Positions 1-17,238 of a stretch of 17,238 nucleotides of DNA are shown here, piece by piece. Numbering within the stretch: the first letter of the stretch is position 1; the number at the start of each line of letters is the position of its first letter. Location of the stretch: the IMG/VR virus record IMGVR_UViG_2675903661_000016; one strand, given 5' to 3'. Source of the stretch: a virus. Taxonomy: Duplodnaviria > Heunggongvirae > Uroviricota > Caudoviricetes. Below the pieces are notes generated by a model that worked only from the letters and a program-made list of their open reading frames with translations, was not told where the DNA came from and ran no database searches. Made by a program: the position numbers and the translations under genes.

Positions 1-278
1 TTATCCATCTCCATATTAACAAGAACAATTATCTATAAAATATAGTAAATATGCGGGATCCGGGAGGACTTGTAACTATCATCTCCGGATCAGCATGTAG
101 TTTTTATTTTTCCGGATGATATATGCCGCAATAATACCCCTGCATACAGATGCCTGCAAATATCTACGAAGCATCCGGCGAGAATAAACAAGGAAGTCTG
201 AGGCTATCTTATATGATAGCCTGTTGCTCAAAAGACAATGATTCACTCATCAGAACCAACAACGCATAATGCAGATAA

Positions 279-355
279 TGGACCGCCATCGAGGACTCGA
301 ACCCCGCGCAGCCAGCTTCGAAGGCTGGCGCTCTATCCCGATGAGCTAATGGCGG
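279..355 (-). tRNA. tRNA-Arg, anticodon UCG (phage-encoded, argO-like)
   Basis: Reverse complement folds as a 77-nt cloverleaf: acceptor CCGCCAT/ATGGCGG, D-arm GCTC-ATCGGGATA-GAGC, anticodon stem CCAGC/GCTGG with loop CTTCGAA, T-arm CGGGG-TTCGAGT-CCTCG, discriminator T, encoded CCA. Position 1 is C (C1-G72). Confidence 0.75.
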
Positions 356-364
356 TATGTGATA

Positions 365-440
365 TGGTGGCCCTTGCTGGATTTGAACCAGCGACCTGGC
401 GATTATGAGTCGCTCGCTCTCACCACTGAGCTAAAGGGCC
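365..440 (-). tRNA. tRNA-Ile2-like, anticodon CAU (ileX/ileZ-like; Met cannot be excluded from sequence alone)
   Basis: Reverse complement GGCCCTTTAGCTCAGTGGTGAGAGCGAGCGACTCATAATCGCCAGGTCGCTGGTTCAAATCCAGCAAGGGCCACCA: 76 nt, acceptor GGCCCTT/AAGGGCC, anticodon loop CTCATAA, T-loop TTCAAAT, encoded CCA. Close to the recalled E. coli ileX sequence. Confidence 0.8.
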
Positions 441-480
441 GGGAGCAGGATAATAACGGTACGTAACTAATCCTGCAATA

Positions 481-1584
481 TCATCCATTCTGACTGACTA
501 AATCCTGTACTTCCCTGACCGTCTGCTCAAAACGTTCAGTCTCCAGCTCAACGCCAGTTGCACGACGGCCCAGTGCCAGTGCAGCTTTAACTGTCGAACC
601 CGACCCCATGAAAAAATCTGCAACCAGGTCCCCCGGACGACTACTCGCGCTGATTATCTGCTGCAGCATTTCTGCCGGCTTTTCGCACGGATGTTTCCCG
701 GGATAGTACTGCACCGGTTTATGCGTCCACACATCCGTGTACGGCACCTGCGCCGTCACGCCAAAATACCGCCGCAGATGCTTATATTCACTCTGCAGTT
801 CCGCATACTGCCGGTTCAGTGAAGTATACGTCTCCAGCAGCTGGTGGTGGGGCTTTTCCAGTTCACCCCGCTGATGCTTCTCTTCTGCCACCCGGGCAAA
901 CAGCGCCTGTAATTTCAGATAATCGCTTTCGTTCGGTAGCTGCCACTGACTGGCACTGAACCAGTGCGACACCATGTTTTTCTTTCCTGTGGCATCCACT
1001 ATCTGTTTTGCCGTTATCCCCAGGGCAGCACGCGCATCACGAAAGTAAGCAATCAGCGGAGCCATCACATGCTGTTTCAGTGCCCTGCCCTTCGCCTCAT
1101 ACCCGGCATCTTTCGGACGATACGGCCCCTGATAATGTTCCGCGAACAGAATGCGCTCTGTGGCGGGGAAATACGCCCTCAGGCTTTCCTTGTTGCACCC
1201 GTTCCAGCGTCCGGACGGCTTCGCCCAGATAATATGGTTCAGCACACTGAAGCGTTCAAGCATCATGATTTCGATATCAGATGCCAGGCGATGGCCACAG
1301 AACAGGTAAAGACTTCCGGCAGGTTTCAGCACCCGCCAGAACTGCGCCAGACACTGGTCCAGCCACTTCAGGTAATCCTCATCACCCGTCCACTGGTTAT
1401 CCCAGCCCTCAGGCTTCACTTTAAAGTACGGCGGGTCCGTGACTATCAGGTCAACAGAATTTTCGGGTAACGACCGGATAAATTCCAGGCAGTCGGCGTT
1501 GATTAACTCACAAGCAGTGGGCCTGAGGTTTGCTTGTGATCCGGACGCATGAGCAGATGGCTGGTGAGTGCCCCTAACCCCCAC
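481..1584 (-). CDS. N6-adenine DNA methyltransferase (DPPY motif; phage orphan MTase)
   Basis: 386-aa ORF with motif IV LIVTDPPY near the N-terminus and C-terminal AdoMet-binding FFMGSGST. No in-frame ATG before residue 128, so the start must be GTG or TTG; I chose GTG at 1584 but it could extend to TTG at 1641. Confidence 0.8.
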   Translation of the reverse strand: MGVRGTHQPSAHASGSQANLRPTACELINADCLEFIRSLPENSVDLIVTDPPYFKVKPEGWDNQWTGDEDYLKWLDQCLAQFWRVLKPAGSLYLFCGHRLASDIEIMMLERFSVLNHIIWAKPSGRWNGCNKESLRAYFPATERILFAEHYQGPYRPKDAGYEAKGRALKQHVMAPLIAYFRDARAALGITAKQIVDATGKKNMVSHWFSASQWQLPNESDYLKLQALFARVAEEKHQRGELEKPHHQLLETYTSLNRQYAELQSEYKHLRRYFGVTAQVPYTDVWTHKPVQYYPGKHPCEKPAEMLQQIISASSRPGDLVADFFMGSGSTVKAALALGRRATGVELETERFEQTVREVQDLVSQNG

Positions 1585-1602
1585 CAGCCGCCCATTTACC
1601 AC

Positions 1603-1630
1603 AAATAAAAAAGCCTTCAGGACTGAAGGC
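1603..1630 (-). terminator. Intrinsic terminator overlapping the stop codon of the small wHTH gene
   Basis: Minus strand reads GCCTTCAG-TC-CTGAAGGC followed by TTTTTTATTT. Confidence 0.5.
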
Positions 1631-1814
1631 GTCTGTAACAACCGAACTGATAGTCTGCCAGACCCGCCATAACAAGCTGGGTCAGTATTAGCTGGCAGCG
1701 TTCGCGTGAAAGGTACGTATTCTGTGCAATCTCCCCGACTGTCGCCGGTTCGGTGGCACTTAATTCATTAAAAACTGCTCTGGCGGTTTCTGTCATATCC
1801 TGCTGTTTCAGCAT
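1617..1814 (-). CDS. Small putative winged-helix DNA-binding protein (66 aa from ATG), unknown function
   Basis: ORF 1617..1850; ATG at 1814 preceded by AAGGGA about 9 nt upstream. Product MLKQQDMTETARAVFNELSATEPATVGEIAQ... has an HTH-like segment. Ends inside the terminator hairpin. Confidence 0.45.
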   Translation of the reverse strand: MLKQQDMTETARAVFNELSATEPATVGEIAQNTYLSRERCQLILTQLVMAGLADYQFGCYRRLQS

Positions 1815-1987
1815 GTCTTTTTCCCTTTTCCGGTTAACGTGACACACCAATAACTCTTGTCAAAAAAGCCAGCAAGCTGAAAGACCGGTATTAATAACCA
1901 CCTGCACATTTTATGTACTGCACCATTTTTCTGGCATAAAAAAACCGCTCAATGCCGGGCAGTAAAATCTTTATTACTCAGGAAATT

Positions 1988-2701
1988 TTAACGTACTCTG
2001 ACAGTATTAATTTCAAAATCATTAATATTTCCGCTATTAAATATAACGAATTTCTTACCCCCACTCCTGTATGATTTCGATAACACCAGACGATCATCAT
2101 AGCGCGCAATAATGTAATACCATACATTCTCATAGTGGACCGCCTGATATTCCCTCTTAAACTGTGGTTTGTACCAACCGGCAATAAGAGAGAATGCCCA
2201 GAAATAAATCATAAACCCAGCCATCATGAACTCAATTCGGTGATGGCGAATAACAGACATTTCCGAAAAACATTTGACTGAAACAAGTCTTCTTCCAGAC
2301 CTGACAAAAAGCGTGATTGCAAAGGCAGCAAGAACGCAGAAAATCAGTACATCTGGCTCAACATGCTGATGAATTACAGAAAACTCCAGAACAGGTGGAA
2401 TAAAAAGCAGCAATATCGCGAGAAAAAGCCGGATAAAACTCAAATTTTGTATATTGCGCTTTTGTTTTATGCCCAAAAAGAAAACAATACCAACTCCCCA
2501 TCCAATAAGGAATATAACAATAACTGTCACAGCATAAAACAAACTTCGTGCTACATCATCGACACCAGCCCCGACAACCCACCATGGAAAGCCATAGTAA
2601 AATGAAGTACCCCATCCATAGAAATAAGCGCTCCCCCATCCGAGACAGCCCATATAAGCAACAAAAAGTGAAGAGTTTCTGAGCAGAGCACTGTCATCCA
2701 T
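1988..2701 (-). CDS. Multi-pass inner-membrane protein of unknown function (AT-rich moron in the late leader)
   Basis: 237-aa ORF starting at ATG 2701; at least four hydrophobic helices with aromatic/Gly-rich segments (GWGSAYFYGWG, FLIGWGVGIVFFLG) and a soluble C-terminal tail. Clearly lower GC than flanking phage genes. Confidence 0.6.
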   Translation of the reverse strand: MDDSALLRNSSLFVAYMGCLGWGSAYFYGWGTSFYYGFPWWVVGAGVDDVARSLFYAVTVIVIFLIGWGVGIVFFLGIKQKRNIQNLSFIRLFLAILLLFIPPVLEFSVIHQHVEPDVLIFCVLAAFAITLFVRSGRRLVSVKCFSEMSVIRHHRIEFMMAGFMIYFWAFSLIAGWYKPQFKREYQAVHYENVWYYIIARYDDRLVLSKSYRSGGKKFVIFNSGNINDFEINTVRVR

Positions 2702-2842
2702 AGTAACACCATTAACAACTCAAAAATATCAACACACATTACATAACAAATTGGATTCCATGCAGTCAAGGGGCGTCATTGATGGAGAAAGTATTGGCAC
2801 AATCGTCATCACGTTTAATGTCTATGCCATTTTTTGGGGGGT

Positions 2843-2867
2843 AAAAAACCCGCTCGGTCACGGGTTT
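2843..2867 (-). terminator. tR'-like intrinsic terminator downstream of the late promoter
   Basis: Minus strand AAACCCG-TGACCGAG-CGGGTTT followed by TTT, about 55 nt downstream of the predicted -10 element. Confidence 0.45.
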
Positions 2868-2918
2868 TAGTGGCTTTGCCATCACGTATAATAACGGCAA
2901 AATATCAGATTTACACGA

Positions 2919-2947
2919 AATATATGCCTTTTTATCTACTTTTGCAA
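2919..2947 (-). promoter_or_regulatory. pR'-like late promoter immediately downstream of the Q-like gene
   Basis: Minus strand TTGCAA (-35, 2947..2942), 17-nt spacer, TATATT (-10, 2924..2919). Further -10-like AT-rich elements (GATATT, ATTATA) lie just downstream, as at a Q-engagement pause site. Confidence 0.45.
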
Positions 2948-2954
2948 TACTTTG

Positions 2955-3620
2955 CTATGAAAATGCCGCCTTTTGTTTTGAACGTGTTCCCTCCACCAAC
3001 AATAAAGCTTCACTATCCAGCCGATGAAAAATGTGTTTCATTGCAACCCAGTGACCAGTAAATGTCTTGGACCAGTTTTTGGTTGTTACTCCCACCAGTA
3101 ACGCCAGTTCCTGGTATTCGTAACCTTCCCCACCAAAAAGCTCAGCTTTTACCGCCTGCGCCGCCAACCAGATCAACGTCTTCAGGCGCACCAGAGTTTT
3201 TCCTGCAATTTTTCTGGTACCGGATTGAGCATTAAATTCAGTCCACGCCCACTGCGTTATCGCGATCTGATGCTCCCAGCAAATGCTACCGCTGTAACAC
3301 CACAGCAGCCAGGCTTTATGATGTTCTTCAAGAGACAGAACGGCGCGTCGCCATGATGATGTCGAAAACTCAACCGGACTGACCAGGGCAATTGATGAGC
3401 CTTTCGCCAGTGATTGTTTACCCGGGATCGGGGGATTATCCCGCGTGATCATTTTTCCGGTTACCTCATCGCGGTAACGAATTTTTTTGCGTCTGTAACG
3501 CCCTGTATCGAACAGGGCATTTTCCTGCCAGACTTCCAGCTGGCCTTTTGTCGACCCACTAAGATCCGCAGTGGCAATCATGAGTTGCTCACGAACAAAC
3601 TGTAAATACTGGTTATTCAT
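2955..3620 (-). CDS. Putative late-gene antitermination protein (Q-like), assigned by position
   Basis: 221 aa from ATG 3620 with AGGTGG SD; start overlaps the rusA stop (ATGAATAA). Sits immediately upstream of the promoter-terminator unit, as Q does in lambdoid phages. No CxxC zinc-finger pairs, so it is not a lambda/82-type Q by motif; the call is contextual. Confidence 0.4.
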   Translation of the reverse strand: MNNQYLQFVREQLMIATADLSGSTKGQLEVWQENALFDTGRYRRKKIRYRDEVTGKMITRDNPPIPGKQSLAKGSSIALVSPVEFSTSSWRRAVLSLEEHHKAWLLWCYSGSICWEHQIAITQWAWTEFNAQSGTRKIAGKTLVRLKTLIWLAAQAVKAELFGGEGYEYQELALLVGVTTKNWSKTFTGHWVAMKHIFHRLDSEALLLVEGTRSKQKAAFS

Positions 3621-3975
3621 GCACACCCACCTCTGTAATTCTTATCTCCAGCCGTCCACCAGATACTGGCTTGCCACGTACAATATTGATTTCATCAAAC
3701 TGCTCATCGTCCATTAACAACCCCGCGTGCGTCAGCGCATCCAGCGGTGCTTTCAGAATATTGTCCAGGTCACGGCGGCGCTTATCCGGCGGCTCTGCAA
3801 TAATTTTTATTGCCAGCCGTCCGGACAGGCTTAATTTCAGTCGCTGCTGGCGAACAATAAGCACCACTGCCCGGCGATAACGCTCCCCGGCTTTTGATAC
3901 AAAATATGTGCTGCCACGGCGTCGCCAGTAAGTGTTCACCGTCGGCGGGTAAGGTAAAACCAAATCTATGAGCAT
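3613..3975 (-). CDS. rusA: Crossover junction endodeoxyribonuclease RusA (Holliday junction resolvase)
   Basis: 120-aa product aligns with recalled E. coli RusA along its length, including the conserved DKRRRDLDNILKAPLDALTHAGLLMDD and GGRLEIRITE segments. Strong SD AAGAGGTGA before ATG 3975. Confidence 0.85.
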   Translation of the reverse strand: MLIDLVLPYPPTVNTYWRRRGSTYFVSKAGERYRRAVVLIVRQQRLKLSLSGRLAIKIIAEPPDKRRRDLDNILKAPLDALTHAGLLMDDEQFDEINIVRGKPVSGGRLEIRITEVGVHE

Positions 3976-3987
3976 CAGTCACCTCTT

Positions 3988-5037
3988 TTACCCGAGCACG
4001 CCAGTCGCAAAGGCGTGATCAAGAAAACGAAAAATTAACTCAATCTGAGAGCCGTACTTTTTCTCAAACTTCAGCGGGTCTGCATGAAGTTCGTTGTGGT
4101 GCTCCCGGCACAACGGTAGCGTGAAAATATCGTGGGCCTTTGTTCCCACTCCCCCCTGACCATGACCAATCAGGTGATGCGGATCGTCAGCTGGCTTACC
4201 ACAACACGCACACGGCTGTGTCTTTACCCAGCGCGTGTATTTCTCATTAACCCAACGGCGACGTTTAGGCCGCCTCATGAACGATTCAGGAGACTCCGGA
4301 TCAACGGCGATACTGACAACCGTTTTTTTCTGTGGTGGATTTTGTTGCTGGTGGACGTGAAGTGGCAGCGCAATATTTTTTGTGCGCTGCTTCAGTATGC
4401 TGATGGCTGTCTGTTCTCCCGGTACGATGTCACTCTCACGGTATACGGAGCGGATTTTTTCCGCCGGTAATCCCAGCGAACGACGCGCTACTGCCTCAGG
4501 TAGTGCATCCACCACCTGATTGCAGGCCGCCCACCAGGATAATTCGGCCAGCGATAACTCCCTCTCCTGCGTACCGCTTATTGCGTGACGGATGACGTCA
4601 ATCATCCAGGCAACCAGATTCTGCTGAGCAAGTTGATCGAGTGATTCTGATGTCTGGTCGCGCAGCTGGTTGTCACAGTGCCAGCACAATACCATCGCGC
4701 CGGTACCGTAACGGTGAATGACTGTTTCGCTGTGATGATAATCGCCGTGTGGCCACTGGCAGGATTTCACGTGACGTAATAACCAGTCAGACAGTGCACC
4801 TGCACCACCTGCTGCACGAATAACCCGCTCATCGCTGAAAAATGGCAGTAATGTTTTATCCTCTGCCAGCGGCTGGCGAACGGCAGGAACGACTCCGGAC
4901 GGCAGATCGCGCATGTTTTTCGGTTCCGCCTCCACCAATATTCTGCCGTTATGGAATGCTGACATTGATTCACGGCCTGGCTTAACGATAACCAGACCGA
5001 GTTCCGGTACCAGAACAGGTCGAAGTAATACCCGCAC
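3988..5037 (-). CDS. DUF968-family protein (YdfU-like) with C-terminal Cys/His nuclease-like motif
   Basis: 349 aa from GTG 5037 (GGAGGT SD, immediately after the upstream stop). C-terminus CACCGKPADDPHHLIGHGQGGVGTKAHDIFTLPLCREHHNELH resembles an HNH/zinc-binding module. Same size and position as YdfU in Qin. Confidence 0.65.
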   Translation of the reverse strand: MRVLLRPVLVPELGLVIVKPGRESMSAFHNGRILVEAEPKNMRDLPSGVVPAVRQPLAEDKTLLPFFSDERVIRAAGGAGALSDWLLRHVKSCQWPHGDYHHSETVIHRYGTGAMVLCWHCDNQLRDQTSESLDQLAQQNLVAWMIDVIRHAISGTQERELSLAELSWWAACNQVVDALPEAVARRSLGLPAEKIRSVYRESDIVPGEQTAISILKQRTKNIALPLHVHQQQNPPQKKTVVSIAVDPESPESFMRRPKRRRWVNEKYTRWVKTQPCACCGKPADDPHHLIGHGQGGVGTKAHDIFTLPLCREHHNELHADPLKFEKKYGSQIELIFRFLDHAFATGVLG

Positions 5038-5038
5038 G

Positions 5039-5311
5039 TTACCTCCAGATGCGCTGCTGGAATGTGCGGGACGGACGCGGTGGGCGTTCGGAATAAGGGA
5101 GCCTGACGGAGATTATCCAGTGACGATAATCGAGGCTGAGGGCTTTCTCAAACTCATATCCGCGCCTGCGGTAACACTGGATCAGCCATTCGGCCTGTTC
5201 TTCAGTGCATGGGGGATGCTGGTACCAGTCAGTTTTAAATACGTGCGAACGCCGCCCCCGCTTAATGGCCGGATCGACTTCAGAATTGTGGGATTTTATA
5301 TGTTGCGCCAT
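5039..5311 (-). CDS. Hypothetical 90-aa protein (positional equivalent of rem in Qin)
   Basis: ATG 5311 with GGAGA SD; its stop abuts the DUF968 start, implying translational coupling. No recognisable motif. Confidence 0.45.
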   Translation of the reverse strand: MAQHIKSHNSEVDPAIKRGRRSHVFKTDWYQHPPCTEEQAEWLIQCYRRRGYEFEKALSLDYRHWIISVRLPYSERPPRPSRTFQQRIWR

Positions 5312-5479
5312 CGGGTTCTCCGGTGACGCAGCAGGTGCCAGTTGTTCAGGCTGACGTGCGAATTGTAAACCAGAATGCCAGGAAAAAACAAAGTCTGCCG
5401 AAACGGGGTAAGTGCGGGTGCGTTGAGGATGCCTGACACATCAGAGGTGGCGAGGGATTTCTCCCTCGCTTGGTCACTC

Positions 5480-5635
5480 TTACTTCTCAGATTCGTAGTC
5501 TACGAAGACAGCGACCTCCGTCTGGCCGGTTCGGATTCGTACCTCGCAGAGGTCTTTCCTCGTTACCAGTGCCGTCACAACAACGGTAATACAGATGACG
5601 ATCAGGGCGATTAACATCGCCTTTTGCTGCTTCAT
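5480..5635 (-). CDS. hok: Hok/Gef-family type I toxin (HokD/RelF-like small membrane toxin)
   Basis: 51-aa product MKQQKAMLIALIVICITVVVTALVTRKDLCEVRIRTGQTEVAVFVDYESEK is near-identical in pattern to recalled HokD. AAGGAG SD upstream. An in-frame upstream ATG at 5692 gives a 70-aa ORF overlapping the leader. Confidence 0.8.
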   Translation of the reverse strand: MKQQKAMLIALIVICITVVVTALVTRKDLCEVRIRTGQTEVAVFVDYESEK

Positions 5636-5689
5636 AGCCTGCTTCTCCTTGCCTTTCGGCACGTAAGAGGCTAACCTACGTTTGTGAAG

Positions 5690-5770
5690 CATAGATTGGG
5701 CCTCAGATTAATGTTAAGCGTCCTGCAAGACGCGTAATGTTAACTGGGGCTTTTCTCTGTCTGCCTTACG
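5690..5770 (+). ncRNA. Putative Sok-like antisense RNA region opposite the hok leader (boundaries not determinable by eye)
   Basis: Inferred from hok/sok family organisation: antisense RNA is encoded opposite the 5' leader and upstream-ORF start. A 9-bp inverted repeat CTGTCTGCC/GGCAGACAG (5757-5794) lies in this leader. Confidence 0.2.
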
Positions 5771-5925
5771 GCGGCATGCCCGAGGCAGACAGCCTCAAGC
5801 ACCCGCAGCAATTCTACTTAACTCTTCTTTCCCCGCAAACCGTTTTTATCCCCAGCGGCAAATCGAATACACCACCAGCGCCACCGCCATTGCAATTCCT
5901 ACCGTTATGAACGCTTCAGGCCAGG

Positions 5926-6627
5926 TCATCGTAAAATATTCTCCTCGTTTATCAGTCCGTTTCGCTTCAGGTAGTCCATCGCTTTATCCGGTAGTTTGCT
6001 TGATTTATTAACGCTTTTTAAGGAATGAGATAACCGCTTCACCCACATTGTTAATTCACTTACCTGATCGCCTGATGCTGGATTATTGTCGCTTTTTCCA
6101 GGCAATATGTGCTCTCGACTGGATTTCCAGAATATCCATGCCAAATCCACATTTGGATCCCGGTAATTCATCCCTTCGTTAGCACGAAGCAATAATGTTT
6201 CATGGTTTTTATCATCTGCATGGAACCTGATAAGTGTTTCAAACTGTTCGCGACCGTCATCAGGGATTACCTGAGAGTTACCCGTTAGCACATTCTGCTC
6301 CAGTGATGCTTTTACAAACCAGGCGGCCTGGACTATAACCCCATGGATCCAGCGCAAATCAGCATCGAGATCCTTCTTCTTCATCTTTTCGCCACTTAAA
6401 GCCTTGCTTATGTGGCTGCGCACCAGGTCTTCATGTAACTCCTTCGCCTCCTCAATGGTGAAACCGCCAGGCAAACGCCCCGGAGTTACCGGAGGGTTGC
6501 CAGCCTTGCGCATGGCAATCTCCATGATTTCAACCATATCTCCTGGTGGAATTTTACAATGCTGACCAATATGCCTCTGCTGCCCGGCATATTCGAGGAT
6601 GTGCTCCAGTTTGATACGATTAATCAT
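5926..6627 (-). CDS. Hypothetical 233-aa protein, second gene of an overlapping two-gene cargo module
   Basis: ATG 6627 overlaps the stop of the upstream gene (ATGA), with GGAG SD. Soluble, charged protein with no motif I can assign. Confidence 0.55.
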   Translation of the reverse strand: MINRIKLEHILEYAGQQRHIGQHCKIPPGDMVEIMEIAMRKAGNPPVTPGRLPGGFTIEEAKELHEDLVRSHISKALSGEKMKKKDLDADLRWIHGVIVQAAWFVKASLEQNVLTGNSQVIPDDGREQFETLIRFHADDKNHETLLLRANEGMNYRDPNVDLAWIFWKSSREHILPGKSDNNPASGDQVSELTMWVKRLSHSLKSVNKSSKLPDKAMDYLKRNGLINEENILR

Positions 6628-6992
6628 GATTTATCTCCATTAAGCATGGCATCCCGGCAGGCATTCCAGCCTTCATCAAATCCGACAATGCCATTATTTA
6701 AAGATGGACGAGCATCCGGCACCACCGGTACAGGTTGGGCTACATATAACGGCTGAACATACCAGCCCTTTGATAACCAACTATCAGCAACGTTTTTACT
6801 CCTGGTTATTGCTGGAATACCCAGGCCATTGTCTGAATGCAGCCATGCCACCGGAACCGCCTCCAGCGATGCCAGTGCAATTTTGAATAGCTCTCCCTCT
6901 ACCCTGGCCATCTCTGAATTAGGGTAACATTTCGCAACCGCTATTTTTAATTTGGCTTCTTTGATTAATTGCTCTTTTGTTAATTCAGTCAT
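6624..6992 (-). CDS. Hypothetical 122-aa protein, first gene of the two-gene module
   Basis: ATG 6992; product MTELTKEQLIKEAKLKIAVAK...; preceded by a 150-bp intergenic region with a hairpin. Confidence 0.55.
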   Translation of the reverse strand: MTELTKEQLIKEAKLKIAVAKCYPNSEMARVEGELFKIALASLEAVPVAWLHSDNGLGIPAITRSKNVADSWLSKGWYVQPLYVAQPVPVVPDARPSLNNGIVGFDEGWNACRDAMLNGDKS

Positions 6993-7141
6993 TTTTCATT
7001 ACCGCCCTTTCTGGCGGTCTCCTGATGTTCTGAGGGTGCAGAAATCCCTCCGGTTAAGGATTAAATTTTATTTACAGTGCTGATTTTAATTATTCAGATC
7101 TGGATTATGCTTTCTCTTTCACCTGCCGTAGCTCCTGGTAA

Positions 7142-7447
7142 TTAATTTCGCTCACTGGTTGCCTCCTGGAAAATAACCGCATGTCCCAGTTTCTCCGCCA
7201 GTGCCAGTTCTGCCTTAGCGCCTGCCGATCGCTGCCAGCCTTTCAGCATATAAACCGCATCCACACAACGAATCATTGCCATGCAAATATCCATGTACTG
7301 CGGCTGAGTCAGCCCGTCCGGAAGTACTGCCGGGTTTAAAACGGTATGCCCTTCCCGTTTCAGTGCTTCTTCCGCCCTGTGAAACGCCTCGCGGTTGAAA
7401 TTTTCATATCCCGTCATTGGACCGGCGATATAAATGCTCACCCTCAC
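7142..7447 (-). CDS. DUF4406-like protein (nucleoside 2-deoxyribosyltransferase-like fold)
   Basis: 101 aa from GTG 7447 with AGGAGG SD 8 nt upstream; start overlaps the upstream stop (GTGA). N-terminal IYIAGPMTG and C-terminal YMLKGWQRSAGAKAELALAEKLG match the recalled DUF4406 pattern. Confidence 0.6.
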   Translation of the reverse strand: MRVSIYIAGPMTGYENFNREAFHRAEEALKREGHTVLNPAVLPDGLTQPQYMDICMAMIRCVDAVYMLKGWQRSAGAKAELALAEKLGHAVIFQEATSERN

Positions 7448-7698
7448 GCCTGAACCCTCCTGTCGAAATAAACGTAGTTATTCACTATGCGCAGCGGCAT
7501 GCCTAATTTTCTGGCAATTTCCCTTCTTTGCATGCCTCTCTGATGCAGTTGCCGCGCCAGCTCAATATCACGCTGAGAATATTTTGCCGACGGGTGAAAA
7601 TCACCACGTAACATCATGCTGATGCCCAACTCCCGTGCCTTCGTTCTCACTGCCGCTTCAGTTCGTCCGATAAGTGCGCCAATGCTTTTTACCTTCAT
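7444..7698 (-). CDS. Small tandem-HTH protein (NinH-like HTH segment)
   Basis: 84 aa from ATG 7698; two HTH-like segments (IGRTEAAVRTKARELGI and QRREIARKLGMPLRIVNNYV). The longer upstream extension in the ORF track overlaps the preceding gene and lacks an SD. Confidence 0.4.
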   Translation of the reverse strand: MKVKSIGALIGRTEAAVRTKARELGISMMLRGDFHPSAKYSQRDIELARQLHQRGMQRREIARKLGMPLRIVNNYVYFDRRVQA

Positions 7699-7757
7699 TG
7701 TTCCCGCGCACTGCCGGAGTATCAGAATTTCAGCCCGGCACCACGTCTTCCACCCAC

Positions 7758-8474
7758 TCACCGCTGCTGTTCTCTGGTGGCGGTAATATCCCAGAGAATA
7801 TCCCGGCACTTGTTCAGCTCCCGCAGCGCGGCGCAGACTCGCTCCCACTTCTGAACCTGACCTTTTGCCCGGCGCAGCTCGCGGTTAGCCACATGCAGCG
7901 ATGGTAGAATCAGGTCATCTGCTTTCGTTTCGGTGACCGATGGCTGTAACTTCACAATGTCTTCCACGATTTCTGTTTTCATTTCTTCCTGTGTCGTCGT
8001 TTCCTGGACTGGTAACGCAACACCTGCTGGCTGAGGAAAGGCTTTACCATCGGTTTCCGCTACGGATGCAGCTTCCGGCTCTGCCGGTAAATCAGCGCCC
8101 GGTATGCAGTAACGAAATTTACCGCCCTGATTTACGCGAATCAGACGCCCTTTGCTGATTGCCATGGCCAGCGATGAATTCGCCCGGCGGGAGGTAATCC
8201 CGAACATAAGTGCCAGCTCATCCGCCGTTTGTGGGCCATGTTGTTCAATCGCCTCAGTCAGCATTTGCGCTGTCACTTTCGGTACCGGTGACACTGGTTC
8301 ACTTTCACCTGCCTGAGTCAGCCACCACATCGACCCCTTGTTATCCGCTTCACCACGGCGCTTCAGTTTCCACAGTTCGTTGACCGCATCTTCACGGCTG
8401 ATTCCAAGGCGGGCCGCCACTACCTGTGAAGAGGCTCTTTTCAGTGCTTTCAGTGCGTCAAATACGGTTTCCAT
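7758..8474 (-). CDS. Hypothetical protein with two tandem winged-helix-like repeats (recalled as DUF1627-like)
   Basis: 238 aa from ATG 8474 with GGAGG SD 9 nt upstream. Two similar N-terminal segments ([37 protein letters not shown] and [40 protein letters not shown]), then an acidic linker. Confidence 0.5.
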
Positions 8475-8507
8475 TAAAATTTCCTCCGACAAAATCGTTT
8501 CCCAGAT

Positions 8508-9170
8508 TCAAATAAAACCAGCAGCCTTCCGGCGTTCGTATTCCTGTTTCAGCCGTTCAATTGGCGTTGGCCCTTTCGGGTGTTTCGCCCCTTCCAGTTG
8601 TCGTCGCACTGGCGGAACACTCATCCCGTTACCAACATGCTTTGCCCATTTCGTCAGTTGCCGTTCCGCAAGTCGTTTTAACTCACCCTGCGTCATCTGG
8701 CGCTCAATCCCTCTGGTACGCATTTCGAGGCAGATGTGGTACAGCACAGGCTGTGGCCACGGGTATTTATCACTCCCGTCGTATCGCCAGGATTCATTGC
8801 GCCAGCGCCGGTACTCTTCCATCACGGCATCCACCGTAAGACCAAATGGATTTGCCCCACTCTCCGAAATCAGCGCAACAAACTCAGCCAGGTCCGGGGG
8901 CCACGTTTCACCCGCCCGGCAGCGGTCCATGCACTGACGGCAGACCAGACGGATTTGCTGTTCAGTCATCGCACCAATCTGGGCAATCCAGAGCTTCGAA
9001 GGTGCGGCCCCATTCTTCTGAGTCCAGCGGTTCGAATACACCTCCCCCATAAGCTCCCACAGCTTCCAGGCCGTTTCCGTTGCTGATAAATCCGTTTTCA
9101 CGTTCCCACTGTTCGCGTGCTGCCCGGATTTCCTGAACTGCCCGTGATGCCGTGCCACCTGATGCTGCAT
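8508..9170 (-). CDS. Replication protein P-like (lambda P family, helicase loader)
   Basis: 220 aa from ATG 9170 with strong SD AGGGGGT. C-terminal two-thirds parallels lambda P (PxxxxFVA, YPW, ELRRxA-like segments). The first 69 codons overlap the 3' end of the O-like gene in another frame. Confidence 0.65.
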   Translation of the reverse strand: MQHQVARHHGQFRKSGQHANSGNVKTDLSATETAWKLWELMGEVYSNRWTQKNGAAPSKLWIAQIGAMTEQQIRLVCRQCMDRCRAGETWPPDLAEFVALISESGANPFGLTVDAVMEEYRRWRNESWRYDGSDKYPWPQPVLYHICLEMRTRGIERQMTQGELKRLAERQLTKWAKHVGNGMSVPPVRRQLEGAKHPKGPTPIERLKQEYERRKAAGFI

Positions 9171-9999
9171 GGCTTACCCCCTTGCTGACTGGTTTTACCT
9201 GTGCCCTGACGTGCTGCACGTGACGGGCAAATTTCTGCTCCCACTGAACCTGCGTGAAAACCTTCCCCTCCGCCATCCAGTAATCCCGGAATGCGGCAAG
9301 CTCTGCAGGTGTAAATTCCGGCTCAGGCAGAGCCATACCCCACACTACTGCCCGTTGTCGAAAATCCAGCGACGGCTGCCAGACAGTAGTCATCGAAAAT
9401 TTCCCGATGGGTTCGCTCAGGCCATCCAAGAATACAGGGGGCGCTGCCTGTAACGACAAAACTTCCTGCTCACTGGTCGGAGCACTCTCGCGTGCGTTAT
9501 GTGTGGGGTTTAGATCTTTGGGTTCCTTTGGGTTCCGTGATCCGTTTTTGGGTGTCTTTGATGGAAAATTTGGGTGTCTTTGGTTATTTTCCATGCAGCT
9601 AAGAGTTCCGTTTTTGGGTCTGTTTTGTGCTGAAACATAACCATTTTCGGTACTATTTTTATTAACAGTACCAATTTTACCCACCTTTAAAGACTCCCGT
9701 TTTTGGGTGTATTCAGGCTCGGCAACACTTTCTTCTACACCGATAAGTCGGTACACCACAATTTGCTTTGTTCTGCCTTTTCTCTCACCAGTATCAACAA
9801 TTAACCCAATCTCCATCAGGTGTCGTAAACTGTCCTGCACAGTCTTTTTGTTCAGTTCCGTTACTTCTGCCAGTGCAGATATAGACGGGTATGCGCACAA
9901 ATCGGCACCGCACATATCAGCAAGCCAGGTCAATACTGACTTACTGGATGAACTGCCGGTTTTCACCTTTTTAGCCCATCGTAGTGCATCGATACTCAT
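8962..9999 (-). CDS. Replication initiator O-like protein: N-terminal wHTH, iteron-containing linker, DnaT-like C-terminal domain
   Basis: Start taken at ATG 9999 (MSIDALRWAKKV...). C-terminal segment WQPSLDFRQRAVVWGMALPEPEFTPAELAAFRDYWMAEGKVFTQVQWEQKFAR aligns with recalled E. coli DnaT ([53 protein letters not shown]). The linker encodes PKNG repeats over the iterons. Confidence 0.7.
   Translation of the reverse strand: MSIDALRWAKKVKTGSSSSKSVLTWLADMCGADLCAYPSISALAEVTELNKKTVQDSLRHLMEIGLIVDTGERKGRTKQIVVYRLIGVEESVAEPEYTQKRESLKVGKIGTVNKNSTENGYVSAQNRPKNGTLSCMENNQRHPNFPSKTPKNGSRNPKEPKDLNPTHNARESAPTSEQEVLSLQAAPPVFLDGLSEPIGKFSMTTVWQPSLDFRQRAVVWGMALPEPEFTPAELAAFRDYWMAEGKVFTQVQWEQKFARHVQHVRAQVKPVSKGVSHAASGGTASRAVQEIRAAREQWERENGFISNGNGLEAVGAYGGGVFEPLDSEEWGRTFEALDCPDWCDD
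9516..9710. repeat. Iteron-like direct repeats (putative origin of replication) inside the O-like gene
   Basis: Six copies of TTTGGGT at 9517, 9527, 9547, 9569, 9613 and 9703, three within the longer unit CCGTTTTTGGGT (9542, 9608, 9698), plus TTTGGGTGTCTTTG twice. A 50-bp AT-rich stretch (9641-9690) with inverted repeat GGTACT...AGTACC lies between copies. Confidence 0.5.
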
Positions 10000-10522
10000 A
10001 CGAACCCCAGACAGATATTTGTTTATCTGCAAAGTAATGTTGGTATTGCTGACGATACGCACGCTTGAAAGCAATGGCTTTTTCTATAAGCTCATCAGTC
10101 TCACGTTCCACAACAACTGGATCCGCAAAAAGCAGCCCGGACTCCACCACATCGCCATACTCTTTGTTTAACCCGGCGATCATGTACGTAATGCTTTTTC
10201 CGTCAGTAATTTCACAATACAACCTGAAATCACTTACCCGGATAGCCTCCATAATTGCCGGAATCAGCGCCGTGAATTTTTCACGCTTATCCCTGGTGTC
10301 GATAGCCTTCCAGCGTTCGAATATCTTCACTCGATTAACGCCCAGCGCCCGTTGATCAACCTCGCCATCATTAAACGTGACGCGTTGAACATCGATGTTC
10401 GGGCGTTCTTTCAGAGCCCAGAATGCTTCCGTGATTAATATCGTCGCCTGCTCCTGTGTCATTCCTGGTCGGCATACCCAGGCATCCAGAGCCTCACAAA
10501 CCTGTTCAGGGGTGATTTTCAT
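9971..10522 (-). CDS. YdaT-like protein (Rac prophage YdaT / CII-like family)
   Basis: 183 aa from ATG 10522. Segment ERWKAIDTRDKREKFTALIPAIMEAI matches the recalled YdaT pattern (RWLKGETKTQREKIQKLIPAILAI). Overlaps the upstream and downstream genes. Confidence 0.55.
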   Translation of the reverse strand: MKITPEQVCEALDAWVCRPGMTQEQATILITEAFWALKERPNIDVQRVTFNDGEVDQRALGVNRVKIFERWKAIDTRDKREKFTALIPAIMEAIRVSDFRLYCEITDGKSITYMIAGLNKEYGDVVESGLLFADPVVVERETDELIEKAIAFKRAYRQQYQHYFADKQISVWGSYEYRCTTMG

Positions 10523-10772
10523 TGTTCACCGCCAGTGATTCATTCGCTGTAGGCTTAATCCTGCCAATAGTCAAAACCGCATCAGCAGAAAATAATCCGT
10601 TTGATGCCAGAGCAATTTTTTCAGCGTAATTTGTTTCGCCTGTATATTCTGTGCGCGGTAATTTTCCATTATTCATCCATTTGTAGATTGCTCTTTGGCT
10701 GACACCGCAAACATCGGCTACAACAGAAACGCGAACTGCTTTGATTACATCTGCAAGTGTTGTATGGCTCAT
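10506..10772 (-). CDS. Cro/YdaS-like HTH regulator, first gene of the early replication operon
   Basis: 88 aa from ATG 10772 with GAGGG SD. HTH segment VCGVSQRAIYKWMNNGKLP. The upstream in-frame ATG at 10844 lies inside the promoter region and is rejected. Confidence 0.6.
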   Translation of the reverse strand: MSHTTLADVIKAVRVSVVADVCGVSQRAIYKWMNNGKLPRTEYTGETNYAEKIALASNGLFSADAVLTIGRIKPTANESLAVNNENHP

Positions 10773-10803
10773 ATCACCCTCACAATGTGAACTTTGAGTA
10801 CAC

Positions 10804-10844
10804 AATATAACAGAACTGACAGTACATTCAATAGCAAATATCAT
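10804..10844. promoter_or_regulatory. Immunity switch: overlapping divergent promoters with operator-like repeats
   Basis: Plus strand CTGACA (-35, 10816-10821), 17-nt spacer, TATCAT (-10, 10839-10844), placing the start at the repressor ATG (leaderless). Minus strand TTGAAT (-35, 10831..10826), 16-nt spacer, TATATT (-10, 10809..10804). Repeats CACAAT x2, AGTACA x2 and palindrome TTCAAT-N10-ATTGAA. Confidence 0.5.
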
Positions 10845-10851
10845 TGAACTT

Positions 10852-11271
10852 ATGGTTCATGAAGATGAAGCGCGTAAAGAGTTCGCCAGCAGGCTTGCGC
10901 TAGCCTGTGAAAATGCTGGCTTTGAACAACACGGAAGGCAGGCAGAAATTGCCCGTCGAATGAAGCTAACACCCAAAGCGGTTAGTAAATGGTTTAATGG
11001 AGAGGCAATTCCCCGTCGAGAGAAACTGAAAGAATTGGCAGCACTTATCGGAACAACACCAACTTACCTTCTGGGGGAGGACACTGAAGAAAGCGGAAGC
11101 CTGCGTTTCTATCAGGAGTTAAGTCCGAAGCAAAAAATCATCATTGAACTTCTTGATGAACTCCCTGACAGTGAAACTGATGAACTTTTAAAAACTCTTG
11201 AGGAGAAAAAACAGAAGTACAACGCAATTTATGAAGAATTAGCGCGAAAGAAAAAACAAAAAGCCTCCTGA
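10852..11271 (+). CDS. DicA-like prophage repressor (XRE-family HTH, no peptidase domain)
   Basis: 139 aa; HTH GRQAEIARRMKLTPKAVSKWFNG; C-terminal LSPKQKIIIELLDELPDSETDELL parallels recalled DicA (LSPKELELLELFNALPESEQD). No SD before the ATG, consistent with a leaderless transcript. Confidence 0.75.
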   Translation: MVHEDEARKEFASRLALACENAGFEQHGRQAEIARRMKLTPKAVSKWFNGEAIPRREKLKELAALIGTTPTYLLGEDTEESGSLRFYQELSPKQKIIIELLDELPDSETDELLKTLEEKKQKYNAIYEELARKKKQKAS

Positions 11272-11362
11272 ATCTGCATAAATCCGGTAGCTTCCCTCCG
11301 GGTTTATGCTCCTCTCATCCCCTCCTGATATTTTACCCCTCACAAAAATGTACTAAAAGTAC

Positions 11363-11391
11363 TTTACATTAATGAACAGCAGGTACATTAT
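11363..11391 (+). promoter_or_regulatory. Putative early (pL-like) promoter/operator for the ydfA-dicF-dicB-like operon
   Basis: TTTACA (11363-11368), 17-nt spacer, CATTAT (11386-11391); flanked by GTACATT/AGTACT motifs also present in the switch region. Confidence 0.3.
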
Positions 11392-11566
11392 ATCACCAAC
11401 CCACCCCGCCCCACAGAACGCCAGGCAATACTTCGAGTTACCAGGCAGTGGTCAGGGGTTAAGTAGCCAGCCCGAGGCGTATGAACATGACGGCGGGAAC
11501 ACTTTGTATAACAGCGCAGCAGGTTTTTAGTTCCGCGACCCGGCGTTAAGGGCAAATGAGGTCAAC

Positions 11567-11719
11567 ATGGATACGCTCAATCTTGGCAACAACGAATCTC
11601 TGGTATGCGGAGTATTCCCCAACCAGGACGGCACGTTTACCGCGATGACGTATACCAGAAGCAAAACGTTTAAAACTGAAGCTGGCGCGCGTCGCTGGTT
11701 AGCAAGAAACTCTGACTAA
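11567..11719 (+). CDS. Small 50-aa protein, YdfA-like (first gene of the early operon)
   Basis: Not in the ORF track (below size cutoff). ATG 11567 with GAGG SD about 10 nt upstream; product MDTLNLGNNESLVCGVFPNQDGTFTAMTYTRSKTFKTEAGARRWLARNSD. Same size and position as ydfA in Qin. Confidence 0.45.
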   Translation: MDTLNLGNNESLVCGVFPNQDGTFTAMTYTRSKTFKTEAGARRWLARNSD

Positions 11720-11832
11720 TGAAGTCTGGTAGTTAAGGAATCCTCCACGGGGAGAACTGGTGCACACGCGCCGGACACAAGCAAGCATCCGGCATGCTCT
11801 TTAACAATCTGGATATCCATAACAGTAACAAT

Positions 11833-12324
11833 CTACAGATTGCCGTTCAGTTTTCTGGCCAACTCCTCAATAGATGGAGGCGATACATAATCCGGATTTT
11901 TATTCATAAGAAACTGATTTTCACAGTAGAGGCACCTGCTTTTATGAAAAAACTCATGTTCTCTAACCGGGAATGGTTGAAGTATCGATACTATCTTTTG
12001 TCCAAAACATTTTGGACAAAGATGCATGATTATGCTGCCGCCGTTCACGGTTACCTCCTTCGAGTACACAAAAGTTCCCGACTCAAGTTGGTTAAGGATA
12101 TAACCTTCCGTCTGAGCCTCAAAGTTTTCAAATTCTGCAATTTTAGCTTTGAGAGAAGCATTTATTTCTTGATAAGTGCTCACCAGCTCAACGAGAGACA
12201 CGCATTCGTGCTGAATAGATGCAAGCTTTGAGTTCAGTTCACCAATAGCCGCATTTACTTCAGCTTGAGTTTTTGCCTCGTTCATTAGTTTTGTAATCTG
12301 AGCGGTTTCACGAATAGCCGTCAT
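11833..12324 (-). CDS. Hypothetical coiled-coil protein with C-terminal Cys4 zinc-ribbon-like motif; antisense AT-rich moron inside the early operon
   Basis: ORF 11833..12390 (TTG); start taken at ATG 12324 (163 aa), ATG 12285 also possible. Long heptad-like helical region, then CPKC...CLYC. About 40 percent GC, markedly below neighbours. Confidence 0.5.
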   Translation of the reverse strand: MTAIRETAQITKLMNEAKTQAEVNAAIGELNSKLASIQHECVSLVELVSTYQEINASLKAKIAEFENFEAQTEGYILNQLESGTFVYSKEVTVNGGSIIMHLCPKCFGQKIVSILQPFPVREHEFFHKSRCLYCENQFLMNKNPDYVSPPSIEELARKLNGNL

Positions 12325-12660
12325 TGCTGCCGTTAATTCAGCGATCACATTCAATACTCTTATTGTTGTTGGGGATATCCAGATTAACAAGCTCCTTGTT
12401 GTTGGGGAATAACAGGTCCACCTCGCCTGACGTGGTTAAAAGCAGGCACACAACACGAAAGCGCTCGGCGAAGTTAGTCTCTCTGTATATGTCGTCGTTA
12501 AATGTAATTCGATCGTGCGCTTCCGGTTGTGGCAATCCGCGAAATGGCGCGGCGGTAAGTATGGCTGGGGCTTCCTCCATTGCTCCAGAAAATGCACCGG
12601 GTTGTCAGGTTGACCATACGCCTGAGTGACAACACCGCCACAACAACCTCTGTTATCACT

Positions 12661-12700
12661 TTTCTGGTGATTCGGCGGAAATGGATATCCGCCATTTTTA
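12661..12700 (+). ncRNA. dicF: DicF-like small RNA (compact variant) ending in an intrinsic terminator
   Basis: TTTCTGGTGATTC-GGCGGA-AATGGATA-TCCGCC-ATTTTTAAAG. The 5' decamer TTTCTGGTGA and the GGCGG/CCGCC arms plus T-tract match recalled DicF, and the downstream AAAGTGTATTTTGTGATGCGGTGAATGCGG resembles the recalled dicF-dicB spacer. The central part of DicF appears absent. Confidence 0.45.
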
Positions 12701-12876
12701 AAGTGTATTTTGTGATGCGGTGAATGCGGCTAAGCGCACGCGGAACAGTTAAAACAAGCGGTCTTTTACTGGCGTAACAGACATCAACTAACAATCCGGC
12801 GTTAATTGTTAACTGGTTAACGTCACCTGGAGGCACCAGGCACCACATCACAAAATTCATTGTTGAGGACGCGATA

Positions 12877-13065
12877 ATGGAAACGTCACTACCAAACGTT
12901 AATACGTCTGAAGGGTGTTTTAATATTGGTATTCTGCTCAGTAACCGGGAGTTTACTGAGGACGCCATCAGGATGAGAAAATATGAGCCTTATCTTCTCA
13001 ATGATAATTCCATACTCTCCAGAATTGCCCTTCTTGAACTTGGCATTTTCGGAGGGCAGCAGTGA
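12877..13065 (+). CDS. dicB: DicB-like cell-division inhibitor (62 aa)
   Basis: GAGGA SD before ATG 12877. Product METSLPNVNTSEGCFNIGILLSNREFTEDAIRMRK... versus recalled DicB MKTLLPNVNTSEGCFEIGVTISNPVFTEDAINKRK...; same length and position after dicF. Confidence 0.55.
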   Translation: METSLPNVNTSEGCFNIGILLSNREFTEDAIRMRKYEPYLLNDNSILSRIALLELGIFGGQQ

Positions 13066-13250
13066 CTTCTGCATTTGCACTGGTAATGACGGTTTTTCTT
13101 ATAACGGGTGAGCCACAGAATGTGATTACCGGAATTTATGCCAGTAAAGAATCCTGCCATCAGGCAAGAGACGAGCAAAAAATTTCCGGTGAATGTCTCC
13201 CGTTAAACAAAGTATCGCTGTACCTGAATAACGAAATACCGGCTGGATAA
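13062..13250 (+). CDS. YdfD-like small protein with N-terminal hydrophobic segment (putative lysis/membrane protein)
   Basis: GTG 13062 with GGAGGG SD, overlapping the dicB-like stop (GTGA). N-terminal AFALVMTVFLITG is hydrophobic. Position and size match ydfD. Confidence 0.45.
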   Translation: MTSAFALVMTVFLITGEPQNVITGIYASKESCHQARDEQKISGECLPLNKVSLYLNNEIPAG

Positions 13251-13345
13251 CCCGCCAGCCATATTAACGCCATACCAACGGATTAAAAATGCCAGCAATG
13301 GCAGGGATTCGTTCACCCTGAAATCTGTAATGAGGTTTAAACACA

Positions 13346-15817
13346 ATGAGTAAAATATTTATTTGCGCCGCCATTCCTGACGAACAGGCAATAAAAAACG
13401 AGGGCGCTGTTGCTGTGGCCACAGCCATTGAAGCCGGTGATGAACGTCGCGCCCGCGCAAAATTTCACTGGCAATTCCTTGAACATTATCCGGCTGCTCA
13501 GGACTGCGCTTATAAATTTCTTGTCTGTGAGGATAAACCCGGTACACCCCGCCCAGCCCTCGACTCCTGGGATGCTGAATATATGCTGGAAAACCGCTGG
13601 GATGAGGCGTCTGCTTCCTTTGTCCCGGTTGAGACTGAATCAGATCCGATGAACGTCACTTTTGACAAGCTGTCCCCTGAAGTACAGAACGCTGTCATGG
13701 TTAAGTTCGACACATGTGAAAACATCACCGTTGATATGGTGATTAGCGCACAGGAATTGTTGCAGGAAGACATGGCAACCTTCGACGGACATATCGTTGA
13801 AGCGTTGATGAAAATGCCAGAAGTTAACGCCATGTATCCGGAGATTAAACTGCATGCCATCGGGTGGGTTAAGCATAAATGTAAGCCTGGTGCCAAATGG
13901 CCAGAAATTCAGGCAGAGATGCGCATCTGGAAAAAACGTCGCGAAGGTGAACGCAAGAAAACCGGAAAATATACGTCTGTTGTTGATCTCGCACGCACCA
14001 GAGTTAACCAGCACCTCACCGAAAACTCAGCAGCAAAAATCAACCCTGTCACTACAGCCATTCGTCGCGAATACAGGCAGACATGGAAAACACTGGATAA
14101 AGAACTGGCCTGCGCCCTCTGGCCCGGGGATGTGGATACAGGAAACATTGACGGTACCATCCATCGCTGGGCTAAAAATGAGGTTATCGACAAGGATCGC
14201 GAAGACTGGAAGCGTATCTCAGCATCAATGCGCAAACAGCCTGATGCGCTTCGCTATGACCGTCAGACTATTTTCGGCCTTGTTCGTGAGCGCCCGATCG
14301 ACATTCACAAAGATCCCGTTGCACTGAACAAATACATCAGCGAATACCTGACGACAAAGGGCGTGTTTGAACATGAAGAAACAGACCAGAGCTCTGCTGA
14401 TGCTATCCTGTCGTCAGCAGCACAAACTGATCCAGTGGAGACGGCGGAATCCAATTCTCAAAAAAATGAAATCCTGGTGGAAGCTGAACCATCTGTAGAG
14501 CGTGAAGGACCGTTTTATTTCGTCTTTACCGATAAGGACGGGGAAAAATACGGCAGGGCAAACAAACTTTCTGGCCTGGACAAGGCGCTGGCTGCCGGTG
14601 GTACCGAAATCTCAAAAGAAGAATATTTTGCCCGAAAAAATGGCACATATACGGGCTTACAGCAAAATACAGATACCGCAGAAGATTCAGAACAACCAGA
14701 GCCGGTAAAAGTTACCGCTGACGAAGTAAACAAAATTATGCAGGCAGCCAATATCAGCCAGCCTGACACCGATAAATTGCTTGCTGCATCACGTGGTGAA
14801 TTTGTTGAAGGGATTAGCGACCCGAATGATCCGAAATGGGTTAAGGGGATTGAAACCCGCGATTCTGTGAACCAGAACCAGCCCGAATCGGAACAAAACG
14901 ACCAGAAAGCGGAACAAAACAGTCCAAATGCGTTACAAAACGAGCCAGAAACGAAACTGCCTGAACCAGAAGTGCAACAAGAACCGGAAAAAGTCTGCAC
15001 CGCCTGCGGTCAGACCGGCGACGGCAACTGTCCTGACTGTGGCGCGGTAATGGGCGACGCAACATACCAGGAAACATTCGATGAAAAAAATCAGGCTGAA
15101 GTTCAGGAAGATGATTCGGAGGAAATGGAAGGCGCTGAACATCCGAACAATGAGAATGCTGGTAACGATCAGCATCACACCAGCGATAGTGAAACTGGCG
15201 AGGCAGCAGAGCCCTTGATTGCGGTGAATGGTCATCACATTATCACATCCACCAGCAGAGTGTGGATTCACCTGTCGGTCGACCTTGAAACGATGGGAAC
15301 AAATCCTGATGCGCCAATCAACTCTATTGGCGGTAAATTTTTTGATCCGGCAACCGGAGAGATGGGGCCTGAATTCAGTAAAGCTATCGATCTGGAAACC
15401 TCCGGCGGAATCATCGACCGTAAAACAATAAAGTGGTGGGCGAAACGATCACGCGAAGCACAATCCGCTATTTTTACCGATGAAATCTCGTTAGATGTTG
15501 CTCTCCGGCTATTCATAGAATTTATCGAAAAAAACTCCGGCGGGCGTTTTGTCCAGGTATGGGGAAATGGAGCCAACTTCGACAACGTAATTTTACGCCG
15601 TTCATATGAACGGCAGGGGATCCCCTGCCCGTGGCTTTACTACAACGATCGCGATGTACGCACAATCGTTGAACTGGGTAATGCCATTGGCTTTGATGTC
15701 AGAATGGCTATTCCATTCGAAGGCGTACCCCACAATGCGCTGGACGATGCCCGTCACCAGGCAAAACAAGTTTCAGCAATCTGGCAAAAACTGATCCCGA
15801 GTCAGGCTGATTTTTAA
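13346..15817 (+). CDS. RecE-like (exodeoxyribonuclease VIII-like) protein with C-terminal DEDDh-type 3'-5' exonuclease domain
   Basis: 823 aa. Internal [33 protein letters not shown] matches the recalled RecE segment [33 protein letters not shown]. Acidic/Gln-rich linker, CxxC-x8-CxxC ([16 protein letters not shown]), then DnaQ-like motifs [16 protein letters not shown] and [11 protein letters not shown]. Confidence 0.8.
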   Translation: [823 protein letters not shown]

Positions 15818-15881
15818 TGTTCAACCCCGGTCGTCGTCCGCAAGCTATAGTGGCGGCGGCCATGATTAGCGAACAACGCTC

Positions 15882-16130
15882 ATGGCAAGACTTATTCTGC
15901 TCACTGAGTGGGCAAAAGAGGAATTCAGTGAACCGGTCCCTACTCCGGGCACGTTAAGTAAATACGCTAAAGCCGGAATGATATTTCCTCTCCCCAAAAA
16001 AGTTGGAAGACACTGGCGAGTGGATCCTCGAGCTCGCTTTGTCGGAATGGTAAACAAGCCGGAAGTGATCGCCACAGATCACCCTGCTTTGAAGAGGATA
16101 CTGGAAGATGGCGCGCCCACGAAAATATAA
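15882..16130 (+). CDS. xis: Excisionase-like protein (Xis)
   Basis: 82-aa basic protein immediately upstream of and overlapping int; recalled as the prophage excisionase-like (DUF1233) type. Confidence 0.65.
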   Translation: MARLILLTEWAKEEFSEPVPTPGTLSKYAKAGMIFPLPKKVGRHWRVDPRARFVGMVNKPEVIATDHPALKRILEDGAPTKI

Positions 16131-17238
16131 AACTGAAGTTCCGGGATTATCTCCGTATTTTGACAAAAGAAATAACAAAGTTTACTGGCGTTACAGGCAT
16201 CCCATAACAGGAAAAAATCACGGGCTCGGCAGTATTGACCAGAAACAGGCAGAAGCTATTGCAGCAGAAGCGAACAGCCGTCTTGCCAGGCAACAAATGG
16301 AACAAATGCTCACTCTGCAGGAGAAAATTATTCGTGATACCGGTGGTTCATCAACCGTTTCTGTTTTTCTGAATAGTTACCGAAAAATTCAACAGGAAAG
16401 ATATGAAAACGGAGAGATCAAACTCAACACACTGAAACAGAAAGCATCCCCTCTCAGGGTATTTGATGAACGTTTTGGTACCAGACCTTTAGATGCCATA
16501 ACCGTAAAAGATGTGGTATCGGTGCTGGAAGATTACAAGGCAAAAGGACATAACAGAATGGGACAAATTTTCAGGAAAGTACTGATTGATGTTTTCCGGG
16601 AGGCCCAGCAAACGGGCGATGTCCCGCCAGGCTTTAACCCTGCAGAATCGGCAAAAAAACCACAGGTACGGATATCACGGCAACGACTGACCTTTGATGA
16701 GTGGATGATGATTTATAATGCAGCGGAAAAGGATGGTTACTTTTTACAGCGTGGTATGCTGCTGGCACTGATGACAGGCCAGCGCCTTTCAGATATTTGC
16801 AAAATGAAATTTTCGGATATCAGGGATGGTTATCTTCATGTCGAACAGCAAAAAACAGGAACCCGGATTGCCATCCCTCTGGCTCTGCGTTGCGATAAAT
16901 TAAATCTCACCCTGGATGATGTGGTGTCATCCTGTCGCGATTGCGTTCTTAGTCCGTGGCTATTGCACCACCATCATGCTAAAGGGACAGCTAAGCGCGG
17001 CGGGATGGTTAAGCCAGCAACGTTAACCGTTGCATTTAAAAAAGCCCGGGATTCAGTGGATTACAACTGGCGTGCTAATGGCACCCCACCCTCTTTCCAT
17101 GAGCAGAGATCTTTATCAGAACGATTGTTCAGAGAACAGGGAATTGATACCAAAATTTTGCTGGGCCATTCGAATCAAAAAATGACCGATATTTACAACG
17201 ACGCACGCGGTAAGGAATGGAAAAAACTGGTCATTTGA
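16108..17238 (+). CDS. int: Tyrosine-type site-specific integrase (lambda Int family)
   Basis: 376 aa; C-terminal catalytic region with LLGHSNQKMTDIYNDARG (His and the active-site Tyr). Terminal gene of the window, overlapping the xis end. Confidence 0.85.
   Translation: MARPRKYKTEVPGLSPYFDKRNNKVYWRYRHPITGKNHGLGSIDQKQAEAIAAEANSRLARQQMEQMLTLQEKIIRDTGGSSTVSVFLNSYRKIQQERYENGEIKLNTLKQKASPLRVFDERFGTRPLDAITVKDVVSVLEDYKAKGHNRMGQIFRKVLIDVFREAQQTGDVPPGFNPAESAKKPQVRISRQRLTFDEWMMIYNAAEKDGYFLQRGMLLALMTGQRLSDICKMKFSDIRDGYLHVEQQKTGTRIAIPLALRCDKLNLTLDDVVSSCRDCVLSPWLLHHHHAKGTAKRGGMVKPATLTVAFKKARDSVDYNWRANGTPPSFHEQRSLSERLFREQGIDTKILLGHSNQKMTDIYNDARGKEWKKLVI

Follow-up and report, generated by a model that had tools for sequence, protein, structure and literature searches.

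The position downstream of the late promoter pR' and its terminator tR' is the most strongly induced position of lambdoid prophages and the home of the Shiga toxin genes. The classical lambdoid morons, namely, stx, bor and lom of lambda and gp15 of HK97, are extra genes of deviant base composition that are inserted between conserved phage modules and are dispensable for lytic growth. Of these, stx occupies the post-tR' slot, whereas bor, lom and gp15 are located elsewhere. Here we describe a gene that holds the same slot as stx in what, judging from sequence comparisons, is a non-Stx lambdoid prophage. The gene is located in a 17,238-nucleotide stretch of DNA (hereafter, the window) and encodes a 237-aa predicted inner-membrane protein that has no sequence or fold relationship to any of the classical morons.

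Homologues of the 237-aa protein have been recorded in phages, in Moraxella and in Salmonella. In phage 434, the homologue (56% identity) is gene 68, CPT_434_68, a 'putative membrane protein' that is also encoded by phage 2B8. As in the window, the phage 434 gene is preceded by a phage 82-type Q, a late promoter, a terminator and a TTGACG-N18-TATG sequence, but next in line are TciB/DUF3927 and a SASA esterase instead of the winged-helix (wHTH), methyltransferase and tRNA module found in the window. A deletion of ~5.5 kb in phage 434B has removed Q together with the late promoter and the lysis region, yet the phage still forms plaques (PMC9119081); the annotation of OL657226 places gene 68 within the missing region. 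The homologue is thus dispensable in phage 434B, as is typical of morons.

The family derives its Pfam name (TfpB, PF27470) from a protein of Moraxella bovis/lacunata, which resembles the 237-aa protein in its N-terminal aromatic/Gly motif, ARSL motif and C-terminal YYIL...IL beta domain, but is 261 aa long and is encoded within a type IV pilin gene cluster rather than in a prophage.

The only TfpB member with published expression and mutant data is STM1630 (SL1344_1560) of Salmonella Typhimurium, a 'putative membrane protein' of the same family (PF27470) encoded between sseJ and steB. It has the same size as the 237-aa protein and is 47% identical to it over the full length, without gaps. The identity of the locus was confirmed by the published deletion primer, which encodes NSSMLLAYLGGLGWG, the N-terminus of the Salmonella homologue beside sseJ, and by the gene table, where STM1630 is a 717-bp gene adjoining sseJ. 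Like the gene in the window, STM1630 lies in AT-rich, horizontally acquired DNA; however, it is chromosomal, has no Q or pR' upstream, and its mapped promoter is located in unrelated upstream sequence, ~175-190 nt from the ATG.

According to Canals et al. 2019 (PMC6785131, Text S1), the function of STM1630 is unknown and the gene is absent from S. Typhi. An H-NS-binding site has been reported in SL1344 and suggested as the cause of the apparent 'essentiality' of STM1630 in transposon libraries (PMC6785131, Text S1; see PMC3632133). The same source describes a dedicated -10 element and start site, expression of strain 4/74 STM1630 in SPI-2-inducing medium and inside macrophages, silencing in every ST313 strain tested, owing to two SNPs in the promoter, attenuation of signature-tagged mutants in calves and chicks (citing Morgan 2004), and increased intramacrophage replication of the 4/74 deletion mutant. 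STM1630 has also been listed among the genes co-regulated with SPI-2 (Yoon et al. 2009, PMC2639726), and its deletion was hypermotile in one screen (1.72-fold swimming and 1.62-fold swarming; PMC4219756). The deletion mutants of this motility screen, including that of STM1630, were re-examined by Deditius et al. 2015 (PMC4534456), who suggest that some of the reported effects arose indirectly, through polarity of the resistance cassette. Overall, the STM1630 phenotypes are modest and partly contradictory: the mutants are attenuated in animals, yet the deletion improves replication in macrophages.

In the window, the corresponding ORF is encoded on the minus strand (2701..1988), with an ATG start and a TAA stop. 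Comparison with six homologues of 69-90% identity yielded dN/dS values of 0.13-0.20, indicative of purifying selection. Thus, the ORF, which had been picked out in an earlier note made from the sequence alone, is a genuine gene rather than a chance ORF. The same note had described its GC content as far below that of the neighbouring genes, and the measured values bear this out: 0.398 (GC3 0.366), compared with 0.487 (GC3 0.50) for Q, 0.542 (GC3 0.60) for the methyltransferase gene and 0.484 for the whole window. The gene therefore displays the deviant base composition, relative to flanking phage genes, by which morons are recognized. The identical 237-aa protein is encoded in at least 1000 contigs and is annotated in E. 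coli as hypothetical protein WP_000342737.1; the 1.1-kb cassette region is present at a coverage of at least 80% in 199 of the 5426 complete E. coli genomes.

Residues 17-237 of the protein matched the profile of phrog_1521 (E 2.6e-85), a family in the category 'unknown function'. The PF27470 label, precomputed in a collection of 5.8 billion proteins, was attached to all 104 homologues, including those 95-97% identical to the query. By contrast, searches against NCBIfam and an older Pfam-A library lacking PF27470 gave no family match for the 237-aa protein, the blank Pfam-A result being explained by a library version that predates or omits this model; distant TfpB members yielded only sub-threshold noise against Pfam. 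The Moraxella 'protein tfpB' was recovered by the family profile (E 1.2e-68), and pairwise BLASTP aligned it with the 237-aa protein over 233 residues at 28% identity (E 7e-24). On the strength of these matches, the 237-aa protein is assigned to the TfpB family (PF27470/PHROG 1521). The family comprises 104 clusters at 90% identity, with 71 representatives at E <0.001 among 1.84 billion proteins and 131 clusters in a profile search. Its members occur only in Enterobacterales, Pasteurellaceae, Neisseria and Moraxella, and almost all of them are annotated as 'hypothetical'. Protein length and motifs are retained down to 20-30% identity in other bacterial families. Truncated or frameshifted copies are numerous in databases.

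The protein conforms to the family architecture: over a length of ~240 aa, the aromatic/Gly motif near the N-terminus and the ARSL motif are combined with several membrane helices and, at the C-terminal end, a beta domain with YY(I/V)L. Kyte-Doolittle analysis (19-residue windows >1.6) delineated four hydrophobic segments, at residues ~47-80, 83-112, 113-137 and ~156-174. An initial AlphaFold2 model was poor (pLDDT 63.6); with a deeper alignment of 52 sequences, pLDDT rose to 76.2 (pTM 0.67), and the model contained five long helices (residues 3-36, 47-78, 89-111, 116-138 and 155-181) followed by a C-terminal beta domain of five strands (residues 184-235). The proposal of the earlier note that the protein has at least four transmembrane helices is thus in line with both analyses. 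The aromatic/Gly-rich motifs mentioned there are equally real: residues 1-45 are rich in Trp, Tyr, Phe and Gly, and the motif GWGSAYFYGWGxSFYYGFPWW is the best-conserved part of the whole family. No similarity of the protein to any solved fold was found, and the structure model gave no information on function.

Positive-inside charge counts over 52 family members are consistent with an N-in, C-out orientation. Given this orientation, the N-terminus would be cytoplasmic, whereas the invariant motif (A25, Y26, W30, G37 and W40, followed by A51-R52-S53-L54) and the C-terminal beta domain would face the periplasm. The residues invariant in the family alignments, A25, Y26, W30, G37, W40, A51, R52, S53, L54, G71, Y166, G175, Y195, Y196 and F218, are characterized by aromatic residues, Gly and one Arg, with no conserved acidic residue or His. 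Such a pattern would suit a protein that binds or scaffolds on the periplasmic side better than it would suit an enzyme.

The gene is embedded in a recognizable late region. On the minus strand, the order is DUF968, RusA, Q, the pR'-like promoter, tR', the tfpB gene, a 77-aa wHTH gene, a methyltransferase gene and two tRNA genes. The Q antiterminator (2955..3626) is of the phage 82 type (PF06323, E 1.3e-90; 'bacteriophage antitermination protein Q' in RefSeq). Directly after its stop codon lies a pR'-like late promoter, TTGCAA-N17-TATATT (2947..2919), which matched the consensus at 9 of 12 positions and has the same arrangement in phage 434. The leader of ~70 nt that extends from this promoter to tR' folds as two hairpins, the second of which is the tR'-like intrinsic terminator (2868..2843), AAAACCCG-tgaccgag-CGGGTTTT followed by TT, or, in an alternative delimitation, AAAACCCG-tgaccgag-CGGGTTTTTT. 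Besides the fold, the terminator is marked by an edge of homology among related phages, and the equivalent hairpin of phage 434 is annotated as a terminator. The fold of positions 2835-2915 has a predicted energy of -24.1 kcal/mol (z -4.0), which was not equalled by any of 200 shuffled sequences. The tfpB gene starts 141 nt beyond the end of tR'. It had been described in the earlier note as inserted in the late leader; the gene indeed lies between the late promoter and the methyltransferase and tRNA genes, but beyond the terminator of the leader. Accordingly, it is the first ORF of the late operon, downstream of tR' and outside the leader transcript. Action of Q would be expected to cause read-through of tR' into the gene, and because the slot is that of stx, the gene would be strongly induced together with the late operon.

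Downstream of the gene, positions 279..1850 (minus strand) hold a module shared with Stx2 phages, which consists of the 77-aa wHTH gene (1850..1617), an N6/N4 DNA methyltransferase gene (1641..481), a tRNA(CAT) gene (440..365) and a tRNA-Arg gene (355..279). Identical prophages occur in O113:H21 and other strains; past the tRNA genes, they have no stx but encode a SASA esterase and a class II holin in addition to a tolA-like gene. An Rfam search detected no known RNA in the region of the tfpB gene; elsewhere in the window, only sok and the two tRNAs were found.

The region between tR' and the gene contains a promoter-like element, TTGACT (2769..2764), separated by an 18-nt spacer from TATGTA (2745..2740), which is preceded by TG (2748..2747) in the geometry of an extended -10 element. 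Among 80 IMG/VR loci examined, out of 188 matching stretches, 77 carry TTGAC[T/G]-N18-TATG at -67/-68 from the ATG. The spacer sequence is variable, and the element is kept whatever the type of Q and across protein identities of 55-100%. TATG is replaced by TACG or TAAG in two loci, and no such element accompanies the tfpB copy of E. cloacae. The element is conserved in phage 434, in E. albertii and on an ETEC plasmid; in the latter, which has neither Q nor pR', similarity to the phage copies begins exactly at CCTCTTGAC. The -10 hexamer never has the usual final T, which is why the element (2740..2769) was not called by the consensus promoter scan. The TTGACT sequence, which the earlier note had given as a sign of a possible promoter of the gene's own, is located exactly as stated there and is conserved, but the element lacks a canonical -10, and we regard it as a plausible candidate promoter that travels with the gene.

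The boundaries of the cassette were delineated by comparison with related phages. Phages of the PPompW type (87% identity) share Q, pR' and tR' with the window, but the homology ends at 2843-2845, precisely at the end of the terminator, and these phages continue straight into tRNA genes with no equivalent of the tfpB gene. Conversely, phage 1720a-02 possesses the downstream 77-aa/methyltransferase module without the tfpB gene; this phage and the Stx2 phages share with the window only the sequence 3' of the gene, that is, positions 1850-1950 and the wHTH/methyltransferase module. Whereas tR' is single in the Stx2 phages and phage 1720a-02, the window contains two diverged tR'/post-tR' copies, one on each side of the gene (2864..2831 and 1959..1926, 74% identity). 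The second copy (1926..1959, minus strand; 74% identical to 2831-2864 as direct repeat D1) folds at -10.9 kcal/mol (z +0.23), on par with shuffled sequence. This copy, with which the cassette ends on its downstream side, is a weak terminator at best, although it is the sole candidate for a terminator of the gene's own. We considered that the flanking repeats could represent a target-site duplication, but rejected this interpretation because the two copies share only ~74% identity and correspond to the tR' regions of different phage lineages. Their appearance is that of diverged tR' modules from two phage lineages that were brought together by recombination, not that of a footprint of transposition.

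Thus, the gene lies between conserved genes and is missing from close phages, as expected of a moron, and the comparisons identify it as a moron-type cassette that opens the late operon of a lambdoid prophage of the non-Stx kind. The junction at 2843 and the lack of the gene in phage 1720a-02 substantiate the earlier view of an AT-rich extra gene in the moron/stx slot. The cassette nevertheless differs from the classical morons in that its own promoter is only a candidate, its downstream terminator is degenerate, and its product is a predicted integral inner-membrane protein rather than a toxin or an outer-membrane lipoprotein.

To place the cassette in a broader context, we surveyed the neighbourhoods of its relatives. 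In 77 of the 80 IMG/VR loci, tfpB is located 211-457 nt downstream of Q, and the upstream Q belongs to PF06323 (47 loci), the lambda-type family PF03589 (22) or a DUF1133/PF06530-like family (7); the Yersinia copies lie behind a PF06530 Q. The cassette therefore recurs directly behind several unrelated Q families, so that dependence on Q for expression is the only feature common to its phage settings. This position, 3' of pR'/tR', would suit a late-phase phage function, such as lysis timing, protection of the progeny from re-adsorption or the release of toxins and other cargo, and so would the E. cloacae copy, which dispenses with the promoter-like element and sits between stxB and the lysis genes. 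However, the homologue is dispensable in phage 434B, matches to holin, antiholin or spanin families are lacking, a distinct class II holin is encoded farther along in prophages of this type, and many tfpB copies are not surrounded by a phage at all. A late-phase function is accordingly an explanation that we consider unlikely.

A specific role as a holin or lysis regulator was rejected. Homology to a known holin or lysis regulator was one of two observations that the earlier note had set against its own reading; no homology to holins, antiholins, spanins or lysis regulators was detected in Pfam, NCBIfam or PHROG, where all PHROG matches were of 'unknown function', and this objection does not arise. 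Moreover, the gene lies outside the lysis cassette, with the wHTH gene, the methyltransferase gene, the tRNA genes and more in between, and its equivalent falls within the region lost from the viable 434B.

The recurrence behind different Q types also bears on the notion that tfpB is a functionless hitch-hiking remnant in E. coli, kept in place by a recombination hot-spot. Such a history could account for the many truncated or frameshifted database copies and for the fact that the Salmonella ST313 lineage has silenced its own copy. Yet a remnant would not be expected to show dN/dS of 0.13-0.20 across copies of 69-90% identity, to conserve its length and motifs down to 20-30% identity in other bacterial families, or to have been acquired repeatedly behind different types of Q, and we regard this as the least probable of the explanations considered here.

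Several relatives are located next to virulence genes. In a prophage of Enterobacter cloacae (CP017475.1, also one of the IMG/VR loci), the order is Q, stxA, stxB, TfpB and lysis genes, the stx genes being ~86-87% identical to stx1a/1c. The equivalence of the slot to that in which Stx phages carry stx, pointed out in the earlier note, is thus directly illustrated by a relative immediately 3' of stxAB. ETEC plasmids very commonly carry a 75%-identical copy that is transcribed divergently from eltAB at a distance of ~870 bp. The Shigella virulence plasmid pINV carries a 56%-identical copy in IS-rich, fragmented surroundings; in Citrobacter rodentium, LpxR is followed by TfpB, mirroring the order in phage 434 but without Q; and the Salmonella copy adjoins sseJ. 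In Mannheimia, Neisseria and H. ducreyi, solitary copies are found amid housekeeping genes. With relatives that neighbour LT, an Stx1-like toxin, SseJ or LpxR or reside on the virulence plasmid of Shigella, TfpB is a reasonable candidate for a host-interaction factor, although the adjacency to toxin genes may merely reflect a shared recombination hot-spot.

In the three Moraxella genomes in which tfpB is flanked by pilin genes, the neighbourhood is of a different kind and raises the question of whether TfpB is a partner of pilins or pseudopilins in the inner membrane that modulates type IV pili or type II secretion. The product of eltAB, which one family member adjoins, is exported by type II secretion. 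However, pilin adjacency is limited to Moraxella, and there are no pilin or secretion genes near the enterobacterial, Pasteurellaceae and Neisseria copies, which makes this role very unlikely in our assessment. A more speculative extension, also improbable but less so, is that TfpB represents an unrecognised class of lysogenic-conversion envelope factors that travels with AB5 toxins and would act through its periplasmic aromatic motif on a conserved partner in the envelope, possibly pilin-like proteins, as hinted by the member in the Moraxella pilin locus. In that case, induction of the prophage would turn the factor on, with consequences for the release of toxin, for surface structures or for colonisation of the host.

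Multi-pass membrane proteins encoded by prophage morons are in many cases exclusion proteins, and P22 SieA, HK97 gp15 and T4 Imm are membrane proteins that act in this manner. The 237-aa protein could similarly reside in the inner membrane of the lysogen and mediate superinfection exclusion or another anti-phage activity, blocking DNA entry or aborting infection. Its multi-pass character, as judged from hydropathy and the AlphaFold2 model, its origin in a prophage moron and the conserved promoter-like element that accompanies the gene are compatible with such a role. Nevertheless, none of the 5027 PADLOC-DB models matched the protein at E values up to 0.1, although exclusion systems of a yet undescribed type would escape such a search. 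In addition, relatives occur as solitary genes in housekeeping regions (Mannheimia, Neisseria and H. ducreyi) and on virulence plasmids, and expression of the Salmonella member is not constitutive but takes place in SPI-2-inducing medium and in macrophages. We therefore view exclusion as a possible but rather doubtful function.

The explanation that we favour, with about an even chance of being correct, is that TfpB is a moron-type accessory envelope protein that alters traits of the host cell and is additionally expressed with the late operon. In the lysogen, transcription from the TTGAC-N18-TATG element would be low or conditional, probably silenced by H-NS by analogy with Salmonella, whereas after induction Q would let RNA polymerase past tR', resulting in strong transcription of the gene. 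The protein would then modify host-cell traits relevant to life in the animal host, with no role in lysis or morphogenesis. Of the activities initially envisaged for the protein, namely, exclusion, membrane remodelling, and virulence or fitness, only the last receives indirect support, from the STM1630 studies.

The family itself was already catalogued, as TfpB in Pfam and as PHROG 1521, and the phage 434 copy was annotated as a putative membrane protein; what emerged from the present analysis is the strict linkage to the slot after Q across unrelated Q families, a promoter-like element that accompanies the gene and the vicinity of two AB5 toxins. For the window, the practical result is a firm annotation of the gene as a moron encoding a TfpB-family membrane protein, not a lysis gene. 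For the family, the Salmonella member STM1630 combines infection-linked expression and phenotypes with silencing in the invasive ST313 lineage. Once the function of TfpB is worked out, the annotation of thousands of genomes of E. coli, Shigella and Salmonella would gain from it, and a new envelope activity might come to light.

A direct Pfam-A scan of the window ORF (1988-2701) returned no family because the version of the database that was scanned does not contain PF27470. The product of the ORF is nonetheless a member of this named Pfam family, a label that was visible only through the precomputed annotations of its homologues.

Among the homologues, a copy in a prophage of Enterobacter cloacae (CP017475.1) is located immediately beside Shiga toxin genes, with the gene order lambda-type Q, stxA, stxB, the TfpB-family gene and the lysis genes. 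This TfpB-family gene (locus L109, 6001-6714; the same locus is represented in IMG/VR as L090, 4001-4711) is 69% identical to the window ORF, and inspection of the locus showed that the promoter-like TTGAC...TATG element is absent at this copy. Given that the stx genes of the prophage are only ~86-87% identical to stx1a/1c, they represent a divergent Stx1 subtype, probably Stx1e.

TfpB-family genes are also carried by plasmids. On ETEC plasmids (5001-5714 in L016, the pUMNK88_Ent locus, and 4001-4714 in the ETEC plasmid loci L105-L108), the gene (75% identical) is located ~870 bp from, and in divergent orientation to, the heat-labile toxin genes eltAB, with an IS481-family element flanking it on the opposite side. 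The similarity between the ETEC-plasmid and phage copies starts exactly at the motif CCTCTTGAC, and 1285 blocks of the protein collection contain an entry for the plasmid-encoded protein. A further member (56% identical) was identified in IS-rich surroundings on the Shigella flexneri virulence plasmid pWR100 (L015, 5001-5717), and matches occur in 106 Shigella plasmid records.

In Citrobacter rodentium, the TfpB copy is immediately preceded on its 5' side by a split LpxR gene (4863-6717 in L014, the locus of this species). In phage 434, the corresponding genes are arranged in the order LpxR, ylcG, Q and TfpB (L001, 2666-5717), and the C. rodentium locus mirrors this order but lacks ylcG and Q, which suggests that it is a decayed 434-like prophage.

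The window also encodes a hok/sok type I toxin-antitoxin locus (5480-5804, minus strand), which consists of a sok RNA matched by Rfam (5630-5804, 117.7 bits) and, overlapping this match, a 70-aa ORF (5480..5692) with a hydrophobic, Hok-like sequence. A tRNA with a CAT anticodon (365-440, minus strand), detected with ARAGORN, was assigned to Met by this program, whereas identical prophages in RefSeq carry the label tRNA-Ile; the latter would be consistent with an AUA-decoding tRNA that carries a lysidine modification, a type known from Stx phages.

The pR'-to-tR' leader (2843-2912, minus strand) is predicted to yield a ~70-nt transcript containing a pair of stable hairpins (-24.1 kcal/mol, z -4.0), comparable in position to the 6S RNA of lambda and to a short regulatory RNA reported in Stx phages; the Rfam search returned no family matching this leader. 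The tR'/post-tR' segment is present in two diverged copies, one on each side of the window ORF (1926-1959 and 2831-2864), which are 74% identical to each other, with the stem lost in the downstream copy (1926-1959). Together, the copies appear to mark the point at which two phage lineages were joined by recombination.

Follow-up and report, generated by a model that had tools for sequence, protein, structure and literature searches.

A probable Q82-family late-gene control unit in a lambdoid prophage, with late promoter, pause element and terminator adjoining the antiterminator gene

The late promoter region of phage 82 has been studied by the Roberts and Hochschild laboratories. Transcription from this promoter, 82 pR', starts at an AAA (Bird, Strobel and Roberts 2016, PMC5001585). 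Its -10-like pause element is nearer to TATAAT than that of lambda and includes an extended -10, the '+15-17 GCC' sets the pause site and is accompanied by an AT-rich stretch, and polymerase pauses at +25/+26, where the natural +25 base is U (PMC5001585). The Q-binding element (QBE) has been placed between the -35 and the -10 (Wells et al. 2016, PMC4914094), and the Q82 family, PF06323, is one among three unrelated Q families (PMC9388147). Short terminated late RNAs have been reported for phage 82, and StxS demonstrates that the by-product of a pR'-tR' unit can be a regulator (PMC7547250). In Salmonella, the mapped IsrJ RNA is 74 nt long and has a reported invasion phenotype (PMC2330248), and lysogens express it at a high level; IsrK is cited by Sy et al. 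as an antitermination-regulated RNA (PMC7547250).

We analyzed a stretch of 17,238 nt from a caudoviral genome (IMG/VR record IMGVR_UViG_2675903661_000016), referred to here as the window, and within it the segment at 2,843 to 2,947. We conclude, with a probability of roughly 0.87, that this segment is the late-gene control unit (pR', Q-utilisation site and tR') of a lambdoid prophage with an antiterminator of the phage 82 Q family. The mechanism is the textbook one in its Q82-family form, which is common in E. coli (about 1,400 of 5,426 complete genomes match part of the segment), and the allele itself was previously uncharacterised: in the sequence records examined, the Q-utilisation unit carries no annotation. 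The preliminary description had already read the segment as a Q-utilisation unit; homology to the biochemically characterised phage 82 system and conservation over more than 100 related loci both support this. All unit coordinates are given on the minus strand with +1 at A2912 (Table 1).

Table 1. Coordinates of the features of the control unit and of its surroundings in the window.
Feature	Position	Strand	Basis or remark
DUF968 gene	5037-3988	minus	gene order upstream of the unit
rusA	3975-3613	minus	gene order upstream of the unit
Q antiterminator gene, 221 aa, Q82 family	3620-2955	minus	PF06323, phrog_304, identity to phage 82 Q
-35 hexamer TTGCAA of late promoter pR'	2947-2942	minus	starts 7 nt past Q stop; promoter scan
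Promoter spacer, 17 bp, AAGTAGATAAAAAGGCA	2941-2925	minus	putative QBE, by position only
-10 hexamer TATATT	2924-2919	minus	A at position 2 and T at position 6 conserved across family
Inferred transcription start, AAA triplet	2912-2910 (+1 = 2912)	minus	7 nt past -10; AAA as at 82 pR'
Predicted sigma70-dependent pause element, extended -10-like TGaTATTTT, +6..+14	2907-2899	minus	same as in 82-type prophage
GCC, +15..+17, discriminator-like G/C segment	2898-2896	minus	matches '+15-17 GCC' (PMC5001585)
Predicted pause, +25 (U, T2888) / +26 (A2887)	2888-2887	minus	by register from 82 pR'
Leader hairpin 1, +11..+39, 12 pairs, 5-nt loop	2902-2874	minus	MFE and centroid structures
Intrinsic terminator tR', +45..+70: A tract, 5-bp GC-rich stem, 6-nt loop, U6	2868-2843	minus	folding; similarity boundary
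237-aa membrane-protein gene (insert)	2701-1988	minus	PHROG 1521, unknown function
Degenerate second tR' copy, 3' of the 237-aa gene	1962-1935	minus	1885-1970 aligned with 2790-2875 and other tR' regions
Next good intrinsic terminator, end of 69-aa ORF, 7-bp stem + TTTTTTATTT	about 1630-1605	minus	scan; -10.5 kcal/mol, z -2.8

The promoter TTGCAA-17-TATATT had been placed close to the Q stop in the preliminary description, and there it is; the accompanying term 'near-consensus' was generous for a match at 9 of 12 positions (4/6 and 5/6). Promoter prediction lists the site, and with six such matches in 2.8 kb against 3.9 +/- 1.8 expected, it does not rise above chance: the hexamers alone are not significant. 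The -10-like repeats described earlier are present as well, the first being the predicted pause element and the second a TATTAT at 2893-2888. The comparison with 82 pR' rests on the features given in the text of PMC5001585 and PMC4914094, all of which, when +1 is set at 2912, recur at matching positions of the window: AAA at +1-3, TG at +6/7, TATTTT at +9-14, GCC at +15-17, U at +25 and A at +26, with an AT-rich stretch (2895-2887) 3' of the GCC. The GenBank record of phage 82 ends at the Q stop, so the sequences were compared through the prophage of E. coli strain DAM, whose Q gene is 100% nucleotide-identical to X92588. Window and 82-type prophage share TTGCAA, a spacer length of 17 bp, TATATT, a six-base interval and the sequence of +1 to +17 (AAATCTGATATTTTGCC), and the start and pause-element stretch AAATCTGATATTTT is identical in both. 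The spacer differs from that of the phage 82 type, AACTGGATTAAAAAGCA, at 5 of 17 positions. It carries a T-to-A change at -21, where at least 70% of the family have a T. From +18 on, through both hairpin stems and the terminator, the window represents a different allele from the 82 type.

Conservation across the family is far more telling than the hexamers. We retrieved loci through the Q protein from GTDB genomes and phage records of Escherichia, Shigella, Citrobacter, Klebsiella, Raoultella, Enterobacter, Buttiauxella and Cronobacter. Spacing between the -35 and the pause element (GATAT) is exactly 41 nt in 19 of 20 loci; the sole exception, which has lost one nucleotide and whose pause element is mutated, has apparently decayed. 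Of 19 loci found via the Q protein, in at least 8 genera, 17 have the sequence TTGCAAAA when variation of the -35 as TTG[CA]A[AG] is accepted. Invariant or nearly so across the 19 loci are TTGCAAAA, two bases of the -10 (A and T), T at +4, TGATAT at +6 to +11, T at +14 and C at +17. The family pattern, TTGMARAA-N30-T-NN-GATAY-NN-T, has a single match in the window (2947-2899, against 0.03 expected by chance) and one match each in 24 of 27 loci; it is this composite signature, not the hexamers, that lifts the unit above chance. As a more independent test, IMG/VR was scanned with a stricter pattern. Directly downstream of a Q82-like gene lie 91 of the 120 matches, with identities to the window's Q ranging from 95% to 30%; the other 29 are, by a rough estimate, within the chance range, a few of them with too little upstream DNA. 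Among 70 unique IMG/VR units, the highly conserved positions outside the pattern are the T (+6) of the extended -10 TG, the -10 and the C at +17. A hairpin and U-tract follow within 130 nt in 79 of 83 unique units, giving leaders of 50-98 nt (median 73). Non-coding bases thus stay fixed while Q drifts to 30% identity, which indicates strong selection on the DNA element. These data document the elements, their exact register, their conservation and their linkage to Q82-family genes. The family signature is itself a by-product of the analysis: TTGCAAAA, 30 nt and T-NN-GATAT-NN-T form a DNA marker for Q-utilisation sites of the Q82 family. Q82 is the only Q family still without a solved structure, and the dozens of natural Q and spacer variants from the survey could help to define its binding element.

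Downstream of the pause element, the RNA is predicted to form two hairpins. Folding of the whole 79-nt RNA gives -24.1 kcal/mol (z -4.8), and none of 200 shuffled sequences is as stable. The intrinsic terminator proposed in the preliminary description, around 2843-2867, holds up on folding (-11.5 kcal/mol, z -3.0). It reads AAAACCCGTGACCGAGCGGGTTTTTT, with arms AAAACCCGU-GACCGA-GCGGGUUUU plus UU; the stem core is 5 bp only, and this GC core alone contributes -7.0 kcal/mol ahead of the U6. A consensus terminator scan did not list the tR' hairpin, most likely because four A-U pairs extend the stem into the U tract and leave too few T, and the tR' call accordingly rests on folding in place of the scan.

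Hairpin 1, the conserved leader hairpin, is another by-product. In the GCC class, to which the window and phage 82 belong, 82% of cells are paired compared with 32-54% in slid controls, and four pairs change on both sides, a modest covariation; it was counted within the GCC class only, because the all-class MAFFT alignment is out of structural register. Other stem classes, GUCG/CGAC and AUGCUGCC/GGCGGCAU, occupy the same place, and most units have a hairpin at roughly +11 to +40, between pause site and terminator. Many G-U pairs in hairpin 1 argue for a structure at the RNA level on the minus strand. A class of leaders of about 52 nt lacks hairpin 1, which is thus not essential for Q action. 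Stabilising the short RNA and insulating the terminator are guesses at its role, which we did not find discussed in a literature search.

The leader leads to IsrJ, a connection that also emerged as a by-product. The unit has no Rfam match at gathering thresholds. A permissive scan aligns 2915-2844 with isrJ (RF01393) over its full length at 20.0 bits (E 0.11), below the 37-bit threshold, and yields an isrK match that is also sub-threshold; the window RNA is accordingly assigned to neither Rfam family. In Gifsy-1, isrJ itself scores 100 bits (positions 4047-4121 of our locus L004) and lies directly 3' of TTGCAAAACTGGATTAAAACGGCTATATTTTATGTAAATCTGATATCG, a complete Q82-type promoter and pause element that includes relic C-terminal codons of Q. 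The Gifsy-1 isrJ unit and the window unit have the same layout, TTGCAA-17-TATATT-6-AAATCUGAUAU, followed by hairpin 1 and terminator; the RNA of about 74 nt shares its first 11 nt with that of the window, and the equivalent AAA lies about 2-3 nt downstream of the start of IsrJ as modelled by Rfam. They differ in their terminators and in the hairpin 1 stem class, GUCG...CGAC in IsrJ and GCC...GGC in the window. They also differ in position: the window unit adjoins Q, whereas the Gifsy-1 unit lies about 840 bp downstream of antQ, split from it by an inserted module of isrK, P1-type C4 antisense-system elements and the antirepressor gene anrP. Above threshold, isrJ is found in leaders directly after Q82-family genes in Enterobacter phages and in chromosomes of Citrobacter, Raoultella and Klebsiella. 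IsrJ and the window RNA appear to be leader RNAs of one kind, in different alleles, which links a virulence-associated sRNA of Salmonella to phage late-gene control. In the literature we searched, IsrJ is treated simply as an sRNA gene, and we found no link to a late promoter or Q-utilisation site. IsrK as the Gifsy-1 late leader, implied in PMC7547250, is rejected: the Q82-type promoter and pause element precede isrJ, and isrK overlaps the P1-type c4 elements. The literature on the Pas sRNA and on AgvB/AsxR does not concern this locus.

We consider it possible, but only tentatively, that the 70-nt leader is an E. coli allele of IsrJ, and that Q82-type late promoters form a widespread family of constitutive, Hfq-binding prophage sRNAs whose variable hairpin and linker regions target host genes. 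On that view, the Gifsy-1 late promoter would be the real AntQ utilisation site and IsrJ its tR'-terminated leader. A rival reading sees a stand-alone sRNA gene, in which a 70-nt trans-acting regulator of the IsrJ or StxS type, constitutive and Hfq-binding, keeps the unit conserved. We regard this as rather unlikely, and it is compatible with the Q switch. IsrJ, the Gifsy-1 counterpart, does bind Hfq and is encoded 3' of a Q82-type promoter, with an invasion phenotype (PMC2330248) and high expression in lysogens, and StxS is a precedent for a regulator arising from pR'-tR' (PMC7547250). The window RNA is stably folded into two hairpins with a U tail and aligns with isrJ over its full length, yet its 20 bits fall short of the 37 required by Rfam. 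Nor is a conserved seed evident, given that the linker between the hairpins differs among close alleles (GCCACU, GCUAGU, AGCAAAC), and the family-invariant parts are exactly those that the DNA-level pause element needs.

The late-gene control unit is preferred also in view of the gene that precedes it. The Q protein matches Phage_antiter_Q (PF06323) at E 1.3e-90 over profile positions 1-216 of 220, that is, at full length, and phrog_304, 'anti-termination protein Q-like', at E 1.8e-106. Its identity to phage 82 Q (X92588) is 77%; PPompW-type STEC prophages and related E. coli phages have a Q that is 91-92% identical to it, and AntQ of Salmonella Gifsy-1 is 67% identical. The preliminary description had called the protein otherwise unrecognisable and had drawn support for it from the position of the unit; the former is wrong, as PF06323 recognises Q, and the positional argument is therefore not needed. 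At E <= 0.01, PF06323 is the sole Pfam family found, with no match to lambda-type PF03589 or 21-type PF06530. NCBIfam holds no family for Q or for two small downstream ORFs, and the PDB no relative of Q.

The amber-shortened Q is a further side observation. The gene stops at an amber TAG (2957-2955), 8 codons ahead of the usual family stop, giving 221 aa in place of the 229 aa of phage 82 Q. The TAG takes the place of an AAG or CAG codon of the relatives, and the ancestral stop has changed from TAA to AAA (2933-2931). In 72 of 91 IMG/VR units Q stops within the promoter spacer, 14 nt past the first T of the -35, so that its last codons overlap the -35; in distant family members, Q ends before the -35. 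The 221-aa amber allele is also found in strains 5-6% diverged in DNA, one of which retains the old TAA, and is therefore not a recent lesion. In strains W12-1 and 317 the Q gene is annotated as 666 nt. The short Q is probably functional, with the amber as the main ground for caution: the truncation, or the T-to-A change at -21, could weaken Q function or Q binding.

An improbable reading takes this caution to its end and supposes a decaying relic, namely a defective prophage in which the amber has inactivated Q and the promoter and terminator are merely inherited. [quoted passage not shown] Clearly decayed copies also exist elsewhere: one nucleotide is missing between -10 and +1 in the loci L005 and L006, and in these two and L007 the pause element has changed to GATAC. 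The window, unlike those copies, has every cis element intact and in register. The 221-aa allele, moreover, is kept in the diverged lineages, and about 181 complete E. coli genomes match at least 80% of the segment from Q through the insert. Q ends earlier in distant members, so its last 8 residues are no requirement across the family. Pure chance, with the hairpin and U tract merely ending a Q-containing early operon beside incidental promoter-like and AT-rich -10-like repeats, has in its favour the near-chance rate of 9/12 promoter matches and the ordinariness of a terminator after an operon's last gene, but is scarcely credible against a composite signature found once, in the right place, a 41-nt spacing and TG-n-TAT-nn-T that persist in non-coding DNA while Q falls to 30% identity, and +1 to +17 identical to the phage 82-type sequence.

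For the late-gene control unit, the start site, pause, Q binding and readthrough can be modelled on phage 82 biochemistry. Host sigma70 RNA polymerase would start constitutively at about A2912. Retained sigma70 would re-bind TGaTATTTT, and the polymerase would scrunch and pause at about +25/+26, a position presumably set by the GCC at +15-17 and favoured by the U at +25. When Q is absent, polymerase would escape the pause, stop at the hairpin-U6 terminator and release the two-hairpin leader RNA of about 70 nt. Q, made from the upstream early operon, would bind its DNA site in the spacer and engage the paused complex with the help of NusA. Travelling with the polymerase, it would confer resistance to tR', to the terminators near 1950 and 1620 and, presumably, to further ones. 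Q-modified transcription could then pass the inserted accessory genes as well as the methylase and tRNA genes and, in the arrangement of RM10466, reach the lysis genes about 9.4 kb downstream. Relatives lend experimental support, as the Gifsy-1 unit yields the mapped 74-nt IsrJ in vivo and phage 82 has been studied in vitro.

The unit has a sharp downstream boundary. Megablast similarity spans rusA through Q and ends at query positions 856-858, equivalent to 2845-2843 of the window, the last bases of the U tract; this holds for 13 phage records and for the Q-side matches listed among more than 1,000 E. coli genomes. By this endpoint, Q, pR', the pause site and tR' form one cassette that moves between prophages. 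The 237-aa membrane-protein gene inserted beyond it is found by itself in other genomes. Behind that gene, the degenerate second tR' copy folds at -6.6 kcal/mol (z -1.0) and is a weak terminator at best; then follow the 69-aa winged-helix ORF, its terminator, a type II-like DNA methyltransferase gene and two tRNA genes. The preliminary description had Q-modified polymerase read through one downstream terminator at 1603-1630, which is present (scan hit at 1630-1613) without being the sole site, since two terminator-like sites precede the methylase gene. The window ends ahead of any lysis or structural genes, and the target of antitermination is visible in a related genome only. RM10466, 100% identical over 1900-3700, 97.8-99% over 1-5325 and mosaic elsewhere, continues the gene string to a nanS-type esterase gene and a holin gene about 9.4 kb past the promoter, a layout in which processive antitermination is needed. 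These results settle the annotation of the window as to Q, late promoter, pause site, terminator and direction of late transcription. They also place the 237-aa, winged-helix, methylase and tRNA genes within a predicted Q-controlled late transcript, comparable to the toxin and accessory genes of Stx phages.

Among known systems, the closest natural allele is that of the PPompW-type STEC prophages (LC567818 and relatives) and similar E. coli prophages, whose Q is 91% identical to that of the window. They share with the window the AAGTAGAT spacer class, +1 to +17, the type of hairpin 1, the AAAACCCG...CGGGUUUU terminator stem and the similarity endpoint. They differ in a 229-aa Q with its stop inside the spacer, in the terminator loop and in having tRNA genes directly after the unit, in place of the 237-aa membrane-protein insert. 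The 82-type prophage has its hairpin at +13 to +37, in the same register, and a terminator within about 80 nt, as in the window; its leader is about 78 nt long compared with the 70 nt predicted here. A second strong terminator follows near +187, and the holin gene is about 300 nt past the start, whereas the window has the inserted accessory genes. The pR'-6S RNA-tR' unit of lambda and the pR'-StxS unit of Stx phages follow the same logic: the late promoter is constitutive, polymerase pauses close to it in dependence on sigma70, Q is loaded, and lysogens contain a short terminated RNA. They do so with unrelated Q families (PF03589 in lambda) and no sequence similarity to the window, with a pause at +16/17 in contrast to +25, and with leaders of 194 nt and 258 nt in contrast to the 70 nt of the unit described here.

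In Gifsy-1, a late promoter of the Q82 type, complete with its pause element, lies directly 5' of the Salmonella sRNA IsrJ, and the stretch running from promoter to IsrJ (4015-4121 of L004, the Gifsy-1 locus in reverse complement of NC_010392) is comparable to window 2947-2843. IsrJ itself scores 100 bits against Rfam at this locus. Given a promoter and pause element of this type immediately before it, IsrJ seems to represent the Gifsy-1 late promoter's terminated leader, a role that the literature we found on IsrJ does not state. A module comprising isrK, C4 antisense elements and anrP is inserted in Gifsy-1 between antQ, its Q gene, and the promoter-IsrJ unit.

Three related loci from E. coli ECMA0423 and Shigella flexneri SFBU1023 (L005, L006 and L007) carry decayed copies of the promoter-pause unit. 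In L005 and L006 one nucleotide is missing between -10 and +1, the -10 element of L007 now reads TATATC, and GATAC replaces the normal pause element in all three; these units are useful natural negative controls. In the stretch from the pause site to the terminator, the leader RNA of the window is predicted to fold into a hairpin. Its structure is conserved at equivalent positions in related loci, built from stem sequences of several kinds, and is absent from the class whose leaders are about 52 nt long. The opposite strand of the leader holds a promoter-like match (9/12, TTGCCA-16-CAAAAT), probably arising by chance in AT-rich sequence.

The window Q gene terminates at an amber codon 8 codons ahead of the usual family stop, and the ancestral stop, located inside the promoter spacer, is now AAA. 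The identical amber is found in strains diverged by 5-6%, one of which retains the old TAA. In some E. coli prophages the match to the window is restricted to the end of rusA and the first ~155 codons of Q (about 70%), followed by divergence; these partial matches (H38-H42 among E. coli genomes) cover query 1-546, equivalent to window 3700-3155, with identity of up to 92%. Such a breakdown of similarity suggests recombination inside Q, which could exchange the C-terminal part along with the promoter.

The DUF968-rusA-Q block is preceded by a hok/sok-type antitoxin RNA, near which the closest genome has an annotated hokD and a RelE/ParE-family pair. On the other side of the unit, the tR'-distal sequence occurs twice, in diverged copies that flank a gene for a 237-aa predicted membrane protein, which has no Pfam match and is found separately in other E. 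coli genomes. The gene has the appearance of an accessory-gene cassette that was inserted immediately downstream of the late terminator. Further downstream, a good intrinsic terminator overlaps the stop codon of a 69-aa ORF.

Features in and around the Q-late promoter region (window coordinates)
Feature	Position	Strand	Remarks
hok/sok-type antitoxin RNA	5630-5804	minus	Rfam sok, 118 bits
Amber codon of Q	2955-2957	minus	
Ancestral Q stop	2931-2933	minus	
Antisense promoter-like match	2876-2903	plus	
Leader hairpin	2874-2902	minus	
Diverged tR'-distal copies with enclosed gene	1885-2875	minus	
237-aa predicted membrane protein gene	2701-1988	minus	PHROG 1521, family without known function
69-aa ORF	1617-1826	minus	weak winged-helix (TrmB/MarR-like) matches; PHROG 331 match
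Intrinsic terminator	1630-1613	minus	
Type II-like DNA methyltransferase gene	481-1641	minus	
Two tRNA genes after methyltransferase gene	282-355, 368-440	minus	Ile and Arg in closest genome's annotation

No stx gene is annotated at the corresponding place in E. coli RM10466, the closest complete genome. The methyltransferase-tRNA layout of the window occurs in Stx-type phages, where it separates Q from the toxin or lysis genes.

Follow-up and report, generated by a model that had tools for sequence, protein, structure and literature searches.

A probable, divergent Rip1 homologue behind a sieB-like promoter region in the ydfA-dicB interval of a Qin/DicB-type prophage

The DNA analysed here, a stretch of 17,238 nucleotides that we call the window, agrees at 100% identity with a lambdoid prophage of E. 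coli STEC435 that lies beside ompW and is of the Qin/DicB type. On the minus strand the prophage carries, in this order, Q, rusA, DUF968, hok/sok and, further on, P, an O-like gene, ydaT and a cro-like gene. The cro-like gene is followed by a dicA-like repressor gene, ydfA (DUF1391), the gene under study, which is on the minus strand, and then dicB, ydfD, an exonuclease gene, xis and int. An earlier note on this DNA had pointed to a single antisense gene between the ydfA-like gene and a DicF-like sRNA, and the open reading frame listing of the window indeed has one minus-strand frame at 11833..12390. The features of the locus are the following.

11363-11391, plus strand: promoter-like site TTTACA-17-CATTAT between the dicA-like repressor gene and ydfA, found by a consensus scan only
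11567-11719, plus strand: DUF1391/ydfA-like gene, left neighbour of the gene under study
11770..11793, minus strand: GC-rich hairpin GCCGGA-N12-TCCGGC without a U tract, downstream of the stop codon
11806..11831, no strand assigned: left arm, 26 nt, of an imperfect inverted repeat that brackets the coding sequence, found by repeat search
11833..12348, minus strand: rip1-like coding sequence of 171 aa with a GTG start at 12348, RefSeq WP_033885209.1 'hypothetical protein'
12357..12361, minus strand: Shine-Dalgarno-like AAGAG located 8 nt ahead of the GTG start, seen in the sequence itself
12360..12385, no strand assigned: right arm of the inverted repeat, 81% complementary to the left arm, overlapping the predicted -10 and mRNA 5' end
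12363..12386, minus strand: predicted promoter core and mRNA 5' end, from alignment to the annotated P22 sieB promoter and RNA start
12363-12374, minus strand: second CCCCAACAACAA repeat, at the predicted transcript start
12381-12386, minus strand: -10-like TAATCT, from alignment to P22
12394..12407, minus strand: first direct-repeat copy CCCCAACAACAA(GG), in the loop of a weak hairpin
12418..12447, minus strand: conserved upstream module GCCTG-CTTTTAACCAC-G-TCAGGC-GAG-GTGG, from alignments, common to the sieB-type promoter regions of lambda, P22 and HK446
12661-12699, plus strand: shortened DicF-like element of 39 nt with a terminator-like hairpin, from alignment to K-12 Qin DicF, marking the right-hand conserved flank
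12877-13065, plus strand: dicB, right neighbour of the gene under study

The coding sequence is shorter than its reading frame. Position 12390, which the earlier note took for the start, is only the mechanical TTG start of the frame; because PGAP/RefSeq places the start at the GTG at 12348, and because the N-terminus MIAEL... that this start gives is kept in nearly all homologues, we take this GTG rather than 12390 or an internal ATG as the true start. A sharp contrast in base composition (about 40 versus about 52 percent GC) had likewise been overstated, as the gene has 41.3% GC against 48.4% for the whole window. The contrast is weak because the dicA-like gene (43.8%), dicB (42.3%) and ydfD (42.9%) are themselves at 42-44%, with ydfA at 49.0% and the flanking spacers at 48-49.5%, and the gene is no compositional outlier inside the immunity/early region.

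The ydfA-dicB interval is a variable site. In Qin of K-12, where the order is dicA-ydfA...dicB, the corresponding position is held by ydfB/ydfC, as had been stated before; in one O157:H7 strain the interval is empty, in an ST131 strain it holds a 65-aa antisense gene, and in another strain an antisense gene labelled 'ECs_2282 zinc-binding' together with ydfC. The comparison of related prophages for presence or absence thus bears out a cargo site, at which an E. coli variant with 65% identity to the window gene is also found. Relatives occur elsewhere too, adjoining cI in phage PhiR49_1, just downstream of cro in a Salmonella prophage and between xis and the repressor gene in Citrobacter, and in all four other contexts the relative is antisense to the surrounding early genes. 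Rac-type relatives of the prophage carry sieB. The site at 11363-11391 is a candidate for the promoter of the early operon; transcripts from it would cross the gene in antisense direction. The mutually exclusive expression that such antisense early transcription would bring about, as proposed in the earlier note, fits the anatomy of the locus. A DicF-like sRNA had been placed to the right of the gene, and there is indeed such an element at 12661-12699, with a hairpin at 12674-12693 in the terminator scan. It is a shortened 39-nt variant, though, to which the Rfam DicF model has no match, even as this model finds K-12 DicF at the homologous place.

The earlier description of the product as a long coiled coil followed by a Cys4 motif (CPKC...CLYC) is largely correct, but the size is 171 aa and not 163 or 185. 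An AlphaFold2 model of the protein (pLDDT 90.9) places two long helices at residues 2-24 and 28-79, followed by a beta domain from 84 to 150 and a further, short helix at 160-167. The CPKC...CLYC motif lies in the C-terminal beta domain and comprises C111, C114, C139 and C142, two CxxC pairs that look zinc-ribbon-like. In an alignment of 30 homologues all four cysteines are invariant, as are L42, G91 and Y95, and the spacer between the two Cys pairs is a variable insert that differs widely among homologues. The N-terminal helix is only moderately amphipathic; the hydrophobic moment of the first 25 residues (0.27-0.40), a crude measure, is inside the range computed for the proteins of HK446 and JBD30.

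Family libraries gave little indication of what the protein is. Searches of Pfam and NCBIfam returned coiled-coil noise or nothing, and no DNA-binding family, while the SieB family PF14163 had no match to the protein at E<=1. The search of the locus for defence systems with PADLOC that had been recommended yielded 0 families (PADLOC-DB v2 of 2023, E<=10), this library being older than Rip1. In PHROGs the protein has a full-length match to phrog_1244 (E=1.9e-57), a family that has no functional annotation and consequently adds no mechanism. In a large protein collection we found 118 relatives, all from Enterobacterales, all labelled 'hypothetical' and none with a Pfam domain; among 1.84 billion cluster representatives there are 3261 relatives at E<=1e-3, nearly all of 145-180 aa and matched end to end.

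Comparison with proteins of known structure led to one entry. A phmmer search of the PDB sequences with the window protein has a single match, entry 9oox, 'ring interacting pore 1 (Rip1)' (E=1.1e-7), in which residues 14-150 align with residues 28-159 of the 164-residue chain and both Cys pairs line up. With the profile of the 30-sequence family the same entry scores E=5.3e-23 and the runner-up E=0.13, positions 6-156 of 169 matching residues 16-160 of the chain (145/164 residues). Foldseek with the AlphaFold2 model finds in the PDB only the chains 9oox_M and 9oox_L (E about 5e-7, probability 1.00; for 9oox_M E=5.2e-7, target-normalised TM 0.74, rmsd 3.3, 120 aligned columns) and nothing else below E=0.1. 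The profile and structure searches called for in the earlier note have thus both led to Rip1. According to its title, 9oox shows Rip1 of phage HK446 in complex with the T6 small terminase, solved by cryo-EM, and the sequence of the chain is identical to HK446_037.

Among phage proteins the family profile matches HkaP of HK630 (2.5e-32), gp30 of JBD30 (6e-29) and HK446_037 (3e-26). By tblastn the window protein reaches a gene of the Mu-like Pseudomonas phages DMS3/JBD30/D3112 that adjoins the large terminase gene (about 30% identity), as well as HkaP of HK620 and HK630; the original Rip1 is placed beside the large terminase gene in the part of a review that deals with it (PMC13434031). Pairwise, the window protein is 31.8% identical to JBD30 gp30, 29.6% to HkaP and 24.5% to HK446 Rip1, and HK446 Rip1 and JBD30 gp30 are 30.7% identical to each other. 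Because these values are comparable, we regard the window protein as a fourth branch of roughly equal depth. It shares with its Rip1 relatives the motifs Y-x-L/M-H/N, G-x-x-VY, LCxxC, S/T-ILQ and CxxC, and its CxxC pairs line up with those of HK446, HkaP and JBD30. Judged by profile and predicted fold, the window gene is almost certainly a homologue of the Rip1 family. Contrary to what had been supposed, it does not represent a new kind of determinant but is a divergent, uncharacterised and unannotated member of a family that was described in 2026.

The likeness to Rip1 (HK446_037, PDB 9oox; JBD30 gp30) goes beyond the match of profile and fold over the full length. The proteins are similar in size (164 versus 171 aa) and combine a helical N-terminal half with a C-terminal Cys4 beta domain, and in each case a single, prophage-borne gene lies antisense to the surrounding operon. 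With HK446 rip1 the window gene has in common, in addition, the upstream promoter module and the type of slot in the early left operon. On the other hand, the window protein forms a separate deep branch (24-32% identity) with an extra C-terminal tail, an extension at about 152-171 that includes helix 160-167, is found in the window clade and is missing from HK446 Rip1. The insertion sites differ as well: the window gene is located between ydfA and dicB, HK446 rip1, like hkaP of HK620 and HK630, in an antisense slot between N and cIII, and JBD30 gp30 antisense among late genes, next to the terminase genes. Finally, the window subfamily has its own CCCCAACAACAA repeats and the inverted repeat that brackets the coding sequence. 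HkaP (HK620, HK629, HK630), a homologue with about 30% identity that occupies the sieB slot behind the same module, belongs to another subfamily; it is annotated as 'unknown' only, and a literature search for hkaP returned unrelated acronyms and no functional data.

The roughly 100 nt upstream of the coding sequence are more conserved across genera than the coding sequence itself. The distal 30 nt (12418-12447) are also present upstream of HK446 rip1 and hkaP, and in BLAST the upstream region of HK446 rip1 matches lambda 34396-34481, directly upstream of sieB, and a site in P22 that is annotated as 'sieB promoter' and 'sieB RNA start site'. Lambda sieB (34482-35036) is on the plus strand, antisense to pL, between orf28/ral and N. 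Window, lambda, P22 and HK446 have in common the module GCCTG..CTTTT..CCAC.TCAGGC...GTGG followed by two C/A-rich repeats; the upstream region of the window gene is a homologue of the lambda and P22 sieB promoter region. The equivalent of the CCCCAACAACAA repeat in P22, lambda and HK446 is ACCCCTACAG, and the first CCCCAACAACAA copy is conserved in 16 of 17 homologous loci. Because the HK446 upstream region matches the lambda/P22 sieB promoter, we conclude that rip1-family genes replace sieB behind its promoter. SieB of lambda and P22 (PF14163), an abortive-infection gene expressed in the lysogen, resembles the window gene in its homologous promoter region and its antisense location inside the early left operon, but the proteins are unrelated, SieB being a membrane protein of another fold. 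P22 sieB has an internal Esc start, to which nothing comparable is evident in the window gene.

From the alignment to P22, transcription is predicted to start near 12374-12376, giving a leader of about 25 nt. On the strand of the gene no promoter came up in a sigma-70 consensus scan (9/12), and the -10 and -35 hexamers are poor, so that the assignment of the promoter rests on its homology to P22. The Shine-Dalgarno-like AAGAG is largely kept across homologous loci as (A/C/U)(A/U)GAG. On the downstream side, most homologous cassettes have a canonical terminator, AAGCGTCC-N4-GGGCGCTTTTTT, at the place of the window hairpin 11770..11793. Rfam has nothing for the upstream region either at the gathering threshold or at E<=1, its sole match being a sub-threshold STnc100 near dicB. 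The C/A-rich repeats raised the idea of an anti-sRNA such as AgvB, or of another known prophage sRNA; the AgvB model of Rfam is negative here, and the AgvB position is a late-region moron site. GcvB, which we take to be a possible binder of the CAACAACA repeats, is a candidate idea only. A leader dedicated to the window gene is rejected, since the module precedes unrelated cargo.

The loci of PhiR49_1, Salmonella and Citrobacter share the inverted repeat that brackets the coding sequence, and those of HK446, HK630 and JBD30 lack it; by this comparison the repeat is limited to the window subfamily. Several roles for it were considered. An invertible cassette is rejected, as at least 80% of the 801-nt region with its flanks is covered in 647 genomes and the coding sequence alone in 646, and a flipped orientation of the bracketed coding sequence is seen in no assembled genome. 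Pairing of the 5' and 3' ends of the mRNA through the two arms finds no support, changes in the arms across genera being non-compensatory. Terminal repeats of a mobile element are unlikely, since conservation reaches past both arms.

What, then, would such a gene do in a lysogen? Section 5 of the review (PMC13434031, citing Patel et al., Nature 651:1060, 2026) describes Rip1 as a prophage protein that is harmless alone, twelve copies of which come together around a ring of an infecting phage, either its small terminase (an 11-mer) or its portal. In the same account the C-terminal half of Rip1 touches the ring and the N-terminal amphipathic helices make up a membrane pore, which leads to premature cell death, that is, to abortive infection. 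By homology we consider it probable that the window gene acts as a ring-triggered, pore-forming, single-protein prophage defence of the abortive-infection kind. In the lysogen, low constitutive expression from the sieB-type promoter would provide a Rip1-like protein that is harmless by itself. Once a second phage reached late expression, its ring oligomer, small terminase or portal, would become available, and the C-terminal zinc-ribbon Cys4 beta domain would bind this ring of the heterologous phage. The bound ring would template a ring of Rip1-like subunits, whose N-terminal amphipathic helices would then enter the inner membrane and form a pore in it; the cell would be killed or lysed before the progeny is complete. 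Upon induction of the resident prophage, early transcription of the ydfA-dicB region would run antisense through the gene and should lower its expression; such antisense silencing is a plausible means of self-sparing, with an aim like that of the Esc protection in the annotation of P22 sieB. Expression, trigger, ring assembly, pore, anti-phage phenotype and antisense silencing we infer for the window gene from its characterised relatives, and with 24-32% identity to these proteins its trigger specificity, and even its activity, could differ. The earlier proposal of a horizontally acquired moron, probably an exclusion or abortive-infection gene, gains support from the Rip1 homology, the sieB-type upstream region and the variable cargo site.

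But does homology to Rip1 necessarily imply action by a pore? The protein might bind packaging rings and yet act otherwise, either by blocking terminase or portal directly or in the life cycle of its own phage, for instance in lysis timing, in control of packaging or against re-infection by its own progeny. The deep divergence (24-32% identity), the clade-specific C-terminal extension and the widely variable insert between the Cys pairs would all be compatible with this, and a superfamily of 3261 cluster representatives (E<=1e-3) leaves room for diversification. However, the whole architecture is kept from end to end, including the helical N-terminal half that forms the pore in Rip1, and the same expression cassette serves abortive-infection sieB and HK446 rip1. 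We assign this alternative a small share of the probability. Far less probable is a regulator that dimerises by its coiled coil and, through the Cys4 motif, contacts DNA or RNA, perhaps at the CCCCAACAACAA repeats in the leader of its own gene. Cys4 zinc ribbons frequently bind nucleic acids, and the two upstream direct repeats and a downstream inverted copy flank the coding sequence and travel with the gene; yet the significant sequence and fold matches are to Rip1 only, none being to DNA-binding families, and the upstream repeats correspond to segments of the sieB promoter region, behind which unrelated cargo without a zinc ribbon is found as well. Equally improbable is a decaying, non-functional passenger of a cryptic prophage, for even though Qin-type prophages are frequently defective and some copies of the cassette are broken (by IS5 in L028, by a deletion in L030), dN/dS is 0.14-0.31 with synonymous sites approaching saturation, the full-length gene is found in 646 genomes and in the inducible phages PhiR49_1 and PhiR29, and the four cysteines are invariant.

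The dN/dS values hold for all pairs among five copies, including the pairs whose synonymous sites are near saturation, and the window gene is under purifying selection. Of 5426 complete E. coli genomes, 646 (about 12%), O157:H7 and O55:H7 among them, have the coding sequence at essentially full length, and PhiR49_1 and PhiR29, both derived from ECOR strains, carry the gene with 92% protein identity. About one in eight complete E. coli genomes thus contains a gene that is labelled 'hypothetical protein' in all of them and to which Pfam, NCBIfam and PADLOC are blind. The assignment to Rip1 supplies a concrete proposal for its function, that of a pore-forming abortive-infection sensor of phage packaging rings, and is of relevance for phage therapy and for phage typing of pathogenic E. 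coli. Moreover, rip1 genes and sieB appear as interchangeable cargoes of one conserved promoter cassette. Because they are interchangeable behind this cassette, the 'classic exclusion position' invoked in the earlier note is a good place to hunt for defence genes, and the cassette itself offers a DNA motif by which further ones may be found.

The module is by no means confined to these genes. A scan for the exact pattern of its distal part found it in at least 120 viral contigs, where the first downstream open reading frames make up more than 30 groups unrelated to each other, of which 14 recur; because the pattern was exact, the constancy of the module in this set is in part a product of the search. 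The cargo includes a true SieB (PF14163, 3.2e-25) and 11 members of the Rip1 family that belong to several subfamilies; it further comprises a small zinc-ribbon protein, membrane proteins and many unknowns. Among the E. coli genomes the upstream region alone occurs in 1364, versus 646 with the window coding sequence, and in CPS-53-like prophages a different cargo follows it.

Immediately behind the module comes a hairpin with a stem that varies between loci while the pairing is kept, with 45 distinct stem pairs and a mean contiguous stem of 5.9 as compared to 4.5 in shuffled sequences; stems inside the module itself never vary and are for this reason uninformative on structure. The loops of the hairpin are C/A-rich (CCCCAACAACA, CCCCTACAG, CTCACACA, CCACAGTCA), and in its short versions the Shine-Dalgarno sequence lies within the 3' half of the stem. 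The mapped P22 start falls inside the last hairpin, and in silico, RNAs that read through from outside pair the ribosome-binding region, whereas RNAs from the mapped P22 start leave it unpaired. This suggests the hypothesis that the cargo is insulated against outside transcription.

Taking these observations together, we give somewhat less than even probability to a reading in which the sieB promoter region serves lambdoid phages as an expression module that is both structured and portable. Its first part would be a near-invariant stretch of about 30-35 nt (30 nt long in the window), followed by one or two hairpins whose stems covary and whose loops are C/A-rich. The module would precede dozens of unrelated, mostly antisense cargoes and would insulate toxic defence genes by read-through folding. 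If this were true, the module would be a sequence handle for mining new defence genes expressed in lysogens, and the Rip1 clade of the window would be one of its cargoes, with a trigger specificity of its own. As to the orientation of the cassettes, by a crude measure based on open reading frames, 42 of 79 loci have both flanks on the strand opposite to the cassette, and no more than 3 have both flanks co-directional with it.

The distal module of the sieB promoter region, which lies upstream of the rip1-like gene on the minus strand and follows the pattern GCCTG(N)CTTTTNNCCACNTCAGGC-NNN-GTGG, is found in at least 120 viral contigs (loci L031-L150 of the exact-pattern scan) and has no entry in Rfam. 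The cargo genes downstream of it fall into over 30 unrelated families, among them SieB and several Rip1 subfamilies, and the module may serve as a marker for accessory or defence genes expressed in lysogens.

Module and hairpin in the window, and module counterparts in lambda and P22
12418-12447, minus strand: promoter module
12387-12417, minus strand: hairpin directly 3' of the module
NC_001416, 34396-34481: module counterpart in lambda
NC_002371.2, 29652-29736: module counterpart in P22

The hairpin, for which the window provides one example, likewise follows the module in loci L031-L150, where its stem covaries, with 45 distinct stem pairs, around a C/A-rich loop. Short versions carry a Shine-Dalgarno sequence within the 3' half, and the mapped start of the P22 sieB RNA falls inside the last such hairpin. 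This position, together with in-silico folding, suggests that read-through transcripts would be translationally masked by the hairpin.

Diversity of cargo is also seen in two E. coli CPS-53-like prophages, L028 and L029, which carry unrelated cargo genes behind the same promoter region.

Cargo genes of the CPS-53-like prophages
L028, 2595-3041: 148-aa product, no family match; gene followed by an IS5
L029, 2595-3107: 170-aa product whose N-terminus resembles a signal peptide; matches LprI (lysozyme inhibitor) weakly

In the window the rip1-like gene itself is bracketed exactly by the arms of a 26-nt imperfect inverted repeat (81%) with the palindrome core GGATATCC.

Arms of the inverted repeat
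11806-11831: one arm
12360-12385: the other arm

The repeat is kept across genera within the Rip1 subfamily of the window gene and is not present in HK446, HK630 and JBD30, phages with other Rip1-family members. There is no evidence of inversion between the arms, nor were compensatory changes seen between them.

On the right flank of the cargo site, a DicF variant at the DicF position and a sub-threshold sRNA match precede or reach into dicB.

DicF variant and sRNA match on the right flank
12661-12699, plus strand: shortened DicF variant of 39 nt, TTTCTGGTGATTCGGCGGAAATGGATATCCGCCATTTTT
12692-12909, plus strand: sub-threshold STnc100-like match (score 33 bits, gathering cutoff 47; E=7e-5)

Compared with K-12 DicF the variant lacks about 20 nt, and the Rfam DicF model does not match it; the same short form occurs in an O157:H7 prophage. 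The STnc100-like match lies just upstream of the dicB start and overlaps it. STnc100 is a prophage sRNA family that a 2026 preprint has linked to PasD sRNAs.

Two other loci of the window lie on the minus strand.

Other loci
282-440, minus strand: tRNA-Arg and tRNA-Ile genes (RefSeq annotation)
5480-5804, minus strand: hok/sok-type toxin-antitoxin locus (Rfam and RefSeq annotation)

The tRNA pair is located downstream of the Q antiterminator region, a layout shared with Stx-converting phages, but the window contains no toxin genes. The toxin-antitoxin locus contains an Rfam sok match of 117.7 bits at 5630-5804, and hokD (Hok/Gef family) is annotated in the RefSeq record that is identical to the window.

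Follow-up and report, generated by a model that had tools for sequence, protein, structure and literature searches.

The locus examined here raises the question of whether a hairpin element clearly shorter than the textbook prophage small RNA DicF, yet lying at the dicF position, can still do what DicF does. DicF is Hfq-dependent and toxic on over-production; its 3' region pairs with the ribosome-binding site of ftsZ and its 5' end with xylR (PMC5069750). It is released from an operon transcript by early Rho-independent termination and by RNase E cleavage at its 5' end; RNase III also processes the full-length RNA to a form of 72 nt (PMC9438474). The element occupies positions 12661-12699 of the plus strand in a viral stretch of 17,238 nt (the window). 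A prophage with 100% identity to the whole window, and with the same annotated genes, is found in several STEC chromosomes. An initial annotation had taken the element for a compact DicF-like sRNA without the central segment. Our analysis makes it rather likely that the element is a short dicF allele of which little more than an intrinsic terminator, or 3'-end former, is left and which cannot target ftsZ.

The dicF locus and its short element

Judged by alignment and gene content, the locus is the dicF position of a lambdoid STEC prophage, within its early-left operon of the dicBF type. Its flanks match the Qin dicF locus of E. coli K-12 almost base for base over about 130 nt upstream, about 60 nt downstream and the last 90 nt or so before dicB, and the difference between the two loci is confined to the DicF body. 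By the K-12 alignment, RefSeq and Pfam, the element has the ydfA-side genes on one side, dicB on the other, and flanks homologous to those in K-12. On the upstream side a DicA-like HTH repressor gene (10852-11271, plus strand; Pfam, RefSeq) is followed by a promoter-like site, TTTACA-17-CATTAT (11363-11391, plus strand; consensus match only), which is a candidate for the operon promoter, and then by a ydfA-like gene (DUF1391; 11567-11719, plus strand; Pfam, RefSeq), the first of the operon. On the downstream side dicB (12877-13065, plus strand) encodes a cell-division inhibitor of 62 aa and starts 177 nt after the element. RefSeq annotates it as dicB and it scores 115.7 bits against Pfam PF05358 (cut-off 27), so the initial annotation was right to place the element at the dicF position, and the dicB-like gene that it had recognized downstream is a genuine dicB. 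The next gene in the operon is ydfD-like (DUF1482; 13062-13250, plus strand; Pfam, RefSeq).

About 900 nt on the upstream side (11794-12629) hold overlapping ORFs on both strands with no Pfam match, where K-12 has ydfB and ydfC. RefSeq annotates a hypothetical protein on the minus strand there (11833-12348), in antisense orientation to the operon transcript in which the element would lie. A further antisense ORF, at 12498-12968, was rejected as spurious: it has no Pfam match, its extent is not kept in K-12 and it is unannotated. Elsewhere in the window there is a hok/sok-type toxin-antitoxin RNA locus on the minus strand (5630-5804; Rfam sok RF01794, 117.7 bits), along with a 70-aa mok/hok-type ORF at 5480-5692 (minus strand). 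Prophage tRNA genes lie at 279-440 (minus strand), namely a tRNA-Arg (tcg; 279-355) and a CAT-anticodon tRNA (365-440) that is Met according to ARAGORN and whose equivalent in Sakai prophages is annotated ileZ.

Read directly from the sequence, the element is TTTCTGGTGATTC-GGCGGA-AATGGATA-TCCGCC-ATTTTT, preceded by a T at 12660, while canonical DicF is TTTCTGGTGA-CGTTT-GGCGG-TATCAGTTTTACTCCGTGACTGCTCTG-CCGCC-C (53 nt). Alignment and folding define a single-stranded 5' module, UUUCUGGUGAUUC (DNA TTTCTGGTGA-TTC), at 12661-12673 on the plus strand. Its decamer TTTCTGGTGA (12661-12670) is exactly identical to DicF nt 1-10, as had been noticed at the outset, and is the sole exact copy in the window; the spacer that follows is TTC (12671-12673) in the short allele versus CGTTT (CGUUU in the RNA) in K-12 DicF. 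The terminator scan and the fold both give a minimal hairpin, GGCGGA/AAUGGAUA/UCCGCC (12674-12693, plus strand), in which the arms GGCGGA (12674-12679) and TCCGCC (12688-12693) form 6 bp, five of them G-C, around an 8-nt loop (AATGGATA in DNA), and which stands in place of the 37-nt DicF body. An A (12694) and a U5 tract (12695-12699) make up the terminator tail (12694-12699, plus strand; sequence and terminator scan). The U5 tail is common to nearly all alleles at the dicF position and forms the RNA 3' end in canonical DicF. The GGCGG/CCGCC arms and the T-tract of the initial annotation can thus be read in the sequence, and the scan returned the same hairpin. When the 39-nt RNA is folded in isolation, its first 13 nt stay unpaired and the hairpin forms (-11.1 kcal/mol); the hairpin by itself has an energy of -9.6 kcal/mol.

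Counted to the base after the stem, the short element has 34 nt versus 53 nt for DicF. The earlier estimate of a difference of about 17 nt had the direction right, and the amount becomes 19 nt by the K-12 alignment. The missing part had also been described as internal; this stands in so far as the ftsZ-pairing part is absent, but a simple internal deletion does not, as the spacer differs and the loop is foreign to DicF. A single clean deletion from canonical DicF was rejected on the ground that AATGGATA is not a subsequence of it, and no single deletion of the hairpin found in a Stx1c phage (L153) yields the short hairpin either. The short allele and the Stx1c-phage hairpin have the same 3' arm, GATATCCGCC, so the short hairpin looks like a long hairpin of that kind minus its upper part.

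The element has the structure of an intrinsic terminator, with a G+C-rich stem-loop directly 5' of a U-tract on the transcribed strand. Four terminator-like sites were found in 2.6 kb versus 3.2 expected, so the hairpin alone is no better than chance. Since the hairpin and T-tract by themselves are not above chance, the significance of the element rests on its positional homology.

That homology extends to the sequence in front of the 5' end. By alignment to K-12, the upstream context is CTGTTATCAC-T (12650-12660, plus strand), the K-12 equivalent being CTGTTATCAA-T, so UUUCUGGUGA follows a processing context that is conserved save for one base, an A to C change two bases before the 5' end. 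In K-12, RNase E creates the DicF 5' end after this context (PMC9438474). The form found here is invariant in 48 out of 48 short-allele contigs retrieved with the hairpin only. Just before the DicF 5' end, a CA-rich stretch, CCACAACAACC (12638-12648), includes CACAACA, the target consensus of GcvB; most short alleles have this stretch, but the E. albertii type does not.

Between the terminator and dicB there is a conserved structured leader (12700-12876, plus strand), recognized by a sub-threshold Rfam match, folding and a consensus structure. Its long closing helix begins directly after the U-tract. The folding z-score is -3.88 (0 of 200 shuffles as good), the match to Rfam STnc100 reaches 31.4 bits, below the gathering score of 47, and the consensus fold has 39 pairs, one only with a compensatory change. 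Whether dicB or kilR follows, the leader is conserved to a very high degree. A table for strain EDL933 numbers STnc100 copies up to 11 versus 4 DicF copies, with several transcribed (PMC5331693).

Family model and predicted target pairing

The DicF family in Rfam is RF00039, with a gathering threshold of 48 bits, and canonical dicF of K-12 scores 76.7 bits on it. Alignment to this covariance model had been named in the initial annotation as the test that could overturn it, and the outcome is against membership. RF00039 found nothing at the gathering threshold in the whole window and no match even at E<=10 in 12500-12900, and a short allele of E. albertii (L123) gave no match at E<=1. Long-body alleles without the DicF seed score 35.6-63.5 bits on the same model and two of them pass the threshold, which indicates that RF00039 mainly reads the hairpin body; the short allele scores nothing for this reason. 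As far as the aligned flanks tell, the failed score does not undo the positional homology with dicF.

The sole Rfam family overlapping the element is AgvB (RF02702; 12630-12699, 15.2 bits, E = 2.5). In lambdoid prophages the AgvB genes lie at the PR' moron site (PMC4104026). An AgvB-like anti-GcvB RNA was rejected as a chance match: membership takes at least 56 bits, the gathering score, and a location at the PR' moron site, while the element has 15.2 bits and sits in the early-left operon.

Target pairing was predicted with a 45-nt sliding target window and 60-100 shuffles as controls. This procedure replaced unconstrained duplex prediction, which gave meaningless huge internal loops, and it ignores accessibility and Hfq. 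The canonical body (nt 17-52) pairs with ftsZ at -29..+12 (-28.4 kcal/mol; 6% of shuffles as good), pykA at -28..+7 (-27.5 kcal/mol; 2%), manX at +35..+59 (-29.4 kcal/mol; 3%) and pchB at +16..+51 (-32.6 kcal/mol; 3%). The canonical 5' segment pairs with xylR at +8..+21 through 12 contiguous bp (-16.7 kcal/mol; 1%). Even for canonical DicF, the ftsZ prediction reaches only the 6% tail of the shuffles. With the same four body targets, ftsZ, pykA, manX and pchB, the short body yields -11.0 to -14.5 kcal/mol, and 39-91% of shuffles are as good. Its value on ftsZ is -13.4 kcal/mol, matched by 62% of shuffles, and the ftsZ complementarity of DicF is not found in it.

The initial annotation had left it conditional whether the ftsZ-pairing region falls in the missing part. 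It does in silico: the stretch that pairs with ftsZ at -29..+12 is canonical nt ~18-52, and the segment pairing with ftsZ, pykA, manX and pch is physically absent from the short allele. The 5' end is affected as well. Because GGUGACGUUUG, which pairs with xylR at +8..+21 in DicF, is changed to GGUGAUUCG, the short allele loses this site, and only a weak alternative at xylR -21..-7 is left (-12.7 kcal/mol; 6% of shuffles as good). Positions 11-13 vary even among canonical alleles (CGT, CAT, CTT); what stays constant in the seed is the decamer. The suggestion of a different or reduced target set thus holds for the predicted loss of ftsZ and was too narrow in scope: pykA, manX and pch are also lost and the xylR seed is changed, so that the predicted loss of pairing is broader than ftsZ alone. 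The short allele fails the sequence-structure model of the family and, by these predictions, is without its defining antisense function. It is best described, on the modeled fold and pairing, as a minimal terminator allele with the DicF 5' module retained.

Distribution and modular make-up of the dicF position

A 50-nt query at a minimum of 96% identity (>=96%) found the short allele at 485 places in 431 of 5426 complete E. coli genomes; the canonical allele, searched with a 69-nt query, is present at 6402 places in 3969 of the 5426. Many O157:H7 strains carry the short allele, which reads ...CCGCCC there; O157:H7 FRIK944 and STEC S19-141 are two of its carriers. It occurs behind three repressor types, DicA-like as in the window, LexA-family in O157:H7 and RacR-like in a mouse isolate. 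E. albertii carries it too, as do 48 IMG/VR contigs. The phage genomes of INPHARED contain no copy, and all those found are in prophages or IMG/VR contigs. Nor was the allele located in the four O157 Sakai regions examined (prophages Sp10, Sp11, Sp12), where Sp11 (2201580) and Sp12 (2250806) have canonical dicF and Sp10 is Rac-like. The two canonical copies in Sakai (L235, 21581-21642, Sp11; L149, 15807-15868, Sp12) have no ncRNA feature in RefSeq.

Within the short class the 5' module TTTTCTGGTGATTC is invariant, including in the 48 viral contigs found by the hairpin alone. Among the stem variants, GGTGG and CCGCT remain paired via G-U, and GGCAG (L090) breaks one pair. Diversity in the short class is very low, and conservation there may reflect recent spread and not selection.

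RefSeq leaves both canonical and short alleles unannotated in most genomes, so a missing ncRNA annotation is uninformative. At the >99% identity required in the published survey of dicF copies (PMC5069750), the short allele would have been missed, and reviews quote four dicF copies in EHEC. In the literature searched, no description of a short dicF allele was found. From its sequence and position, we take the element to be a genuine, unrecognized allele of the dicF locus, in which the DicF 5' module is joined to the smallest hairpin body.

For comparison of alleles, loci were collected in three ways: by the decamer plus the downstream flank, by the downstream flank alone, and by the short hairpin alone. 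Homologous places in total numbered 11,903. The alignments indicate that the dicF position is modular, with 5' modules and hairpin bodies that combine variously. Among the 5' modules are the DicF type, CTCTGTTATCA-N-TTTTCTGGTGA, and several others unrelated to it, such as ATTGCTGTGTGTAGTC in phages of the Rac type. Every hairpin body has the stem base GGCGG/CCGCC or a covarying version of it, followed by a T5-6 tract. The bodies are canonical DicF, a '63-type' (GGCGGCATCTGTTTGCCCATGAACTGATGTCCGCC), a Rac type (GGCGGCATCAGTTTTTTCTTGAAGTTCGGCTGATGTCCGCC), a Stx1c-phage type (GGCGGATATCAGTTTAATTGCTGGCTGATATCCGCC), a GGCGGGTATCC...GATACCCGCC type and the short body. In a sample partly biased towards the DicF seed, this seed was combined with the DicF body at 108 loci, with the short body at 44 and with another body at one, while loci without the DicF seed had the DicF body in five cases and other bodies in 34. 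Downstream of all alleles the same leader of about 170 nt (AAAGTGNATTTTGTGATGNGGTGAATGCGG...) leads to a gene for a division inhibitor, either dicB or kilR. Canonical and short elements can precede the same DicB protein alleles.

The stem base covaries (GGTGG/CCACC; C-G versus A-T or T-A beside the stem base; GGCGGG.../...CCCGCC), and the feature common to the alleles is a hairpin followed by a U-tract, the structure of an intrinsic terminator. The terminator role that had been raised as a possibility is compatible with every allele seen at the position. The short body is the weakest hairpin type among them, with -9.6 kcal/mol and 6 pairs versus -11.5 to -23.3 kcal/mol and 11-17 pairs in the others; the only hairpins that score below it are two copies of the short hairpin with a mutated stem.

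Some other combinations were seen in the collection. Five alleles (L158, 4747-4798; L188, 6225-6276; L163, L195 and L196) have a DicF-type body with an intact ftsZ-complementary segment behind a non-DicF 5' module. They are without the UUUCUGGUGA seed, and three of them have the compensatory pair GGTGG/CCACC. Two such seedless DicF-body alleles pass the RF00039 threshold, at 61.1 and 63.5 bits. The '63-type', found at L009 (1559-1621), L110 and L129 (E. albertii), has the DicF 5' module before another long hairpin, similar to that of the 75/02-Stx phage; with 43.5 bits this allele narrowly misses the DicF threshold, and its predicted ftsZ pairing is no better than shuffles. Stx2c phages, seen in Stx2c_PV98-693 (L155, 1550-1610), keep the upstream flank and then have another hairpin, GGCGGTACCAGTTTGTACACTTGCTTCCGGCTGGTACCGCT, with a T-tract; unrelated sequence follows, with no leader and no dicB.

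Proposed role and comparison with known systems

We suggest that the element probably acts mainly as a weak transcription stop before dicB. When the operon is transcribed from its promoter, the hairpin with its U5 tract would work as a relatively leaky intrinsic terminator, at which the ydfA-side transcript ends and which controls how much transcription continues into the leader and dicB. A fraction of the operon transcripts would be terminated, probably less efficiently than at the longer hairpins; a 6-bp stem, an 8-nt loop and five U make a modest terminator by structure, and it could be largely read through. Any RNA released by termination together with RNase E cleavage at the conserved site would have about 34-39 nt. 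The consensus for RNase E has a purine at -2, and the C in place of A at -2 of the presumed site could reduce cleavage. Any short RNA so released should be unable to repress ftsZ, and division inhibition in short-allele prophages would for that reason rest on DicB alone.

An explanation closer to the initial annotation is that the element encodes a functional compact Hfq-dependent sRNA of about 37 nt, with UUUCUGGUGA(UUC) as its seed and reduced or different targets, uncoupled from ftsZ. We consider this possible but unlikely. The architecture is that of a minimal sRNA (free 13-nt 5' end, terminator hairpin and U-tail) and working prophage sRNAs of 51-60 nt are known (PMC4104026), but the tail has five U only. 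The upstream processing context is conserved, with the A to C change at -2 of the presumed RNase E site counting against it. All tested DicF interactions, validated or predicted, are lost, and what can be set against this loss is the weak alternative xylR site at -21..-7 (-12.7 kcal/mol, 6% of shuffles). The invariance of the seed in the 48 contigs retrieved by the hairpin alone is a further point in its favor, and the invariant decamer, tightly linked to the short hairpin, could mean continued use of the seed; the class has too little diversity to show selection on it.

The short allele provides evidence for the dicF position as a recombining two-module cassette. A wider proposal, which we hold to be quite improbable, is that seed and body are exchanged independently among lambdoid prophages and that the short allele is in addition a working Hfq sRNA of about 37 nt with the UUUCUGGUGA seed only. 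If this were true, about 8% of E. coli strains, including O157:H7 lineages, would have a DicF-type regulator of non-division targets, free of the toxicity of ftsZ repression.

It is very doubtful that the element is a decayed, functionless dicF remnant, its internal loss being either tolerated or favored by DicF toxicity. Such decay would fit the weakest hairpin type at the position, the missing Rfam match and the GGCAG variant (L090) that breaks a stem pair, and since DicF over-expression is toxic (PMC5069750), loss of dicF could be advantageous in multi-copy strains. Yet 47 of the 48 viral contigs have retained the stem base and U5, as has E. albertii, and both features persist across several immunity contexts; two of the three stem variants still pair through G-U. 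The presence of a hairpin and U-tract in every allele at the dicF position argues that the terminator itself is needed. Hardly credible is a longer precursor RNA whose CA-rich CCACAACAACC (12638-12648) sponges GcvB in the manner of the AgvB anti-sRNAs: the weak RF02702 match over 12630-12699 and the GcvB target consensus CACAACA in the motif (PMC4104026) are outweighed by a score of 15.2 bits versus a gathering score of 56 (E = 2.5), by the location of AgvB genes at the PR' moron site and not in the early-left operon (PMC4104026), by the position of the CA motif upstream of the DicF 5' processing site, and by the E. albertii-type short alleles, which are without it.

The element has several implications. 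Copies of dicF are being missed, as surveys at >99% identity or with Rfam are blind to the short allele in 431 of 5426 E. coli genomes. Conversely, since alleles with a DicF body and no DicF seed pass the Rfam threshold, the annotation 'DicF' is no guarantee of the same targets. The short allele would be a natural separation-of-function allele, with the decamer and terminator kept and the antisense body gone, and thus a ready control for splitting DicF phenotypes between body and seed; it could also be used to ask how strongly an upstream terminator limits the expression of toxic dicB.

Compared with DicF of K-12 Qin (RF00039, 53 nt), the short allele shares the locus, the near-identical flanks, the first 10 nt, the GGCGG/CCGCC stem base, the U5 tail, the downstream leader and dicB. 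It differs in being 19 nt shorter, without the whole upper hairpin that is complementary to ftsZ, pykA, manX and pch; in the spacer, UUC instead of CGUUU, which removes the 12-bp xylR pairing; and in having no covariance-model match. The hairpins before kilR in Rac-type, Stx1c and 75/02-Stx phages have the same GGCGG...CCGCC, U-tract and conserved leader, and the Stx1c-phage hairpin also the same 3' arm. Unlike the short allele, however, they have stems of 13-17 bp (-18 to -23 kcal/mol), another 5' module without the DicF decamer, and 35-41 bits on the DicF model. The engineered variants DicF9 and DicF21 (Balasubramanian et al., 2016) resemble the predicted behavior of the short allele, as they have an intact 5' end, do not repress ftsZ and are non-toxic (PMC5069750). 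They are point substitutions in a full-length RNA and still repress xylR (PMC5069750), whereas the short allele is without the body and its predicted xylR pairing is also lost. The anti-sRNAs AgvB and AsxR (51-60 nt) are likewise very short and prophage-encoded and consist of a variable 5' end and a terminator (PMC4104026), but they sit at the PR' moron site with promoters of their own, and their sequence is unrelated, the AgvB model giving the 15.2 bits noted above.

Follow-up and report, generated by a model that had tools for sequence, protein, structure and literature searches.

The window analysed here, a stretch of 17,238 nt, belongs to a 52-kb prophage that an STEC strain carries at ompW. 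The genes are, in order, a cI-like HTH gene, DUF1391, an antisense ORF, dicB, DUF1482/ydfD, the exonuclease gene, xis, int and host ompW, and all features for which coordinates are given below lie on the + strand. The exonuclease gene is complete in the ORF list (13346..15817; ATG start, 823 codons and a stop), encodes a RecE-type scaffold fused to a predicted DEDDh exonuclease, and is preceded by a GAGG Shine-Dalgarno-like motif read from the sequence (13332..13335), 10 nt 5' of the ATG. Its upstream neighbours, in the same operon, are dicB (12877-13065; Pfam DicB, E 7e-34) and a ydfD-like DUF1482 gene (13062-13250; Pfam DUF1482, E 2e-15). The conserved downstream neighbours are the genes for an excisionase (15882-16130; Pfam Exc and PGAP) and an integrase (16108-17238; PGAP), after which the prophage ends at ompW. 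A weak candidate pL-type promoter, matching the consensus at 9 of 12 positions, is found 3' of the cI-like gene (11363..11391), and a crude consensus scan shows no promoter-like site between it and the exonuclease gene. DicF is not detected in the window at the Rfam gathering score. Chi sites are present in the prophage in modest number, five in the lambda-top orientation and three in the other. The dicB-ydfD-exonuclease order matches that in Qin, Tritos and vB_EcoS-689R5, and DicB and YdfD are found at 67 and 68, respectively, of 80 viral loci, which are closely related prophages rather than independent events. At the loci examined, the exonuclease gene is the last early-left gene, directly 5' of xis-int, and an integrase gene lies downstream in 27 of 29 species-level loci with the fusion.

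The product is 100% identical to WP_033885205.1, the 'exonuclease' of STEC1590; phrog_2082 spans it end to end, and "exonuclease" is also its PGAP label. As judged from its sequence, the gene is the unbroken counterpart of ydfE, a K-12 pseudogene in Qin that stands in the order dicF-dicB-ydfD-ydfE and is 90% identical over aa 1-255 (13346..14110; BLASTP, 230/255). IS2 truncates ydfE after about 255 codons, leaving it without domain B, domain C, linker and exonuclease, all described below. A second orthologous group, phrog_5943, matches aa 1-257. Relative to the Tritos homologue, dN/dS is 0.22 for the whole gene, 0.06-0.19 for the predicted domains and 0.3-1.45 for the linkers. Because the overall value is low, and tighter in the predicted domains than in the linkers, a chance ORF can be rejected; the gene is under purifying selection. 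Its product combines several domains in a mosaic and is an early protein of lambdoid prophages of the DicB type (Qin/Tritos-like). PGAP and PHROGs already catalogue it, and the literature describes its module type; it is not a new kind of system. No functional study, biochemical or genetic, of ydfE or the 823-residue protein was found in the searchable literature.

The C-terminal region (aa 641-823; 15266..15814) is predicted to be a DEDDh 3'-5' exonuclease domain. An earlier note on this DNA had read DnaQ-like DLE, FD and HxxxxD motifs here in place of the PD-(D/E)XK nuclease of RecE, while allowing that a domain search might point to a non-nuclease family. Pfam places the region in a nuclease family: PF16473, 'Rv2179c-like 3'-5' exoribonuclease', matches aa 642-813 with E 9.2e-60 and 201.8 bits, which passes the gathering threshold of 27 bits, and covers model positions 2-177 of 177, and PF12684 is absent. 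The motifs correspond to Exo I (DxE; D646 and E648 of DLE), Exo II (D746 of FD) and Exo III (Hx4D; H796 and D801 of HNALD). When the protein is aligned with 77 diverse representatives, four of these residues (D646, E648, D746, H796) never vary, and D801 is conserved in at least 90%. Compared with PDB, the family profile matches T4 DexA (PDB codes 8KEL and 8KEN) at E 2e-22 and oligoribonucleases at about 1e-4; phmmer with the whole protein against PDB sequences gave no match, such that DexA is reached by the family profile only. The nuclease assignment derives from Pfam and the profile-versus-PDB comparison, since AlphaFold2 modelling of the domain without an alignment gave a pLDDT of only 36.

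DexA (exonuclease A) is the closest solved relative and likewise a member of PF16473. The catalytic residues D646, E648, D746, H796 and D801 align with DexA D7, E9, D119, H186 and D191 (hmmalign), but pairwise identity is only 26%, and DexA is a standalone protein of 227 residues with extra loops from a virulent phage, unlike the fusion considered here. According to an HMM-guided mapping, the DexA tetramer residue D90 corresponds to V718, and S87 to S715. The DexA residues W152 and D169, reported to read 5hmC, are not kept and correspond to Y766 and A780, with the reservation that the alignment is uncertain in the loops. A 3'-5' DNA exonuclease of phage origin, DexA has a part in the processing of double-strand breaks in intron homing (PMC12153337). 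The family holds a DNA enzyme (DexA) as well as an RNA enzyme (Rv2179c), and the sequence of the domain does not by itself decide between DNA and RNA as substrate. The predicted polarity, 3'-5', is opposite to that of RecE.

RecE (exonuclease VIII of the Rac prophage, with RecT as partner) is likewise a large early-left protein of a lambdoid prophage, encoded near xis-int. The proposal that the 823-residue product shares a central segment with RecE is borne out, with aa 262-625 aligning to RecE 278-591 at 38% identity (BLASTP, E 2e-62). Similarity is highest for aa 474-625 (14765..15220), an acidic, Gln-rich and disordered linker with an embedded zinc ribbon that is homologous to RecE 454-591 (66% identical as protein, and 77% identical to K-12 recE as DNA). 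An acidic/Gln-rich linker ahead of the nuclease had been noted before, and residues 500-546 indeed comprise 11 D/E, 8 Q and 6 N among 47; residues 575-640 contain 17 D/E among 66. The zinc motif (14996..15040), read from the sequence, is also present, but with the spacing C551xxC554-x7-C562xxC565 and not the x8 given previously. It is conserved in RecE, has a dN/dS of 0.08, and gives sub-threshold matches to zinc-ribbon families in Pfam. The likeness to RecE stops at AEPLIA/ADPVIV, about 15 residues short of the crystallised RecE nuclease domain, and the predicted DEDDh exonuclease starts exactly at the linker where the PD-(D/E)XK nuclease of RecE would begin.

The Pfam family for the 5'-3' nuclease of the PD-(D/E)XK type (PF12684; DUF3799), found in K-12 RecE at aa 606-866, is not detected in the 823-residue protein, and neither is the N-terminal Exonuc_VIII family PF06630, which is found in RecE and in the natural chimeras P0122 and P0129. 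The RecE equivalog model NCBIfam NF007259 scores 280 bits against a cutoff of 1269, with an aligned part limited to aa 453-626. Because of this low score and the lack of both Pfam families, the protein is placed by profile searches outside the RecE family, the two having only a non-catalytic scaffold in common. The term "RecE-like" is therefore apt for the scaffold, but not for family membership. What the proteins share is domain B (26% identity) and the linker with its zinc ribbon; RecE differs by its PD-(D/E)XK nuclease, PF06630 and RecT, and the 823-residue protein by a domain C and the YdfE-type N-terminus.

The YdfE-type region (aa 1-255) shows no homology to the N-terminus of RecE (PF06630). 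Within the N-terminal body, an AlphaFold2 model with long disordered stretches delineates three folded units. Domain A (aa 100-208; 13643..13969) is predicted to be helical, with pLDDT values of 84-95 and a dN/dS of 0.17, and has no significant fold match in PDB or BFVD. Domain B (aa 240-344; 14063..14377) has a predicted helical core (pLDDT 81-93; dN/dS 0.13) and is conserved in RecE and all long DEDDh fusions in a 17-protein alignment that includes RecE; its identity to RecE 294-351 is 26% (E 3e-6), and a profile search with the domain returned short fragments only. Domain C (aa 385-436; 14498..14653) is a predicted small beta/alpha insertion (pLDDT 92-94; dN/dS 0.06) that falls opposite an alignment gap in RecE, i.e., it is absent from RecE. 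Searches of PDB and BFVD gave no recognisable fold relatives for the N-terminal domains. An assignment of domain C as GIY-YIG (UvrC) was considered and rejected, the Foldseek probability being only 0.14, with no support from Pfam. Two newer Pfam families, PF27430 and PF27432, are precomputed on homologues of the protein.

The gene is common. At a length coverage of at least 80%, it is carried by 3523 of 5426 complete E. coli genomes (about 65%), often in several copies, and the carriers include prophages of Shiga-toxin-producing strains. The earlier note spoke of an "unusual" recombination protein, a description that does not apply to its frequency. A search of 5.8 billion proteins with the full-length sequence was dominated by E. 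coli copies at least 94% identical, and the same architecture recurs, at 50-60% identity, in about a dozen genera of Enterobacteriaceae. Among phage genomes, deposited complete or in part, it is found in Tritos, HannyBb, PhiR42_1 and vB_EcoS-689R5. A RecE-type N-terminus is joined to a DEDDh domain in 19 of the 80 related viral loci; in the chimera P0122, residues 1-592 of RecE (88% identical) are followed by the DEDDh domain.

The absence of a recT- or bet-like annealase gene ahead of xis, claimed from the letters, agrees with the gene order and the Pfam and PGAP annotation, and the pattern extends beyond the window. No annealase is annotated by PGAP in the window or elsewhere in the 52-kb prophage, none lies immediately beyond the window, where the sequence on the int side is host DNA, and none is found in the annotations of related phages. 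RecT, Bet, Erf, lambda Exo, Gam and Abc2 were found by tblastn at none of 80 viral DEDDh loci, whereas recT is immediately downstream in all 80 of the PD-(D/E)XK RecE-type loci; here too, the samples consist of closely related prophages and do not count as independent events. RecT, Bet or Erf likewise occurs within 10 kb of none of the 29 species-level loci with long fusions, which represent about a dozen genera of Enterobacteriaceae; as annealase queries were limited to these three, other annealase families could be missed. Gam and Abc2 are not annotated in the prophage (PGAP), and SSB and MuGam/GamL were judged from annotation only. The locus accordingly lacks the adjacent annealase of a RecET-type two-component recombinase.

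A recent survey (Genome Res 2025, PMC12315714) reports DnaQ-like nucleases among the members of lambdoid Rec modules. Epsilon34-type standalone nucleases belong to the same exonuclease subfamily as the C-terminal domain (53-58% identity, full-length PF16473), and adjoin Erf or Abc2 in P22-like modules, lying between erf and abc2 in P22-like prophages. They comprise about 182 residues and are devoid of the scaffold, whereas the 823-residue protein has a RecE-type body of 640 residues and neither an annealase nor an anti-RecBCD neighbour. Phage Tritos has a counterpart of the gene, 88% identical, within the same series dicB-ydfD-exonuclease-xis-int. In Table 1 of the survey, Tritos is the prototype of a module class that comprises a nuclease and many Chi sites but neither an annealase nor an anti-RecBCD protein; no function is given there for the nuclease of this class (PMC12315714). 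The present locus has the same features, with no annealase, Gam or Abc2 annotated, five Chi sites in the lambda-top orientation, and the Tritos homologue in the same order.

The best reading of these observations, which we put forward tentatively and with somewhat less than even confidence, is that the protein would trim 3' DNA ends in the lytic phase, in concert with host recombination. The gene would be silent in the lysogen and transcribed from pL with dicB and ydfD upon induction and during lytic growth. The C-terminal domain would then strip nucleotides off free DNA 3' ends by two-metal-ion DEDDh catalysis, with the RecE-type scaffold possibly serving as its tether to DNA ends or a host partner, and the trimming of 3' tails or flaps would make phage ends substrates or products of host RecBCD-Chi-RecA recombination. 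Because there is no annealase and no RecBCD inhibitor, and Chi is present, the enzyme is probably not a maker of 3' tails for single-strand annealing. Tethering is a conjecture, since the N-terminal domains lack recognisable fold relatives. As PMC12315714 points out, 3'-5' exonucleases usually inhibit recombination, and a pro-recombination 'end-blunting' is thus deduced from context alone. If annealase-less lambdoid phages do gain RecBCD/Chi-dependent recombination in this way, it would bear on prophage replication and mosaicism.

A second possibility, which we regard as unlikely, is that of a prophage defence nuclease for superinfection exclusion, where the DEDDh domain degrades incoming phage nucleic acid and the N-terminal part recognises the target, either 5hmC-type modified DNA (cf. 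EcD, 'HREX') or RNA-phage 3' ends (cf. the ISG20-like TONDO exonucleases). Precedents are reported for both: a DexA homologue of E. coli, a standalone enzyme, digests T4 DNA while leaving unmodified DNA intact and gives protection from T4 (PMC12153337), and prophage- and plasmid-borne DEDDh exonucleases with auxiliary domains block MS2 and Qbeta (PMC13344964). EcD/HREX and the TONDO exonucleases, of which the latter carry auxiliary domains, are likewise DEDDh enzymes on mobile elements. The gene is also extremely widespread and intact among E. coli prophages, and as in EcD, the tetramer Asp is missing (DexA D90 is replaced by V718). Should defence or counter-defence be its role, few genes of that kind would be commoner in E. 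coli. The subfamilies are different, however: EcD (MIDTET...TIPETY, as reconstructed from its primers) was not found among the sampled loci, the paper on TONDO exonucleases sets them apart from other DEDDh groups (PMC13344964), and the 5hmC-reading DexA residues W152 and D169 are replaced as noted above. PADLOC-DB 2.0 gave no match to a defence model at E up to 0.1. Furthermore, the 823-codon gene appears to be part of a lytic operon and not to occupy a lysogen-expressed position. Since it resides in a repressor-controlled early-left operon with the toxic dicB and ydfD, without a separate promoter-like site, it should be silent in the lysogen, where defence must act. DNA-end processing in the lytic cycle is therefore favoured over a defence role.

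It is improbable, in our view, that the protein is an exoribonuclease that trims phage or host RNA 3' ends, as Rv2179c does. The Pfam and NCBI family name is '3'-5' exoribonuclease', oligoribonucleases are detectable relatives, and the position directly 5' of xis-int in the examined loci offers a candidate target among early-left transcripts (the xis-int message; cf. lambda sib retroregulation), in addition to dicF-type small RNAs. The best characterised relative by sequence is nevertheless DexA, a DNA exonuclease (E 2e-22, compared with about 1e-4 for Orn); the scaffold is common to RecE, a DNA-end enzyme; and the standalone relatives reside in Erf/Abc2 DNA recombination modules. No RNA-binding domain is detected by Pfam, and DicF, as mentioned, is not found in the window.

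A role in early-lytic counter-defence or takeover, with destruction of host immune 3' ends (retron msDNA, guides) or scavenging of host DNA, appears distinctly improbable. The presumed early-operon placement would suit the timing of anti-defence or takeover functions, host-DNA scavenging is the classical role of DexA (PMC12153337; T4 annotation), and with no annealase present, the gene does not belong to a two-component recombinase. Against this, degradation of host DNA is not known for temperate lambdoid phages, and the retained RecE scaffold and the relatives in Rec modules point to recombination. That the gene is a decaying remnant, a recE from which illegitimate recombination removed the nuclease and recT, now carried as functionless cargo by defective prophages, might be suggested by the many truncated copies (e.g., K-12 ydfE by IS2), the many partial database entries and the mosaic protein with its long disordered stretches, but is most improbable given the intact ORF and complete active site, the dN/dS of 0.22 with constraint concentrated in folded domains, the architecture kept at 50-60% identity in about a dozen Enterobacteriaceae genera, and the presence of the gene in the four deposited phages named above.

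Returning to the trimming of 3' ends, the chimeras that pair an 88%-identical RecE segment with the DEDDh domain raise a wider question about RecE, the full-length form of which drives linear-linear recombineering (PMC11611040). One could speculate, although we think it more likely wrong than right by a good measure, that the N-terminal body of RecE is a polarity-agnostic platform for docking to DNA ends or a host partner that can serve either nuclease, and that its use with the DEDDh domain amounts to a third phage recombination strategy. With a PD-(D/E)XK nuclease and RecT, such a platform would lead to autonomous single-strand annealing; with a DEDDh domain and no annealase, it would be a 3'-end trimmer that channels ends to host RecBCD-Chi-RecA, which differs both from replacing the host pathway, as in Red and RecET, and from reprogramming it, as by Abc2. 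The nuclease-swapped chimeras would then be natural tools for probing the role of the RecE N-terminus. The scaffold does occur in nature with a nuclease of opposite predicted polarity and without RecT, which suggests that its function is separable from those of nuclease and annealase, and makes the role of the first approximately 600 residues of RecE testable.

The open reading frame at 13346–15817 (+) encodes, as described in the earlier note, an 823-aa product with a DnaQ-like 3'-5' exonuclease domain at the C-terminus (residues 642–813 in Pfam family PF16473, “Rv2179c-like 3'-5' exoribonuclease”, E 9.2e-60). The DLE, FD and HxxxxD motifs noticed previously are genuine and represent D646/E648, D746 and H796/D801, and when the protein is aligned with 77 diverse representatives obtained by searching 1.84 billion proteins, the first four of these residues are invariant and the fifth, D801, is at least 90% conserved. 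Compared with known structures, the family profile matches T4 DexA (8KEL/8KEN) at E 2e-22, and oligoribonucleases and DnaQ at about 1e-4 to 1e-5. All five catalytic residues of DexA map onto the 823-aa exonuclease; the DexA residues that read 5hmC are not conserved (W152 maps to Y766, and D169 to A780). DexA is also a PF16473 member according to Pfam, and the family name “exoribonuclease” therefore does not fix the substrate.

The central segment in common with RecE is likewise confirmed: residues 262–625 align with K-12 RecE residues 278–591 at 38% identity (BLASTP, E 2e-62). The best-conserved part is found at residues 474–625 against RecE 454–591 (66% protein and 77% DNA identity), and the similarity ends at AEPLIA/ADPVIV, about 15 residues ahead of the crystallised RecE nuclease domain. 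The acidic linkers are present, and are Gln/Asn-rich, as is a zinc motif, C551xxC554-x7-C562xxC565, for which the x8 spacing given earlier was one residue too long. An AlphaFold2 model of residues 1–640, based on 18 sequences, contains three confidently predicted domains. Domains A (residues 100–208) and B (residues 240–344) are helical, the latter forming a core common to RecE and all long relatives. Domain C (14498–14653, residues 385–436; pLDDT 92–94, dN/dS 0.06) is a small β/α insertion that exists neither in RecE nor in most relatives. By Foldseek it weakly resembles the GIY-YIG domain of UvrC (probability 0.14), a similarity that Pfam does not confirm and that was rejected; a newer Pfam family, PF27432, is assigned to homologue fragments spanning the domain C area.

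The 823-aa exonuclease is a nuclease swap on a scaffold common with RecE. Among the C-terminal-domain representatives, the natural chimera P0122 consists of RecE residues 1–592 (88% identical) followed by this DEDDh domain, and in many more distant proteins of 641–851 aa the DEDDh domain is joined to domain B and to N-terminal segments of RecE type (PF06630). In 80 IMG/VR loci with a C-terminal domain 77–99% identical to that of the 823-aa exonuclease, the N-terminus is YdfE-type in 58 and RecE-type in 19. Pfam “Exonuc_VIII” (PF06630) spans only the non-catalytic N-terminus of K-12 RecE (residues 2–178; recE at L002:5787–8387), the true RecE nuclease being PF12684, “DUF3799”. Because neither family is found in the 823-aa exonuclease, and its score with the RecE equivalog model is 280 bits where the cutoff is 1269, the protein is, judged by its sequence, a relative of RecE through the scaffold but not a RecE. 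Since PF06630 covers the non-catalytic part alone, an “exonuclease VIII” annotation resting on it can mislabel proteins with another nuclease, such as P0122 and a second chimera, P0129. The RecE N-terminal region has no known function, yet enhances linear–linear recombination (2023 review, PMC11611040), and the nuclease-swapped chimeras provide a clean experimental handle on biochemical activity and on the role of the RecE-type scaffold.

The lack of an annealase near the gene extends to the entire prophage, where none is annotated, and the small ORFs in the 2-kb stretch from the repressor to the exonuclease gene include no recombinase domain. A tblastn search of the 80 viral loci with the DEDDh domain, at E below 1e-5, detected DicB in 67 and YdfD in 68, and RecT, lambda Bet, P22 Erf, lambda Exo, Gam, Abc2 or the RecE nuclease in none. 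As a control, 80/80 IMG/VR loci retrieved with the nuclease domain of RecE have recT directly downstream. Each of the two samples consists of closely related prophages, and the annealase queries were of three families (RecT, Bet and Erf). A scan using one genome per species yielded 80 loci, 29 with long fusions, from Escherichia, Citrobacter, Klebsiella, Enterobacter, Kluyvera, Pluralibacter, Atlantibacter, Buttiauxella, Dryocola, Kosakonia, Phytobacter and Scandinavium. In none of the 29 does RecT, Bet or Erf occur within 10 kb, and an integrase follows the exonuclease in 27. The other 51 loci encode standalone proteins of about 182–260 aa, with P22-type Erf or Abc2 beside six of them, in agreement with the “DnaQ-like nucleases in lambdoid Rec modules” of PMC12315714. 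Standalone relatives of 182–183 aa are located directly upstream of abc2 (L188:168–1029) and about 490 bp downstream of erf (L193:8874–10546) in P22-like recombination modules; one exonuclease subfamily therefore occurs both in canonical Rec modules and fused to a RecE scaffold without an annealase. In 15/29 fusion loci, of non-Escherichia type, the gene directly upstream encodes a protein of about 123 aa (L175:8000–8380 and 14 others), which contains STSYLEQIFNKLRVGKLVVSQRGPGGGY and by eye looks like a putative Rrf2-type HTH regulator.

The window corresponds to 2934690–2951927 of the E. coli STEC1590 chromosome, where the identical gene (100%) is annotated “exonuclease”, and comprises the early region of a lambdoid prophage, about 52 kb long, whose integrase borders the host gene ompW. 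The order on the + strand is cI-like HTH repressor, DUF1391, antisense ORF, dicB, ydfD-like DUF1482 gene, 823-aa exonuclease, excisionase and integrase, with GAGG 10 nt 5' of the exonuclease ATG. Phages Tritos and vB_EcoS-689R5 have the same dicB-ydfD-exonuclease-xis-int order, which is matched by dicF-dicB-ydfD-ydfE in the Qin prophage of K-12, where the pseudogene ydfE represents the first 255 codons of the family (90% identity), truncated by IS2. DicF sRNA occurs at the equivalent place in Qin and Tritos; upstream of dicB in the window (about 12400–12876) none reaches the Rfam gathering score, although dicB and ydfD are present. A terminator-like hairpin lies in this region at 12674–12693 (+). 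The antisense ORF between repressor and dicB (11833–12390, −; 185 aa) opposes the early-left operon and belongs to phrog_1244, of unknown function, with no Pfam match; its place is that of the sieB-like, lysogen-expressed exclusion genes of Rac and P22.

The exonuclease gene is widespread and annotated, and its module type is already catalogued. Megablast finds it at ≥80% coverage in 3523/5426 complete E. coli genomes; among genomes with any match, the median number of matching places is two. Phage records with the gene include Tritos (88%), HannyBb, PhiR42_1 and mEp460. PHROGs gives an end-to-end match to phrog_2082 “exonuclease”, and sources name the family “exonuclease” or “3'-5' exoribonuclease”; no study of the 823-aa protein or of ydfE was found in the literature. 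In a classification of 314 lambdoid phages (Genome Res 2025, PMC12315714), Tritos is listed as prototype of a class of four phages, which have a nuclease and many Chi sites and lack annealase, SSB and anti-RecBCD protein; phages without anti-RecBCD are proposed to depend on host RecBCD-Chi recombination. The whole prophage has five Chi sites in lambda-top orientation and three in the other, and a Chi octamer within the exonuclease gene (15249–15256; CCACCAGC on the + strand, GCTGGTGG on the − strand) is oriented as the five.

An enzyme of 3'-5' polarity is unable to produce the 3' tails required by annealases or RecA. With RecBCD kept active, as would apply to phages of this type, trimming of 3' tails or flaps would thus be the most coherent role, allowing phage DNA ends to enter host RecBCD-Chi-RecA recombination, or to be finished after it. 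The exonuclease would be expressed from pL with dicB and ydfD upon induction, no promoter-like site being found closer to the gene, and would remove nucleotides from DNA 3' ends. Taken as a whole, this reading is tentative and falls somewhat short of probable; the earlier interpretation of the gene was essentially right. A defence nuclease would have parallels in EcD, a homologue of DexA in E. coli reported to degrade T4 DNA and to protect against this phage (PMC12153337), and in TONDO, ISG20-like DEDDh exonucleases that carry auxiliary domains and reportedly act in defence against RNA phages (PMC13344964), but is unlikely given the operon position, the lack of a PADLOC match and the unconserved 5hmC-reading residues. 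An RNA-directed role, as the family name would have it, is rather improbable, and counter-defence or scavenging distinctly so; DexA itself is a 3'-5' DNA exonuclease with roles in host-DNA scavenging and in double-strand-break processing during intron homing (PMC12153337). That the gene is a dead remnant is hardly credible, since the pattern of selection and the conservation across genera both contradict it.

Elsewhere in the window, the early-right region contains a hok/sok-type toxin-antisense RNA locus at 5630–5804 (−; Rfam sok, RF01794, 117.7 bits), where PGAP annotates a Hok/Gef family protein. Two prophage-borne tRNA genes, tRNA-Arg and tRNA-Ile (282–355 and 368–440, −; PGAP), adjoin a DNA methyltransferase gene (481–1641, −). 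The ORF at 6624–6992 (−) is labelled by PGAP as a partial “valyl-tRNA synthetase” pseudogene, a label that looks doubtful since its PHROGs matches are to phage families of unknown function alone (phrog_5117 and phrog_660).
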